Shown here: positions 1-64,000 of the stretch, one piece after another | Layout of the letters: each line of letters opens with the position of its first letter | Position numbering within the stretch: the first letter of the stretch is position 1 | IMG/VR virus record: IMGVR_UViG_3300021963_000074 | Coordinates: 26,743-90,742 of that record | DNA length: 64,000 nt | Reading direction: 5' to 3' (one strand) | Source: a virus | The notes under the pieces: generated by a model | Told to the model about the DNA's origin: nothing | The model's input: the letters and a program-made list of their open reading frames with translations, nothing else | Database searches by the model: none | Translations under genes and position numbers: made by a program

Positions 1-347
1 ACCTTGATATTTTGCACTACACCAGCACTAAAGTTATTAAGTTTAGCACGTAGCCAAACATAATTTCCTGTGATATTTGTATATCCGTTTTCACTTAATG
101 CTTCTACAGAATTAAGATAAACTGTGAACCAATCACTGTCCGTAGCTTCATTAGGCGCGGTCAACAATGTTGCTTGTATAATAATAGTACCAGTTACACC
201 ACTCAAACTCCATGTAACTGTCTGCAAATCTGCGTTGCCTAAATAATAAGCAGCGGCGGGCTGTTTAATGCCCCTAACAACCGGATTAGGAGATCCAGCG
301 TTATATGCTGTTTGCCCCAATAATTGCAATGTAGTAGATTGTGCCAT
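1..347 (-). CDS. Putative virion structural protein (runs off the window edge)
   Basis: Hand translation from ATG at 347 (TAATG overlap): MAQSTTLQLLGQ...GTIIIQATL...DSDWFTV...GNYVWLRAKL. Not in the ORF track. Confidence 0.7.
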   Translation of the reverse strand, partial: MAQSTTLQLLGQTAYNAGSPNPVVRGIKQPAAAYYLGNADLQTVTWSLSGVTGTIIIQATLLTAPNEATDSDWFTVYLNSVEALSENGYTNITGNYVWLRAKLNNFSAGVVQNIK

Positions 348-514
348 TATGGTTTCACAACCTCTACAACTACAGAATCCCCTACTAATTCTTGGGCTAC
401 TTGTTCTAGTGCTTGATGAACGTCAGAACCAGCAATGGGAGAACTATCTCCCTCACTATCCTTAACAATCTTGCTGAATTTGATGACTAATACATCTTCT
501 ACAATTTTTGCCAT
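347..514 (-). CDS. Small hypothetical protein (55 aa)
   Basis: Hand translation MAKIVEDVLVIKFSKIVKD...VVVEVVKP. GGAG RBS and TAAATA motif upstream. Confidence 0.75.
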   Translation of the reverse strand: MAKIVEDVLVIKFSKIVKDSEGDSSPIAGSDVHQALEQVAQELVGDSVVVEVVKP

Positions 515-541
515 GAAAATACTCCATTAATAGAGTATTTA

Positions 542-1243
542 TCATTGTTCTGGGCGTTTCTCTAGTTTAAATCTACTCTTAACCATATCCCCAAACATAA
601 TACTAATCAAAGTAGTGATAGAATCATCGTTATAATCAATAAAATAATGACTAGAACAATAGGGGCCATACCAGTAATATTGTTTAGATTTACCTAGTAA
701 CCAGTTATTTAGTGCATTACTGGGAACAATCACAGTTTCAGTATCTTTATATCTATCTATAAATTTATATAAATCATCTTTAAATTTATCATCAACTCTT
801 TTAGATTTTAAATAGATCCTATATTTGTGAGTGGGTTCTTTAACAAAATACTTAGTACCCTTAGGTACCTCAGTGTCAACTTCGGTATAGTCAAACTCGC
901 AATCAAAATTTTCTACCTGCTTTAAAAAATCTAAATCATTAGAAAATACAGATGCAATATTACCTTCCATACGTATTGTATGTGTGCGATCTTTACCAAT
1001 AGGCAAAGAACTTTTCCAATCTAAAAATTTCTTAATACTTTCTATATTAGCATTTTTCCATCTAGTATTTCTATTAGAAAGGTATTCGTCAATGTTATGC
1101 GCTGATTTCACAAACCAGCACATTGTTATACCCTCACAATAAATCCTAGCCCTATAATTATATTTGCCGTAATACAGACTACCGCGATTATCAATGTAGC
1201 CTACGCCATCATTGCGGATCGGTGTTAACTTTAATAATCCCAT
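542..1243 (-). CDS. Hypothetical protein
   Basis: 233-aa ORF overlapping the end of clpA. Confidence 0.75.
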   Translation of the reverse strand: MGLLKLTPIRNDGVGYIDNRGSLYYGKYNYRARIYCEGITMCWFVKSAHNIDEYLSNRNTRWKNANIESIKKFLDWKSSLPIGKDRTHTIRMEGNIASVFSNDLDFLKQVENFDCEFDYTEVDTEVPKGTKYFVKEPTHKYRIYLKSKRVDDKFKDDLYKFIDRYKDTETVIVPSNALNNWLLGKSKQYYWYGPYCSSHYFIDYNDDSITTLISIMFGDMVKSRFKLEKRPEQ

Positions 1244-3491
1244 CTTCCCCTACCTCTGCTGTTAATTTAGGTTGTACATCAAAAACAATTTCGTCATTCT
1301 CAATTCGTGTAAAAATTACGCTATTCTTAATCTTTTCAAATATGATTTTCTTACTCAACGGTACTCTAATCAATGAATCAATCTTTCGTGCTAATGGTCT
1401 AGCACCCATTTTACTATCATATCCCTTTTCAGCTAGATATTCTACAACAGGTTCGCTTAATTGTAAGCTAATGTCGTGTGTATCTTTTAATGATTTCTTC
1501 AAGTCATCGGTAAATTTAATAACGATTTTTTTGATTGCTAGCATATCTAGTTTACCAAACTTACAAATCAAGTCAATGCGATTCCTGAATTCAGGCTTGA
1601 AGAAATCTTTAAGTGCTTTATCATCTTCTCCGGTACGTTCTTGATTACCAAAGCCTATCTGATTACGCTCACTATCACTTGCTCCCAAGTTACTGGTCAT
1701 AATAATGATACAGTTTTTAGCATTAACTTCTTTGCCATTGGTACCAGTAACACGACCATCATCAAGTAATTGCAAGAAGATGTTAAAGATATCTGGGTGT
1801 GCTTTTTCTACTTCATCAAATAGTAGAATACTATGCGGGTTCTTACTTAGGTCATTGATAAGTTTACCACCACCCAAACTACCCTCACCGAATCCTACAT
1901 ATCCAGGGGGTGCGCCCAACAATGCTGACACATTGAACTTCTCTGAGTACTCACTCATATCATATTTCAATAATGTCATATCAAGATTCTTGCTTAATAG
2001 TCGAGCCAATTCTGTTTTACCAGTACCAGTTGGGCCTAAGAATAAGAAACTTGCCATTGGCTTAGTTTGAGTTCCAATACCTGCAAAACTTACATATATA
2101 CGCTCAAGTACTTTATCTACTGTTTCCTCTTGTCCGTATAATCTATCTTTGATATTACTCTCCAAAGCATGAATTCTATCATAGTTATCATCTTTGAGTT
2201 TATCTGCGGGCACACCAGCAATTCGTTCTACTTGCTCGTAAATCAATTCTTTAGTAATATCTGCACCCTTGTTTTCCAACACACGTTGTTTAGCACATGC
2301 CGCATCTAACAAATCAATTGACTTGTCTGGATTTTTACGGTCATGAATATAACGTGTAGCACTTTCTACTGCGGCAGTGATTGCATCATCAGTAATGTTT
2401 ACATTATGAAATTCATTAAGCCTAACACTCAATCCAGTTAAGATTTTGATTGTGCTTTCAGTTGAAGGTTCATCAATACTGACCCTATAGAACCTGCGCA
2501 TCAACGCACGATCTTTCTCAAAACTCTCGTAGTATTCTTCCCAAGTTGTGCTAGCAATAACTTTTAGATTACCCTTAGTAATCGCTGGTTTAATCATGTT
2601 GGCAAAGTCTACTGAGCCGTTACTAGCACTTCCTGAACCCTTCATAGTATGTGCTTCGTCAATAAACAATATTGCTTTCTTCTTAGCTACCAGTGCTTCT
2701 AGTACTGCTTTGATTTTTTCTTCAAAGTCTCCCCGATACTTGCTACCGGCAAGTAAATTGCCAACTTCAATACTGTATACTTCATGGTCTAACAAGAACT
2801 CGGGAACATTACCGTCTGAAATTTGCTGTGCAAGTCCTTCAGCAATTGCTGTTTTACCTACACCAGGATCACCAACCATCAATACATTTGACTTGAATCG
2901 TTTAGCTAGTACATTGATAATGTCATTCAATTCTGAACTACGACCGATCAATGGGTCTAATTTACCAGTACGTGCTAATTCGCTTAGATTGATAGTGTAC
3001 TCATCCAAGATTTCGTTAGCTTGGCTATCAGTCAATTTAGCTGGTGTGTCGCTATTTTTATAATGTTTCTGCCAATATGGTACAAACTCATTTTTAGTTA
3101 AACCATATTTTAACAAGAAATAATGTGCATGGCTATTTGTTTCTGCACTGATACTTAGATACAAGTCAATAGTAGTTACAACTTTTCTTCCTGTAAATAG
3201 TACCTGAGTGATACTACGATTCATTACACGTTCTAATGCATTAGTTTTACGTGGTTGAATCTCTATCCCCGTAATATTTTTCTGTTCAATTGCTCGTAGA
3301 TTATCAACATAGTTGACTAGTTCTTTGGTCATTGTTTCAGTATCAACACCATAATTATCTAAACACTTTTTAAATGGTGCATGAGTTACTAATGATAGTA
3401 ATAGATGTTCTATTGTGCAATATTCATGGCTACGTGCTTTAGCCAAATTAACGGCTTGTTCAATGATAACCTCAATTTCAGGACTGTTCAT
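1209..3491 (-). CDS. clpA: ClpA-like ATP-dependent Clp protease ATPase subunit
   Basis: Clp N-domain, two AAA modules (GDPGVGKT/LFIDEAH and GPTGTGKT/LLFDEVEKAH), GAPPGYVG, IGF loop, no ClpB middle domain. Confidence 0.93.
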   Translation of the reverse strand: MNSPEIEVIIEQAVNLAKARSHEYCTIEHLLLSLVTHAPFKKCLDNYGVDTETMTKELVNYVDNLRAIEQKNITGIEIQPRKTNALERVMNRSITQVLFTGRKVVTTIDLYLSISAETNSHAHYFLLKYGLTKNEFVPYWQKHYKNSDTPAKLTDSQANEILDEYTINLSELARTGKLDPLIGRSSELNDIINVLAKRFKSNVLMVGDPGVGKTAIAEGLAQQISDGNVPEFLLDHEVYSIEVGNLLAGSKYRGDFEEKIKAVLEALVAKKKAILFIDEAHTMKGSGSASNGSVDFANMIKPAITKGNLKVIASTTWEEYYESFEKDRALMRRFYRVSIDEPSTESTIKILTGLSVRLNEFHNVNITDDAITAAVESATRYIHDRKNPDKSIDLLDAACAKQRVLENKGADITKELIYEQVERIAGVPADKLKDDNYDRIHALESNIKDRLYGQEETVDKVLERIYVSFAGIGTQTKPMASFLFLGPTGTGKTELARLLSKNLDMTLLKYDMSEYSEKFNVSALLGAPPGYVGFGEGSLGGGKLINDLSKNPHSILLFDEVEKAHPDIFNIFLQLLDDGRVTGTNGKEVNAKNCIIIMTSNLGASDSERNQIGFGNQERTGEDDKALKDFFKPEFRNRIDLICKFGKLDMLAIKKIVIKFTDDLKKSLKDTHDISLQLSEPVVEYLAEKGYDSKMGARPLARKIDSLIRVPLSKKIIFEKIKNSVIFTRIENDEIVFDVQPKLTAEVGEDGIIKVNTDPQ

Positions 3492-3512
3492 ATTGTTTCC
3501 TTTTAATGGTAT

Positions 3513-4307
3513 TTACTTGCGTTTATATTGCAAAATGCTGTCAGTTATATGACTGTCTATTGTATCAGGGATAAAGGGTTTAAGCAAGATGTATTGGTCA
3601 CCAAATGATCCATTGAATGGTAATCCTTCTTTAGCCAAACGTAATTTGCTTCCAGGCTGTGATTTTTCTGGGACGGTAACATCTAATAGTTTACCCGAAA
3701 CAGTATGAAACTTAAATGAAGAACCTACAATCAAATCAAAGATATCAATTTCATGTACTGAATATAGATGCGGACCTTCTCTTTCAAATCTGTTATGAGG
3801 CATTACTCTAAATTCTACTAGAAGAATTCCATCTTTAATAAGATTATCATAGCGCATTGTTGCACCATCGTCTACCCCTACGGGTATCTGAATCTTAATG
3901 ATTTCAGGTCCTTGCGGAGAGTTGAATTGTAATACTTGCTCACCGCCGGTATATACTTGTTCCAATGTAACTTGAACTGTGGTTCTATAGTTTGGTCTCA
4001 TGTTTCTATGTTGTTGACCAAACATCTGACCAAAGATATCGTTCATATTGAAACCATTCATATGAAACTGAAATCCTCCGGGGAATCCTCCAGGCATACC
4101 ACCTCCGGGTCCAAAAGGATTTGGATTATCATATTGTTGTTTTTTTCCAGGATCGCTTAATGTTTCATAAGCCTGCTGAATTTTTTGAAATTCGGCAGTG
4201 TCTCCACCTTTGTCAGGATGGTGAATTCCTGCCATTCGTCTGTATGCTTTTTTAATGTCATCTGGGGTGGCGTTTTTAGCAACGCCCAATGTTGAGTAGT
4301 GGTCCAT
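3513..4307 (-). CDS. dnaJ: DnaJ/CbpA-like co-chaperone (no zinc finger)
   Basis: J-domain with HPD, G/F-rich linker, DnaJ C-terminal domain. Confidence 0.92.
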   Translation of the reverse strand: MDHYSTLGVAKNATPDDIKKAYRRMAGIHHPDKGGDTAEFQKIQQAYETLSDPGKKQQYDNPNPFGPGGGMPGGFPGGFQFHMNGFNMNDIFGQMFGQQHRNMRPNYRTTVQVTLEQVYTGGEQVLQFNSPQGPEIIKIQIPVGVDDGATMRYDNLIKDGILLVEFRVMPHNRFEREGPHLYSVHEIDIFDLIVGSSFKFHTVSGKLLDVTVPEKSQPGSKLRLAKEGLPFNGSFGDQYILLKPFIPDTIDSHITDSILQYKRK

Positions 4308-4314
4308 AATATTG

Positions 4315-4343
4315 ATTATAGCACGTTAAATGTGCTAAGTCAA
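4315..4343 (-). promoter_or_regulatory. Sigma70-type promoter for dnaJ (probably leaderless)
   Basis: TTGACT-N17-TATAAT, 7 nt before ATG. Confidence 0.8.
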
Positions 4344-4346
4344 TAT

Positions 4347-4982
4347 TTATGAAGCTACTCCGGCTACTTTTTCTTTTGTACGACCGTATGCGGCGATACC
4401 TAGAACTGCACCCATTGCAATATGGTACAAACCAGCGCCTTGCAATGTTAATGGTTGCCATTGACTTGTAACTTGACCCTTACTCAGTGCTTGTAATAAA
4501 CTCCATAGAACAGGGAATATAACAAAGTCACAAGTGCATGTCAACATATAGATCCAACCCATCATTGGGCGCATTTTCTTATTGATCCAATCTGTAGAAC
4601 CTTGATCTAATGCTACAGTTGATTCTGCCCCACCCTTTACAGCGGCTTCTGCTCCTGCGGTGAGGTTAGGTGTTGGGCTAGATGGTGCTGCTCCAGCTCC
4701 AAAGCTACTTCCACTTCCGCCTCCCAATGGTTGTGATCCAAAACTATTTGTGACTGGGGGTACTGCACCAAAACCTGGGCTGGTGGTACCGAATCCTGTT
4801 GACGCAGGCGCGCCAAATGTTGAAGCGCTGGTTGTTGTGCTGGCTGTTGCATTGGTTTCTCCGAATGAACTACCCTGAGGGAATTGATTTATATTAGGAT
4901 CAGTTGCTAATGCATCATGGTGTTCATCATCGGTTGCAATAGGAACTTCTTGTCCTGCTTTTTTTGCTAGTAATGTAGCCAT
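4347..4982 (-). CDS. Membrane protein, GTA 3TM holin-like, with FG-rich low-complexity N-terminus
   Basis: WINKKMRPMMGWIYM and LGIAAYGRTKEK motifs, hydrophobic helices. Confidence 0.65.
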   Translation of the reverse strand: MATLLAKKAGQEVPIATDDEHHDALATDPNINQFPQGSSFGETNATASTTTSASTFGAPASTGFGTTSPGFGAVPPVTNSFGSQPLGGGSGSSFGAGAAPSSPTPNLTAGAEAAVKGGAESTVALDQGSTDWINKKMRPMMGWIYMLTCTCDFVIFPVLWSLLQALSKGQVTSQWQPLTLQGAGLYHIAMGAVLGIAAYGRTKEKVAGVAS

Positions 4983-4983
4983 A

Positions 4984-5523
4984 TTATAATCCTGCCTTTG
5001 CTATAAAATCTTTTAATATACTATCTGGCTGACTATAAATCTTTTTCTGATTCATACCAGATAAATTACGCATCTCATTTAAATCTGTTTCTTTTGTTTT
5101 ACGATATTCATGTGGACTCAATATCATAACAGATTTCAACTGTGAAGCATCACAATCATATTGATTATCTTCGTAATTGACTGTCCATTCTTTTAATGGC
5201 AAATCAGTTAATGTTGCCATATCATCAATTAATTCACAAATTCTTTCAGGTACAGATGTTCTTCTGTCCATTTCTACAAATACTAAATATTTGCCGGAAC
5301 TTATTTCTCCGTCACTTACTTGTGAATCCAATACCCAATCATATCCTCTTTCAAACCAATCAACTAAATCTTCTCCAACTTGACGACCTTTAACAGTAAA
5401 TGCTAATGTAACAATTTCGTCATCATCGCCCATTTTAGCGGCATATTCATCAACTGTTATTTCTGGTACTATCTGATCTACTAAATCATGGTAATCAAAA
5501 CCTTCATTAAGAATCTTAGACAT
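4984..5523 (-). CDS. Hypothetical phage protein
   Basis: 179-aa acidic ORF coupled to the upstream gene. Confidence 0.75.
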   Translation of the reverse strand: MSKILNEGFDYHDLVDQIVPEITVDEYAAKMGDDDEIVTLAFTVKGRQVGEDLVDWFERGYDWVLDSQVSDGEISSGKYLVFVEMDRRTSVPERICELIDDMATLTDLPLKEWTVNYEDNQYDCDASQLKSVMILSPHEYRKTKETDLNEMRNLSGMNQKKIYSQPDSILKDFIAKAGL

Positions 5524-6146
5524 TACATGCCTCCCATTGCCGGTGCTTGTCCGGGTGCTGGAGGTAACCCTCCCATAGCGCCCAGATCTGGGCCGGCCCC
5601 TTGAGTTTGACTATCTTCAGTTTCACTACCTTCAGTATCTAAATCATTTTCGTATGCTGAATCTAATTCATCCAAGTCAATGTTTTGACCAGCTAAATCA
5701 ATACTTCCCTCACGAATGTCATTCATCAAGTCTTTTGGCATTTCAATGCGGATAAGCCAAATTTCACGTTCTATCATCTTAGGATAATGAGTTCCGGGCT
5801 TAAAGTCACTTGGATTTTTAATCTCAATAGGAACTTTGATTTTTGTCTTTTTGAATTTGATGTTGCACCCTACAGATAACAATCTTTTAGCACCCCTTGG
5901 ATCGGGCATAAGTTTTAGTGGATACATAAAGGTACAATCAACACTATACCTTTTAACATTAGGGCCAGCAACTAATTCACCCAATTCCCAATTACGGTAT
6001 GCATATAAGTCGCTTTCATCCAAAACTCGTTCAAAATCAAGCAAGGTGCTCATTGATCCATCACTAGTGTAGATGCCCTTAATGGTACTGACGATACTCT
6101 CAAAATTGATATCGTCAAAGAATTCGTCTGCTTTTAATTTGCTCAT
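5523..6146 (-). CDS. Hypothetical phage protein (start revised to 6146)
   Basis: ATG 5 nt after TAAATA, MSKLKADEFF... Confidence 0.75.
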   Translation of the reverse strand: MSKLKADEFFDDINFESIVSTIKGIYTSDGSMSTLLDFERVLDESDLYAYRNWELGELVAGPNVKRYSVDCTFMYPLKLMPDPRGAKRLLSVGCNIKFKKTKIKVPIEIKNPSDFKPGTHYPKMIEREIWLIRIEMPKDLMNDIREGSIDLAGQNIDLDELDSAYENDLDTEGSETEDSQTQGAGPDLGAMGGLPPAPGQAPAMGGM

Positions 6147-6313
6147 AGTTGTATTTATCACATAATGCTATTTGTGTAAGCATTTAAATTTTTAAGATTA
6201 GCCTAATATTTATCAAAAAACTTTCAGTAAAGACTATCATACTATGACGCTGGCCATTGCCTTTAAATAACATTGAGTTTTATGAGAACTCATGCTCTAC
6301 AAAGGAGAATATT

Positions 6314-7096
6314 TTGAGCAAAAGAAAGACAGGCGCTTTACGCAATCAGGAACAAGACACAAGATACTCACACAGCAAAAAACACGATTCACACACATTT
6401 TATGTAAAGGAAAATAAAACAATCAACTTCGACCAAAGTCGTATTAAATTGGACAAAAGACCAATTCAATTAATACCAAAATCAGTTAATCAAGAAAAAT
6501 ACATACTCGCACTACTTGACCAAAATACAGATATTGTTGTGGTTGGTGGTCCAGCGGGTACAGGTAAAACTTATCTAGCAATGCTGGCTGCTATCAAAGC
6601 ACTAAAAGCAGGAGAGGTTGACCGTATTATTCTTACAAGACCAGCTGTAGGTGTTGAAGATGAAAAACATGGATTCTTGCCCGGCGATCTAAATCAAAAA
6701 ATGGAGCCGTGGACTAGACCTTTGTTAGATGTTTTACGTGAGTATTATACGGTAAGGGAAATCGCCCACATGCTAGAAGAACAGATAGTCGAAATTGCAC
6801 CCCTAGCATTCTGTCGAGGTCGAAACTTTAAAAATAGCTATATCGTATTGGATGAAGCGCAAAATGCAACACCTGGTCAACTCAAGATGATTATGACTAG
6901 AATCGGCGTTGGTAGTAAGATTGTAATTACTGGCGACATTGAACAAGCCGATAGAAAAACAGCCGACAATGGGCTACTAGACTTACAAAATCGATTGAGA
7001 AAGGGGGTGATACCAGGGTTGCAGATATGTCAATTTGAACTAAAAGATGTTCAACGACACAAAATAATAGAGCATGTACTAAACTTGTACAGTTAA
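6314..7096 (+). CDS. phoH: PhoH-like ATPase (probable TTG start at 6314)
   Basis: GPAGTGKT, GFLPGDL, RGRNF, DEAQN and GDxxQ motifs. AAGGAG RBS before TTG. Confidence 0.93.
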   Translation: MSKRKTGALRNQEQDTRYSHSKKHDSHTFYVKENKTINFDQSRIKLDKRPIQLIPKSVNQEKYILALLDQNTDIVVVGGPAGTGKTYLAMLAAIKALKAGEVDRIILTRPAVGVEDEKHGFLPGDLNQKMEPWTRPLLDVLREYYTVREIAHMLEEQIVEIAPLAFCRGRNFKNSYIVLDEAQNATPGQLKMIMTRIGVGSKIVITGDIEQADRKTADNGLLDLQNRLRKGVIPGLQICQFELKDVQRHKIIEHVLNLYS

Positions 7097-7120
7097 AAAA
7101 AGGGGCATTCGCCCCTTTTT
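7095..7120. terminator. Bidirectional intrinsic terminator
   Basis: A7-GGGGC-ATTC-GCCCC-T5 between convergent genes. Confidence 0.85.
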
Positions 7121-7379
7121 ATTCGTCATTATCACTGAATTGTTTCTCTATCCGATCAATCGCATCAGGATAAACTTGGTAAAAGTAATTACGCAATCTT
7201 TCCCAATCGGTATCTAATTTTTTACCTTGGATTATGCATTTCACTACTTTCTTTTCTTCAAAGTCCATAATTACATTACAGGTTTGATGGTCCCTATCCT
7301 TAATAGTTTTTGAAATCTCCACTTGTTCATCAATCTGTCCAGTTGCTTTGAACAAGTAAGTAATTAATATATATCTCAT
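7119..7379 (-). CDS. Hypothetical protein
   Basis: 86-aa ORF in operon. Confidence 0.7.
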   Translation of the reverse strand: MRYILITYLFKATGQIDEQVEISKTIKDRDHQTCNVIMDFEEKKVVKCIIQGKKLDTDWERLRNYFYQVYPDAIDRIEKQFSDNDE

Positions 7380-7383
7380 AATT

Positions 7384-8307
7384 TTATCCTGTAAGTTCTA
7401 TTAGTGTAGCAGCCAAACTAATCTCAGGTATTCCGACTAAACTCAAATTAGCCAAACCATTGCGAATGACAATAATACTAGCATCACGTTTCTCATTTGT
7501 ATTGCCCCACAATTCTAAATTATTGTACATCCAACGATATAAATCTTCTAGTCGGCTAGGATACAAACTTAGATATTGTAACAGTATCTGTCGTCCTTCA
7601 TAAATCTTACCACTCTTAAACAATGAAGTTGCTTCTACTAGTAATTCATCTTCACTGTTAGTTTGATTAGAAGTTGATATTAATTTACCACTACTACTAT
7701 TTACTTGTAATTGATTTAAACACTTACGCAAATCTGGATAAGTAGCACTTACATAGTTATCCAATGCATCTAAATCAAACTCAATATTCTCAGTTACCAA
7801 CACAGTAGCCGCACGTGCAGTAAATTCAGTCTTATCTGTTTTACTGATGTGAAATTCATGGCATCTGCTCTTAAGTGCAGGGATAATTCTATGTTGATAA
7901 TTACAAGTCAAAATGAATCGTGCAGTCATATGATATGCTTCCATATCATTACGCAATGCTGCCTGACCTGCTGGGGTCAAATAATCTGCTTCGTCAAGCA
8001 ATACAACTTTAAACTTGCCAAAAGGCATAGTCTGCACAAATCCTACAATACGGTCACGCACAACATCAACACTATTTTCACGACTAGCATTGATTTCTAG
8101 AATATCATATTCTTCAATACCAAGTTCATTAATAAGTACTTTTGCAAGAGTAGTTTTACCAGTACCCGGGTCACCGCTTAACAATAGATGAGGAATGCTT
8201 CCATCTTTGATCCAACCCTCTACTTGCTGTTTCTGATTCTCATTAACAAAAACATAATCTTCTACTGTTTTAGGGCGATACTTTTCTACCCAAAGTTGAT
8301 TCTTCAT
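7384..8307 (-). CDS. Clamp loader large subunit (RFC/T4 gp44-like)
   Basis: LWVEKYRP, GDPGTGKT, LDEAD and SRC motifs. Confidence 0.92.
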   Translation of the reverse strand: MKNQLWVEKYRPKTVEDYVFVNENQKQQVEGWIKDGSIPHLLLSGDPGTGKTTLAKVLINELGIEEYDILEINASRENSVDVVRDRIVGFVQTMPFGKFKVVLLDEADYLTPAGQAALRNDMEAYHMTARFILTCNYQHRIIPALKSRCHEFHISKTDKTEFTARAATVLVTENIEFDLDALDNYVSATYPDLRKCLNQLQVNSSSGKLISTSNQTNSEDELLVEATSLFKSGKIYEGRQILLQYLSLYPSRLEDLYRWMYNNLELWGNTNEKRDASIIVIRNGLANLSLVGIPEISLAATLIELTG

Positions 8308-8582
8308 TTGCGTAACATTTCATAAGTTATAATGTGTGCGATACTTTGACCCAAGTCTTGGTCACTAGTGATGATATGCAATCTACGGTCGTTTCTGTCA
8401 TTCTTTTCATCGTACTGACTATACTGCATAATATGCCCACCAACTGCACTCATAATAGTAAAATTCATACCATTTCCCTCAATTTCCCTATCTCTAATTG
8501 AGATTAAACGACTGGATTTTGTTTGCTCCACTACATCTTCTTCAAAAATCCAACTGCGTAATTTACGTTTTAACCAATTCAT
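8304..8582 (-). CDS. Hypothetical protein
   Basis: 92-aa ORF, ATGA-coupled. Confidence 0.7.
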   Translation of the reverse strand: MNWLKRKLRSWIFEEDVVEQTKSSRLISIRDREIEGNGMNFTIMSAVGGHIMQYSQYDEKNDRNDRRLHIITSDQDLGQSIAHIITYEMLRK

Positions 8583-9112
8583 TCTTCTTCCTTTTTACCT
8601 TCTTTTGGTTTATCAAAGGGCCATTTGGCTGTTTCAATAGTGGACGCAAGTTCGGGTCCAAATGGCCACTGAGTGGGTTTTTCTAGCATTGCTATTGCCT
8701 CAGCATCATTAGAACTTTCAACTACTTCCCCAGTGTCTACGTTTTCAATGATTAGGTCACAATCAATAATCATTTCACATTCATCCTGACTCCAACCATG
8801 TTCTTCTAAGTCAAGCCAGCTATTACCTTCTTCAAAGAATTCTTCTAGCCATGCTTGTGTTTCTTCGTCACACTCATCCATGTCGTGTTCTTCCCAACAT
8901 CCGTCACTTGTTTCAACAAGTTCAGCCTCGTATCCACAATTGTAGATATCTACTCCGGATTCAATGTCTGGTGGATTGTCATCGTCTGTATAAACAGTAA
9001 ATTCTCCCCAGCGCCAGCCAGTTTCAATCATTACTCTGTTATCATCTTTTGTAAAGTAATTACGTTCAATGATTGATTTTTTCCATTCAGGTTTAACACT
9101 CCACGTTGCCAT
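8579..9112 (-). CDS. Acidic hypothetical protein (start revised to 9112)
   Basis: AAGGAG RBS before MATWSVKPEWKK. Confidence 0.72.
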   Translation of the reverse strand: MATWSVKPEWKKSIIERNYFTKDDNRVMIETGWRWGEFTVYTDDDNPPDIESGVDIYNCGYEAELVETSDGCWEEHDMDECDEETQAWLEEFFEEGNSWLDLEEHGWSQDECEMIIDCDLIIENVDTGEVVESSNDAEAIAMLEKPTQWPFGPELASTIETAKWPFDKPKEGKKEEE

Positions 9113-9113
9113 T

Positions 9114-9482
9114 TTAATCTCCTTTGTCTGAAATGTATTCGTCTTGCATAGGTTCGTCACTAACTAGCAGTATATCATTAGAATCAACTCTACGCAACGT
9201 CTTTTTACCCTCTTCATCTTCAATATCAATTCCTCTTGTCCAGCGACCGTGAGCAATACAAATATATTGACCAATTTTCAAATCACCGTCATACTCTGGT
9301 CCAAACTTATAAATCTGTGCCCAACGAGGACGAATGCCAGTACCCTTCATATCATCATTCAACAAAATAATACCACTTGTAGTAATACGCTGGTCAAAAT
9401 GCATATCGGTTACAACAATATAATCCTTAATAGGCTTAAATTGTTCTTTATTAAATTTATGTGCTTCAAATGCTAATTTCAC
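9114..9482 (-). CDS. groES: GroES-like co-chaperonin
   Basis: KPIKDYIVV, TTSGIIL mobile loop, DILLV. Confidence 0.8.
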   Translation of the reverse strand: MKLAFEAHKFNKEQFKPIKDYIVVTDMHFDQRITTSGIILLNDDMKGTGIRPRWAQIYKFGPEYDGDLKIGQYICIAHGRWTRGIDIEDEEGKKTLRRVDSNDILLVSDEPMQDEYISDKGD

Positions 9483-9781
9483 TTTTTAATATCCTCATCG
9501 TTATCAAATAATTCTTTCTCTTCCGAAGTCAAATCTTCTATTGCACTGGGCTTTGGAATATTCACTGGCTTATTAACAGCATTTGGCTGTCGCTGACCAA
9601 TTGCTTTTTGATAGTTGTTTTTCACACGTTTGGTACTGTCTTTAATAACTTGGTTGTTACTATCAACAATGTCACCACGGGCGTTTACATTCATATTTCC
9701 CACTGCTCTGACTTTTTCATTCTTTGCGGCTAAACGGCTCATATCAACCATTTTGCCCTGTGCTGTTCTATATGCTGGCAT
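9479..9781 (-). CDS. Hypothetical protein
   Basis: 100-aa ORF with AGGAG RBS. Confidence 0.7.
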   Translation of the reverse strand: MPAYRTAQGKMVDMSRLAAKNEKVRAVGNMNVNARGDIVDSNNQVIKDSTKRVKNNYQKAIGQRQPNAVNKPVNIPKPSAIEDLTSEEKELFDNDEDIKK

Positions 9782-9790
9782 AATTTTCTC

Positions 9791-10309
9791 CTATTTTAAA
9801 AATTCATCTATTGATAAATCATAATGTATGCTATTTATTCTGTGGATCCCTATCAAATACAGAACATAACTGCTAACACTACTGCCCCTACCTACTCCCC
9901 AAACAATATTATGTTCACGCATCGTATCCACTAGATACTTGCAGTAACGCAATAGTGGGAACATATCACGTTCTAAAAATAGAATTAATTCACTTCCAGT
10001 TCGTTGTAGTTCTTCATCTGTTTTACACTTATCTAAAACATATTTGGCTATGTCTAACTCTTTGTATTCTTCGGGTACAAACCAGTTATTCTGATTTAGT
10101 GTATCAAATGTTTCAATATCTATATCTAACTCAGAGTATGTGACTAGATTTGGAAACACCATATCTATAGGTGATAGCAAATCTAACTCTGGGTTATTAA
10201 TAGGTGATTCTATGATTGCGTTTTTAACGATTATGGTAGGGTCAGCTAAAAAAATATGACATAGGTCATTTTCATTTAGAATTTGTCTACTGTACTTGTC
10301 AATTCGCAT
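9791..10309 (-). CDS. DNA polymerase III alpha (DnaE)-like N-terminal palm fragment
   Basis: WGVGRGSSVSSYVLYLIGIHRINSIHYDLSIDEFLK matches DnaE GPGRGSxAGSLVAYxLxITxxDPxxxxLLFERFL. Confidence 0.85.
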   Translation of the reverse strand: MRIDKYSRQILNENDLCHIFLADPTIIVKNAIIESPINNPELDLLSPIDMVFPNLVTYSELDIDIETFDTLNQNNWFVPEEYKELDIAKYVLDKCKTDEELQRTGSELILFLERDMFPLLRYCKYLVDTMREHNIVWGVGRGSSVSSYVLYLIGIHRINSIHYDLSIDEFLK

Positions 10310-10314
10310 ACACA

Positions 10315-10343
10315 ACTATAACACGTTTGTGTGTATGATGCAA
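10315..10343 (-). promoter_or_regulatory. Sigma70-type promoter, leaderless, inside an AUG-occluding inverted repeat
   Basis: TTGCAT-N17-TATAGT, 5 nt to ATG. CATACACA/TGTGTATG repeat at 10307-10337. Confidence 0.6.
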
Positions 10344-10346
10344 CCT

Positions 10347-10949
10347 CTATTTGTCCGTTTTCTCAAACGAGGCATACAATATTTCGGAAGCGTCAGAGGT
10401 AACTTTCTTGTCTTTCCAATTCAATGATATCTCATCCCAGTTGCTAACTGTTTTGGTTAACTTAACAATTTTCTTTTTGGATTTAATCATCTTGTTGGTT
10501 ATCTTTAAATTATTTTCACGCCACCAACCTTTAGTTCCGAAAGGACCTGTATTTTCTTCAATGCTATGTAAGCAACTTACACCATCACTCATTTTGCTTG
10601 TGATTTGGATATCATGTATTAACAATCTACCCTCAGTAATAGCATTTAACTTTACTAACAACATGATACCAATAATTTGATCGTATGGTTCTTCTGGTAG
10701 AACACATATCTTCAAACCTGCATCATTCAACTGTTCTATTATCTCTGTATTTTGGTCGTGAACAAATACAGCGTTTTCTAATACTACATGAATAAAGTAT
10801 TTTATTCTATCCAATGCTATGTTTTGTTCTTGGATAGATTCGGACTCTACAGTACAATTGATATCAATATCATAAATGTTCATGTAAAATTCATTTTCAT
10901 AATACATACCAGATACAAACTGGAAATCTTTTTGAATTCTAGCGGTCAT
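10347..10949 (-). CDS. Hypothetical protein, possible degenerate QueD/T-fold
   Basis: 200-aa ORF with QueD-like residue pattern but no Zn-binding histidines. Confidence 0.65.
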   Translation of the reverse strand: MTARIQKDFQFVSGMYYENEFYMNIYDIDINCTVESESIQEQNIALDRIKYFIHVVLENAVFVHDQNTEIIEQLNDAGLKICVLPEEPYDQIIGIMLLVKLNAITEGRLLIHDIQITSKMSDGVSCLHSIEENTGPFGTKGWWRENNLKITNKMIKSKKKIVKLTKTVSNWDEISLNWKDKKVTSDASEILYASFEKTDK

Positions 10950-11182
10950 TTATTGTCTTTGCTAATATTAATTTTGTTTCCTAAATTTTGCTTCTTATAG
11001 ACTTCATCTATACGTTTGCTATATTCTACTTTATAGCTTTCTAAAACCATAAGCATTTGCTGAATCATAGGTCCGTTCTGAGACCTATATACAAAATTTA
11101 GTTTTTTTGTTAAATCCTGAATGGTATTTTGCAATTCTTCAATTGTCTTACCACCTAGATCGTTAATGAAAGGATGTTGCAT
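10946..11182 (-). CDS. Hypothetical protein
   Basis: 78-aa ORF, ATG 5 nt after TATAAATA. Confidence 0.72.
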   Translation of the reverse strand: MQHPFINDLGGKTIEELQNTIQDLTKKLNFVYRSQNGPMIQQMLMVLESYKVEYSKRIDEVYKKQNLGNKINISKDNK

Positions 11183-11203
11183 TCACATATTTATATGTGA
11201 ATG
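11180..11203 (-). promoter_or_regulatory. T4-type late promoter in a 10-bp hairpin that covers the AUG
   Basis: CATTCACATA-TAAA-TATGTGAATG. Confidence 0.75.
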
Positions 11204-11215
11204 TATTGATGGAAA

Positions 11216-12016
11216 TTAAACTGCGGTTAGTGCCACTTTGCCCCAAATAGTAGAAGAACCATTATATGTACCTACGCACACATATAGATACGAACCGTCT
11301 GTGCAAATTTGACCAGGCCCATCTCCGGGTAATCCCAAACTTGTAGGTGCTCTAACTGGAATCTGACTTCCTTTTTGATTTCTATTTGTGGGTTGAACAT
11401 CTAATGTTGTTCCACAATCTAGGGTAGAGAAGTTATATGTTAACTTAGTTACTCCATTTGGTATTGAAACTACGTTAGTATATGTGGTACTAGGAGTCAC
11501 TGTACCATTTGAATAATAGTTTTCTAATAATCTAGCACTTGGTAACATACCAGCACTGACATTCCCACCTACATTTACAGTTGAACTAGGGAATGTAATA
11601 TACGCACTACTGTTAGCCACAGTTAACATCAATTGAACATTACTTTGTGTACCTGATGGGGCCCAACCACCAAATGAGATTGCTGTATTCTGCGTGATAG
11701 TTCCATACTGAACGTCGCCTTTACTCACATCAATAGTAACGGTACTCGGTAAATTACTTCCTAAGTTATAAGTTTTAGCACGGAAACCTTGAACGGCAGC
11801 ATTACTTATCAAAGTATTTGCCATATCATTATTCAATGTAGAATTTGTAAGTGCAGACTTTACAACTGCTTTAGATTGTAGGTCAGTTAACTCAGTACCA
11901 GCAGTATCTAGATTAGTTTTGATGCTGGTAAAATTATCTCTAAAACCCTGTGTGCTGTTGTTGACACCAGGTACTGGATAGGTAGTGTCAATTGAATTGG
12001 TGTTTATGTTGCTCAT
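11216..12016 (-). CDS. Virion structural protein (baseplate or fibre associated)
   Basis: T/S/N-rich, with a C-terminal GQICTDGSYLYVCV..W motif typical of fibre proteins. TAAATA upstream. Confidence 0.65.
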   Translation of the reverse strand: MSNINTNSIDTTYPVPGVNNSTQGFRDNFTSIKTNLDTAGTELTDLQSKAVVKSALTNSTLNNDMANTLISNAAVQGFRAKTYNLGSNLPSTVTIDVSKGDVQYGTITQNTAISFGGWAPSGTQSNVQLMLTVANSSAYITFPSSTVNVGGNVSAGMLPSARLLENYYSNGTVTPSTTYTNVVSIPNGVTKLTYNFSTLDCGTTLDVQPTNRNQKGSQIPVRAPTSLGLPGDGPGQICTDGSYLYVCVGTYNGSSTIWGKVALTAV

Positions 12017-12039
12017 TTTGTTATTCCGTTATGTATTTA

Positions 12040-14208
12040 TTACTCTATATTCTTAGGTAAAATAGTTTTTCTAGGAAATAGTACAGGAATGTCGTATACA
12101 TTCATTGGATCTGGTGTAGGATAACCTCCTGGAAATTCATTCCAATTCGGCTTAACTAATTTAACATTATAGTTAAAGGATGCGCTCTTGTCTATTATAA
12201 ATCTATCAACAGAGAAATCAATTTCATTTAGTCTATGAGTCCAATAATTATCTATTACATATTTTATCATTTCGCTTTTACCAGGTAAAGTATATGCTAT
12301 TACCCATGCTTGAACAAATCCTAAAGTATTCCCATCTGCCTGCTGTGAAGTCATCCATCTTGGTAATAAACCTTGATCGTCAGTATATTCTAAGTGATTG
12401 GTTAGTTCTACTCGCATGTTTGTTAAACTAGCCGGATATAAATCTCTGATATATCCCGGACTATAACTAGTATAAATGCTTTCATCAGTAGTATATTTGT
12501 TATCATTGGAAACGTAATACGGGCCTTGATCCATACTTATTTTTCTAGGCCACTGTATTTTAATAGGGATACTTACCCCTTCTGGGTTAATTAAGTCATC
12601 TATGATAGACGAATAAACTACTTCATATATAATTTCATTATTGCTATCCCTTGCTATAGCAGTTTTAATTTCACCTAATACTAATTTTCTGTTATAGTGA
12701 TTTTTTTGTATAGCATTAATATAATGTGATAGGTCAGTAGAATCTACACCGTATATATGTACATATTTTACTTCTGATGCTTTTCCAAAATAAGCATCAT
12801 CAGGTCTATATAAGAAATTAGTAGGTATTAATTGTTCATTGGTTAATAACGAATTTATAATTTGTCGTCCAGCTACATTTGGTGTAGCTTTTAGATATAT
12901 GTTATCTGTTGGGTTAGCAAATTTTTGATATACTGTTAATGTAAATTCTCTAGTAGACTGTACTACTGGAAACTGAGGATTATATGCCTGCACAGTAAAG
13001 GTGTATGTTGTCGAATCACCTTGCGATAATAAGGCACCTGTTGGTTGATAAGGTACTCTACCAGTTATTTGACCATTTTCTAATAAAGTTAGATTTGGTG
13101 GTAAACTTCCTGCCCTAAGGATATAACTTACATTTCTAACAGAAGTTGCTTCTAAGTATAGTTCGCTTATTGAACCATTATTTATAATACCTAAATCACT
13201 TGAAGTAGTCCAAACAATATCTTGTTCAATGTGGTTGGTTACTATCATTGTATAGGTTTCAAAACTGCTTCGTATACTAGGTATATCTTTTTTACATACT
13301 GCTATATCAAAGGTGTACTTACTTATAGAATTATTTGGTAGAATGGGTGTACCAGTTATCCAACCAGTATTCAAATCTCCAGTAAGTCCCGGAGGCAATA
13401 CACCATACAAATACGTTAATGTATTTTTATCAAAATCATGACCTAATATCTTAAATGAAAAATATTCATTTGCTCTTACTGTAGGTATTTTATTATCTTC
13501 CGGTAAGTAATATGTATAGTACGGATCATTAACATCTAATGGTAGTTGCAACGGAGTATTATTCAATATAACAGGCACTCTAGTGTTTGGTGGTCTATTG
13601 ATATTTTGATTTCTAACTACAATACTAAATGATTTGCTATCATTGCCTGCTTGACTAATTAATTGAACAGAAAAATTATAAGTCTCTGTAGTTGGGAAAC
13701 CTAAAGCTGTTAGGGGTGGAGTAGGATAACCTTGAATTAATCCTGCATTGCTCATATATAGACCAGGTGGCAGATTGCCAGATGATATTACTATCCCATA
13801 CTCATTTGTTGCAACAGGATTGTATACCTGTATTTGATAATTTACATACACACTATCAAGGGTATTCAATAATTGTCCATTTGGAGTAGTGATGTGTACT
13901 CCTTGTAAACCATACACTCTAATAGAAAATGTTCTATCACGTATATTACCAAAATTGTCAGTAGCACGAACAGTAAATGTATAAGTTGTTTCTACAATAA
14001 CATCTAATGGTTTGCCAGTAATATAGCCAGTATTATTTAACGTTACTAGATTTGATGTTATGCCAGGTGGCAATGTTCCATTAAGAAGCGTGTAAGTTAC
14101 TGATATACTAGGGGACACGGGTTGTGCAACTAACTGAACCCCTAAATCAAAACCTGCAGGGAATACGCCTAAATCTCCTGCAGGGGTAATCCATACTGGT
14201 TGTGCCAT
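12040..14208 (-). CDS. Baseplate wedge-like protein with Ig-like repeats
   Basis: Repeated GxLPPGL...G.I.G.P...Y.F.V units. Confidence 0.7.
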   Translation of the reverse strand: MAQPVWITPAGDLGVFPAGFDLGVQLVAQPVSPSISVTYTLLNGTLPPGITSNLVTLNNTGYITGKPLDVIVETTYTFTVRATDNFGNIRDRTFSIRVYGLQGVHITTPNGQLLNTLDSVYVNYQIQVYNPVATNEYGIVISSGNLPPGLYMSNAGLIQGYPTPPLTALGFPTTETYNFSVQLISQAGNDSKSFSIVVRNQNINRPPNTRVPVILNNTPLQLPLDVNDPYYTYYLPEDNKIPTVRANEYFSFKILGHDFDKNTLTYLYGVLPPGLTGDLNTGWITGTPILPNNSISKYTFDIAVCKKDIPSIRSSFETYTMIVTNHIEQDIVWTTSSDLGIINNGSISELYLEATSVRNVSYILRAGSLPPNLTLLENGQITGRVPYQPTGALLSQGDSTTYTFTVQAYNPQFPVVQSTREFTLTVYQKFANPTDNIYLKATPNVAGRQIINSLLTNEQLIPTNFLYRPDDAYFGKASEVKYVHIYGVDSTDLSHYINAIQKNHYNRKLVLGEIKTAIARDSNNEIIYEVVYSSIIDDLINPEGVSIPIKIQWPRKISMDQGPYYVSNDNKYTTDESIYTSYSPGYIRDLYPASLTNMRVELTNHLEYTDDQGLLPRWMTSQQADGNTLGFVQAWVIAYTLPGKSEMIKYVIDNYWTHRLNEIDFSVDRFIIDKSASFNYNVKLVKPNWNEFPGGYPTPDPMNVYDIPVLFPRKTILPKNIE

Positions 14209-14209
14209 A

Positions 14210-14836
14210 TTATCCGTGATGTTCTAATAAATCTAGTGCTAAGTGATAGTGATGTTTTCTATCTTCTAATCCAATAGTACCACCATTAATACGTTTGGTT
14301 AATGTTACAAAATCGTCCTTATCACAATATTGATTTAGATTATTATTATCCCAGAACCAACCAGCAGAACTAACTGCACCTGCCGGTGTTTCTAAATATG
14401 CAACAGTTTCTTCTATACTGATTCCCAAATCTTCTGCAAACTTTGTATAGTTAGCACGACCAGTCAATTGAATCAACCCACGACCACAGAATCTATATCC
14501 ATCGCCGCTAGCTTCATCACCGTTAGCCATACGATTTGCGTATACACGATTAGCAATCTTTTCTGGTTTGCGTTCATATTGTTTTGCTAAATCTTCTGTA
14601 GGGAAATACTTTTTAAAAGTCCCCATCAATCCTTTAGCACTGTAGTTTAGATTCTCTTTAACAAAGTTAAAGCCACCACTTTCATGTGCAGTTTGTGCTA
14701 CAAATGCTGCCGCACGATGCATGTTTACATACATATCGTAATATTCAGCTACTTCGTGTAAAGGTCCTGCATATAATTGCAATACGTTTACCTTTGTTTT
14801 TGGGCATAATTTTTGTAATAATTCTAATGTTATCAT
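14210..14836 (-). CDS. Glycoside hydrolase family 19 endolysin
   Basis: AQTAHESGGF, ENLNYS, GRGLIQLTG and INGGTIGL motifs. Confidence 0.92.
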   Translation of the reverse strand: MITLELLQKLCPKTKVNVLQLYAGPLHEVAEYYDMYVNMHRAAAFVAQTAHESGGFNFVKENLNYSAKGLMGTFKKYFPTEDLAKQYERKPEKIANRVYANRMANGDEASGDGYRFCGRGLIQLTGRANYTKFAEDLGISIEETVAYLETPAGAVSSAGWFWDNNNLNQYCDKDDFVTLTKRINGGTIGLEDRKHHYHLALDLLEHHG

Positions 14837-14845
14837 TGTATTTCC

Positions 14846-17800
14846 TTATCCATAAACTCCAACCATTGTGTACCATTGTGAGGTAGTGGCTGCTACTATC
14901 ATTAATCTTGCTCCTGCCCCTAATGGGAAAGATATATTGGTTGTTAAACCATCAATCTGTGATCCGTTTGCCGGAAACACTTTAAGAGTAGATGCTGTCG
15001 TATTAATAATAATAACTTGTTGACCAACTGTAGCTCCTGGCAATCTTACAGAATCATTAACTCCAGGATTAACAGTGCCTATAACATTGATTGATTTAGT
15101 TAATGCAGTAGCTCCTGCAAGTGTAGTTCCTGAAGCTGAAATTCCTGATTGAACACTAACTAATACTTTGCTAAATGTAGCATCTTGATCTGTTGCAGTT
15201 AATGCTCCAGATAATGTCAATCCAGTTAGTGTACCCGTACTTGTAATATTTGGTTGTGCAGCACTTGTTACTGTTGTTGAAATTAGTGCATTGGCTACTT
15301 GACCAACAATACTACCTGCTTGTAAGTTGGTTATACTAGCACCATTTCCACTAAACAATGTTGCAGTAAATGTGTTGCCACTAACATTACCAGTAGCACC
15401 TGCATTGATATCACCTGTAGTATTAATTGAACCTATGTTTGCAACACCTTGCAATATCATTTGTGTGCCAGATGTTCTTGCAAACCCACCTAGAGTTACT
15501 ACACCACTGGTGCTATTGTTATATGTAACGTGCGTAGTATTTGAACTAGCGACTGTTACTGTCCCATTAAACCCAGCTGGTGCTAAACCACTAACAATAA
15601 TAGTTGTTCCAGTTGGGAACGGTGGGATAGTTTGTGTCGTAGAGAAAGCTAAAGTTGCAACTGATCCATTACCACTAGAACCCGATGCTTGAATCTGTAC
15701 ATTATAACCAATATTTACAGCACCTGCTGTGGTTATACCTGCATTTGCTGTAACTCTATCCATTGATGCGTTACCACTAACTGATAGATAACCACGTGAT
15801 ATTAAATTACCACCGGAACTATCACCAGTGACGTTAGCAGAAGTAAGATTTGCATTTCCTATATTTGCGTTTGCGCCATTCAAGTTTAAGAAACCACTGC
15901 TACTCATTGTAATAAAGTTAGCAGTAGCCACATTTGATTGAAAACTTGCAGCCTCAAGATTTATTATACTAGCATTACCTCTAATATTTAAAGATGTTCC
16001 ACCTGTACGAATACGACCTAACGCACCAGAAGCACCTGAGGTAGTATCACTATATTTTACAAATCCTACGTTAGCTTCTGTTACTACGAATTCTCCATTG
16101 TACGCAGTTGTTGCTACACCACTAATGATTACGTTGCTTCCTACTGGGAAAGGAGGGAAACTCTGTGCAGAATAATTTGCAGTTACAACTGATCCAGTAC
16201 CAGCGATTGCAGTAAGACTTAAATTTGCACCTACAGTTAATGATGAACCAATAGTAGCATTCTGATTAATAGTTATTGTACCACTAGCAGATATATTTCC
16301 ACCTGCAGAAATATTTGTATTAGCAGTTAGATTACCTGCCGTAGTAGTACCAGTAACACTTAGAGTACTTTGTATTTCCATGCTCTGTGCATTTGCAATA
16401 CCATTAATCAACATTGCATTACTGTTTAATGTTCCAAAGTTAGCCGTAGCTGATTGAGCATTTAATGTTGCCCCTAGTACTTCAAGGCTAGACATAGTTG
16501 CATTACCTTGAACACGCAGTCCTAATCCACCTGTTATTATTCTTGCTGACGCTACACCACCAGTACCTGATGTACTACTTGTAAATGTAACCGCAGTGAG
16601 ATTTCCAGATACAGCAGTATATGTTCCGTTATAACCAGTTGTAGTTGTTACACCTGATATTACTACTGTCCCGCCAGCTGGGAAAGGTATAGTACTTTGA
16701 GAAGTAAATGTAACTGTTACTAGATTTGTTGGTCCACCTGTACCACTGATTGCTGATATTGCTAAATTTGCACCAACGTTAACGCTAGATGCAATACTTG
16801 CAGTATTTTGAATGACTAAAGAATTATTTGATACAATGTTTCCTATTGTAGCATTGCCTACTACTGTCAAGAATTGACCAATATTAGCATTTGCACTGGT
16901 CATATTTCCGATAACATTTAGTAGTTGTGATTCCATTCTGGTTGCACCAGTTAGTTCACCATTCAATGCAATAGCTGTAGTTTCTACTGAATTCAAATTA
17001 GCTACAGAGTTTACTCTTAATGTGCCGCCAGTTTCTAAATTGCCAGCTGTAACTTTGCCTGTAGCAGATATTAAACCCACTGATGTAATATTACCTAATG
17101 AAGTATTGCCGGCAGACAATGTGCCGGCAGTCGATAATGCGGCTGCACTTAATATATTTGCTGTTATATTTCCTGTAGTTGTCTCACCTAGTGTAGTAGT
17201 GCCGGCATTTAGTGCACCGCTTGTAGATAACCCAAGCGCACTAAAGTAATTTGCTGTTACATTACCTGTAGTAGTATCACCTAATGTAGTGGTACCCGCA
17301 GTCAATGTACCACTAGTAGATAGATTACCACCAGTTAAAGTACCAGTCGCACTTAATATATTTGCAGTTAATGTCCCTGAAACAAATGCATTTAATGTAT
17401 CAACATTACCAGTTGTAGTAATATTTGCACCAGACACGTTTCCGGTTGCAGATATATATGATCCTGCAGTAATAAATGTACTTGCAGCCATACTAGCACT
17501 TGTTGCTAATGTTGCGGCTGAAACAAATCCGCTAGTAGTTAAATTGCCTACGTTAGCATTACCGTCTACTCGTAATACACCACTAGCAACTAAGTTTGCA
17601 CCTTCAACGTTACCTGATACACTTACTATGGTACCATCAACCCTAGTAGTGGTTATATTTCCTACACTTGCATTACCAATTACGGTTAAGAATCCGTTTG
17701 TTACTATGTTGCCACCACCTCGTACTCTGCCTAATGTTACAACTGATGTAGTAATTGCACTAGTAACTGCTGCCGTAGATGTGGTACCTGCAAGAACTGT

Positions 17801-19282
17801 CCATACTCCGTTATAAGAAGTAGGAGACATACCAGTGACATTGATAGTTGTCCCAGTATCAAAAGGTATAATATCTTGTGTAGCAAAGTTTAAAATAAAT
17901 CTGTTAATACCGTATGTAACAGATGTAATTGCTAAGTTAGCACCAGAACTTACACCTGCACTAGTTGATACAATACCAACCGTGAATACATTAGCACCTA
18001 TAATATTACCTGATGCTGTTACTTGAGTAACTCCTAAATTACCTACGTTGGCATTTCCAGTTACTGACAATGCTCCGGATGTAGTAAGATTACCGCCAGA
18101 CACGTTACCTGAAATACTTAACAAGTTACTTGCTCTATTGAAAGTCAAGCCCGGAACTGCGGCTGCATTACCGTTATCGTTAAATGTAATTTGCCCGTCT
18201 GAACCCGGGGCCTGTAATGTAGCATCACCTGTTACCGTAACGCCGCCACCAGTAATTGTTGTTTGATTTACCCCTGAGCCAACTGTAATACTAGTAACCG
18301 CTAATGCACCAGCATCAATATCACCAACAACCGATAACGTTCCTCCTGTAGTTACATTGCCCACCACTGCTAAATCAGTCAATGGGCCTAAACTTGTAAC
18401 TAATGGTTGATTTGGAGTATTGATAGTACCAGTTAAATAAACGGCAGTTAAATTACCTACATTAATGTTGTTATTAACAACTACGCTTTGCATAACAACG
18501 GCGCCACCTGATTCTTCTATTGTTGCGCCACCTAATCTTAATGTATTTCCACTTAACCACAAATCTTTCCATCTTTGTGTTTCACTACCCAAATCATATT
18601 GATTATTTCCAGCTGGTACAAAGTTACCAGTTACATTACCACTAACCAATAAGTTGCCAGCAGTAATATTAGCACTATTAATATTACCAGTAACTGTAAT
18701 ATTACCACCATTAATAGTAGTTGAAGTAAGAGTACTAGCTACGGTTACGTTTGTAAAATTTATAGTAGTTGTGTTTGACCCAATAGTTTGAGAACCTAAG
18801 TACAATGTAGAGCCACTTAAGTATAAATCTCTCCAGCGATTAGTAGGAGTACCTAAATCATATGTTATATTTGCACTAGGTACTAATGCTGATGTTACAA
18901 AATTAGCTACATTTAAATTACTTGTGCGTACATTACCTGATAGATTTGCATTCCCCGTAGTAATAGTATTAGCTAAATTCAATACGAAAGGTGTGTTATA
19001 ACTTGAACTGGTCGCTGTATTACTTGTGGCAGCGCCAATGCCGACTAATAAGCTATTAGATGTATTAATACTAATATTAGGAAAAGAAGTTGTAATATAA
19101 ATATTACCAGTTGTTCTATTCTGTGCAAGTCCGGGACCTACTGTAACTTCTGACACACCTGAAGTTAATGTAGTGTTGTATAAATCTGAAAAGTTGTTTT
19201 GTATTTTTTGGAATGCCGCTCGAATTGGGTCCGCCGCTGGATCATTAGGGAAACTACCAAAATCAATAAATTGTTGGGCCAT
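14846..19282 (-). CDS. Long tail fibre-like protein
   Basis: 1478 aa with GN/T-rich beta repeats, YDLG..RW.DL.LSG modules and a baseplate-attachment-like N-terminus. Confidence 0.75.
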   Translation of the reverse strand: MAQQFIDFGSFPNDPAADPIRAAFQKIQNNFSDLYNTTLTSGVSEVTVGPGLAQNRTTGNIYITTSFPNISINTSNSLLVGIGAATSNTATSSSYNTPFVLNLANTITTGNANLSGNVRTSNLNVANFVTSALVPSANITYDLGTPTNRWRDLYLSGSTLYLGSQTIGSNTTTINFTNVTVASTLTSTTINGGNITVTGNINSANITAGNLLVSGNVTGNFVPAGNNQYDLGSETQRWKDLWLSGNTLRLGGATIEESGGAVVMQSVVVNNNINVGNLTAVYLTGTINTPNQPLVTSLGPLTDLAVVGNVTTGGTLSVVGDIDAGALAVTSITVGSGVNQTTITGGGVTVTGDATLQAPGSDGQITFNDNGNAAAVPGLTFNRASNLLSISGNVSGGNLTTSGALSVTGNANVGNLGVTQVTASGNIIGANVFTVGIVSTSAGVSSGANLAITSVTYGINRFILNFATQDIIPFDTGTTINVTGMSPTSYNGVWTVLAGTTSTAAVTSAITTSVVTLGRVRGGGNIVTNGFLTVIGNASVGNITTTRVDGTIVSVSGNVEGANLVASGVLRVDGNANVGNLTTSGFVSAATLATSASMAASTFITAGSYISATGNVSGANITTTGNVDTLNAFVSGTLTANILSATGTLTGGNLSTSGTLTAGTTTLGDTTTGNVTANYFSALGLSTSGALNAGTTTLGETTTGNITANILSAAALSTAGTLSAGNTSLGNITSVGLISATGKVTAGNLETGGTLRVNSVANLNSVETTAIALNGELTGATRMESQLLNVIGNMTSANANIGQFLTVVGNATIGNIVSNNSLVIQNTASIASSVNVGANLAISAISGTGGPTNLVTVTFTSQSTIPFPAGGTVVISGVTTTTGYNGTYTAVSGNLTAVTFTSSTSGTGGVASARIITGGLGLRVQGNATMSSLEVLGATLNAQSATANFGTLNSNAMLINGIANAQSMEIQSTLSVTGTTTAGNLTANTNISAGGNISASGTITINQNATIGSSLTVGANLSLTAIAGTGSVVTANYSAQSFPPFPVGSNVIISGVATTAYNGEFVVTEANVGFVKYSDTTSGASGALGRIRTGGTSLNIRGNASIINLEAASFQSNVATANFITMSSSGFLNLNGANANIGNANLTSANVTGDSSGGNLISRGYLSVSGNASMDRVTANAGITTAGAVNIGYNVQIQASGSSGNGSVATLAFSTTQTIPPFPTGTTIIVSGLAPAGFNGTVTVASSNTTHVTYNNSTSGVVTLGGFARTSGTQMILQGVANIGSINTTGDINAGATGNVSGNTFTATLFSGNGASITNLQAGSIVGQVANALISTTVTSAAQPNITSTGTLTGLTLSGALTATDQDATFSKVLVSVQSGISASGTTLAGATALTKSINVIGTVNPGVNDSVRLPGATVGQQVIIINTTASTLKVFPANGSQIDGLTTNISFPLGAGARLMIVAATTSQWYTMVGVYG

Positions 19283-19335
19283 GTCTATATCTACCTTATT
19301 AAGTATTTATCGTTTTTAAATTAGATGTAGCATCC

Positions 19336-19364
19336 AAAAAAATAGCCCGGCGAACCAGGCTATT
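19336..19364 (-). terminator. Intrinsic terminator
   Basis: AATAGCCTGG-TTCG-CCGGGCTATT followed by a T-run on the minus strand. Confidence 0.85.
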
Positions 19365-19380
19365 AAAAATACGGTTTTTA

Positions 19381-21807
19381 TTATTTTATACCGCTTAATT
19401 TCTTCCACTCGTTTAGAGATTCTCTAACTGAAACACGGGTCGGATTCCCTACTGTTTGGTCTGATTTCATCTTATGTAAATCACCACCCATTGATAACAA
19501 TGCTTTTAGTTTCATTAATTCTGTATCACCCATAGCATCACCGCCTGCGTCATTTGAGAAACCTTCTTCTACTTGTTCTTCACATGTATGACCTTCATAC
19601 ATCATTCCACCGCATTCATTACACATTTCGTGGTCATGACCTTCTTTAACTTTTTCCATGTCCCCATCACCGTCTAAGTCGGCTTCTTCTTTACCTTGGG
19701 CACGTGCTTTTGCTAGATTACCAGTAAACTTATTACCTTCTTCTACGTCATCTTCTTTGACTGGATATTGTTTTCCACCTACAGAGAATTTTTGACCTTT
19801 GTCAGGAATATTGTCTGATTTTGCTTTAGCTACTGCACCTGAGAAAGCATTGCCTTCGTCAGTTTTTTCTTCCTCACCGGAATCTTCTGCGTCATCTTGT
19901 TGTTCATCACCTTCTTCGTCACCGGCTGGTTGTAATGCAGTATCATCAGAACCTGCTTCATCTTCATAGTCTTGTGAACCTTCTTCACCACCCATATCAA
20001 TACCTGACATTTTCTTAATCAATGCTAGCATATCACTATCATCACCAACTACGTCAGGACTCATTTGTGGTTCAGTACCAGTACCTGTTGGTTCTTCTTC
20101 ACCTTGAGATACTACACCATAACCAACTGCAGGCTTGTCGTTTCCACCAAACACACCAATACCAGCGTTACGCAATACGCCCATTAGTTGTTCTGCATCA
20201 GCGTCAGTAGCACTAATGGTTACTGAATCTGGAGCACCTTGTTGTCCTGTACTGCTAGAAACAGTGATACCTTCATTTAGAATGTTGTTTAGCTGATTTT
20301 CCCAGCTTTCATATTGTACGTCTTTCATTTCTTCTGTGCTTTCTAATCTAGTTTTTGGTTTACGCAATCCTGATATAAAATTAACTGCTCTATCGGTTGC
20401 GGCATTAATAGGATCTACACTCCACGGAGTTGGCTTTTCAACTGGTTTATTAGTAGCTTGAATTCTACTAGGCTTAAACATACTAATATCGCCTGGCTTG
20501 CTATCCATACCATGTGTTGTATGTAAATCTTTACTTGGATGAGGAATTAAATCACCTTCTTCTAAACTTTCGTCAAAGTTAACAAAGCCAAAGTGTTCTA
20601 AGGCCGCATCACGCATCTGGTCTTTATAAGAACCTGCCATGCTTCTGAATCTACCATGTGCTAATGTCTTATTGATTACAGATGTTGCTAATGCTTTATC
20701 TTTTAATTCCATTGCAGGTTTGATGTTATAACCTTTTGGTCCTAATTCTAACTCGTCAAAGAACTTAGTCATTTGTTCTTTTTGACCTTCTGTTAATACC
20801 ACATCAGTAGCTTCTAGACTCTCATGCATTTTATCTTCTTTACTACTATACTTAGCACGAATGTTTTGCTTAGTCTTTTCGCTAGCATGTTTTTGTCCAG
20901 CTTGTCGTAATGCATTCATACCATCTTTGCCGTATTTCTTGTTACCCAAATATGCTTGTAATCCTGATTCATCAACTGCATCTTCAGCCATTGTTTGATC
21001 ATCAGTATTCAAACTCATTTCACCTTTACCAATTGACTGTTTAATCTGTGCAGCCAACTGAGGATTATTAACTGTGCCTAATGTTTTATTGCCTTGCTGA
21101 ATAACTTGTGTGTTAGTTTGACTAGCTGGTTTGATTTGAACAGGTTGTTGCGTGTTCATATCTTCATCTACACCTTTGTGTATTCCAATGCCTTGGTTAC
21201 TACCAGGAGTTATTCCTTTAGCACGTGCGTCTTTTACTGCGGCTGCGGCTGCATTTCTGTGTGCTTGTGTTTGAGGGTTGTGAATCCAATCTGAGTCTGG
21301 ATTGGCTGCTTTACGTCCGGCAACTTGGCTTGCACTTTTGTAACGTACCGTGCTACCTTTATGTCCAGGCATACCTGTTTTCCCAGTAGGGTCTCTATAA
21401 GCTATACGCACTGCTTCTTCAACACTTTGTTCACCTTCATTAACTATTGTAGTTTGAAGTTCATCAATATATTCTTTTAAGCTGTGCTTTTTAGAAACTT
21501 TACCAACTTCTTTCTTTGGCTTCTTACCGCCACCAAATACATCACCAACGCTAGTAGTGTCATATTTCTTTACTTCACCAGAATCATCTGCACCCTTTTT
21601 AGGGCGGCCGCGGCCCTTTTTAGGTGCTTCTTTTTTAGCTTCAGCATCTTTATTAATTTTACCGACTTTATGTCCGTATTGGTCGCGTACATCTTCTTTA
21701 CCATGACTTGAACCGTAATCACCTTTATGGACTCGTCCTTTTGGTGTTTCTTTTGTTTCACCTTCGGAAAGGGAACTCATTGCTTGTAATAGGTTTCTAA
21801 AATCCAT
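19381..21807 (-). CDS. Large acidic, low-complexity protein, probable internal head or core protein
   Basis: Many hydrophobic-x-E sites, AT-hook (KGRGRPKK), CxxC..HxC motif. Confidence 0.6.
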   Translation of the reverse strand: MDFRNLLQAMSSLSEGETKETPKGRVHKGDYGSSHGKEDVRDQYGHKVGKINKDAEAKKEAPKKGRGRPKKGADDSGEVKKYDTTSVGDVFGGGKKPKKEVGKVSKKHSLKEYIDELQTTIVNEGEQSVEEAVRIAYRDPTGKTGMPGHKGSTVRYKSASQVAGRKAANPDSDWIHNPQTQAHRNAAAAAVKDARAKGITPGSNQGIGIHKGVDEDMNTQQPVQIKPASQTNTQVIQQGNKTLGTVNNPQLAAQIKQSIGKGEMSLNTDDQTMAEDAVDESGLQAYLGNKKYGKDGMNALRQAGQKHASEKTKQNIRAKYSSKEDKMHESLEATDVVLTEGQKEQMTKFFDELELGPKGYNIKPAMELKDKALATSVINKTLAHGRFRSMAGSYKDQMRDAALEHFGFVNFDESLEEGDLIPHPSKDLHTTHGMDSKPGDISMFKPSRIQATNKPVEKPTPWSVDPINAATDRAVNFISGLRKPKTRLESTEEMKDVQYESWENQLNNILNEGITVSSSTGQQGAPDSVTISATDADAEQLMGVLRNAGIGVFGGNDKPAVGYGVVSQGEEEPTGTGTEPQMSPDVVGDDSDMLALIKKMSGIDMGGEEGSQDYEDEAGSDDTALQPAGDEEGDEQQDDAEDSGEEEKTDEGNAFSGAVAKAKSDNIPDKGQKFSVGGKQYPVKEDDVEEGNKFTGNLAKARAQGKEEADLDGDGDMEKVKEGHDHEMCNECGGMMYEGHTCEEQVEEGFSNDAGGDAMGDTELMKLKALLSMGGDLHKMKSDQTVGNPTRVSVRESLNEWKKLSGIK

Positions 21808-22025
21808 TATCGTGATCCTCGTTTATCTAATTTATCTTCCATACGTGTAAGTTGTCTTTGCAACTCTACAATTCGTTCGTTTGTATCTTCAACTTTTGCA
21901 TGTGTTACAGCAACTTTTTTGTCAATGTTTTTTACATTGTCATTCATTGTAATGTATCCCGTGCCACCTATTCCCATGGCCCCAACCAAAATCCATGTAA
22001 GTTGACCGGTGTTGAATTCGATCAT
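21807..22025 (-). CDS. Small membrane-anchored coiled-coil protein
   Basis: N-terminal TM helix followed by heptads. Confidence 0.65.
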   Translation of the reverse strand: MIEFNTGQLTWILVGAMGIGGTGYITMNDNVKNIDKKVAVTHAKVEDTNERIVELQRQLTRMEDKLDKRGSR

Positions 22026-22621
22026 TATTTTCTAGCTCCTGTGCTAGGTAGTTGTGGTCTTGTCACTTTAGTCATGGGGCTAACTGTGTTGATACCTTCT
22101 TTACTCTTATTAGGACTTGCTGGTGTAGCTTTACCTGCATATGGAATATTAATACTTGGCTTCTTAGGCATCACACGATCTAAATATTGCCCTGCATATT
22201 CTTTGCTAGCTTCTTTACCATTATCTCCTAACTCTGTGTTTAACAACAATGGCTCATCTTTTTGTTCATTAGCATAACCTTCGGCTTCACTATTAATACT
22301 ATCATCATAGTCGGTAGTAACTACTCTGACATTGTTTATGTTACAACCGCAATGTTGAGCGCATTGTTGAATCATTGGCTCAGTTGCAGGATATTTAAAT
22401 TCAGCTTTGATAATAGTAATAGACTGATTCTGCAAATCAGGAAATCCGTATGGATCTTTCTGAATTGGCGTAGTTTTTGGATCGTCAATTTTGACTGGGT
22501 CAAACTTAGACAAATTGTGCTTGAATAATTCCAAAAAGTTTTTTTCACAATCGCCGGCAATCTTAATTGTATAGCGATATGTTCTAACACTTTCGGTTAA
22601 ATATTGACGTAGGCTTTTCAT
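22025..22621 (-). CDS. Hypothetical late protein
   Basis: 198-aa ORF with TAAATA upstream. Confidence 0.7.
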   Translation of the reverse strand: MKSLRQYLTESVRTYRYTIKIAGDCEKNFLELFKHNLSKFDPVKIDDPKTTPIQKDPYGFPDLQNQSITIIKAEFKYPATEPMIQQCAQHCGCNINNVRVVTTDYDDSINSEAEGYANEQKDEPLLLNTELGDNGKEASKEYAGQYLDRVMPKKPSINIPYAGKATPASPNKSKEGINTVSPMTKVTRPQLPSTGARK

Positions 22622-22646
22622 TGTTGTATTCCTGTTCTATTATTTA

Positions 22647-23132
22647 TCAATTTACTGGTTTTTTGTTTGCCAAAATACTTTTGAGAAGTTCGTTACGATC
22701 CACTAAGCTACCTTCACCAAGTGGAACGTTCTCAATCTCTTTATCTTTTTCAACATTTTTTTGATCTAGGCTTGCTTTTTTCAACTGCAAATCAATCATT
22801 TTCAATTTCTTATTGATCTTAGCTGTTTTAGCAGTTATAGCATGTCCTAACATTGTACCAGCACTATTGAATATCTCACTAGCAAATCTACTATCAACTT
22901 GCATCCCTAAATCCATTAAATCTTTATAACTGTCTTGAGCCAGTCTTGCCAACTCATCCATCTCAGAATCGCTTGCTTCCAAACCGCGGACTTGAGGTAA
23001 TGCTTGTTCTATCTTGTCTAAAGTAGAATAAGTTTCTTGCGTTACTAAATCCATATCTTTGCCGAGTATGGGTTCAGTTAATGATGATTCCTCTGTAGGT
23101 AAATCAAACAATTCTGATAATTTTTTTGTCAT
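22647..23132 (-). CDS. Hypothetical protein, possible terminase small subunit
   Basis: Helical 161-aa protein ending DRNELLKSIL, next to the head completion gene. Confidence 0.45.
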   Translation of the reverse strand: MTKKLSELFDLPTEESSLTEPILGKDMDLVTQETYSTLDKIEQALPQVRGLEASDSEMDELARLAQDSYKDLMDLGMQVDSRFASEIFNSAGTMLGHAITAKTAKINKKLKMIDLQLKKASLDQKNVEKDKEIENVPLGEGSLVDRNELLKSILANKKPVN

Positions 23133-23159
23133 GCTATTTGTCCATAATAGCAGTATTTA

Positions 23160-23597
23160 TTACTTACGTCTACCGTTGTAAAACAAGTCATCTTCTGTAA
23201 TAACACGAAATGTAAATCCATATTGTTTGCAATATGCTTTAGCACTAGCCCACTTAGCATGATTTATAGCAACAACTGCTATATCTCTGGCACTTGCTTT
23301 TCTGCTTTCAATTAGGCTTTGTTTTTTAGGTTTGATTTCTACTATTTCGGCAAACTGTTTTCCAAACTTGTTTTCATATAGTATAAAGAAGTCTGGAATA
23401 TAATTAGTAACTTTACCTGTTAATGGGTGACGATAGGGAATACGGATTGATTCACTTGCCCATTTGATTACATTCTTGTTGCCGTCACAGAATTGCATGA
23501 ATGTGAATTCCCATCCACTGCGATATCTAGGTCTGTGGTTACCAATGTATTTGTCAGGATTTCTAGGCACAAATATGCCTTGTGCAAAGTTTGACAT
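23160..23597 (-). CDS. Head completion nuclease (T4 gp4-like, TnsA-type)
   Basis: YRSGWE, WASE, IPY, YIPDF and EIKP motifs. Confidence 0.88.
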   Translation of the reverse strand: MSNFAQGIFVPRNPDKYIGNHRPRYRSGWEFTFMQFCDGNKNVIKWASESIRIPYRHPLTGKVTNYIPDFFILYENKFGKQFAEIVEIKPKKQSLIESRKASARDIAVVAINHAKWASAKAYCKQYGFTFRVITEDDLFYNGRRK

Positions 23598-23962
23598 TAT
23601 ATTACAGCGTTTCTAGCTACTACTTGATTAGGTTGAGGAATAGAACTAACACCATATAATGTTGTTTTACTTTTTAAACTGTTTAGATAATATGCAACTA
23701 ATGCATTTGCAGTAGACAACCCATTAGAACCTTTAATTTCTTCTAACAATATCAATGGATTTTCACCTGTAATATTAGAGATTCTAAAAATGATTGTTGT
23801 AAAATTTTTAGCTACATTTTCACTTTTAGACAATGAATAGAAATAGCTATGTATAAGTTCATACTGATTAGCCTCTACAACTAAATCAAAATTGTAAAAT
23901 TGATCAAACACACGTACTGTGTTATCTAACTGACTTCTTGGTGCATCTATTGTTTGTGCCAT
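23597..23962 (-). CDS. Hypothetical late protein
   Basis: 121-aa ORF with TAAATA and GAGG RBS. Confidence 0.7.
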   Translation of the reverse strand: MAQTIDAPRSQLDNTVRVFDQFYNFDLVVEANQYELIHSYFYSLSKSENVAKNFTTIIFRISNITGENPLILLEEIKGSNGLSTANALVAYYLNSLKSKTTLYGVSSIPQPNQVVARNAVI

Positions 23963-23982
23963 AATATACCTCGTAGAAGTAT

Positions 23983-25161
23983 TTATGTAACTTGTTTAGG
24001 TGATGACCTAATGTTTTGATATGACCCGTTGATAGAATTAGGAGCATTTCTAATTGCACTAGCAGCTTGTGTAGGGAAATTGAATGCAGTATTTCTATTG
24101 GGAGTGCCTTGTAATGCATCTGTTGCAATACCTAAGGCTTCTGACTTAGCAATTCTTAATATATTTTGAGGATTTTTAAAAGTATTGGCTGCTGTTCCTG
24201 CTTTTTGAACTGCACCTACAATATTACCATTTTCTAAATCATCTAAGATACCACCGGCAGCATCAACAAGACCACCTTGGCCTAATATAGTTGCATTTGA
24301 TCCTGGACGAGCAATAGGACTTAATACAGTATCATAGTGATCATTACTACCAAATCCAGTAACTATATCATATGGTTTACGACCATCAACTGCACCTTCA
24401 TAGTACTTTACAGTTTCGTAATTTAAAGTCATCTGATTTTCCATTACGCCACCTCCCTCACTGTAATTGTAAGTATCGTGACTGAAACTTTCAATCATAG
24501 GGTTGATTAGTCTATACAAAGAAAAATTATGTTGGTTGAATCCATATATATTAATTGCCTTAAAGAAAGGCGCTTTACTTATACCTAGATTTGCGGCTGA
24601 GTTAGTAGCCGGGCTTTTACCGGTCTCACCAATATATCCCCAATCATCATTACCAGTGATAGTAGGGTCGTATATATTTCTACGATTTAAGTTATATCTA
24701 ACTGCATTATCACCACCTACACCACTAATAGTTGTATTAGTATTACTATCCATCTGTGTTGCATCTTTATAGTAGTATGTGTAATACGTATACCATAATT
24801 TTTTAATTAAATTTTGATTATCATCATGGAATACAACGTTAATAGGATCGTATTTAATTTTAGTTTGCACTACCCGTTTACGATTATATTGGTTTAGTGT
24901 AGCTAATTCAAACGTGTATTTTGGTAGTTGTATATTTTTGACTGCTAATCCAAAGTTTTGATCTTGTGGCCAAGATTGAGTAGCACCGATGTAGTCTTTG
25001 TTTATATCAAAATAAACATGAAATAGAAACTTAAACTTGGGTGAATACCCATAAGCATTTGTTCTAAATGTTTTACTTGCGTGTTGGTAATCACGCAAGT
25101 ATTCATTTGTAAAGAACGATGTTGCGGCGTCAGTTAATAGGTTTTGAACGAACCCAGCCAT
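23983..25161 (-). CDS. Tail tube-like or baseplate-tube junction protein
   Basis: gp19-fold pattern (LPKYTF..NQYNRKR..YDPINVVFHDD), follows the tube gene. Confidence 0.65.
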   Translation of the reverse strand: MAGFVQNLLTDAATSFFTNEYLRDYQHASKTFRTNAYGYSPKFKFLFHVYFDINKDYIGATQSWPQDQNFGLAVKNIQLPKYTFELATLNQYNRKRVVQTKIKYDPINVVFHDDNQNLIKKLWYTYYTYYYKDATQMDSNTNTTISGVGGDNAVRYNLNRRNIYDPTITGNDDWGYIGETGKSPATNSAANLGISKAPFFKAINIYGFNQHNFSLYRLINPMIESFSHDTYNYSEGGGVMENQMTLNYETVKYYEGAVDGRKPYDIVTGFGSNDHYDTVLSPIARPGSNATILGQGGLVDAAGGILDDLENGNIVGAVQKAGTAANTFKNPQNILRIAKSEALGIATDALQGTPNRNTAFNFPTQAASAIRNAPNSINGSYQNIRSSPKQVT

Positions 25162-25173
25162 TAATTGCTCTTA

Positions 25174-25800
25174 TTAACCAATACCAGTAACTGCTGTACC
25201 ACCAAATGCACGACCTACATTTGTACCGACACCAGAAGTCAATGGTGACTGAATTGCATTATCAAATCTTACGCTCAACTGAATTGTAGCTGGATCACTT
25301 GTTTTGTAATCCAAGTTATTATAGTTGGCTGTTTTAATAAAGCATCCATACAATTCCCAGGTTTCTAATACAGAAGGTGTAAGAACACCGTTACCACCGT
25401 CAAGAATTTCATAATTGATTTGAAATTTATAATCTTGTGCAGTTGCGGCACTTGCTTGTTCAACAAAGTCCATTTGTTTCTGAATTTGTTGACCAACTAA
25501 TTTACTAACGTTGCCCTGTGCATCATCACGTAGATTAATTGTAGTTTCTTGCCATGCATGTTTACCTGCAAGATAAATTCTTGAGTTATATACATCTAAA
25601 GTTACTTCATCAAATTGAACTTGTGGACGAGTAATATCCATTACTTGTTTTGTTAGTTCTGTAGTGGAACCACCTACACCAAAGTTTAAGAACAATGCTC
25701 TAAAACGATATTGTAGTTTAGGCATCAATAGACCCTGTGCGTTGGTAGCATTATCCGCTGCAACGGTCATATTGAACAATGATTGTGAGGCTGTTGCCAT
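25174..25800 (-). CDS. Tail tube protein (gp19-like)
   Basis: Directly downstream of the sheath gene, with YLAGK.W and WELYGCF motifs. Confidence 0.85.
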   Translation of the reverse strand: MATASQSLFNMTVAADNATNAQGLLMPKLQYRFRALFLNFGVGGSTTELTKQVMDITRPQVQFDEVTLDVYNSRIYLAGKHAWQETTINLRDDAQGNVSKLVGQQIQKQMDFVEQASAATAQDYKFQINYEILDGGNGVLTPSVLETWELYGCFIKTANYNNLDYKTSDPATIQLSVRFDNAIQSPLTSGVGTNVGRAFGGTAVTGIG

Positions 25801-25834
25801 ATTTTATTCTCCTATATCTTTATTTATCTTTAAT

Positions 25835-25856
25835 TCACCCCTGTCTCCAGGGGTGA
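25835..25856 (-). other. Stable GNRA-tetraloop hairpin between sheath and tube genes
   Basis: TCACCCCTG-GAGA-CAGGGGTGA with no U-tract, followed by TAAATA and AGGAG. Confidence 0.65.
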
Positions 25857-25861
25857 TTATC

Positions 25862-28800
25862 TTACTGAGCATTTGCTAATTCACCTGTATTCAATACACG
25901 AACTGGGATGTAAATGAATTCAGCTGCCTTGACTGGTTCAATAGCAACGTCAATCCACAATTCATTTCTATCAATACGAGCAGGTGTGTTATTGCTCTCA
26001 TCGCATACAACCAAATAATCATATAAACCACGTTTTGCAACTAAGTCTACAAATAATGATTGAACTACTCCGCTAATTTCATTACGAGTTACTGCATCGT
26101 TAGGTTCGAATACGAACGGACGAGCCGCAATCTGTAATCTTTCACGAATGTAGCACACTAATCTCGCTACGTTAATACGATCCAATGCTGATTGACTATC
26201 AAATGAGTTCTTATTACCGTAGTTCAATAAACCAACACCAGTAAAGTATGCTAATGGATTGATTTGATTTGTGTATAACACATCACGAATACTCATACGA
26301 TTCTTAACAGTCTGGAACTCACCAGTAGTAGCATTTAGGTAGCCAATGTTTGTAGCATTGTCAATTGTACCACGGCGTGTACCTGCTGGAGCTAACCAAG
26401 GATAAGCAATAGAATCATTACGTAAGAATGTGCGTAACATCATATGACTTGCTGGAACAACAACTGCTGCACCTGTCAAGTCTGTAGTGATACCACTTGG
26501 ATAGAATACACCCAAATAACTATCACGTGTTACCCATCCTTCTTCGCCTGTACTTGTAGCACCGGCTGCATTGGTTGCCCAATTTGTTAGATCAGTTGCT
26601 TGATCGGGCAAACGTAATGGAGTGTCACCGATGATATATGCAGTATTGTTACGGTCATTGTTCAATGTAACCATGTCTGGTTGTAACTCAGGATACCCTG
26701 GAGCTGCGATAAGATTGAAGAATGTATCTTCTTCTCTTATGCTTTGATTTGTACCAATAGCCGCTTTAATTGATTGAACAACTAGATTACGCTGTGCTTT
26801 ACGTCCCATATATGCTGCACCATTAGACTGCAATCCACTAACACTTACCCATGTATATGAATATGTTGGTAGTACAGCAGGTGATGGATAATTTGCTGAG
26901 GTAAAATAATTTGTTCTAAATTGTTTTACGTTATAACCACTACGGCGTGTGTTGAATAACAACATACCTTGTGGATATAGTGCTGGATCCGGTGCATCTA
27001 AATCTAAATAATTACTTTCAAGTAATGTTTCAATACTTACTAGAGGATCATTTACTGGATCAACAGTTCCTACATTACCCCAACGTGCATCAGCAAACAG
27101 TATACCATTTTGACTTGTTTGGTCAGATGTATCAATACTTACCCACTGATTCGTGCCATCAACTTGTTCCCAACGATATAGTTTAGGATAATTTTCTAAA
27201 TCACCACTATCAATCCACAAATCACCATATACAAGTGCAGTACCGTCGCTTTGACCTGTTAATGGATCTGGTTCTGTTGGACTAATGATTGGTCCAGCAG
27301 GGTCAGTAGTATTAGAACCGCCTGCTGCTGGATTACCTGTACTGTCATAATTTACATTTCTATAACCATACCAATCACCATCTTTGTTTACCATGATATC
27401 TACTTCAGATGCTGTACTGTAGTACCAATTTGTGCCATTAACTGGATTGGTTGCAGGAGCACCTTCATTGGCAACATATGTTGTTAATTCCCATGCTGAC
27501 AATTGTGCCCAATAATTTTGTCTAGGAGTTCCACTATAATATGCCCAATCAATAATAGCGCCAAGACCGCTTACTGACTTTACTATAATAGATAAATCAT
27601 TTGTACTATTTGCACCACCTATATCGGATCCTGCAAATGTTACAATTTCATCTACCACGTAGTCAACACCGGGGGTAACTTTGCTTATAGAATAAAATAA
27701 TCCGTTTGAAGTTATACTAAATGTTGCACCGCTACCAGATCCTGAAGTATCATCTTGAGAAACAGATGAGTTAGTATAACCTGCTAAAAATCCATAAGCT
27801 ATACCAGTATCACTTAGACTAAAACCTATATCTGCTAACATACCATTACTTTGACCATCAATGTAGTCAGTTAAGTAAATTATTCCACCCAATGTATGCT
27901 CTAAAACAATTGCACCTGAAATAGATACACTTGCAGTAGTATTAGGAATATTAGCGGCTAGCCATGCTGTTACAAAATCTGTTGCTGTAGTTCCTGCTGG
28001 AGATACCACATATGGATTAATTGAAATGTCTCCATTTACATCAGTAATTTGAACTACAAGACTATCTAATGGATTAATTGTAGGATTCGTGACTGAACCA
28101 GTAAATGTACTTGCGCCTATACTTGTCTTGTTCCAGTATTGAATAGAAGACCACGGTGCAACAATTGAACTATAGCCATATGTAGCGACTACAGTGTCAG
28201 TTGGAATATCGCTTCCACCAACTGAACTTAAATCTGCTATAGCACGATCTAAACCCATATATTTATTAACAGTTTTACTTATCCATGTATCAGTAGATGT
28301 GTTATAAGTAGACATTAATAAATTCATTCCTGAACCTAATACACTTGTTTTAATCCATACACTACCTGTTGGGTGTGGGCTTACTTGACTTGCTGTCCAT
28401 AATGGCATACTAGATGATGGTCCATAATATGTATCAGGTGCAAAATATTGCTTAGGTAAGATACCCATATCAGCTAGAGGTGTGTTTACACCTTCTGATA
28501 GAGTCAGATATCTATTTGTATTTGGTTCACCGTATGCTATACTTAATTTATTATCAATTATTCTAGCACTTAGATATGTTATATTCAACCCATTAATAGT
28601 ATTTGATACATCAGTGACGGTATCGCCTGCCGCAATTTCAATAGTAACAGTTAATAAACCGTTAATGTTAATAGTAAACGTATCACCAGTTGTTAGTACT
28701 GGATTTGATACTGTGCCAGTAACTACAGGTACAGATGCTTTCCAGTCAGGGGAACCTAATTGAACCCAAGTATTTACTGAATTTTTATAAAAATATGTAG

Positions 28801-29398
28801 CATCTGAATATTGCCCATCTTGAATTTCAGTTGCTATCACTGCATAACCACCTACATTACCTAATGAATCAATTGGATATCCATCTGCAATATATTCTGA
28901 ATCTGTAATTACTATTGGTGTTTGATTGACAAATTTACCAGTTGAACTATTAAATTCATAAATTCCCCAAGTAGAGTTGGTAGTATCTAACCAATATGTA
29001 CCATCTGTTGGATCACCTAGAGGGCGACTCAATGATCCAACTAAGCTACCTAAATCAATGTCTGCTCTTAATACATAGCAACGATTTGTGGCACCTAATA
29101 ATGAATATGTTGCTAACAAGCCATATTCATTTAATTCGTAACCCTGAATTGAAGTACCATTTGTAGTCTTATAAAAGAACGGGGTACCAAACAAGTTAAC
29201 CAAGTCACGTTGACTTGTTACTTGATATAATTTATTTGCATTTGCGGCTGTTGTTGCTGCCGCTACTCCTGTACCAGCCGCATTAGCTTTGTTTTGTGCT
29301 GTGGCTAAGACTACAAGAGGAACTGAACTTGAGGCTGCTGGTAAATATTGACTCTGGTCAATGATTGTTACTTCTACGCCTGGTGATACTAGTGCCAT
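25862..29398 (-). CDS. Tail sheath protein (gp18-like) with large insertion
   Basis: LVSPGVEV N-terminus, PWLAPAG..RG, LDRINVARL, FEPND and AEFIYIP motifs. Confidence 0.93.
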   Translation of the reverse strand: MALVSPGVEVTIIDQSQYLPAASSSVPLVVLATAQNKANAAGTGVAAATTAANANKLYQVTSQRDLVNLFGTPFFYKTTNGTSIQGYELNEYGLLATYSLLGATNRCYVLRADIDLGSLVGSLSRPLGDPTDGTYWLDTTNSTWGIYEFNSSTGKFVNQTPIVITDSEYIADGYPIDSLGNVGGYAVIATEIQDGQYSDATYFYKNSVNTWVQLGSPDWKASVPVVTGTVSNPVLTTGDTFTININGLLTVTIEIAAGDTVTDVSNTINGLNITYLSARIIDNKLSIAYGEPNTNRYLTLSEGVNTPLADMGILPKQYFAPDTYYGPSSSMPLWTASQVSPHPTGSVWIKTSVLGSGMNLLMSTYNTSTDTWISKTVNKYMGLDRAIADLSSVGGSDIPTDTVVATYGYSSIVAPWSSIQYWNKTSIGASTFTGSVTNPTINPLDSLVVQITDVNGDISINPYVVSPAGTTATDFVTAWLAANIPNTTASVSISGAIVLEHTLGGIIYLTDYIDGQSNGMLADIGFSLSDTGIAYGFLAGYTNSSVSQDDTSGSGSGATFSITSNGLFYSISKVTPGVDYVVDEIVTFAGSDIGGANSTNDLSIIVKSVSGLGAIIDWAYYSGTPRQNYWAQLSAWELTTYVANEGAPATNPVNGTNWYYSTASEVDIMVNKDGDWYGYRNVNYDSTGNPAAGGSNTTDPAGPIISPTEPDPLTGQSDGTALVYGDLWIDSGDLENYPKLYRWEQVDGTNQWVSIDTSDQTSQNGILFADARWGNVGTVDPVNDPLVSIETLLESNYLDLDAPDPALYPQGMLLFNTRRSGYNVKQFRTNYFTSANYPSPAVLPTYSYTWVSVSGLQSNGAAYMGRKAQRNLVVQSIKAAIGTNQSIREEDTFFNLIAAPGYPELQPDMVTLNNDRNNTAYIIGDTPLRLPDQATDLTNWATNAAGATSTGEEGWVTRDSYLGVFYPSGITTDLTGAAVVVPASHMMLRTFLRNDSIAYPWLAPAGTRRGTIDNATNIGYLNATTGEFQTVKNRMSIRDVLYTNQINPLAYFTGVGLLNYGNKNSFDSQSALDRINVARLVCYIRERLQIAARPFVFEPNDAVTRNEISGVVQSLFVDLVAKRGLYDYLVVCDESNNTPARIDRNELWIDVAIEPVKAAEFIYIPVRVLNTGELANAQ

Positions 29399-29518
29399 GT
29401 TAAATTTCCTTTATGTTATGATTATGAGGGTTAACGCCCTAACGTATTAATATTTAGTGCATATCATAAAAAAAGCACCAATAACCGTACCTTTAAAGGT
29501 TTCTGGGTTAAATACTGT

Positions 29519-29866
29519 ATGATTAGACCTGTTTGCAAAGAATGCAATAAAAATCTATGTGCAGTAAATTATATACGCAATGAAAAGACATACTATAGGA
29601 GTATGTGTGATGAGTGTGGCAGAAAGAAAAATAAGAAAAAGCCAAGAATACCGAGTTGGCAAAAAGCAGGGTATAAGAAAAAACCCGCATGTGATGTTTG
29701 CGGGTTTAAATTTCTATATCCTTCACAAGCTACAGTGTACCATACTGACGGTAAACTTGAAAATAATCAGTATACCAATCTACGAACAGTCTGTTTGAAT
29801 TGTATAGAAGTTATAAAACGAAAAGAAGTTACTTGGCGTAAGGGGGACTTAGAGGTTGATTATTGA
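29519..29866 (+). CDS. Zn-binding HNH-like protein
   Basis: Four CxxC pairs and H.DG..NN...NL..VC.NC. Confidence 0.65.
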   Translation: MIRPVCKECNKNLCAVNYIRNEKTYYRSMCDECGRKKNKKKPRIPSWQKAGYKKKPACDVCGFKFLYPSQATVYHTDGKLENNQYTNLRTVCLNCIEVIKRKEVTWRKGDLEVDY

Positions 29867-30484
29867 TTTGACTTTAGTATGCAAGTCATCTATCGAACCA
29901 TTATTGTCTATGTAATGGTCATATTTTAATCCAACACTACTGTACTCACTTGCATGTACTTTTTGTTTGTCTAATTTAGTTTTACTTAAGGCCCACATAC
30001 TATTGCCATTAGCACCGCGATTAAATGCTACTGCGGCATCATACCATTTAGGTCTCTCACCGCGTTCTACCCTCATTGTGATTCCACCTGCATTTTTAAT
30101 AGCGTTTACTTCGTTGGCAAAACGACAGTCAGTAATAACAATATTGTCTTTAGTCTTGCGTAATTGATTTTCTACACTTGCTACCCAGATATCATTGTGA
30201 AATCCATTGCGACAAACTTCTGTTCCCCATTGTTGCAATACCCATCTAGGAGTAAGTTCAGGGATGTTTAATCGTTCACTCCACCACACATCTAATTGCT
30301 CTCGCCATTCTCTACTAGACTTTGTAGTTCCCTCTAGTAATTCTCGGTCCCAACCAAAAACTGCGGAACAAGCATCTTTGAGTGTACCTGCAAAACTAAT
30401 TCTTTTATACCCGTGAAATGTAGTAAGATAGTCAGCAATAGTGTCTTTGCCGCTACCAATAAACCCAGTGATACCTATAATCAT
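29849..30484 (-). CDS. Deoxynucleoside monophosphate kinase (T4 gp1-like)
   Basis: GFIGSGKDT, TPRWVLQQWGTE, DCRFANE and HASE motifs. Confidence 0.9.
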   Translation of the reverse strand: MIIGITGFIGSGKDTIADYLTTFHGYKRISFAGTLKDACSAVFGWDRELLEGTTKSSREWREQLDVWWSERLNIPELTPRWVLQQWGTEVCRNGFHNDIWVASVENQLRKTKDNIVITDCRFANEVNAIKNAGGITMRVERGERPKWYDAAVAFNRGANGNSMWALSKTKLDKQKVHASEYSSVGLKYDHYIDNNGSIDDLHTKVKSIINL

Positions 30485-30492
30485 TTATCAAC

Positions 30493-30532
30493 TCCTGTAC
30501 AATATTATATTACAGGACTATGAAAAAGTAAA
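30493..30532 (-). promoter_or_regulatory. Sigma70-type promoter with RBS-occluding hairpin
   Basis: TTTACT-N17-TATAAT. TCCTGTA/TACAGGA stem pairs with the AGGA RBS. Confidence 0.7.
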
Positions 30533-30539
30533 CCTTCAT

Positions 30540-31301
30540 TTAACCAATTACAAATGATAGCGGTTGACTATAATCTACAAAACGCTTTAAGTCTTCCAAT
30601 AATTGGTCTTGCATTGCTTTGCCTTCAGCCTTTAATGTAGCTCCATTAAGTGTGGTGCCACCACCCGGACCTGCAATACTAGCAAACTTTTCACGGGCTT
30701 CACCTAACATTAATTTTAATTGGCTAAGTGTCCAGTCACCTATCCAAATGCCAGCACCAGGATCCTGCAATAAAACTTGTTCAGGCTTTTGAATATCTGC
30801 CCATATCAATACTTGTTCTCCGCTACCTTTAGGGTCACGGACAATACGCAATTCTTTTGTTACAGGATTGAATGTGAATATAACATATCCACCGAACATA
30901 CGTGCCGCTAATTCAATATACTGAGCATAGAAGTCATAGGTAGCTAAACCACCTGCTTGGTTATAATTTAGCAAATAGGTATTAAGAATGGCACTACTAA
31001 AAGGGTCGAAACTGCTTGCGGCAGGGCCTGTCTCTAAACCAACCGTTCTACGAAATAATTGTCTTACATTAATGAATTCCGAAGGTAATGTATATACATC
31101 TACATTTCTTTCTATCTTTAATAGGGTATAAGATTCTTGTGTAGAATTCTGAGCCCGTTGTCTATAAATTTTAACTGCATATTGATATGCAGCCTCATAG
31201 TGTTCAGGGTCTAATTCCACATCAACTATTCCGCCACCAAGACGTAAATTTAAATTTCTAAATAGGTCTTCTTTTAATTCGTCCAGCGTAGTACCAGCCA
31301 T
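30540..31301 (-). CDS. Neck protein (T4 gp13-like)
   Basis: LRLGGGIVDVEL, KF..I.GPGGG.TLNG and C-terminal FVIG motifs. Confidence 0.85.
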   Translation of the reverse strand: MAGTTLDELKEDLFRNLNLRLGGGIVDVELDPEHYEAAYQYAVKIYRQRAQNSTQESYTLLKIERNVDVYTLPSEFINVRQLFRRTVGLETGPAASSFDPFSSAILNTYLLNYNQAGGLATYDFYAQYIELAARMFGGYVIFTFNPVTKELRIVRDPKGSGEQVLIWADIQKPEQVLLQDPGAGIWIGDWTLSQLKLMLGEAREKFASIAGPGGGTTLNGATLKAEGKAMQDQLLEDLKRFVDYSQPLSFVIG

Positions 31302-31304
31302 AAT

Positions 31305-31335
31305 GTTCTCCAGATAGTGTATTTATCTGGAGAAC
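31305..31335 (-). promoter_or_regulatory. Late promoter in a 12-bp RBS-sequestering hairpin
   Basis: GTTCTCCAGATA-AATACAC-TATCTGGAGAAC-ATT-ATG. Confidence 0.8.
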
Positions 31336-31343
31336 CGTTCATC

Positions 31344-31775
31344 TTACAAATCGCCTTCTTTACGATTCTCTGAGTAATGAACGTCAAACTCACCACCAGG
31401 ATAACGTGCTTTAAGTTTCTCTACGTTCTCAGCAATAACTTCGTTAGGGTCTAGGTTAAGTGCCCTACAAGCATTGATCCAGTACCACATGATATCACCT
31501 AACTCACGTTTCATGTGAAAGAGATTTTCTTCATTGAGTGGTTTACCTTGAAAGAAAATCTTTTTAGGGATCTCAGTAAATTCTCCTGACTCTGATGCAA
31601 GTCCGAGACATGCAGTAAGCAACAGAGGCACATTAACATCAGGGCCATGTTGTCCATCACCTACATAATTTCCGTCTAGTTCATCACACCGATTCATAAA
31701 AGTTGTCAAGTCGTTGCTTGGTTGACTTGTGACAGCCTCTACAAATTCGCTATATTTTTTCAAATCTACATTCAT
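31344..31775 (-). CDS. MazG-like nucleotide pyrophosphohydrolase
   Basis: GLASESGEFTEIPKK, ELGDIMWY and NVEKLKARYP motifs. Confidence 0.88.
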   Translation of the reverse strand: MNVDLKKYSEFVEAVTSQPSNDLTTFMNRCDELDGNYVGDGQHGPDVNVPLLLTACLGLASESGEFTEIPKKIFFQGKPLNEENLFHMKRELGDIMWYWINACRALNLDPNEVIAENVEKLKARYPGGEFDVHYSENRKEGDL

Positions 31776-31948
31776 GGCATGCTCCAAGCATCAAATGCAA
31801 GAACGAATCCCACAAATAGTAAAATAAATCCAGTACTGGTTTGTCCAATTGCTAGTGAGGCAATACCACATAGCATATTTCCAATACCTAAGGTGTAGCC
31901 TACCTTTTTACGATTTTCACCTAACCAAAATACAAGTTTGTTCATCAT
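31772..31948 (-). CDS. Small two-TM membrane protein (58 aa)
   Basis: Hand translation MMNKLVFWLGENRKK...FVLAFDAWSMP. AAGGAG RBS and ATGA overlap with the MazG-like gene. Confidence 0.75.
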   Translation of the reverse strand: MMNKLVFWLGENRKKVGYTLGIGNMLCGIASLAIGQTSTGFILLFVGFVLAFDAWSMP

Positions 31949-31969
31949 TTTAATAACTCCTTATGCGCT

Positions 31970-31998
31970 ATTATACACAAGAATCCATATAATTTCAA
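31970..31998 (-). promoter_or_regulatory. Sigma70-type promoter
   Basis: TTGAAA-N17-TATAAT. Confidence 0.7.
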
Positions 31999-32074
31999 AT
32001 AAATTGGACTAAATATAAGTGTAGTTCGCGGAACGGGAATTCCCAACTACTTTAACGCTTGAAGGAGCATCAAC

Positions 32075-32776
32075 ATGATATTTAGCAAAAATAACTATCC
32101 GACGGGATTTTATGTGTACGCATATCTGCGTAATAATGGAACACCGTACTATATCGGAAAAGGTAAAAGTAAACGGGCAATTGAAAAACACTCCGTCAGT
32201 GTACCGAAAAACTTTGAAAAAATAATAATACTTGAAAAAGATTTATCTGAATTAGGTGCCTTTGCCATTGAAAGAAGAATGATTCGTTGGTATGGGAGAA
32301 AAGACTTGGGAACCGGTGTACTGCTGAACCGCACCAACGGGGGTGAGGGTAATTCAGGGATAGTTCAGACTGAGGAGTCAAAACGAAAACGGTCTGAAAA
32401 ATTAAAGGGGAAACCTAGTGCTAGACAAAACTACAAAACTTCTGACAAAACTAAAGAAAAGTTAAGAGTGGTATTGACTGGGAAAACAAGAAGTGACCAA
32501 CATAAAATTAATAATGCTATGGCTAACAAGGGTAAGAAAAGGTCTGCTGAACAAAATGAAGCTAACCGAATAAGAAATTTAGGGCAGAGCAATGCAAATT
32601 ATGACGCTACCATGTATTCGTTTACTCATCTTAATGGCGTGATTGAAACATGCACTAGAAACAAGTTTAGTAAAAAGTATAGTATTCCGGTCGGAGATAT
32701 AGGAAGAGTTACTTCTGGAAAATTAAAAAAGATTAAGGGATGGTTTATCACCCCTTATCTTCTTACCAAGCCTTAA
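32075..32776 (+). mobile_element. Free-standing GIY-YIG homing endonuclease with NUMOD3-like repeats
   Basis: [23 protein letters not shown] and SEE/K.K.S basic repeats. Opposite strand to its neighbours. Confidence 0.85.
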
Positions 32777-33923
32777 GAACAATCATATTGTCATTTGTCC
32801 TACCATTAGGGGTAGTACCCACAGCCTTCACTTCGTCAAAGAACTTTCTACCCGCGGGCTTACCTAACTTCATAAATTCTTTTAGCTGGTCTCCGGGTTT
32901 CCGCAAAGTCTTAGATTGGCTCTTGTTGATGTCGATACCTAGAATTGCAGTTCCCTTGACAGTAAATGACTTACTATACTCATCCGCAACTAGATAAACT
33001 AGTTTACGCTTTACTGTATCATACAGATAACATTCACTAGAGCCATGAAGTTTAGTTGGATGCACACTAATCAAATCCAATTTATTGATTGGATCCTTGA
33101 ATTCTTTCAAGTACTTCAATTTAGCTACAATCTTCTCAATAGGTACCGCTTTCTTTTTACGTGGTGCTTTGCTGGCTTTCTTAATTGAGATATAGCTATT
33201 AAGGTCACTCAACACCTGCTCAATAAATTTAAGTGTATTACGCAATTTAACTTTGCCCAAATAATTATAGGCTTCTGCCAATTGCTCATCCTCACCCTGA
33301 GAAACCATATCAAATTCTTGTTGTTTACGTTTCCAGATTTCAACAATCAATGGGATATGCTGGGGCATGACATTAAACTTAGCAACAATGTCAACTGTTT
33401 TTTGTGTGACTTTCTGGTCAGTGATCCATTCATCAAAAATAGATTCTAGTTCACCTGCGGCTTCTAGTGCTTTTTCACGCATAATCTCTTGCACATTAGG
33501 ACGATTGCTAGGTTCTTTTTCTTTTTCAACCACTTCGGGTTTGTTGACCAATTTGTACAAACGGCTTATCTCATTTTCAAGGGTAGTTGATTCATGTTCA
33601 TTAAGTTCCAGTCCACGCAATGTCATGCGGGCTAGCCAGCACAATGTCATCAAAAACTCAGATTCGTGAACCTTACGCAAATGTTTGGCTTCAACAATGC
33701 GATTATGATATTCTAAGTATGAACAAAGCAACTCTTTGGCATCTTTTTTACCATAAAAACGATTGTACCATGTAAAACTTTGTGTCAATGCCAAAGTTCT
33801 ACGATCACTATCGGGTTGCAATGGGAAGAAGGGTTCTTCACCCATATATTTTGTGTCAGCATCACGTGGATTTAGTGCTTTGACAAAGTGGTCAGAAGTT
33901 GGTTTGGGTTTACGTGTCGCCAT
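32763..33923 (-). CDS. Hypothetical early protein
   Basis: 386-aa ORF with consensus promoter and AGGAG RBS. Confidence 0.8.
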
Positions 33924-33947
33924 GTGTTCTCCTATTACGATTCATGT

Positions 33948-33976
33948 ATTATATATGATATTCCATTATTTGTCAA
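33948..33976 (-). promoter_or_regulatory. Consensus sigma70 early promoter
   Basis: TTGACA-N17-TATAAT. Confidence 0.88.
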
Positions 33977-34026
33977 GTTCTATAGGTAATACTTTAGACA
34001 TAAATACTAAGTAAACGGATAACAAC

Positions 34027-35958
34027 ATGCCTAGACTCTCATTATATCGTCCACAGAAATCAAATGATTATAGATTCCTTGATAGAACAATCAAGGAGAT
34101 GTTTGTCGTGGGAGGAACGGATTTATATGTTCACAAGTATTTAGGCATACCAGATACCGGGGCTAGTGCTGATTTGACACAACCTCAATACGATACTCTG
34201 GACCCGACTAACATACAGGATTTACTATTCTTAGAAAATCGTGATAGAAAGTATGATACTAGCATTTATAGAATTCGTGGTCACTATAATGTAATGAATT
34301 TAGACTTTGACCTAAGTCAGTTTGGATTGTTTCTAAACAATGATATCATTTTTATAACTATACATTATAATGATATGATAGAACTAATAGGTCGTAAATT
34401 AATGGTAGGTGACGTATTAGAGTTGCCTCACTTGACTGACTATCATCCACTCAATGAAACTATACCAGTAGGGTTGCGTAGATATTATCAAGTTACTGAT
34501 GGTAACTTTGCTAGTGAAGGTTTTAGTCAAACATGGTACCCACACTTGTGGCGTGTGAAATGTGAACCATTAGTTGATAGTCAAGAATTTAGCAACATAT
34601 TAAGTCAGCCGTTAGAAAAAGATAACTTCTTAGGTGATTGGGATCCTACTAAAACATATATCATTCCTGCAGGACAAACATATACAATTCAATATGGTGA
34701 CAAGACTTATACAATCACCGGGGCAAGTCCAGGTGGCACCACAGTACCTGCAGGGGTCGCCCCAACGGATCCGTTATATTGGCAGCTTAGTACTGCTGAT
34801 AATCTACGTGATATTATAGGTAGATACAATAAGAACATTGAAATCAATGATGCAGTGATTGCAGAAGCAAGTAGATTATTACCTAAGACAGGTTACGATA
34901 GAAGTCAATTGTATCTTGTACCTACATTAGATGGTGAACCGGAACCTCCAGTCAATATTATTGCACCAACTGGAAATCCTGTACCAACTAGAGCTACTGT
35001 ATTCTTAATGTCAAATCCTATGTACAAGAATCCAAGTCCAGTGCTTAGAATAGGTGCTGAGGCTCGTAAAAAATTATGGAGTTTAACCGGCAACGATGCT
35101 GATAAATTACGTGAACAACTTGCAATCACTCTAAAGACTGCAAAATTAGCGCCACAACGTACTGACACCGGTAGTGGTCAGGTAGATGGTACATTAGTGT
35201 TGTTGGCTAAAGCTACTGGACCTGTCTCTGCTCCATATGGTACAGCAGATAATACATATAGTACCGCAGACAACTTCCCGACATTCACTCTTACGTCACT
35301 AGCAGTACCAATTGGAAGTACCGTTATTAGTGTGCAACCTTTAAATGTTACTCAAGACATTGCACCATTGAACAATCTATCAGCGTTTATTTCATCAGTA
35401 AATGGTACAAGAACAGATATATTTGACTATGGTACACGAATTGTTAGTGTGGATAGAGTAAACAACACATTTGTTGTAGATATTCCTACAGTAGCCTTTA
35501 TGCCAGCTGGTACTGAGATTACAATTGAACCTAATTTCCCATATACAATTAGTCAACAAATGGATTTCCGTGCTGACTGTGATCCTAGATTTGTATATGT
35601 AACCCGATCAAGCCCACAAGGATTTGGTTATACAGATGGTTACATGATCGGGGACGGGACAGCACCTAATGGATTCCCAGTTGGATCAGGTATAACTTTC
35701 CCTGTACAACCCGCAGTAGGAGATTACTTCTTACGTACAGATTATCTACCTAACTTATTATATCGTTGGGACGGTTCACTATGGATTAGAATTGGTCAGA
35801 GTTCACGTGCAGGAGTAGCATTTGATTCTACTGTACCAGGACAACAATCACAATTGTCATCTTTCATCAACAATACACAAACATTAACATTAACAGATGG
35901 TACAGTAGTACCACAACAGCAACCATTGTCAACACTATTGACGATACAACCAGATTAA
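34027..35958 (+). CDS. Neck/head closure protein (gp14-like) with C-terminal extension
   Basis: FDLSQFGLFL..D.I, GDVLELPH, W...CEP. Precedes the gp15-like gene. Confidence 0.7.
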   Translation: MPRLSLYRPQKSNDYRFLDRTIKEMFVVGGTDLYVHKYLGIPDTGASADLTQPQYDTLDPTNIQDLLFLENRDRKYDTSIYRIRGHYNVMNLDFDLSQFGLFLNNDIIFITIHYNDMIELIGRKLMVGDVLELPHLTDYHPLNETIPVGLRRYYQVTDGNFASEGFSQTWYPHLWRVKCEPLVDSQEFSNILSQPLEKDNFLGDWDPTKTYIIPAGQTYTIQYGDKTYTITGASPGGTTVPAGVAPTDPLYWQLSTADNLRDIIGRYNKNIEINDAVIAEASRLLPKTGYDRSQLYLVPTLDGEPEPPVNIIAPTGNPVPTRATVFLMSNPMYKNPSPVLRIGAEARKKLWSLTGNDADKLREQLAITLKTAKLAPQRTDTGSGQVDGTLVLLAKATGPVSAPYGTADNTYSTADNFPTFTLTSLAVPIGSTVISVQPLNVTQDIAPLNNLSAFISSVNGTRTDIFDYGTRIVSVDRVNNTFVVDIPTVAFMPAGTEITIEPNFPYTISQQMDFRADCDPRFVYVTRSSPQGFGYTDGYMIGDGTAPNGFPVGSGITFPVQPAVGDYFLRTDYLPNLLYRWDGSLWIRIGQSSRAGVAFDSTVPGQQSQLSSFINNTQTLTLTDGTVVPQQQPLSTLLTIQPD

Positions 35959-35966
35959 GGTTTATA

Positions 35967-37337
35967 ATGGCACAGTTTTTTTACGACAATCAAATAAGAA
36001 GATTCTTAATTCAGTTTGCAAGAATTTTCAGCAATTGGCAAGTAACTAAAGGCAAAGACCCTGCAGGTAATGACATACTTATACGTGTCCCTATTCAGTA
36101 TGGTGATTCAAGTCGTATGGCTAGTACGCAAATTGCACAGAATAGTCCTAGCAGTTTACCTAGCGCGCCTTTGATTACGTATTACATTAGTGGATTAGAA
36201 TATGATCAGAAAAGAACACAGGATCCTTATTTTATTGATAAGGTAAGTGTTCGTCAACGTCAGTATAATACAGAGACTCAAAGTTATCAAACAACACAAG
36301 GGCAAGCATTTACAGTAGAACGTGTAATGCCAGTTCCTTATACATTACGAATAACAGTAGATTTTTGGACAACTAACTATTTGCAAAAATTAGAATTGAT
36401 AGAACAACTAGGTGTATTATTCAATCCTAGTATGGAACTACAAAGCACAGATAACTTTATTGATTGGACCAGTTTAAGTGTTGTATATCAAGATGGATTG
36501 ACATTCAGTAGTAGAACAATACCACAAGGTACTGGCAACCCTATTGATGTGTTGACTTGGAAGTTTTATATGCCAATCTGGATTAGCAGTCCTGCTAAGA
36601 TTAAGAAACTTGGTGTTATTCATAAAATTATTGCTAGTATATTTAAGGGCAATGCTCTTACAGATATGCAAGATGATGATATGTTATTGGGAACTAGACA
36701 AAAGATTACCCCCTATGGTTATAAAATATTGTTCATAGGTAACACATTACAAATATTACCTAGCAACGAGGCTTTTTATCCAAGAAATACAGACTTAGAT
36801 TTACCAACTAACCCTGATACAACCGTGTATTGGCAAAGCGTATTGAATGTATATGGCACTGTACGCCCCGGTATCAGTCAGATTTGGTTACAGAATCCAT
36901 ATATGGATACCGAGATTGTAGGTACAATTGCGTTTAATCCAACTGATGATAGATTATTAATATATGACATTGACGTTGACACATTGCCAGAAAATACTTT
37001 GCAGGCTGTAGATAGTGTTGTCAACCCGTTACTAAAAGGTCCAGGTCATGGATTGCCAGAGGCTGAATCAGGTCAGCGTTATCTTATTGTAGAGGCTATT
37101 GGCAGTGAATTGAATACTGATCCATCTATTGCATGGGGTAATGTAGTTGCTAATGCTAATGACATTATTGAATTTGATGGTCTTGATTGGGTAGTAAGTT
37201 TTGATAGTGTTAACACATTGAATCTTGAATATGTTACTAACCTAACGACTGAAGTTCAATATCGTTGGGCAGAAAGTATGTGGATGAAATCATACGAAGG
37301 ATGGTATGAGCAAGGGGATTATTCTATCGTAATCTAA
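35967..37337 (+). CDS. Tail terminator/sheath stabiliser (gp15-like)
   Basis: FFYDNQIRR, VPIQYG, PVPYTL and EQL..LFNP motifs. Confidence 0.8.
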   Translation: MAQFFYDNQIRRFLIQFARIFSNWQVTKGKDPAGNDILIRVPIQYGDSSRMASTQIAQNSPSSLPSAPLITYYISGLEYDQKRTQDPYFIDKVSVRQRQYNTETQSYQTTQGQAFTVERVMPVPYTLRITVDFWTTNYLQKLELIEQLGVLFNPSMELQSTDNFIDWTSLSVVYQDGLTFSSRTIPQGTGNPIDVLTWKFYMPIWISSPAKIKKLGVIHKIIASIFKGNALTDMQDDDMLLGTRQKITPYGYKILFIGNTLQILPSNEAFYPRNTDLDLPTNPDTTVYWQSVLNVYGTVRPGISQIWLQNPYMDTEIVGTIAFNPTDDRLLIYDIDVDTLPENTLQAVDSVVNPLLKGPGHGLPEAESGQRYLIVEAIGSELNTDPSIAWGNVVANANDIIEFDGLDWVVSFDSVNTLNLEYVTNLTTEVQYRWAESMWMKSYEGWYEQGDYSIVI

Positions 37338-37356
37338 TACTGTGATAAATCATAGT

Positions 37357-37785
37357 ATGACTAATATCATCTATAATAATTCTGCAGGTGTATTCTTTTA
37401 TTCACAAGACACTCAAAGATTTTTATACCTATTACGCAGTGATGATAAGAATCCGGGCAATTGGGGTATACCCGGCGGCAAAATAGAACAGAATGAAACT
37501 CTGTTTGAAGGTCTTGAACGTGAATGCTTAGAAGAAATAAGTTATTTTCCCAACGATGCAAAATTAATACCCATTCAAAAATTTGTTAATAATACATTCA
37601 CTTATCATACATTTTTTTGCAAGATAGAGAAAGAATTCATACCCACATTAAACGATGAACATTGTGGCTATGCATGGTTAGATCAATTACATTACCCAAA
37701 ACCATTACATCCCGGATTGTTTAACACAATAAATTTTGACGTTGTTCAAACTAAATTACAAAACCTCATAAAAAAAGCCGCATGA
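37357..37785 (+). CDS. NUDIX hydrolase
   Basis: PGGKIEQNETLFEGLERECLEEI Nudix box. Confidence 0.88.
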   Translation: MTNIIYNNSAGVFFYSQDTQRFLYLLRSDDKNPGNWGIPGGKIEQNETLFEGLERECLEEISYFPNDAKLIPIQKFVNNTFTYHTFFCKIEKEFIPTLNDEHCGYAWLDQLHYPKPLHPGLFNTINFDVVQTKLQNLIKKAA

Positions 37786-37800
37786 AGCGGCTTTTTGTTT
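37770..37800. terminator. Bidirectional intrinsic terminator
   Basis: A-run-GCCGC-ATGAA-GCGGC-T-run between convergent genes. Confidence 0.85.
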
Positions 37801-37813
37801 CAGTATAAACTGA

Positions 37814-38977
37814 TTAGCAATAGTTATCAACTGCAACGTAGATTAAGCCTGTTGCGTCATCAGGAGTATCACTTGCACCATCTAATGTTGCAATATACTT
37901 AGTACCTGGATTTTCATCTGTACCATTGTCAGTAAAGTCAACAGCAAAATGGTCAGTAACATAAGCCGCAAACACATCTGATCCACTAGCTTTGTTTAGA
38001 TTAATGTTCATTTCATTTCTAGTTAAACTTGCATCAGCCGTATTTACTAATGTACAAACACCAATTGGATATACAACACCGGTAGTAGTTAAACCAACAC
38101 CATTAACTGAAGCAGTAAAAATCTTACCTGCGGCTGCATCTGGGCCTGCTCCCAATGCTTCCCAATCTGTAGTACCCACACTACTAATTATATAACTACC
38201 ACCTGCACAAATAAATTCATCTTGAACAGAATTTTTTTCTATAACCAAGAATTTTCTTTTACCTTTTTGTCGAACAATATATCCGTCATTAGCTGCCGGA
38301 GTAGAGTTAGTGAATGCACTATTAGTTACGGTAGCTGTTGCGGCTGCATCTAATGTGATTGATGGATACTGTTCTGCTGTAATGTCAGCAGTTTCAGCAG
38401 TCAAGTCAAGTTGTGTACCACCTGGAGTAGCACTAACTGTGAAATGTGTACTATCAACAACTGTTTTTACATAATAAACTACACCACCAGTTAGACCTGC
38501 ATAGTTAGTAGACAATACAACTGGACCATTAGCAACCAATGCTGTAGCAGCTACTGCACCTTTAGTTGTAAAACTATCTGTAGCACCAGCTGTTGACGCA
38601 TCAATAGTGATGGTTGGTACTGGTGTGTTAATTGTATTAACTGTACCTAGTGCGGCTACAGTAGGATCTGTCAATGCATCACCTGCATAGATTGAATCAC
38701 CTACATCAACTGTATTAGCGTAATCAGTGATACCATCACCCCAAATTACTGCAATACCTGATGTACTGTTAACTACACCATATTGTTTTTTCTCAATAGC
38801 AACAGAGCATGTAATTTGGTCACTGTTATTGAAAGCAGAAATTTCTCCACCTAGAATACCAGGATAGCTTCTGCTAAATCCATTATCGGTTGTTCCATCG
38901 TTTGGATAACCGTTATCTACTTCACCATCTGGATCGGCAGCTGCCTGAGTTTTAATTATTTTTAAAGGACGTCCCAT
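37814..38977 (-). CDS. Virion structural protein
   Basis: A/T/D-rich beta-type composition, strong RBS, late promoter. Confidence 0.65.
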   Translation of the reverse strand: MGRPLKIIKTQAAADPDGEVDNGYPNDGTTDNGFSRSYPGILGGEISAFNNSDQITCSVAIEKKQYGVVNSTSGIAVIWGDGITDYANTVDVGDSIYAGDALTDPTVAALGTVNTINTPVPTITIDASTAGATDSFTTKGAVAATALVANGPVVLSTNYAGLTGGVVYYVKTVVDSTHFTVSATPGGTQLDLTAETADITAEQYPSITLDAAATATVTNSAFTNSTPAANDGYIVRQKGKRKFLVIEKNSVQDEFICAGGSYIISSVGTTDWEALGAGPDAAAGKIFTASVNGVGLTTTGVVYPIGVCTLVNTADASLTRNEMNINLNKASGSDVFAAYVTDHFAVDFTDNGTDENPGTKYIATLDGASDTPDDATGLIYVAVDNYC

Positions 38978-39000
38978 TTGTTTTTCTCCTTGTGTTAGTT

Positions 39001-39067
39001 GTGGGTTCTAGCCACTACGCGGCGGGGACCGCATAAATTCTCAGAATGAGAATGTACTAAGTATTTA
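39001..39067 (-). promoter_or_regulatory. Late promoter followed by a three-hairpin structured 5' leader
   Basis: TAAATA, then ATTCTCA/TGAGAAT, TATGCGG/CCGCGTA and GTGG/CCAC stems. Confidence 0.55.
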
Positions 39068-39083
39068 TCAAAAATTAGTAAGA

Positions 39084-42000
39084 TCAGGTGTTTGGTGACA
39101 ATGGATATGTGATATTAGCATTCGTACCAGTCATATACCAAGTATCACTATATATTTTTCGTAAAGTTATTGTACCGGCTGGGTAAATTTCTGCTTTAAC
39201 CCATTCTTGTGGATCTGGTGCAGGTAATGCTGTATAGTTTATCAGTGCCCCTGTATTGTCTATCACTGATAATTTTACAACAACATTAGTCTCGCATTCT
39301 ATAAACAAATTATTACCATAAAGTGAATCATTGATGATTTCAACTTTAGATCCAATTGGGAAATCAATATTTGCTTCATCAGGGATAACCAATGTTCTTG
39401 ATGAGGCAGCACGATCTATTATTACAGCATTATTATCTGTTAATGCTAATTTTCTTTCAGACGGGTTAGCAAACTCATTTACGGTAGTTACAATGTCTGA
39501 TGAACTAATAGTACCTTCACTACTAAATGTAATATTGCCCAAACTTACATTACCACCACTATCTGTAGTAATTGAAGTACCACCTAAATGAATAGTTGTG
39601 CCGCTTAACCATAAATCTTTAAATCTATTTGTTGCATTACCTAAATCATATGTAACATTGGCGTTAGGAATAACATTACCACCAACACTCATATCACCTG
39701 CTGTAGTCACATAATTGGCAAATACATTATTATAATATCGTGAACTATTACCTAAATTTATAGATAAATTTGAATAAGGCAATATTGTATTTGAATCATG
39801 GTGAAAACGGAATTTTTCATTTGCTGCTAAGAATCCTCCGGTAGCAAAAACTATATCACGGTGATCTACATCAGCAGTAGCTAACACTAAGTTACCTCCG
39901 TTGCCATTTTCCATGCCATGCACAAAGATATATCCGTCACTTGATTTAGTTATAGTATAATTAGCATCACTGAAATCAGTTCCAGTGAAGCCCATGTCAA
40001 TCCAACCTTCTGCATCACTACCACTATCCCCGTATGCTACCCAGTCAGCACTACCTTGATCCGATGCATTAACCATTGCTGATTGTACAAACTGAGTTCC
40101 TGTATCTTTTCCAACAAATACTTGATTTTGAAAACTAGAACCTTGTGCATTATTACCAGCAAACAAATGTATTCCCGCATTCATAGTAGAAAATGCATGT
40201 ATATGATTACCGTGTACATTACCTTGACTTGATATGCCGCCTACTACTCTTAATGCACCTGAAGTCATATTTGTACTTTGTACAGTGTTAGCAATAGTTA
40301 GTTGTGCGTCAGAGTTTAGTGTCAATGTACCGTTAGAAGTTAATCCTGATAATGTACCAACACTAGTAATATTTGGTTGATCATTAGTGTAAACTGTACC
40401 GGCTACTAATGCGTTACCTACTTGTCCACTTACATTTGCGCCTGCTACTGAGTTTGCAATGTTTGCATAATGCGATTGTACTGCACTTGTGACATTTCCA
40501 CTTACATTAGCACCTGCAATGTTGGAAATATAGATACCATTACCACTGAAATAACTTGCTGTTGCTAAGTTACCTAAGTTAGCATTTCCACTAGAAATAT
40601 TAGCAGTAACTGTCAAACTACTCAATGTTCCTACAGATGTTATATTTGGTTGTGCATTAGTTGTTACTGTTCCTGCATTTGTAGTTGACCCAGCACTAAT
40701 TGCATAAGTTGCATTTGCTACTGTACCTGAAACATTAGCACCTGCTATATTAGAGATAAATATTCCATTACCAGTAAAATAATTACTTGTTACTAAGTTA
40801 CCTAAGTTAGCATTACCACTAGAGACATTGCCTGTTACTGTTACACTTGCTAATGTACCAACACTTGTAATGTTCGGTTGTGCACCTGTTTTTAATGTAC
40901 CAGTATAATATGTTGAAGTAATATTGCCAGTAACCGTTAATATATTTGTTGATGTGTTGAACGTAAAATTAGCACTGGCCCCAGCATTGCCTTGTTCATT
41001 GAATATAACTTCTGTATTGCTACCAGGAGCAGAAATATTACCTATGATATTACCTACAATGAAGTTACCAATAAAATAATCAGCAGTCATATTACCAGTT
41101 GCAGTAACTTCATCACCTGCTAATGTAGTAGCATTAATATTACCAGCATCTACATTACCCACTACTTGTATTTTACCAGAAACATTTACATTGCCTGAGT
41201 TTACATTTGCAGTAATATTGGCATTGTTAAGTGCGATAACACTGGTAAAAGTTCCTAAATTAGGTGTATCATTACCTATAGACCCATTAACTTTTCCGTA
41301 TATATTAGCATTAACGTTACTAGCATTAATATTACCACCTACTGTTAATAGATTGGTTGCTTTGTTAAATGTAAATGTACTACTTCCACCAAACACACCT
41401 GAAGTATCGTTATATTGAACTTGTGTATTGCTACCTCCAGGCACTGCATTACCTGTAGGACTGATAGTTCCTAATGCATATCCTGTATTAGCTGTAGCTG
41501 GGAAAAATGCTACTGTGGATACAGCAGTAGTTAATGATGAATTAGTATATAAACTAAATGTAGTATTTGAAAGTCTTTTAACAAAATATAAATTAGTTCC
41601 ACCAACTCCACCTGTAGACAATTGAGTCATACCGGCTACGTTGCCAATAGTTACTTCTGCGGCAGATCCAAATAGATGATCAGTTTGTGTAGTGACTACA
41701 CCTGGATTAGCTTGACTTACATTAGCGATGTTAACAGTCAATACTCCGTTAGTAGTCCAATTAAGATTGCCCGCGCCGTCAGTCTGTAAAATATAACCGT
41801 TAACGCCACCATTAAGTTTAACATTGCTTATATTACCTAATGTGATTTCACCACCAGCATTTCCACCTACATTAACAATAGTGGTTATACTGCTTTGAAC
41901 ATTTATAGCTAACAGTTGTCCATCCTCAGGACTATTTAAATCTAGTGTAGAATTACTAGAACCAGTAATAGTTGAAAAGTCTATTGGACTAGCAGTAGTT

Positions 42001-42176
42001 AAAATTTCAGTTTGAGTTGTTTCTCCAGGTCCAATTGGTGGTACAATTGCTGGATCATTGCCTATATATAGACGTTGTTCGTCGGTTGCAAAACCTAGTT
42101 CCCCTATGTCAAGTTGGGGTAGGTCGTCATTTGCCCCGGTTCTGTGAATAATTTTGGAGATTTGTACGATGGCCAT
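39084..42176 (-). CDS. Tail fibre-like protein
   Basis: GELGFATD..RLYIGN N-terminus, QPNITSVGTL and GNANLGNL repeats. Confidence 0.78.
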   Translation of the reverse strand: MAIVQISKIIHRTGANDDLPQLDIGELGFATDEQRLYIGNDPAIVPPIGPGETTQTEILTTASPIDFSTITGSSNSTLDLNSPEDGQLLAINVQSSITTIVNVGGNAGGEITLGNISNVKLNGGVNGYILQTDGAGNLNWTTNGVLTVNIANVSQANPGVVTTQTDHLFGSAAEVTIGNVAGMTQLSTGGVGGTNLYFVKRLSNTTFSLYTNSSLTTAVSTVAFFPATANTGYALGTISPTGNAVPGGSNTQVQYNDTSGVFGGSSTFTFNKATNLLTVGGNINASNVNANIYGKVNGSIGNDTPNLGTFTSVIALNNANITANVNSGNVNVSGKIQVVGNVDAGNINATTLAGDEVTATGNMTADYFIGNFIVGNIIGNISAPGSNTEVIFNEQGNAGASANFTFNTSTNILTVTGNITSTYYTGTLKTGAQPNITSVGTLASVTVTGNVSSGNANLGNLVTSNYFTGNGIFISNIAGANVSGTVANATYAISAGSTTNAGTVTTNAQPNITSVGTLSSLTVTANISSGNANLGNLATASYFSGNGIYISNIAGANVSGNVTSAVQSHYANIANSVAGANVSGQVGNALVAGTVYTNDQPNITSVGTLSGLTSNGTLTLNSDAQLTIANTVQSTNMTSGALRVVGGISSQGNVHGNHIHAFSTMNAGIHLFAGNNAQGSSFQNQVFVGKDTGTQFVQSAMVNASDQGSADWVAYGDSGSDAEGWIDMGFTGTDFSDANYTITKSSDGYIFVHGMENGNGGNLVLATADVDHRDIVFATGGFLAANEKFRFHHDSNTILPYSNLSINLGNSSRYYNNVFANYVTTAGDMSVGGNVIPNANVTYDLGNATNRFKDLWLSGTTIHLGGTSITTDSGGNVSLGNITFSSEGTISSSDIVTTVNEFANPSERKLALTDNNAVIIDRAASSRTLVIPDEANIDFPIGSKVEIINDSLYGNNLFIECETNVVVKLSVIDNTGALINYTALPAPDPQEWVKAEIYPAGTITLRKIYSDTWYMTGTNANITYPLSPNT
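40565..40822. repeat. Internal direct repeat in fibre gene
   Basis: ctaagttacctaagttagcatt(t/a)ccactaga near 40565 and 40793. Confidence 0.7.
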
Positions 42177-42207
42177 AGTTTAATCTTTAGTTGATTAAAC
42201 TATTTAT
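42175..42207 (-). promoter_or_regulatory. Late promoter in an 11-bp hairpin covering the start codon
   Basis: GATAA-ATAGTTTAATC-AACTAAA-GATTAAACTAT-G. Confidence 0.75.
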
Positions 42208-42213
42208 CACGAT

Positions 42214-42900
42214 TTAAAGGAACTGCATATAGTATTGTTCTACTCGTTTAAACCACGTGTCTGTATACTTGTCAAATTCAGCACCCTCAATGATGAATTC
42301 CTGATACATAGCGTTAGGATCACACATAAAAATCACACCTTTGCGTATCTTTGTCCCATGTAATTCATTGTGTGCGTTAGCATAGGCTGCTAACTGAACA
42401 AAATAATCGTCAATCCATTCACGCTTCTTGGGTTTGTTTGTCTGCTTATGATCCATAATAGCTTCACTTCCATTATGTATACCACATAAGTCAGTAGTAC
42501 CTGCATATACTTTGGGGAAGTATAGTGGAACCTCAGTTCCCCAATATTCATTACAGTTAACTAATCCCTGCGTAATAATACTATGAGCCATAGTATGACT
42601 TTGAATACTATATGGGTTACTACCTGGTTCTCCTGTCTCGCCTGTCTTTATATAATTTTCAAGCCACTTGTGCATACGTGTGCCACGTCCTGCGGCTTCT
42701 GTAGTGATAGCTTGTGCTTGAACACTACCAACTCGTTTACGCCAGTTCTGTAATGCTTGTTTAGATTCTTCTGATTTAGTAGCATCTAGAATTGTAGTAA
42801 CACTGGGAAGTTTCTCACCGTCGGGAGTAGCGTATCTACGCTTGCCATCAATCTCTACACGTTGAAGAGGTTGATAGTTAAATTTATTGGGATTGTACAT
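42214..42900 (-). CDS. PD-(D/E)XK exonuclease
   Basis: LPSVTTIL, RGTRMH, AGTTD, DHKQT and QLAAYA motifs. Confidence 0.85.
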   Translation of the reverse strand: MYNPNKFNYQPLQRVEIDGKRRYATPDGEKLPSVTTILDATKSEESKQALQNWRKRVGSVQAQAITTEAAGRGTRMHKWLENYIKTGETGEPGSNPYSIQSHTMAHSIITQGLVNCNEYWGTEVPLYFPKVYAGTTDLCGIHNGSEAIMDHKQTNKPKKREWIDDYFVQLAAYANAHNELHGTKIRKGVIFMCDPNAMYQEFIIEGAEFDKYTDTWFKRVEQYYMQFL

Positions 42901-42906
42901 ATGGCA

Positions 42907-42936
42907 ATTGTACTACAAATTACTCAGTAGTACAAT
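42907..42936. promoter_or_regulatory. Palindromic sigma70-like promoter, potentially bidirectional
   Basis: TTGTAC-N17-TACAAT on both strands within a 10-bp inverted repeat. Confidence 0.6.
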
Positions 42937-42944
42937 GTATTTGG

Positions 42945-43319
42945 TTAATGTTTACTTTTATAATCAGCTACTGCGGCTTTGATTGCATCTTCAGCAAGGA
43001 TTGAACAATGGATTTTGACTGGCGGCAATGCGAGTTCTTCAGCAATTTCTGAATTTTTAATAGTTGCGGCTTCGTCCAACGTCTTGCCTTTAACCCACTC
43101 GGTAATGAGAGAGGAACTTGCAATCGCAGATCCACATCCGTATGTTTTAAATCTTGCGTCTTTGATGATGCCATTTTCTACCTTTATTTGAAGTTTCATT
43201 ACATCGCCACATGCGGGTGCGCCAACCATACCAGTACCAATATCAGTATCACTCTTATCAAAAGAGCCGACGTTCCTGGGATTCTCATAATGATCTATAA
43301 CCTTTTCTGAATATGCCAT
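42945..43319 (-). CDS. iscU: Fe-S cluster scaffold IscU
   Basis: HYENPRNVG, GAPACGD, GCGSA and LPPVKIHCS motifs. Confidence 0.96.
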   Translation of the reverse strand: MAYSEKVIDHYENPRNVGSFDKSDTDIGTGMVGAPACGDVMKLQIKVENGIIKDARFKTYGCGSAIASSSLITEWVKGKTLDEAATIKNSEIAEELALPPVKIHCSILAEDAIKAAVADYKSKH

Positions 43320-43321
43320 AT

Positions 43322-43645
43322 TTATACCCTAAAACTTTCTCCACATCCGCAACGGTCACGTTCATTAGGGTTCTTAAATTCAAACCCTTCATTTAGACCA
43401 CTGCGTACATAGTCAATTGTCATATTGTTCAAATAGACCTCATGTCTTTTATCAACTAATATAACAAATTCTGAGTATGCATAATTGATATCACTATCCA
43501 AATATGCATATTCATCAACGTATTCTAACACATAAGCTAGGCCACTGCAACCTGTGGTTTTCACACCTATGCGAATTCCTTTGCCGCCTCTTTTTTCTAG
43601 TAGTTTTATTATTTTGGATTTAGCGTTGTCAGTAATGGTTATCAC
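43322..43645 (-). CDS. iscA: Fe-S cluster carrier IscA
   Basis: TTGCSGLAY and NPN...CGCGESF motifs. Confidence 0.95.
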   Translation of the reverse strand: MITITDNAKSKIIKLLEKRGGKGIRIGVKTTGCSGLAYVLEYVDEYAYLDSDINYAYSEFVILVDKRHEVYLNNMTIDYVRSGLNEGFEFKNPNERDRCGCGESFRV

Positions 43646-43971
43646 TTTAATTGCTTCTGTGCCATTTTTTGTAATGTTTTTTGATTCTCATCTGGGCCGG
43701 GTGTTGCACCAAGTTCTTCTGCGCCCTCTTGACCCTTAAATACAACTTCATCTTTGTTTACATTATGAATTATATTTCTTAATGGGTCTTTTTTTACTAT
43801 ATCAAATAAATCGTTTTTATCTAATATAACATCATTCTGTTTTAGAAAATTTAATAACTCGTCAGTGGTAATTGTTTGACCACCTTTGCCGATGCGTTCT
43901 TTTAATTGGTTGGTAACTGCAACCAATTTCACACGCAATGGATCATCATCGGCAAATTCAAATAACTTCAT
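43642..43971 (-). CDS. Hypothetical protein (start revised to 43971)
   Basis: MKLFEF N-terminus. Confidence 0.7.
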   Translation of the reverse strand: MKLFEFADDDPLRVKLVAVTNQLKERIGKGGQTITTDELLNFLKQNDVILDKNDLFDIVKKDPLRNIIHNVNKDEVVFKGQEGAEELGATPGPDENQKTLQKMAQKQLK

Positions 43972-43972
43972 A

Positions 43973-44710
43973 TTATCGTGTTGAACGACCAACACCCGCT
44001 ACAGGGCTTTCCTCATCCGGTTCTTCTGGTAGATCAGGAAGTTCACCATCAGGCTGTTCGCCGCCCAAATCTTCCATATCACCTCCCATACCCATCTCAT
44101 CACCCATGCCGCCCATCTCATCACCCATACCACCCATGTCGCCACCTGGCATTCCCATGCCACCGCCTTGACCGGTAATAGTACCTAATGCGCCTGATAA
44201 TGTGCCTTTGCTCTGAGTTAGTGCAGCCTGTAGACTTGTCAATGCTTCGGTTACTTGTTGATTAAACTGTTCACCTTCATTTGTGCCGACTTCACTGTTA
44301 ACACCGTCAACAACTGCTGGTAGTTCTTTGACAAGCATATCACTGACTTGTTCAACCATCTTCTGCATAGCATCAACCATTTCTTGTGCGGCTAGAATAA
44401 CTTGTGATTTCTCAACTTGTTCATTCTCAAATACCATACGAGTGTTGTACAATGGCAATGCTTGAAGATCACCGTAGTGATGTTGTAAAGCCTGTTCCAT
44501 GAAAACAAGTTTTAAGTAAGCAGGATTACTTTCTGTATTAAGACCATTAGAACTCTGACGCATCTCAGTCATCAATTTGTTGACTTTACGCATCATACGT
44601 TGAGTATCATATAGGCTTATATTATCTAAATTGATACTGGTATTGAAATGCTCTTTTAGAGCCTTCTTAGCTACTGTAGCTGGTTTTGCATTAAATTCGG
44701 TTAGTTTCAT
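43973..44710 (-). CDS. Hypothetical, probable head core or internal protein
   Basis: MKLTEF N-terminus, helical core, GGMGDEM-repeat acidic tail. Confidence 0.6.
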   Translation of the reverse strand: MKLTEFNAKPATVAKKALKEHFNTSINLDNISLYDTQRMMRKVNKLMTEMRQSSNGLNTESNPAYLKLVFMEQALQHHYGDLQALPLYNTRMVFENEQVEKSQVILAAQEMVDAMQKMVEQVSDMLVKELPAVVDGVNSEVGTNEGEQFNQQVTEALTSLQAALTQSKGTLSGALGTITGQGGGMGMPGGDMGGMGDEMGGMGDEMGMGGDMEDLGGEQPDGELPDLPEEPDEESPVAGVGRSTR

Positions 44711-44753
44711 AGTTTTTCCTAGAGTACTGATTATATATTTATCATTCTATAAA

Positions 44754-45227
44754 TTATTTTATGGCTTCTGTGAACTTTTTGTTCTGCCAACGCTTGGTCT
44801 CTATCACATAGTTATCTAATTTAGACAATATATGATATTTTTTTACTCGGTCCTCGTTGAGTTTGATAAAGTATAAAGACTTAGAATCTATATTTTTTGT
44901 TTTTCTGCACAGTTTTTGATGCAATTCTAAGCTGGCCAATGTACTTTGCAATTTTGAGTCCAAATCTACGACAGAATTTGCATCTATAATTTTGTTACGT
45001 TTGTCCAATGTTGCCCAAACTACAGCATTACGTAAATTGAAAAAGGTATGCTCTACAAAAGTCTTGTACTTCTTGACGATGTAGCCCATATCTGTTTTCT
45101 CAATAGAATACTCGTCAAATAATTCGTATCCGTGTTTACCTTCTATAACTAGCATTTCTGCAAGTTGTTGTATTTCTTCTTTGCTCAATAATTTTTTCAA
45201 TATTGAGAACATATTAATTTCACTCAT
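44754..45227 (-). CDS. Hypothetical protein
   Basis: ORF overlapping the upstream stop. Confidence 0.68.
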   Translation of the reverse strand: MSEINMFSILKKLLSKEEIQQLAEMLVIEGKHGYELFDEYSIEKTDMGYIVKKYKTFVEHTFFNLRNAVVWATLDKRNKIIDANSVVDLDSKLQSTLASLELHQKLCRKTKNIDSKSLYFIKLNEDRVKKYHILSKLDNYVIETKRWQNKKFTEAIK

Positions 45228-45678
45228 CCGATAAGACCTCAAAATATATATTACTTAGTTCAGGGCTAGTGTCTAAGAAATTAGGTAGTTTGTTCCATTC
45301 TGTACCTATCTTAAGCATGGGGACACCCTCGCAATCCTGATATAAAGCACCCAAATTGTTTATACCATCGTCAAACACGTTTCTATGACTTATACTAAAA
45401 GTAAATGAAAACATGTCTTGGTCTTCTTCATCTTCAAATAAGAATCCAAATTTGCTAAATTCTTTGAAATTAATTTTCTCTTTAATTACATCTGATGTAT
45501 TTTCGGGCTGGCTTCGTAAATTGATTACTTGCAATAGTGTATCAAAATTGACTTGACGATTTCTATTTAATTGCCAAGTAGTTAACTGAGCCTCATCAAT
45601 ATTTGATGGGGGTTTTCTGTGCAATACACCGGTATTTGTTATATCAAATAGTGTAAAACATTTAATTGTATAGGACAT
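45220..45678 (-). CDS. Hypothetical protein
   Basis: ATG 4 nt after TATAAATA. Confidence 0.72.
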   Translation of the reverse strand: MSYTIKCFTLFDITNTGVLHRKPPSNIDEAQLTTWQLNRNRQVNFDTLLQVINLRSQPENTSDVIKEKINFKEFSKFGFLFEDEEDQDMFSFTFSISHRNVFDDGINNLGALYQDCEGVPMLKIGTEWNKLPNFLDTSPELSNIYFEVLSDE

Positions 45679-45695
45679 ACACTATTTATAGAGGT

Positions 45696-45724
45696 AAAAA
45701 AGCCCAAGAAATTCTTGGGCTTTT
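45696..45724 (-). terminator. Intrinsic terminator
   Basis: AAAAGCCCAAGAA-T-TTCTTGGGCTTTTTT. Confidence 0.85.
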
Positions 45725-45741
45725 GTCAAACTAAGTTTGAA

Positions 45742-46095
45742 TTAGCTAGTGAATGCTGCGCCAACTGAACTTGTACCGCCAGTAGCAGTATCTAAAGTTG
45801 TTGTTGTCCATGCACCTGTTGGGTAAACTGCAACTGCGATTGTATCTGTACCAGTGTTAGTTACTTCGTAGATATAGATAGTAGCTAATTGTTGGATTGC
45901 GTTGATGCAATTCAATAATACTGTACCGTCTGTAGCCAAATCAGCTAAAGCGATTGTGAAGAAGTCTAACTTTGGACCTTGTGGTTGAACTGGAGCTGCT
46001 GATGTAACTGCGTTAACTGCACCAACTGTATAGCTGGCTGCGTCATAGTTCATTACTGGTTGAAAGTCACCGTGAGTACGTGTTGTAAATGCCAT
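45742..46095 (-). CDS. Small probable virion protein
   Basis: A/T-rich 117 aa with its own TAAATA promoter, RBS and terminator. Confidence 0.65.
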   Translation of the reverse strand: MAFTTRTHGDFQPVMNYDAASYTVGAVNAVTSAAPVQPQGPKLDFFTIALADLATDGTVLLNCINAIQQLATIYIYEVTNTGTDTIAVAVYPTGAWTTTTLDTATGGTSSVGAAFTS

Positions 46096-46175
46096 GATAT
46101 TAATCCTTTAAATGTTTTGAATCATATAGATTCATACATTTATTTATGCCTGGAATAAAAAAATGTTGGTTTTGG

Positions 46176-47372
46176 TTAGCCTCTAGCAGCCAAATTTTGA
46201 CGGCTAAAGCCCATTCTGTTGATAAGTTTGATTCCATGACTGACAAAACCCTCTTGGGTTTGTGTGCCATCTGATAGATAACCCTTGACAGGGCTTTGTT
46301 CTGCTGCCTTATCTAGTTGCGGAACAACTTGCATTTTAAGATTGTATAAAGCTATCCATATTGAGAAAGCCGCAGTTATACCAGCAATGTTAGTGTCAAA
46401 GTGACCTGGCACATGTTCTGGTTGTCCAGTCTGCGGGTTTTGAACATCGTAACCAAACAGTTTCTTGTATACTGCTTCTGACATTTTTCTAGACTTAGCA
46501 AACTCTATAAATTCTTCTACTAAATTATCTAAATTACCTGCAACAATCTTTTTGTTAATGAATACTGTACACATCAATGGAAATACTGATTTGACCCCGG
46601 GTGGTACACGCAAGATAAATGCATCTGCGGCAGCTTTGTTCTTATCTATTTCTCTTTGAGTTTTAGCAATTGCAGTTTTAGTTAACTTTAATTGCGGAAC
46701 CATTGGCATCTTAGCAGGAATAATTGCAACATTGCTATTATTTTTTAACTTACCTATACTACCATTTAACAACTGTGCATATTGAACATTGTCTGCTTCT
46801 GGTGGAATATATTGATGTACGGCTATGCCACCCACTTTACCTTTAATTAGTTGTCCAATTTCGCTATTGGCTTCTATAGTATATGTGATGCCATTTGGAT
46901 TTGCTCTGAAAGTGTATAATCCGTTTTTCTCTTGTAGTGGCTGACTGAATAATAAGTCACCCCAGTAGAATCCTTTTCCTGAATATGATTTTTGCAACCC
47001 AGGCCATATTCTAGTAATGACGTTAACTAAATCACCACGCTCAATTCCTCTGGCTTTATCATAGGCAGCAAATGCTTGTGGACTAGTTACATGTCCTGAA
47101 CCATCTTTTTTGTTGAACATATGTTTATCGCAAACGATAAATTCACCGTCAAGACCAGTACCAAATATCAATGCAGGATAGCCGTCCCATTTAATTGTAA
47201 TAGCTCCTGGATTTTGAACAGTATCAACAATTGCTGTCAATCCTTGCTGTGCGCCTTGTCCACCTGTATGAAATACTAAATCCTCAGGATGTTCAACATG
47301 AGCCTTTGTTAGTTCTTGCTCATTCAATGATTCAAGTCTACTTACTAGACCTCTAATAGATTCAGTACTCAT
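46176..47372 (-). CDS. Ligase-like nucleotidyltransferase (DUF6267-type)
   Basis: HVEHPED, TIKWDG (motif I), QEGFV (motif IV), IKLINR (motif V). Confidence 0.6.
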   Translation of the reverse strand: MSTESIRGLVSRLESLNEQELTKAHVEHPEDLVFHTGGQGAQQGLTAIVDTVQNPGAITIKWDGYPALIFGTGLDGEFIVCDKHMFNKKDGSGHVTSPQAFAAYDKARGIERGDLVNVITRIWPGLQKSYSGKGFYWGDLLFSQPLQEKNGLYTFRANPNGITYTIEANSEIGQLIKGKVGGIAVHQYIPPEADNVQYAQLLNGSIGKLKNNSNVAIIPAKMPMVPQLKLTKTAIAKTQREIDKNKAAADAFILRVPPGVKSVFPLMCTVFINKKIVAGNLDNLVEEFIEFAKSRKMSEAVYKKLFGYDVQNPQTGQPEHVPGHFDTNIAGITAAFSIWIALYNLKMQVVPQLDKAAEQSPVKGYLSDGTQTQEGFVSHGIKLINRMGFSRQNLAARG

Positions 47373-48409
47373 TATCTTCTATAAAATCTACGGGTTTCAG
47401 TGACTTTAGGACGCATACTTGCTTGTGCATTTTTAGCTGCCAATTCTCGTTTAGCCGCATAATCAGTTGGGGCAGGAGCATCAGTCATTCCACCACGTGC
47501 AGCCATTGCAGCCTTCTCAAAGTCTTGTGATCGTTTATCAGATGGGTTTTGTTCTGGAGGCATAGTCTCAGGTCCACCTAATGATTTGTTCATTGCAGAA
47601 AATGCATTAGCCCCTACACTAGTATCTTTTGGTTGCACAGTGTTAGCAATATTTCCCATTACATTAGAACCAACTGGGTCGTTTGTTTGATATGGGCTTG
47701 TAGAATCTACATATTGTTGCATTGCTTTTTGATTCTTCTGACGCTTAGATGCTAAGTCTGTAGCCAAAGATGAAGTATTCATTTTATTAGCATTGCTCTT
47801 GCCAGTCATTATTTCTTTATACAAGTCGGCGTATTTTGTAGGATTCTGTTTATATAATACCTTCATGGCAGATTTTGTAATCTCTGACAGGTCATCTAAT
47901 CTTTCAGGTCCTGTTAATTTTTGTATTTGTTTAATTACATTAGTAGTAGTTGGCTCTAGCTGTGGTGCTGCCGCAGTTTGTTGTTGGGGCCTGCCTCCTG
48001 CTTGCGGGCCTGCACCATATTGTTGTGAGCCTGCACCATATTGTTGTGGACTATTTGAACCTTTAACATACCCTTGCTGATTGGTTGTTTGCTGAGACAT
48101 TAACATGTACATATAGTTCGCAAACTTATCAGGATTGTTGGCTAGTTTCTTTAACTGTTCTCGTTGTTCGTCATCAACTTTTGCATTATACTTTGCTAGA
48201 TAAGAATCTACATACTTGTTTGTATCAAACGGGACTCCTGATCTTCTAGCACTATCTTTGTTGAGTTTTAATTTTTGCTTTAAATCGTTAATAAATTTAA
48301 TTTTTGTGGCAGATTGATTGGCAGAGTTTCCACCATAACCGGTAGCTTTATATATTCCGGATCTTATAGCATCCCCGATGCCCTCAACAATGACTTCTTT
48401 AAGTTTCAT
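47372..48409 (-). CDS. Hypothetical low-complexity protein, probably internal to the virion
   Basis: MKLKEVIVEG N-terminus, QQYGAG repeat. Confidence 0.65.
   Translation of the reverse strand: MKLKEVIVEGIGDAIRSGIYKATGYGGNSANQSATKIKFINDLKQKLKLNKDSARRSGVPFDTNKYVDSYLAKYNAKVDDEQREQLKKLANNPDKFANYMYMLMSQQTTNQQGYVKGSNSPQQYGAGSQQYGAGPQAGGRPQQQTAAAPQLEPTTTNVIKQIQKLTGPERLDDLSEITKSAMKVLYKQNPTKYADLYKEIMTGKSNANKMNTSSLATDLASKRQKNQKAMQQYVDSTSPYQTNDPVGSNVMGNIANTVQPKDTSVGANAFSAMNKSLGGPETMPPEQNPSDKRSQDFEKAAMAARGGMTDAPAPTDYAAKRELAAKNAQASMRPKVTETRRFYRR
48007..48049. repeat. 21-bp tandem repeat (2 copies) encoding QQYGAG
   Basis: gcctgcaccatattgttgtg(a/g) twice. Confidence 0.8.
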
Positions 48410-48644
48410 CCTTTTTCCTTAGGCTTTTACTGAATCTACCCTGGTCTCGGGCCTTTATAGCACTAAGTAATTTTCGCTCTAGGATCTGCGCTTTTTCTGG
48501 ATCATAATTTTTATTAATCATTTCCAATAGATTTATTGCGCTGGTGATTATATTATGGGCTCGGCTTTCTATGATATGTTTGGTATCACGATTACTGCCA
48601 ATAGCTTCTAATTCCTCTAAGAGGCTGCGAGTTTTTCTTTGCAT
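48399..48644 (-). CDS. Hypothetical protein (start revised to 48644)
   Basis: MQRKTRSLLEEL with TAAATA and AGGA upstream. Confidence 0.72.
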   Translation of the reverse strand: MQRKTRSLLEELEAIGSNRDTKHIIESRAHNIITSAINLLEMINKNYDPEKAQILERKLLSAIKARDQGRFSKSLRKKDET

Positions 48645-48670
48645 GGGTATAGATATCCTACTTGTATTTA

Positions 48671-50095
48671 TCATTTTTTCAGAGTATTCAGTAGGGCCTT
48701 GAGTTTTGCCCCCTGAACATCAGCTACCACCCGATTGGTAACCGGTTCTATTTCCCCTGTATCTTTGTTAATTGCTTCTGTAACCGTTGATTGGGGCTTT
48801 AATCTACTCATAATATCATTGGGACTTGGGCTAGGCTTATATTTTGCTTGCTGTTCAGCATACCCGTCAGGATCCTCGTCTGTAATACGCATAGTCTCAA
48901 TATTATATTCCAAGTCAATTTTCTGCCCGACGCCTGTCGAACTACGACTTTTCATACATTGAATCTGATATTTCCCGCGCTCACGCATACTACGGCTTGT
49001 AAAGATACCAAATACATTATCTGCTGTGTTAATCTTACTGATACCACCTGCAATATGACTATGATCAAACTCAATTTCTTCAACTGCACTACGATTCAAC
49101 TGACTTGCAGTTACCATGAGAATTCCCAACTCTTTTGCTAAGTTACGCAATTCTTCACTAACATACTTGTCTTTAATAAACTGATCGTTGGGATTGACTT
49201 TGACGCTTACCGGCATGACTAGATCCAAGTAATCAATCATAACAAAGTCAACTTTGATTCCAGTCTGAATCTGTACTTCTTTTAGATATGAACGAATGTC
49301 GTTAACGTTACTTTGTGCGGGTAATCCTTTAACACGATATTGTCCAGATTTTTTGCCTGCCATTTTAACTCTTAATTCAGTTCCGTCAATATCTTTACGG
49401 ATATCTCTAGTACTCATCATAGTCAACATTGCATCAGTTCTTAATGATGTTAATTCTTCACTCAATTCTAAACTGATATAAACTCCGCTGAGTCCCATCT
49501 GCAACCAATTCAATGCGATGTTCATCATAACCAATGATTTACCTGAACCTGAGCCACCTGCAAAGATGTTTAGTTCCCCACGACTAAAGCCACCATACAA
49601 TAGTTTGTCCATCTGTGGCCAGCCCGTACTCTGTTGACCACCTGCATTGAAATATTTGTTGATACGTGCTTTAGGGTCGGCAAAGTAATCTGTACCCATA
49701 TCACGTTGTAAACTGATTTGAACTGCCTCTTTGATTAGTTTTTCAACCGGGCCAAAGTCACCCTTCTCTAACAGATCGGCTGATTTAAGAATCGCCCGTT
49801 CTAGTTCTTGTCTTTTAGTAAATGATTCAAATTCTTCCAAGAACCATTCAGTGTGTTTATCACCAAAATCTTCAATCAATTCAAGTTGTACACTTGTGGT
49901 TGCTTTGATTTGAGTAATGTCCGGTAACAGACTATACTTCTCACTATACTCCTTCATAAACTCTGCCACTTTTCTTAGTGACTTGTCAAAGTTATCCGGA
50001 TTCATTATATTCATAACTCTTGTATACAATTCTGCATTTGTTAGCATCATTTGTAAAAAGAGTCGTTGAATATCTGTATTATATTCCTTTTGCAA
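48671..50095 (-). CDS. Replicative DnaB/gp41-like helicase
   Basis: GGSGSGKS, IDYLDL, TASQLNR and KSRSS motifs. Confidence 0.92.
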   Translation of the reverse strand: MQKEYNTDIQRLFLQMMLTNAELYTRVMNIMNPDNFDKSLRKVAEFMKEYSEKYSLLPDITQIKATTSVQLELIEDFGDKHTEWFLEEFESFTKRQELERAILKSADLLEKGDFGPVEKLIKEAVQISLQRDMGTDYFADPKARINKYFNAGGQQSTGWPQMDKLLYGGFSRGELNIFAGGSGSGKSLVMMNIALNWLQMGLSGVYISLELSEELTSLRTDAMLTMMSTRDIRKDIDGTELRVKMAGKKSGQYRVKGLPAQSNVNDIRSYLKEVQIQTGIKVDFVMIDYLDLVMPVSVKVNPNDQFIKDKYVSEELRNLAKELGILMVTASQLNRSAVEEIEFDHSHIAGGISKINTADNVFGIFTSRSMRERGKYQIQCMKSRSSTGVGQKIDLEYNIETMRITDEDPDGYAEQQAKYKPSPSPNDIMSRLKPQSTVTEAINKDTGEIEPVTNRVVADVQGAKLKALLNTLKK

Positions 50096-51050
50096 TTTTA
50101 CGCCTCTGCATTTCTATTTTTATTTTACTATTTGTTTTATTTTGTATTATACTTAGTAACGTAGGCAGCTTGCCATATCTTATTACTGCGTCATTTACAT
50201 CTTTAATATCAGTATCCCAATTAGGTAAACTGACTTGATATCCCAATTCTAATGCTTTATCACATATCTTTAATCCAGTTGTATCCCTATCCGGCACAAC
50301 AACTATTTGTTTGTTTAGTTGTGACAATAACATAACTTGGTCAGTGCTTATGTCATTATGCATTAATGCAACACCATCAATTGATAATGCGTCAAATATA
50401 CCTTCTGTAACTATACAGACACTCCAATCTTTGTGTTGTTTGTCAATGTTGAATACGTAACCAGGTTGTTGGTCATTAATAAATTTAGGAATCTTATTAT
50501 CAAGATACCTGCTAGTATTCCCTACTATTTCATTTTTATAAGTGTAGGGTATAACAATCCTATTTTTGTTTCTTCCTGAATCATTCGGTGTGACTACAAA
50601 ATAATAGTTCTCTAAATTTATTTTTCTTTTTATAAGATAATCTATATATGTTTTATGATCAGGGTTGCCAACATCTAATAATTCTCCAGGGGGTAAAGTC
50701 TTTGCTTTGAATTCAATTTTATGAAATTGTTTTTTACCACTAAAGTCTAAAAAATCTTTGTGTCGTAGACTATCAAGATTCCATCTTTGTATTTGTTCAG
50801 TATCTACCCCGCACCATAATAAAAATTGTCTTGTTTTTGGGAAGATAGGTTTACCTAATTCAAAACTACAATTAAACCCACAATTAAAACAGTTGTATAA
50901 CCAATGTTGAGGGCCCTCAAATTTAATTCCACCGCGAAATCTAGTATCAGGACGATGCCCATCGTGGATACAACAGATAGCGTTGAAACTTGTCCAACCA
51001 ATAGATGTTTGTCGTTTTTTACCTGGAATTAAACTTAGGATATCGAACAT
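50079..51050 (-). CDS. DNA primase (gp61-like)
   Basis: Zn-binding C..CFNCG, TOPRIM TEGIFD, DRD and KDVND motifs. Confidence 0.88.
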   Translation of the reverse strand: MFDILSLIPGKKRQTSIGWTSFNAICCIHDGHRPDTRFRGGIKFEGPQHWLYNCFNCGFNCSFELGKPIFPKTRQFLLWCGVDTEQIQRWNLDSLRHKDFLDFSGKKQFHKIEFKAKTLPPGELLDVGNPDHKTYIDYLIKRKINLENYYFVVTPNDSGRNKNRIVIPYTYKNEIVGNTSRYLDNKIPKFINDQQPGYVFNIDKQHKDWSVCIVTEGIFDALSIDGVALMHNDISTDQVMLLSQLNKQIVVVPDRDTTGLKICDKALELGYQVSLPNWDTDIKDVNDAVIRYGKLPTLLSIIQNKTNSKIKIEMQRRKIAKGI

Positions 51051-51056
51051 ACTACT

Positions 51057-51085
51057 ATAATAACATAGTATGTAACGTAAGTCAA
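51057..51085 (-). promoter_or_regulatory. Sigma70-type promoter for primase (leaderless), AUG-occluding stem
   Basis: TTGACT-N17-TATTAT, 6 nt to ATG. ACATACTA/TAGTATGT repeat at 51047-51073. Confidence 0.7.
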
Positions 51086-51087
51086 TA

Positions 51088-51834
51088 TTATCTGGCTAAT
51101 AATCCGGTTACATTACCTTGTGTGCTAACAAATTCAACACGCAAATATGGGTGAAACCCTTCCACCGTATATCCTGCTGTCTCAGTAGCATCCAAATAAG
51201 TATAGATATTCCCGATGTTGTACCAATTACTATCAGGAAGTGTGGACCCTTGAACTTGTACAGTACCTGAGTAACCATCTAGGAAAGGTTGAATAGTTAA
51301 TAAACTATTGTTGTTTGTACTCAATACGCTACTAGTGTATGTTACCGTATTGGAACTAGGTATAGCATGACTTGGAATTTCTATATCCATTGCAGGAACA
51401 AAGCTAGGTAAGATGCTATCTACAATTTGTATCACTCCCCTAGCACTGGCTTCACTATTAACAAAGACTGGTAGATCGTATGTCCCGTCATTAATTTCCA
51501 AGCTGTAAAAGCATTGTTGGATATCAATCATCTCTAAATCGCTAGAATTAGTAACTAATTCAGCTATTCCAGTCAATGGCAAGGTAGCGGTTAATGCTTT
51601 GCGAAACAAGATTTCCTTACCGGTATAGTTAATCAATCTAAAAGTAATGTCAAAACTACTAATATCTATGAATTTTTGTTCTTGGTTTAGAAACTGGAAT
51701 TGAATAATGTTATCCACACCCTTGTTTAATGTTAAATTCTTAGCGTACACTATCTGGTACCTCCTGGTAGAATTACCACTGTACAAAACAACAACCTGTC
51801 TTGGCTTGAACTTATAAACATTTGTTGAATACAC
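51088..51834 (-). CDS. Probable virion structural protein
   Basis: GTG start with TATAAATA and AAGGAG, beta-rich. Confidence 0.65.
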   Translation of the reverse strand: MYSTNVYKFKPRQVVVLYSGNSTRRYQIVYAKNLTLNKGVDNIIQFQFLNQEQKFIDISSFDITFRLINYTGKEILFRKALTATLPLTGIAELVTNSSDLEMIDIQQCFYSLEINDGTYDLPVFVNSEASARGVIQIVDSILPSFVPAMDIEIPSHAIPSSNTVTYTSSVLSTNNNSLLTIQPFLDGYSGTVQVQGSTLPDSNWYNIGNIYTYLDATETAGYTVEGFHPYLRVEFVSTQGNVTGLLAR

Positions 51835-51908
51835 AATATGGCTCCTTTATACTATTTATAAAAATATATTGGGTAAAGATAATTGATAAATATTCCGTAA
51901 CAATAATA

Positions 51909-52289
51909 ATGATACATAACGAATTTTTCAAAAAACTAACAGAAAATCATCCTTTTATTACGGTATGTTCCTACGCTGGTCAAGACTATGTAGGTATAGT
52001 GCAAAATAGGGATGATATAGTCACTACAATATATGACTATGGATCTATCATTCATCAAGATTTAAGAGAAAAATTCTTAGAACTAGGCGATATCTGGTGG
52101 TGGGAAAGTAATAGACTGGTACCTATTAATATGTTTCTTAAGGACGACTGGGTCGCTTTCAAACCATATATACGTACATTTAACAATAAAAGTCTTACTA
52201 TCCTACATGGTCCCATATGTAGTATGCTGGAACTCAGCAAGCGTAAAAGTAAACGGAAATCAATTACTTTGGTTAAGCGTATGCTCTGA
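51909..52289 (+). CDS. Hypothetical protein (start revised to 51909)
   Basis: TAAATA upstream, MIHNEFF... Confidence 0.7.
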   Translation: MIHNEFFKKLTENHPFITVCSYAGQDYVGIVQNRDDIVTTIYDYGSIIHQDLREKFLELGDIWWWESNRLVPINMFLKDDWVAFKPYIRTFNNKSLTILHGPICSMLELSKRKSKRKSITLVKRML

Positions 52290-52850
52290 TTCAAGTAAAT
52301 TCATATGCACAACGACCAACTGTGCATAAGCCAAACTATGACTCTTTTTAAAGTGATATCCGTCAGTGCCTTTATCCCATACAGTTTTACTGACTGTTTT
52401 CCAATCTAACCCAATTAAGTGTTTCTTAGCAGGGCGAATAATAGCAAGAAACATAGCAAGTCTAGGTATACTATTGATTGGTTCTGGCATCTTTTGCATA
52501 CTGTTGTAATGATTGCTTAAGTGAATTAATTTCTCTACAAACACTCTATCCTTTAGTCTTTCCCATTTAGGTTCTTGCATTAATTCAGTTAGATGAGCCT
52601 CATCACTAACCTTATCATATACATGAACATTCAACAAGTCTAGTTTGATATACCCACGATTTTCTGCTTCTGTATAATCTAAGTTTGCTATTCCATTGAT
52701 AGCATCGTAGGGGATATCAGTAACATAGATTCCTGTAGCATGTTTGCGTATTGGATTGACTTTACGCATTGCCGCAGGTATATGGTTGATATGTTCTAAT
52801 ATTTTATCTCTGTTACCAAAGTCAATATCAATGTCTGAATTAAATTTCAT
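52260..52850 (-). CDS. DNA polymerase III alpha (DnaE)-like catalytic mini-fragment
   Basis: DIDIDF, KHATGIYV, GYIKLDLL, LAIIRP and GYHFKKSHSLAYA match DnaE motifs in order. Confidence 0.88.
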   Translation of the reverse strand: MKFNSDIDIDFGNRDKILEHINHIPAAMRKVNPIRKHATGIYVTDIPYDAINGIANLDYTEAENRGYIKLDLLNVHVYDKVSDEAHLTELMQEPKWERLKDRVFVEKLIHLSNHYNSMQKMPEPINSIPRLAMFLAIIRPAKKHLIGLDWKTVSKTVWDKGTDGYHFKKSHSLAYAQLVVVHMNLLESEHTLNQSN

Positions 52851-53308
52851 CTGTCTTTATCTGATAATATAGGTTCAATTTCAGTAGGCCATATAATATT
52901 GTATTGATTCCATTTGAAGTTTTCTTCAGCTTCTTTATTGTAAGGAGCGTCAACGATATATTGAACTACTGTTCTATCACTTAATGCCATGTAACCATGT
53001 GCATATTGGGGCGGAATGAATAATCCAGTTGTATCATCTAATTCTACGCCAAACCATTTACCTGTTTCTGGTTCTAGTGCTACATCAAATATTCTTCCTT
53101 GTAATGGCATTACTAATTTACTTTGATTCTGACGATGCATACCGCGAATAACGTTTTGTTTTGATATTGCAGTATTTAATTGACGGAATGTTCCTCTCAT
53201 GCCATCATTACTTGATTTCCATGTCTCATAAAATTGTCCTCTAAAGTCAGAGTTACTTATATGGTACACTACTTGTACACCTGGTAATAGTTCTCCGTAT
53301 GTTTTCAT
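52847..53308 (-). CDS. rmlC: dTDP-4-dehydrorhamnose 3,5-epimerase-like cupin
   Basis: DFRGQFYE, IRGMH and FIPPQYAHGY motifs. Confidence 0.85.
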   Translation of the reverse strand: MKTYGELLPGVQVVYHISNSDFRGQFYETWKSSNDGMRGTFRQLNTAISKQNVIRGMHRQNQSKLVMPLQGRIFDVALEPETGKWFGVELDDTTGLFIPPQYAHGYMALSDRTVVQYIVDAPYNKEAEENFKWNQYNIIWPTEIEPILSDKDR

Positions 53309-53874
53309 TTTTTTGGCTCCACTAATCCTGTTTTAATTAATTTCATATATGCTTGCTGTACTACAACAGCCTGTCGTTCAGCATCTTCTACTGCTTTGTG
53401 ACTTGTAACATGACCACCTGACTTGAGTTTAACACCAGTAATATCATAGATTGTTCTAGTGTCTCTGATGTTCCAGAAACTCCAAGGTGGCAGTTGTTTA
53501 AAGTTACGCCATGCACTTTCCATGACAACAATGTCAAAGCTAGCACCGTTACTCCATACATGACCATTATTGTAACGCCAGCACCATTTGTATAGTGTAT
53601 CCATACAATCACTAAATGATACTCTATCTCTATCACCCAATGCTTCTTCTTGTGCAGCCTCGCTTTGTTCACTCCACCAACGCAATGTATCTTCATTTAT
53701 AGTACGATTGTATAACTCCGTTTGGTCTTCAATCGTAGGACGTAACTCTAGTCTTTCAATAATACCTTGACCTTTAGGGTCAAACAATACTGCGCCGATA
53801 GTAAGTATAACACAGTCTGGACCTGTATCTAAACTCTCAATGTCAATCATTATATCAGCCATTTGTTTTGTCAC
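53305..53874 (-). CDS. DEDDh 3'-5' exonuclease
   Basis: MIDIESL, WSNGASFD, RDTRT and HKAVEDA motifs. Confidence 0.88.
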   Translation of the reverse strand: MTKQMADIMIDIESLDTGPDCVILTIGAVLFDPKGQGIIERLELRPTIEDQTELYNRTINEDTLRWWSEQSEAAQEEALGDRDRVSFSDCMDTLYKWCWRYNNGHVWSNGASFDIVVMESAWRNFKQLPPWSFWNIRDTRTIYDITGVKLKSGGHVTSHKAVEDAERQAVVVQQAYMKLIKTGLVEPKK

Positions 53875-54244
53875 TTAAATATTTTGCTGCCTTCTCTAAT
53901 AATTCAGGATTATCGTTAAAATTCCCACATCCTAAATTGCATTTTCTACACAACCATCCACGAAATGTTTTTTCTTCATGGTTATGATCCATGACCCACG
54001 GTCTACCCTTTTTTCGTAGTGTAGGGTTAATATTTTCATTCAATTGTTCTTCTGTTTGATTGCATATAGGGCATACATGATTATCAGGTATAGGTGGCGC
54101 AGTTTTTGATATTTCTTTTCGTTCTTTGGCTAGTTTACTATCACATAGTTTACAATCAGACCGTAATTTTTTACCACCACTATCATTACCGAAGTCTGAT
54201 AGTGGTTTTATTTCTGTACAACGATTGCATTTTTTACTATTCAT
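53855..54244 (-). CDS. Endonuclease VII-like (His-Me) nuclease
   Basis: CPIC, DHNH...RGWLCRKCN..G.FNDN and KAAKYL motifs. Confidence 0.85.
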   Translation of the reverse strand: MNSKKCNRCTEIKPLSDFGNDSGGKKLRSDCKLCDSKLAKERKEISKTAPPIPDNHVCPICNQTEEQLNENINPTLRKKGRPWVMDHNHEEKTFRGWLCRKCNLGCGNFNDNPELLEKAAKYLSDKTNG

Positions 54245-54609
54245 TGTTTTAACACATGCCATATGTATTTTTGTTCTAATCGTTTGGTGAAGATTTCAAC
54301 ATCATCCATATTGTCAAACACTGCACCGGTAATCTCATCCGGATGTTTTACATTACATGCACGTTGTAGATGTTCTGCTAATAGGTCAGTGTCCAGTGTA
54401 GCTAATAATGTACAACTCATCCATAATACATAACCACTACTCAAATGGATGCCAACCTCCCATGATTTGCTATCTCTAATAATCATATCAAGTAAAATTG
54501 CAGTCTTATCACTATAAACACTTAATCCAGTAATATGCTTATTCCAGGTAACCGAATACCTTCCTTTTGTTGCTACTACTTCACAAAGATTAACGTTTCC
54601 AGAGTTCAT
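54241..54609 (-). CDS. Hypothetical protein
   Basis: 122-aa ORF in a coupled array. Confidence 0.6.
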   Translation of the reverse strand: MNSGNVNLCEVVATKGRYSVTWNKHITGLSVYSDKTAILLDMIIRDSKSWEVGIHLSSGYVLWMSCTLLATLDTDLLAEHLQRACNVKHPDEITGAVFDNMDDVEIFTKRLEQKYIWHVLKQ

Positions 54610-54874
54610 ACATAGTTTTAAATTTATCGTCCCACAACACTATTGTAACATTTCCTGAGGTTAAAAGAAAGTCCCAACCGGCACCTCTTTCACCGAAATT
54701 GCGTCTGCACCATTTTACGATTTCAGTTGGATCTTCTTTTTTACCCTTACAGTCATATACATACTGTACCCTATTATGGCGACCCATATAAGTACGGTCG
54801 ATAATCTCATATTCTATTTCATCTTCTCTGATTGGTAGTGGTACAAATGTACCTGAAGGTTTTGTTATTGCCAT
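54590..54874 (-). CDS. Micro-protein, WC..FG/F.L.W family
   Basis: KWCRRNFG...W...LWDDKFKTMYELW. Confidence 0.7.
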   Translation of the reverse strand: MAITKPSGTFVPLPIREDEIEYEIIDRTYMGRHNRVQYVYDCKGKKEDPTEIVKWCRRNFGERGAGWDFLLTSGNVTIVLWDDKFKTMYELWKR

Positions 54875-55077
54875 TTTAATCCATAATAAGTTGCTAATGA
54901 TTCTTTGTAAAAATAAAAAAGTGCAAAGCTAGGTTTTTCTGGTCCAGTAAATCTATCCTGTATATTGGGATAATATGCAAAATCAAAATCTACACCCTGA
55001 ACATAACCAGCTTCTCGTAATTCATTTGCTCTTTCTATTGCCTTTGCCGCAGATATTTCCAATTTAAGTTTAATCAC
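54865..55077 (-). CDS. Micro-protein, F.L.W family
   Basis: FYFYKESLATYYGLKWQ. Confidence 0.7.
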   Translation of the reverse strand: MIKLKLEISAAKAIERANELREAGYVQGVDFDFAYYPNIQDRFTGPEKPSFALFYFYKESLATYYGLKWQ

Positions 55078-55286
55078 GATGAAAACTTTAATATAAAATA
55101 GGTAGCTAGTTTGTCATCTTCTAATGTTAGTTCCCATGTGCGTTCTTTGTAATTGCGTTTAATTACCCAACCTTGTCCACCAACAGCATTGTGTAGGAAA
55201 AACATCCTAGGACCTATATTTTTCATTAGCCATTGTTCCTGTTTCGGTTGTAGTCCATTAGGGCTAAGAGTTATAGTTACTGCCAT
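55074..55286 (-). CDS. Micro-protein, F.L.W family
   Basis: QWLMKNIG...EDDKLATYFILKF. Confidence 0.7.
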   Translation of the reverse strand: MAVTITLSPNGLQPKQEQWLMKNIGPRMFFLHNAVGGQGWVIKRNYKERTWELTLEDDKLATYFILKFSS

Positions 55287-55528
55287 CTCAATAAAAACCA
55301 CTCAAGGTCTGATTTACGACTGAAATTTATCTCACCTTCATGGATATTGTCTCTCCACCGAAGGTCATGTGTGTTATAATTATATCCTGATTCCCCGTAG
55401 GTTTTATAGCACCATTGAGTGATTTCTAGTTGCTGTTGCACACGGTAGACTTTGAAGGCGGCAACATACCATTTTTCACTATAGGGCCGATTGTTTTTGT
55501 AGGTTTCATATGTATTGATTTGCATCAT
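55277..55528 (-). CDS. Micro-protein, F.L.W family
   Basis: QWCYKTYG...FSRKSDLEWFLLRWQ. Confidence 0.72.
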   Translation of the reverse strand: MMQINTYETYKNNRPYSEKWYVAAFKVYRVQQQLEITQWCYKTYGESGYNYNTHDLRWRDNIHEGEINFSRKSDLEWFLLRWQ

Positions 55529-55830
55529 TGCCACCTCAATAAAAACCATTCGCAATCTTTTTTGTCTCTAAACCAAAACTTAGCATTGTTAGCATACCAA
55601 CGTTCGTTAGCTGTCCACACACCTGGGTTTTCTTTTGTGCCGCTGGGTCCAAATGTATTAACACACCAAGCAACCATTTCGTTCCATTCTCCAGATGATA
55701 TTATAGGCGTAACTTGATGGTAAGGAAAATCAAATGCTATACCTATACCATCATAGTTTACACTACGTATTGCCGCCCAGCCACCATTACTTCCGTATAA
55801 CTTATTAGTCATTTGACGTTTCTTTAACAT
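55525..55830 (-). CDS. Micro-protein, F.L.W family
   Basis: AWCVNTFG...FWFRDKKDCEWFLLRWQ. Confidence 0.72.
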   Translation of the reverse strand: MLKKRQMTNKLYGSNGGWAAIRSVNYDGIGIAFDFPYHQVTPIISSGEWNEMVAWCVNTFGPSGTKENPGVWTANERWYANNAKFWFRDKKDCEWFLLRWQ

Positions 55831-56030
55831 GTTAGTAAATCAAATACTGTTGCGTATTGAACTTCAGGTTCCATATGAAATCCTGTGCCCCATACTAACC
55901 ACACTCTACGCTTGTATGCTTTAGTCCAAAACAACGGCGCACCACTAATACTTCTACGAGGCCAGATAACAACTGTCTCACGCCACGGATAGCAACCTGC
56001 ACCATCAGTAATAATTTGTGTAATATTCAT
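55824..56030 (-). CDS. Small hypothetical protein
   Basis: ATGA-coupled, Trp-rich, lacks the family motif. Confidence 0.62.
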   Translation of the reverse strand: MNITQIITDGAGCYPWRETVVIWPRRSISGAPLFWTKAYKRRVWLVWGTGFHMEPEVQYATVFDLLTC

Positions 56031-56257
56031 ATCCATTTCAATGCAAAAATTGTTGCGTCTTTGTGGTCACTAAATTTGAATTCAGCGTGATCCCAATCGG
56101 TGTTCACACTCCAACTACCCTTGCATTTTTTCTTACACCACTTTACTGCGCTATATACCTTTTCATCATGTTCAAAGTATCGTTGTTGCTGATCGGTGCG
56201 AATAATGATATTATAAAGGTGCTCACGTTTTGATTTGCGTCTTTGCTTGCTGTTCAT
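56027..56257 (-). CDS. Micro-protein, F.L.W family
   Basis: KWCKKKCKG.W...FKFSDHKDATIFALKWI. Confidence 0.72.
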   Translation of the reverse strand: MNSKQRRKSKREHLYNIIIRTDQQQRYFEHDEKVYSAVKWCKKKCKGSWSVNTDWDHAEFKFSDHKDATIFALKWI

Positions 56258-56571
56258 CGCACTAACTCTTTAATCATGTTGTACTTGTCAACTGCATCTT
56301 GCACGTTTTTCCAAGCATCAATTTCTGCTACAGTAGGTCTTGTAAGTTGATAATTATCCGGATCATGTTCAGGTAAAATTGACCAAATGCTTACTTGAAT
56401 AGTATATGAATGGGTTGCTATAGATTCTCTCCACACTTTGTGATACTCACTCCAATAATATAAACCAAACCCCTCACTATCATCCCCTAATGTTGACATT
56501 TTATATGCTAGGTAATATCCTGTTTGCTTAGGAATACTATCATTTACATGTTTCCATATAGTTGTAATCAT
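56254..56571 (-). CDS. Hypothetical protein (DUF551-like pattern)
   Basis: W..V.D..P....YL...V..W..LP. Confidence 0.6.
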   Translation of the reverse strand: MITTIWKHVNDSIPKQTGYYLAYKMSTLGDDSEGFGLYYWSEYHKVWRESIATHSYTIQVSIWSILPEHDPDNYQLTRPTVAEIDAWKNVQDAVDKYNMIKELVR

Positions 56572-56774
56572 GCCCACCTCAATGCAAATAATGTAGCATC
56601 TTTACCGTCTTTGAAATAGAAATGAGTTTCATCATAAATATAAACCATGTTCCAACGACCTTTATACTGACCACACTTTTCAAACACCCATCTTTCAATT
56701 TCTGGACTAATTCGTGATTCATCTTTGTGTATCACTATTCTATGCGGCCATAAGTCTTTGTTAAGTATTCTCAT
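56568..56774 (-). CDS. Micro-protein, F.L.W family
   Basis: RWVFEKCG...FYFKDGKDATLFALRWA. Confidence 0.72.
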   Translation of the reverse strand: MRILNKDLWPHRIVIHKDESRISPEIERWVFEKCGQYKGRWNMVYIYDETHFYFKDGKDATLFALRWA

Positions 56775-57031
56775 ATCCACCTCAAGATAAACCATTCGGC
56801 TTCTCTTATATCTTCAAATACATAGAAAGAATTTAATCTGCGCCATTTGCCAGGACAGTTTTCCATCAACCAATGAGTTACGTCAACTGCATGGTAGTTA
56901 TCTTTATAAGAGAATTCCACAGATGTCCAGCCTATATCCTTTAATAAATCTACCATGATGCCTTCATCTATTTCTTTAGCTATATCTTTAGCTATCATGT
57001 CTGCTATTTCATCTTCTAGTGGCATTGTCAT
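56771..57031 (-). CDS. Micro-protein, F.L.W family
   Basis: HWLMENCPG.W...FEDIREAEWFILRWI. Confidence 0.72.
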   Translation of the reverse strand: MTMPLEDEIADMIAKDIAKEIDEGIMVDLLKDIGWTSVEFSYKDNYHAVDVTHWLMENCPGKWRRLNSFYVFEDIREAEWFILRWI

Positions 57032-57267
57032 CCCCATCTTAATTCAAAATGAATAGCGTCACGTTCATCATAGAAGTAGAATTCCATATTATCTTCTGCA
57101 GGATGCCATTCAAATCTAGTTCCCGGCAACCCAAACTGTTCAATTGCCCATATGCATATTTCATCCCATATAGGAATATCAGCACGACCCTGAGTCCAAC
57201 CAAGTACTACTTTAGTAACCGGCTTGTTTAAGGGTGTCTGTAATTTGTTTTTTAAGTTCTGGTTCAC
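57028..57267 (-). CDS. Micro-protein, F.L.W family (start uncertain)
   Basis: IWAIEQFG...FYFYDERDAIHFELRWG. Confidence 0.65.
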   Translation of the reverse strand: MNQNLKNKLQTPLNKPVTKVVLGWTQGRADIPIWDEICIWAIEQFGLPGTRFEWHPAEDNMEFYFYDERDAIHFELRWG

Positions 57268-57910
57268 GATGAAACTTCAATGCCCACTGTTCTGGATTAA
57301 TGTAATCATTGATTATTTTAACATGATCTGGATTTAATGTCTCTAGAAAACGGACACCACTATCACTACAATACAACAGCCATGGACTTATTTTACCATT
57401 ACATATCAATTGACATACTCTATTCATGTTTCCATATCGCAAATAGTCTTTGGGTAAGATGTTATCTTTTTCTGCCCAATCAATTGTGGATTCTACACTA
57501 CGATGTATTGCATCAAACGCATCTTCCTTACGCAAATAGTCAATCAAGTATTTGGTATAGTTAGTATCGGTGGCCCAGTTATCAAGTTTGATACTATTTG
57601 CTAATAACCAATCTACATATCGAGGAACATTAAGAACATTACTGCCTACACAATATGTGCCAAATTTAACAAAAGCAATGTAGTATGCGCTTTTGATAAA
57701 CTCCTCATATGTTTTTACTTTTTTAGATGCTGAGTGTTTTTTATAAAATTGTAGGAAACTCTGAAACCCCATTCGGTTACTTTGTTTGTCTTTTTCTAGC
57801 CAGCGATGTTTAGTTTCGCAAATATGTGTTACTAGAGTTTTTTCTCTAATAAAATTACGATTGCAAAACTCACAACTAAACGCTGGTTTAGTTTCCTCGG
57901 TCTTCTTCAT
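57212..57910 (-). CDS. C2H2 zinc-finger-containing protein
   Basis: FSCEFCNRNFIREKTLVTHIC. Confidence 0.7.
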   Translation of the reverse strand: MKKTEETKPAFSCEFCNRNFIREKTLVTHICETKHRWLEKDKQSNRMGFQSFLQFYKKHSASKKVKTYEEFIKSAYYIAFVKFGTYCVGSNVLNVPRYVDWLLANSIKLDNWATDTNYTKYLIDYLRKEDAFDAIHRSVESTIDWAEKDNILPKDYLRYGNMNRVCQLICNGKISPWLLYCSDSGVRFLETLNPDHVKIINDYINPEQWALKFHREPELKKQITDTLKQAGY

Positions 57911-58475
57911 ATCTGCGGATATCTTCTTCTGTTACTAAACTGCTTAACAATTCTATATCTGTGTATTTCAAATCAGGATACTGTTTTGCAAGATAGGTTT
58001 TCTTTTTATGCTCATTCACAAACTCTTTGCTTATCTCTTGTAAACTACCATCATCAGCTTTAGGATATACTTTTCCAAAATAATCTTTAACATCTTTTTC
58101 TTTGGGTGTTTCTTTTAATTGACTTACTTTAGTTGATAGATGAGGTATCCATTGATGAAACTGTTTCCCTAACCCTGGACTGCTTGCACACAGCATCAAC
58201 CATTGCAACTTAGGATGTTTTTGTACATTCTCGTTAAACAAATGTTGATTTGCGTGATAGTCTACGCTACGTACATAATATGCTTGTAGTCCACTATTTG
58301 CTTTTATTTGACTCATCCAATGCGTCATCATATAAGGAACAAATTTTCGTTGTTGTTCTTCTGTTAGTCTATCTATGTAGCCGTAGTCTTTCTTATCTAA
58401 TGCAATTAATGCATCAAACAAATCAAAGTCTTGTTTTTCAAACTTTTCTTCTACAGGAGTTTTCTTTGTTGCCAT
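57888..58475 (-). CDS. Possible clamp loader small subunit (gp62-like)
   Basis: FVPYMMTHWMS..N..H..LQW pattern, replication context. Confidence 0.5.
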   Translation of the reverse strand: MATKKTPVEEKFEKQDFDLFDALIALDKKDYGYIDRLTEEQQRKFVPYMMTHWMSQIKANSGLQAYYVRSVDYHANQHLFNENVQKHPKLQWLMLCASSPGLGKQFHQWIPHLSTKVSQLKETPKEKDVKDYFGKVYPKADDGSLQEISKEFVNEHKKKTYLAKQYPDLKYTDIELLSSLVTEEDIRRYEEDRGN

Positions 58476-58476
58476 G

Positions 58477-58977
58477 TTACCAAGCCTGTTGATAATCTAC
58501 TATCTCACAATTACGACTAATCTCTTTTACAAAATAAACACATCTAGGTTTATTTTCATCATCAATTGGTACACATAGAAATTGTCCGTTCTTTAATCGA
58601 GGTGCATACCAAGTTACATCATGGTATATGTCTACTATCTCAATATCAGGAAAGCTAGGACGAAATGCACTTAGTGGGTTGAATTCAAATGCTTTAAAGC
58701 CTCTATCATTAATGCTTGTCAAGGGTAATGTTTCTAAGTCACCTATCTCAGGTTCGCCAATCAATATTTGCCAATCAACAGGCATCTTGATAGTCTTGTC
58801 ACCAATACGCAATACTAGTGCAGGGCTATTGAAACTTTCTAAAAATATCAACGGTATATAATGATAGTCTACATTTTGTGGATTGCTATTGTCAAGAATA
58901 GCGAATCTTAAATCATCTACTTCTTCGGGTAGAGTTTCAAGATTGTAATATGTGTTGTCAAGGGTTAAAATTCTCAT
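58477..58977 (-). CDS. Hypothetical protein, possible inactive Hint-like fold
   Basis: 166-aa beta-rich ORF with its own consensus promoter. Confidence 0.7.
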   Translation of the reverse strand: MRILTLDNTYYNLETLPEEVDDLRFAILDNSNPQNVDYHYIPLIFLESFNSPALVLRIGDKTIKMPVDWQILIGEPEIGDLETLPLTSINDRGFKAFEFNPLSAFRPSFPDIEIVDIYHDVTWYAPRLKNGQFLCVPIDDENKPRCVYFVKEISRNCEIVDYQQAW

Positions 58978-58983
58978 GTTGTT

Positions 58984-59012
58984 ATTATATCACTATTTTA
59001 TCTGTATGTCAA
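58984..59012 (-). promoter_or_regulatory. Consensus sigma70 promoter (leaderless)
   Basis: TTGACA-N17-TATAAT, 6 nt to ATG. Confidence 0.85.
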
Positions 59013-60455
59013 CTTTTCCATGTCGAACGGGTAGTTTGCTTCACGATAAAATTCTTTTCGTTTAGTCAAATGTCTTTTGGCAAATTTGCAGGAGCTTGTG
59101 ATATCCCATATTTGGACAAAATCTTTGTCTTCCGCTTTTCTGATTCCTCGTCCAATTGATTGGATAACCCTGACAAAACTTTTGCCAGGCTCAATAAGAA
59201 CCAGATTAAAAATTCTTGGTATGTTAATACCCACCGCTGCCACACCGTACGTGGCAACAATAATCTTGTTTGTACTGGTGGCAATTTCATCGTATTCCTC
59301 TTTTCTTTCAGTCATATTTGTATTACCTGATACAAACACGGCGTCAGGTAATCTGCTGATTAATTCTTTACCTGCATTTACTCTGTCAACTAGTATCAAC
59401 GTATTACCTGATTCTTTGACTTTTAAAATCAATTCGGCAATAGCATCTAATCTATGAGTATCCTCAAGTAAATGTTTTAATTCACTTTGATAGTTTGAGA
59501 ATTCTACTTCATCTTTTAGTTGTACAATATTTACATGGCATTGTGCAAGCACACCCTTTTCTTGCAATTCACTTGCACTAAGTTTATTGGTTAAGTTACC
59601 TATACTTACATACAATGCTTGTGCTTCAAATATTGCTTTAGGTATTGTTCCAGTCAATCCCCAACGAATTGGAATATGACTCATTACACCGGTCAACAGT
59701 TCTTTAAGTACCTCAGCTTTTGCCATGTGTACTTCATCAACCATGACACAAACAACACCTTCAATAAACTCCCCTATTGATACTTCTGCTTCACCTGACT
59801 TGGTATTCTTTAACATATTACCAAGACTTTGCCAAGTGCAAATCGTATGCGTCTTTCCATATTCTTTTCTATCACCAAAGTACACACCAACATCTAAACC
59901 TAAATTAATGTAGTCTGCTTCTGTTTGTACGACTAAACTCTTGTTAGGGACGATGACAATACTACGACCATAGTTCTCAATACTGTAACTTAATGCCGCA
60001 GTCATTAATGTTTTACCTGCACCCGTTGCTACTTCTTGTATTGATTGAGGGTTAGCTAAGAATTCGTTTACTACAGTAAGTTGATAATCTCTAAACTTGA
60101 CGGGTTCACCTTCTTTAGGATGACCTTTTGGCCAACTATAATGACTAAAAGTATCCTCTTCAATCTGTTTAAAATTGAATGTTGTACTATATGTACGCAA
60201 GTCTTCCAACTGAATGTCATATCCTGCACTATCTAGAATAGGAAGAATCTCTGGCAATAAATTCACATAACTACTGCCGCCTAGACTAAAGAAACTGATT
60301 TTACCGTTCCAACGACCTAATCGGACACTTGGCAAATACCTCGCGCCTGGCTTCTCATATTCAAATTTTTTCATCAATGCTTTGCGGTCACCTAGTTCTA
60401 GACCTTCAATCTTTACATTGACTTCATCTTTGATTATTAATTTGCATTCTTTCAT
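58998..60455 (-). CDS. uvsW: SF2 DNA helicase, UvsW-like
   Basis: WNGKI, RDYQ, ATGAGKT, DEVH, GLTGT and QSIGRGIR motifs. Confidence 0.9.
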   Translation of the reverse strand: MKECKLIIKDEVNVKIEGLELGDRKALMKKFEYEKPGARYLPSVRLGRWNGKISFFSLGGSSYVNLLPEILPILDSAGYDIQLEDLRTYSTTFNFKQIEEDTFSHYSWPKGHPKEGEPVKFRDYQLTVVNEFLANPQSIQEVATGAGKTLMTAALSYSIENYGRSIVIVPNKSLVVQTEADYINLGLDVGVYFGDRKEYGKTHTICTWQSLGNMLKNTKSGEAEVSIGEFIEGVVCVMVDEVHMAKAEVLKELLTGVMSHIPIRWGLTGTIPKAIFEAQALYVSIGNLTNKLSASELQEKGVLAQCHVNIVQLKDEVEFSNYQSELKHLLEDTHRLDAIAELILKVKESGNTLILVDRVNAGKELISRLPDAVFVSGNTNMTERKEEYDEIATSTNKIIVATYGVAAVGINIPRIFNLVLIEPGKSFVRVIQSIGRGIRKAEDKDFVQIWDITSSCKFAKRHLTKRKEFYREANYPFDMEKLTYR

Positions 60456-61486
60456 AGAATTATTACCGGGTCATTGTTTACTATGTGTATCACTTTACTT
60501 GTGCCACAAGCATATTTTAATGCGTAAGTTGCCGTGAACACTTTACCAGTTATCAGTACAGGAAATTCGTATTCATGTAAATCACTAAGTATCTGTTCAT
60601 CTTTATTCCTAATGATACATGTTATTTTATTTTCAAGCAATGTTTTAGCCTTTCGTAGATGTCCTAATTTAAACGAATCGTTTATTACAATCAAATCAGG
60701 TTTTATCTGTAGTAGATAATCTACTAAGTTTTCATCACTATAATTAAATTCAACTACGTCATTTATTGCAAAATCAATTTCTTCCTGTGAAAACTTTTTC
60801 AAGTATTCGTCAATCACAGACTGATCAATATTGATTCCAAATCTTTTCAATCTAGGCAGTAACGCAAGATCAATGTCAAAAGATAAATGTTCTATGGCTT
60901 GTTGCAACATAGGTGAAGTCGCTACCACATAGAAGTTATTATTTATATAACAGAATTTGGGGTTCCATATTTTTGCATCATAGATAGAAGTAGAATCTAG
61001 CATTGATTTGATACTATCGCAGTAGTTGATTTTTGTATAATGCTTCTCAATAGAATTTTTAATTACCTTTAGTGTGTAACTATTTGCTGGCATTCTCCAG
61101 AACCTATCTTCTTTGTGCCAAATAGGATTTATTTCTAAATTTCTAAATTCAGTTACAAAATCTTTTTTATAGGGGCTACGCAAAATCAATTCATCATCGA
61201 CCAATAACAAATGCACCTCAGTGAATTGAGGTAGACTTGGAATAGGAGCATTGTCCCATGGCAAGTTTAACAATTCATCAACATGAATTTCTAATTTTTC
61301 TATTTGTTTTTTATATCTGGATGTAATCTTATCCAGCAACGATGCTTGATTAGTAGTCAATGGTTTCTTATTGACTAGGTTCATTGTTTCCAAGTTGGAT
61401 AGGAACCTTTTATCGTAAGTACCTAACTTTATGGCTGATGCAAGAAAATAAATTAATTGTTCTTTAGTTTTCGGTTTTGATATCAT
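60452..61486 (-). CDS. Hypothetical protein with HARP-like segment
   Basis: LRSPYKKDFV...WHKEDRFW pattern, ATGA-coupled to the helicase. Confidence 0.65.
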   Translation of the reverse strand: MISKPKTKEQLIYFLASAIKLGTYDKRFLSNLETMNLVNKKPLTTNQASLLDKITSRYKKQIEKLEIHVDELLNLPWDNAPIPSLPQFTEVHLLLVDDELILRSPYKKDFVTEFRNLEINPIWHKEDRFWRMPANSYTLKVIKNSIEKHYTKINYCDSIKSMLDSTSIYDAKIWNPKFCYINNNFYVVATSPMLQQAIEHLSFDIDLALLPRLKRFGINIDQSVIDEYLKKFSQEEIDFAINDVVEFNYSDENLVDYLLQIKPDLIVINDSFKLGHLRKAKTLLENKITCIIRNKDEQILSDLHEYEFPVLITGKVFTATYALKYACGTSKVIHIVNNDPVIIL

Positions 61487-61492
61487 CTAGTT

Positions 61493-61521
61493 ATTATAAT
61501 ACTTATGCATAGATAAAGCAA
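61493..61521 (-). promoter_or_regulatory. Sigma70-type promoter (leaderless)
   Basis: TTGCTT-N17-TATAAT, 6 nt to ATG. Confidence 0.75.
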
Positions 61522-61531
61522 ACACAAAGGC

Positions 61532-61554
61532 AAAAAAAGGAGACCGTAGTCTCC
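61532..61554 (-). terminator. Intrinsic terminator
   Basis: GGAGAC-TACG-GTCTCC-T7 (UNCG tetraloop). Confidence 0.88.
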
Positions 61555-61602
61555 AAAAATAGGGTGGGGACTTATTGACATTGCCCCTGCCTTCACACGG
61601 CG

Positions 61603-62616
61603 TTAAACTTTCATGCAAGTTGCCTTAGCAAGATTCTGCCAGTTGCTCGGGCTAATCTTGACCAAGTCTGCAATCTTCAATGCCATACGCAATGACACTT
61701 CACGCAATTTGTTGTGATTGTCCCACATGTAACTCATAACATCCGATGATTGTTCATCGGTGAAATCGTACTCGCTAAACAAACCACCGTCAGCATCACG
61801 ATGGACCTGCTTGATACGCAACATTTTATCACGCTCACTATTGATAGTGAGATCCAGATAGTGACAGCGACTTTGCAGTGCATCCAAGTGAGCCTTGATT
61901 TTGTTGCTACGACGGTCAGCAAAATTCAAGTTAGTGATAAAGATCACCGAGCCATTGAAATTGAAAGTATTGGGGATACCTTCTTCACGCAAAATGCGTG
62001 AGTCTTTGTTCCAACTGATTCGGCGAGTTTTGCCTGAATCCAAAGCACCTTTCAACACATTCAATGCATCAGGGTCTTCCCAAATGTCACAGTCATCAAA
62101 GACCAAAACATTCTTACTGTCAGAATATTTGTACAGTTTAGAGAACAAACCAATACCTGACATTGCACCTTTCACAATATCAAAACGAGGACGCTTGCCT
62201 GCAATTTTATCAAACAGACTTGCCTTCTCCATTTGCATAGTCACGCCGTGCGACTTGCCGACACCAGGGGGACCTGACACAATCATAGCACGAATGTTGC
62301 CTGAGATACATGCGGCACTCATTTCATCAAGCACATTGAATCGGCTAGCAATGCGATCCATTGCCTCAGTTTCAGATTCATTGACCTCTGGCTCAACTGC
62401 TACGACAACAGGCTCAGTGCCTGACACAAATTGCAAATCATTTTGATTAGCAACACCAACCCTGATCAGACCACTGCGACCCGGGAATTGACCTTCATTT
62501 TTCACTGTAACAAACCCACCTTTCGTACCCAATTGGTACCCTTTCACCAATGTGAAAACTTGATTAGCGATCGGTTGATTGCGATACGTCCCAGAAACAA
62601 TGCGAACAGTAGACAT
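61603..62616 (-). CDS. AAA+ family ATPase
   Basis: GPPGVGKS Walker A, VLVFDD Walker B, IFITN, SRC. Confidence 0.8.
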   Translation of the reverse strand: MSTVRIVSGTYRNQPIANQVFTLVKGYQLGTKGGFVTVKNEGQFPGRSGLIRVGVANQNDLQFVSGTEPVVVAVEPEVNESETEAMDRIASRFNVLDEMSAACISGNIRAMIVSGPPGVGKSHGVTMQMEKASLFDKIAGKRPRFDIVKGAMSGIGLFSKLYKYSDSKNVLVFDDCDIWEDPDALNVLKGALDSGKTRRISWNKDSRILREEGIPNTFNFNGSVIFITNLNFADRRSNKIKAHLDALQSRCHYLDLTINSERDKMLRIKQVHRDADGGLFSEYDFTDEQSSDVMSYMWDNHNKLREVSLRMALKIADLVKISPSNWQNLAKATCMKV

Positions 62617-62648
62617 TTAAACTCCTATATTAGTCACTGAAAAATACA

Positions 62649-62677
62649 ATTATACACCCTAGTTGATTTATTGTCAA
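62649..62677 (-). promoter_or_regulatory. Consensus sigma70 early promoter
   Basis: TTGACA-N17-TATAAT. Confidence 0.88.
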
Positions 62678-62685
62678 CCAAAATC

Positions 62686-62817
62686 TTATTGTTCCATTGG
62701 GTCACCGAGCATATAGTCGGAGACATACTCTACTACAAAAGTAGTACCTTTGTGCAATTTGAGATATGCCCCAAGGGCTTCTGGATTACGAAACAACAAC
62801 CCACCAACTTTAAACAT
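62686..62817 (-). CDS. Small hypothetical early protein (43 aa)
   Basis: Hand translation MFKVGGLLFRNPEALGAYLKLHK...DPMEQ, with AAGGA RBS and its own promoter. Confidence 0.7.
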   Translation of the reverse strand: MFKVGGLLFRNPEALGAYLKLHKGTTFVVEYVSDYMLGDPMEQ

Positions 62818-62847
62818 CTAATCGTCCTTTAATCAATCAATACATGT

Positions 62848-62876
62848 ATTATATGCCCGAATTGATTTATTGTCAA
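62848..62876 (-). promoter_or_regulatory. Consensus sigma70 early promoter
   Basis: TTGACA-N17-TATAAT. Confidence 0.88.
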
Positions 62877-63721
62877 CCTTTTGCTAGATGCCATTTATCA
62901 ACACTAAAGTATTCAAAATTGTCTATTGTGCGTCTACAAAAAGAACCATTAACTTGTAATACTTCCGTATTCAGAAACATATCATTCCAAATATGCTCTA
63001 AAGGATTACCAGGTTGAATACTAATTAGTACACCGGCATTTAGTTTAAGATCCTTGAGCCAATATTGATTAGTAGTAATTCGTTTAGTTTTTCTAACCAA
63101 CATCTTCAATGGTTTCAATTCTACAGAAAGTTTCAACAGTTTAGGCTTGTTTTCTTTGTCTAATTTTTTAAAGTTTTGATTTGCATCAACTGCACACCGA
63201 ACTTCATCAATGTTAACATCGTACTCATAAAATATAGGTAGATAGTATGCTAAGCCTAACATGTTTTCTCTAACCATACGACCATCACCATGCACAAATG
63301 TGTTTAGGTCTTTACGATAGTCAGACATGCGCGGGTTATCATTTCGCAATGTTAACATCATAATTTTTTTACTGTAGTAGTCACGTATTTGTTTAGCCAT
63401 TTCAGTGTCATCACCAGTAACCATATTAAACAATTCATCCTGCAATAGCTTGCCTATACCGGAGTGACCATTATCACGTAGTCTTTTCCAAGCAACACTT
63501 AATGCTAATACATCGGTTGGTGTTTCATACACTTCATATTTTTTGACCGCATGATGCAAATTGTTTTCCGAAGAAAGCATAAATGTTGCATTTAGCTGAG
63601 CCAAAGGTTTAATTGCTTGCAACTGTTTAGGTGTAAATGTTGAATTTGTTAAACTACCTGGTGTTAAACTACCTGGACTAAGGTTACCAAAATTGTTTGA
63701 TGTTATATTTGAATAACTCAT
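62873..63721 (-). CDS. Hypothetical protein (start revised to 63721)
   Basis: ATGA overlap with the upstream stop. Confidence 0.72.
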   Translation of the reverse strand: MSYSNITSNNFGNLSPGSLTPGSLTNSTFTPKQLQAIKPLAQLNATFMLSSENNLHHAVKKYEVYETPTDVLALSVAWKRLRDNGHSGIGKLLQDELFNMVTGDDTEMAKQIRDYYSKKIMMLTLRNDNPRMSDYRKDLNTFVHGDGRMVRENMLGLAYYLPIFYEYDVNIDEVRCAVDANQNFKKLDKENKPKLLKLSVELKPLKMLVRKTKRITTNQYWLKDLKLNAGVLISIQPGNPLEHIWNDMFLNTEVLQVNGSFCRRTIDNFEYFSVDKWHLAKG

Positions 63722-63999
63722 ATTGAAATATCTTCCATTCCTGCTGTGCGTAAACGCACGATATGTCCCATCTGCCATTGCTTGGCTTCAAGACCCTTCA
63801 TAATACCTAACCAACGATTACGCAAATATGCTACTTCGTTGATTAAGGTTTCATAATCAATTACCTCGTCTTCGCCGTCTACATACTTTTCTGCATCACG
63901 GCTTGTCAATGCTCTATTATACGCTTCTAAATATTTTTGAAAATGTTTTCGACGAATTTTCCGTAATTGAATATTTAGGTAATTTAATACTGCTTCAAT
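63718..63999 (-). CDS. uvsY: UvsY-like recombination mediator (5' end outside window)
   Basis: Open frame from the window edge: ...RDAEKYVDGE...KGLEAKQWQMGHIVRLRTAG. Confidence 0.7.
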   Translation of the reverse strand: MEAVLNYLNIQLRKIRRKHFQKYLEAYNRALTSRDAEKYVDGEDEVIDYETLINEVAYLRNRWLGIMKGLEAKQWQMGHIVRLRTAGMEDISI

Positions 64000-64000
64000 C

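Follow-up and report, generated by a model that had tools for sequence, protein, structure and literature searches.

A predicted two-chain minimal split DNA polymerase III alpha in an uncultured freshwater phage

What can a C-family polymerase do when its catalytic core is divided between two short genes that lie far apart in the genome? This question is raised by a 64,000-nucleotide stretch of viral DNA (hereafter the window), which forms the last 64 kb of a 90,742-bp IMG/VR virus contig with a completeness rating of approximately 25%. Its other genes mark it as myovirus DNA and include those for the tail sheath and tube, a primase, and two helicases, one DnaB and one UvsW-like. It also encodes a 760-aa ATP-dependent protease/AAA+ protein (1209–3491, minus strand; phrog_4871, E = 1e-235), a host-like chaperone-protease that is unusual in a phage. 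The gene at 52260–52850 on the minus strand encodes a 196-aa protein (the C-half), which the original prediction read as the catalytic half of a miniaturized DnaE-like polymerase. The complementary half was assigned to a 172-aa protein (the N-half) encoded at 9791–10309 on the same strand, 41,951 bp (approximately 42 kb) away. Here we describe the homology, the co-occurrence, and the gene neighbourhood of the two halves, and weigh what a two-chain enzyme of this kind is most likely to do.

Homology and fold of the two halves

The N-half comprises palm helices and a nucleotide-binding GRGS loop (G140–S144). It matches Pfam PF07733 (DNA_pol3_alpha) positions 19–94 with an E value of 3e-9 and phrog_11127 with an E value of 9e-43, and in the PDB search it aligns to residues 394–454 of Taq Pol III alpha and to residues 348–392 of the E. 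coli enzyme. Its top five Foldseek matches are all DnaE, while the first ~100 residues, upstream of the Pfam palm match that starts at residue 98, gave no PHP match. The W-G-x-G-R-G-S-S loop is invariant at W137, G138, G140, R141, G142, S143, and S144 in 66 sequences. The chain terminates with VWGVGRGSSVSSYVLYLIGIHRINSIHYDLSIDEFLK (...IDEFLK), aligned to the ...ERFL of Pol III alpha, and the C-half, which opens with MKFNS-DIDID, starts at this very place, as the original prediction had it. A 100-aa gene (9479–9781, minus strand) follows the N-half in the same frame, with a TAG and three codons between them. The PF07733 match runs 5 codons beyond the N-half stop, here and in some relatives; we judged this overrun to be chance rather than polymerase sequence because the downstream 100-aa protein is low-complexity and not polymerase-like.

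The C-half has no significant Pfam match but matches phrog_11778 ("DNA polymerase") with an E value of 2e-53. A PDB search with the single sequence gave no match and a profile was required; the profile built from 99 homologues hit Pol III alpha chains only (E = 4.5e-5). The matching blocks are colinear in E. coli, with residues 5–21 corresponding to 402–418, residues 54–140 to 538–641 (including KFD555 and FRPG), and residues 151–179 to 739–769. [quoted passage not shown] With each half represented by more than 7000 protein clusters at 90% identity, and with the PHROG E values given above, the homology is far beyond chance.

The AlphaFold (AF2) model of the C-half has a pLDDT of 93.7. In VIA-align it superimposes on residues 458–841 of Taq Pol III alpha with a Z score of 9.9 and an rmsd of 3.5 Å over 190 residues, on PolC 968–1358 with a Z score of 9.8, and on E. 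coli 397–784 with a Z score of 7.8. The best 13 rows are all C-family polymerases (Z 6.3–9.9), and the next unrelated fold has a Z score of 3.4. The 190 residues span what needs approximately 385 residues in DnaE. Missing are the thumb (~90 aa, located between the DxD and KH..G strands), ~90 finger residues that would separate the RP motif from the KSH helix, and everything past E. coli residue ~784, that is, the rest of the fingers and the HhH/clamp-binding, OB, and tau-binding regions. The profile and structural alignments to DnaE thus bear out the predicted loss of the thumb, most of the fingers, and the HhH, clamp-binding, and OB regions. Both halves match Pol III alpha in PDB searches, and these comparisons confirm, at the level of sequence homology, that the two ORFs encode two halves of a stripped-down DnaE/Pol III alpha-type polymerase core.

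The active site of E. coli Pol III alpha consists of D401, D403, and D555, and H760 is a putative steric gate against ribonucleotides (PMC8485763). With HMMER numbering, the E. coli motif reads D401-F-D403-V-D405, so D6 and D8 of the C-half are equivalent to the catalytic D401 and D403, and D71 to D555. K69 corresponds to K553 and H171 to H760, the latter within a finger helix K169-S170-H171 that is equivalent to K758-S759-H760. Across 99 C-half sequences, with identities as low as 29%, no substitution occurs at D6, D8, K69, D71, R139, or P140, so the claim that all three catalytic aspartates are retained stands. A further set of residues, D10, H37, G40, K168, and H171, is at least 90% conserved in the same 99 sequences.

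Pairing of the two halves

If the two genes encode one enzyme, they should travel together. Each of the five long IMG/VR relatives, two of which are rated 100% complete (367 and 360 kb), carries one N-half and one C-half, 36–44 kb apart. The same is true of all eight isolates (Atu_ph07, Paride, RaK2, Vibrio phage, SCTP-2, GAP32, Phosso, and Xoo-sp13), where the two halves lie at separate places. The halves thus occur once each in 13 of 13 long or complete relatives. Homologues are present in 96 jumbo phage records, in which tblastn with a fused query found 188 places and no fused form. The split point is the same in all lineages, the present one and 13 others: the N-halves end 0–3 residues after EF(L/F)K, and the C-halves start 1–20 residues before DxDxD.

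Selection was assessed by pairwise dN/dS. The C-half has a value of 0.10 (794 pairs), close to those of DnaB (0.10) and the primase (0.14), and the N-half a value of 0.15 from a single usable pair, all of these values being rough because dS is near saturation. Both halves thus appear to be under purifying selection, with a rough dN/dS of approximately 0.1 that for the N-half rests on one pair. These data bear on the reading that the genes are the decaying remains of a dnaE captured from a host, or that the halves are rejoined by a split intein, the latter recalling the well-known split DnaE with trans-splicing inteins. Decay is contradicted by the low dN/dS and by catalytic residues that stay invariant throughout thousands of clusters, and trans-splicing by the flanks at the split point, which are so short in all lineages that there is no room for intein halves of ~100 and 35 aa. 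We rejected both forms of this reading and give it hardly any credence.

The predicted structure of the pair points the same way. In the complex model of the N-half with the C-half, all three runs reached an ipSAE of 0.89 against 0.06 for the best control, a score that may reflect memory because the DnaE palm fold has been solved as a single chain. The ipSAE mark applied is reached by 58 of 80 solved complexes and by 2 of 110 mismatched pairs. The contacts agree by at least 95% between runs, the partner pLDDT is at least 89, and residues 133–146 of the N-half, which hold the GS loop, contact residues 6–12 of the C-half, which form the DxDxD strand. The halves are modelled as docking into a heterodimer with the GS loop on the DxDxD strand, and the score of this model is to be read as likeness to the single-chain DnaE palm, not as binding. 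When the N-half was folded alone, the GS loop and the last 14 residues had a pLDDT below 50, which fits a chain that needs a partner.

A natural fused form provides a further view of the pair. Word-based searches for fused forms returned none; the exhaustive representative search alone, with 369 matches at E ≤ 0.001 and at least one fusion among the 150 matches listed, gave P0262, a 375-aa ENA metagenome protein that holds both halves in order. Its residues 28–180 align to the N-half (E = 1e-25) and end in ...IKEFIK, followed by the 10-residue linker DNKEGIYNIA and DFDID, and its residues 190–371 align to the C-half. P0262 comes from an ENA contig of 2.4 kb and is a singleton. No relatives of it were found in viral contigs or genome contigs, and the search of metagenome contigs gave just two ordinary full-length DnaE genes. 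Alignments that mix P0262 with both halves put the N-halves on the wrong part and were excluded from folding. In a quick maximum-likelihood tree (midpoint-rooted, quick search only), the C-part of P0262 groups with the stand-alone C-halves P0278 and P0307 (SH-aLRT 95), beside the SCTP-2 lineage. Its nesting among stand-alone C-halves suggests that the two halves were re-fused secondarily in P0262, within the split clade.

Two further observations concern other arrangements of DnaE. The ESM Atlas lists clusters of 355–378-aa proteins with PF07733 and PF17657, which by this listing alone are candidate unsplit forms. The metagenome contig OKRZ01000398.1 (6366–10382, plus strand) encodes a full-length-type DnaE in two separate, adjacent ORFs, one for the PHP domain (382 aa) and the other for the polymerase body (933 aa); this is a frameshift or else another kind of split of DnaE.

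Taken with the co-occurrence, the invariant residues, the dN/dS of approximately 0.1, and the heterodimer model, the fused homologue supports the proposal that the two intact genes encode one two-chain enzyme of approximately 370 aa.

Gene neighbourhood and the replicase

The C-half gene lies in a replication block. Upstream of it are an RmlC-like cupin of the dTDP-4-dehydrorhamnose 3,5-epimerase family (52847–53308, minus strand; PF00908, E = 2e-32) and an Rv2179c-like DEDDh 3'-5' exonuclease (53305–53874, minus strand; PF16473, E = 1e-34), with the rmlC-like gene between the exonuclease and the C-half. The predicted ATGA coupling can be read in the sequence at both junctions, joining the exonuclease stop to the rmlC-like start and the rmlC-like stop to the C-half start. 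From this arrangement, the exonuclease had been suggested as a proofreader acting in trans. Of 83 related loci, 76 do have it upstream of the C-half, in most cases directly adjacent. The PF16473 family is found in 5 of 10 split-enzyme genomes, however, and in RaK2, GAP32, and Phosso its gene is remote from the C-half. The adjacency is thus specific to the freshwater clade, and the family is absent or distant in the isolated phages checked, which makes the proofreader idea weak: trans proofreading may be a local possibility, not a family trait. The rmlC-like gene is variable, being present at 13 of the 83 loci, and is better seen as a mobile or optional insert in the replication block than as a conserved partner.

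The C-half is followed downstream by a convergent gene of ~120 aa, then by a virion-type protein, a DnaG/gp61-type primase (50079–51050, minus strand; Toprim Pfam matches; phrog_47, E = 8e-33), and a DnaB/gp41-type replicative helicase (48671–50050, minus strand; phrog_19, E = 3e-69). This order is kept as far as Atu_ph07, Paride, the PA5oct-like phages, RaK2, GAP32, SCTP-2, and Vibrio phage, and Phosso has one extra gene before the primase.

No gene is more tightly linked to the C-half than the convergent gene (51909–52289, plus strand), which overlaps the 3' end of the C-half by 30 bp. The convergent gene encodes 126 aa with a WWW-x-SNR motif and a basic C-terminal tail (KRKSKRKSITLVKR), and matches phrog_11637, a family of unknown function (E = 2e-29). 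Residues P15, Y27, G29, I30, W63, W64, R69, P72, F84, and G101 are invariant, and its dN/dS of 0.05 makes it more constrained than the C-half. In 82 of 83 loci, among them those of Atu_ph07, Paride, and RaK2, it adjoins the C-half and is read from the opposite strand, and it is annotated beside the C-half also in Vibrio phage, SCTP-2, GAP32, and Phosso. A profile search against the PDB gave chance chemokine rows only. In two metatranscriptome runs, small contigs cover 51913–52241 only and none covers the C-half, an observation that has no bearing on C-half expression. One reading would make this protein the third part of a primase-coupled primer-extension polymerase with a Pol-alpha-like role in a T4-like replisome, where the WWW-x-SNR protein would replace the DNA grip of the thumb and the 375-aa fusion would represent the two chains as one unit. 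We regard this reading as conceivable but unlikely.

The contig carries a replicase of another family. A family B polymerase of 905 aa is encoded at contig positions 471–3188, on the same contig but outside the window, and a family B polymerase is also present in the two 100%-complete relatives, in line with the prediction that the split enzyme is not the main replicase. Searches with PHP (PF02811), DNA_pol3_finger (PF17657), and HHH_6 (PF14579) gave no match at E values up to 1 in the contig and the two complete relatives, and PF07733 has one match per genome in the same set. The contig itself covers ~25% of a genome. Because Pfam models can miss very divergent pieces, this absence of other DnaE domains is strong, not absolute. 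These results bear on the reading that the two halves are parts of a conventional, processive Pol III-type replicase completed by separate genes for the PHP, thumb, fingers, clamp-binding, and OB regions. Such genes could lie in the missing part of a contig that is only ~25% of a genome, but the 367- and 360-kb complete relatives, each with its single PF07733 match and its family B polymerase, provide none of the PHP, finger, or HHH_6 pieces, and we consider a completed replicase very improbable.

Relation to known enzymes and proposed function

The original prediction implied that such a split enzyme was new. The same enzyme had already been described by Iyer, Anantharaman, Krishnan, Burroughs, and Aravind in 2021 (Viruses 13:63, PMC7824862) as the "minimal split DNA polymerase III alpha" of group 2.2 jumbo phages. 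In that description, two distantly placed genes encode an N-terminal unit that binds NTP and a C-terminal unit that binds Mg and the template, the genomes concerned also encode a family B polymerase and no further Pol III domains, and the enzyme may help to synthesize one strand or act in repair (PMC7824862). The pair studied here shows all of these defining traits, including a T4-like primase, helicase, and clamp apparatus. The N-half is a stand-alone palm unit with the GS motif (PF07733, phrog_11127, Taq 394–454, invariant GRGS), the C-half, likewise standing alone, carries the aspartates that bind Mg and the helices that bind the template, and the two genes are distant from each other in one genome (42 kb here and 36–44 kb in relatives). 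A family B polymerase is present and other Pol III alpha domains were not found in the complete relatives, the contig itself being ~25% complete. Homologues of the pair occur in Atu_ph07, PA5oct, RaK2, GAP32, and SCTP-2, and judged by sequence, the pair belongs to the group 2.2 (RaK2, PA5oct, Atu_ph07-like) minimal split Pol III alpha. It differs from the group 2.2 isolates in coming from an uncultured freshwater member, with a C-half 35–47% identical to theirs. A literature search turned up no experimental paper on any member and nothing beyond the 2021 sequence analysis, and the main text of the omics paper on PA5oct is silent on the polymerase.

Comparison with cellular enzymes shows what has been kept and what has been lost. 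The pair shares with bacterial DnaE (E. coli 2hnh/5fku, Taq 2hpi/3e0d, and M. tuberculosis 5lew/7pu7) and PolC (3f2b) a core made of the GS motif, the DxD plus D catalytic triad, the K553 equivalent, the RP motif, and the KSH finger helix with the steric-gate histidine. In contrast to these enzymes, it is about one third of the size, its core is divided between two polypeptides, and the main replicase of the phage is a different enzyme. It has neither the N-terminal PHP domain nor a thumb, full fingers, HhH/clamp-binding, and OB regions on one chain. The split DnaE of cyanobacteria (the Synechocystis/Nostoc inteins) is likewise encoded by two distant genes. There, intein fragments splice the halves into a full-length DnaE, and the split lies in the fingers, not in the palm. 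In the phage pair, no intein N- or C-fragments flank the split, the N-half stopping after EFLK and the C-half starting with MKFNS-DIDID. The cut precedes the catalytic DxD, and the two chains of the product have to remain separate.

The position of the cut suggests how the enzyme would work. It separates the GS-motif helices from the DxD strand within what is predicted to be a Pol-beta-like nucleotidyltransferase core, so neither chain would be expected to be active alone. Judging from the models, the co-occurrence, and the one natural fusion, the two chains would form a non-covalent heterodimer of approximately 368 aa with an active site built from both. The most likely activity of the heterodimer is DNA-templated extension of a primer with dNTPs, because the catalytic triad, the K553 equivalent, the RP motif, and the steric-gate histidine with its finger helix are kept. 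Templated synthesis is not assured because the ~90 deleted finger residues may matter for incoming-nucleotide binding in full-length DnaE. The loss of the thumb, most of the fingers, and the clamp-binding, OB, and PHP regions, together with the presence of a family B replicase, suggests a short-patch, distributive accessory polymerase. The constant place beside the primase and helicase genes suggests that it would act with the primase-helicase at the fork in primer extension, gap filling, or repair.

The extent of the reduction also invites the reading that the pair is a nucleotidyltransferase that does not copy a template, such as a terminal transferase, a synthase of RNA or nucleotide signals, or a DNA-modifying enzyme in host takeover or anti-defence. 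What is left is a Pol-beta-like core with few finger helices, the thumb and ~90 finger residues being gone; Foldseek gives very weak structural echoes of MenT and TUTase-type transferases, ranking after the DnaE matches; and the function given by Iyer et al. (PMC7824862) is a proposal only. On the other hand, at least 90% of members have kept the K-S-H finger helix with the histidine that in E. coli is a putative gate against the ribose 2'-OH, the C-half stays in the block of primase and replicative helicase across the whole family, and all strong structural matches are DNA polymerases. We therefore consider a non-copying activity rather improbable. A two-chain minimal split Pol III alpha, most likely working as a distributive accessory DNA polymerase and encoded near the primase-helicase genes, is the reading that we favour and consider probable.

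The phage that carries this enzyme is widespread in fresh water. DNA nearly identical to window positions 51900–53900 was found in 18 public runs from ~15 studies, mostly freshwater and estuary metagenomes from 2018–2025. To our knowledge, the split enzyme is the smallest C-family polymerase core. Its interest lies in a predicted active site assembled from two chains and in its extremely wide distribution, with thousands of clusters. To the 2021 description, the present analysis makes modest additions: the exonuclease and the RmlC-like protein appear not to be general partners of the enzyme, a conserved convergent small gene is tightly linked to it, and a re-fused single-chain homologue supports the joint function of the two halves.
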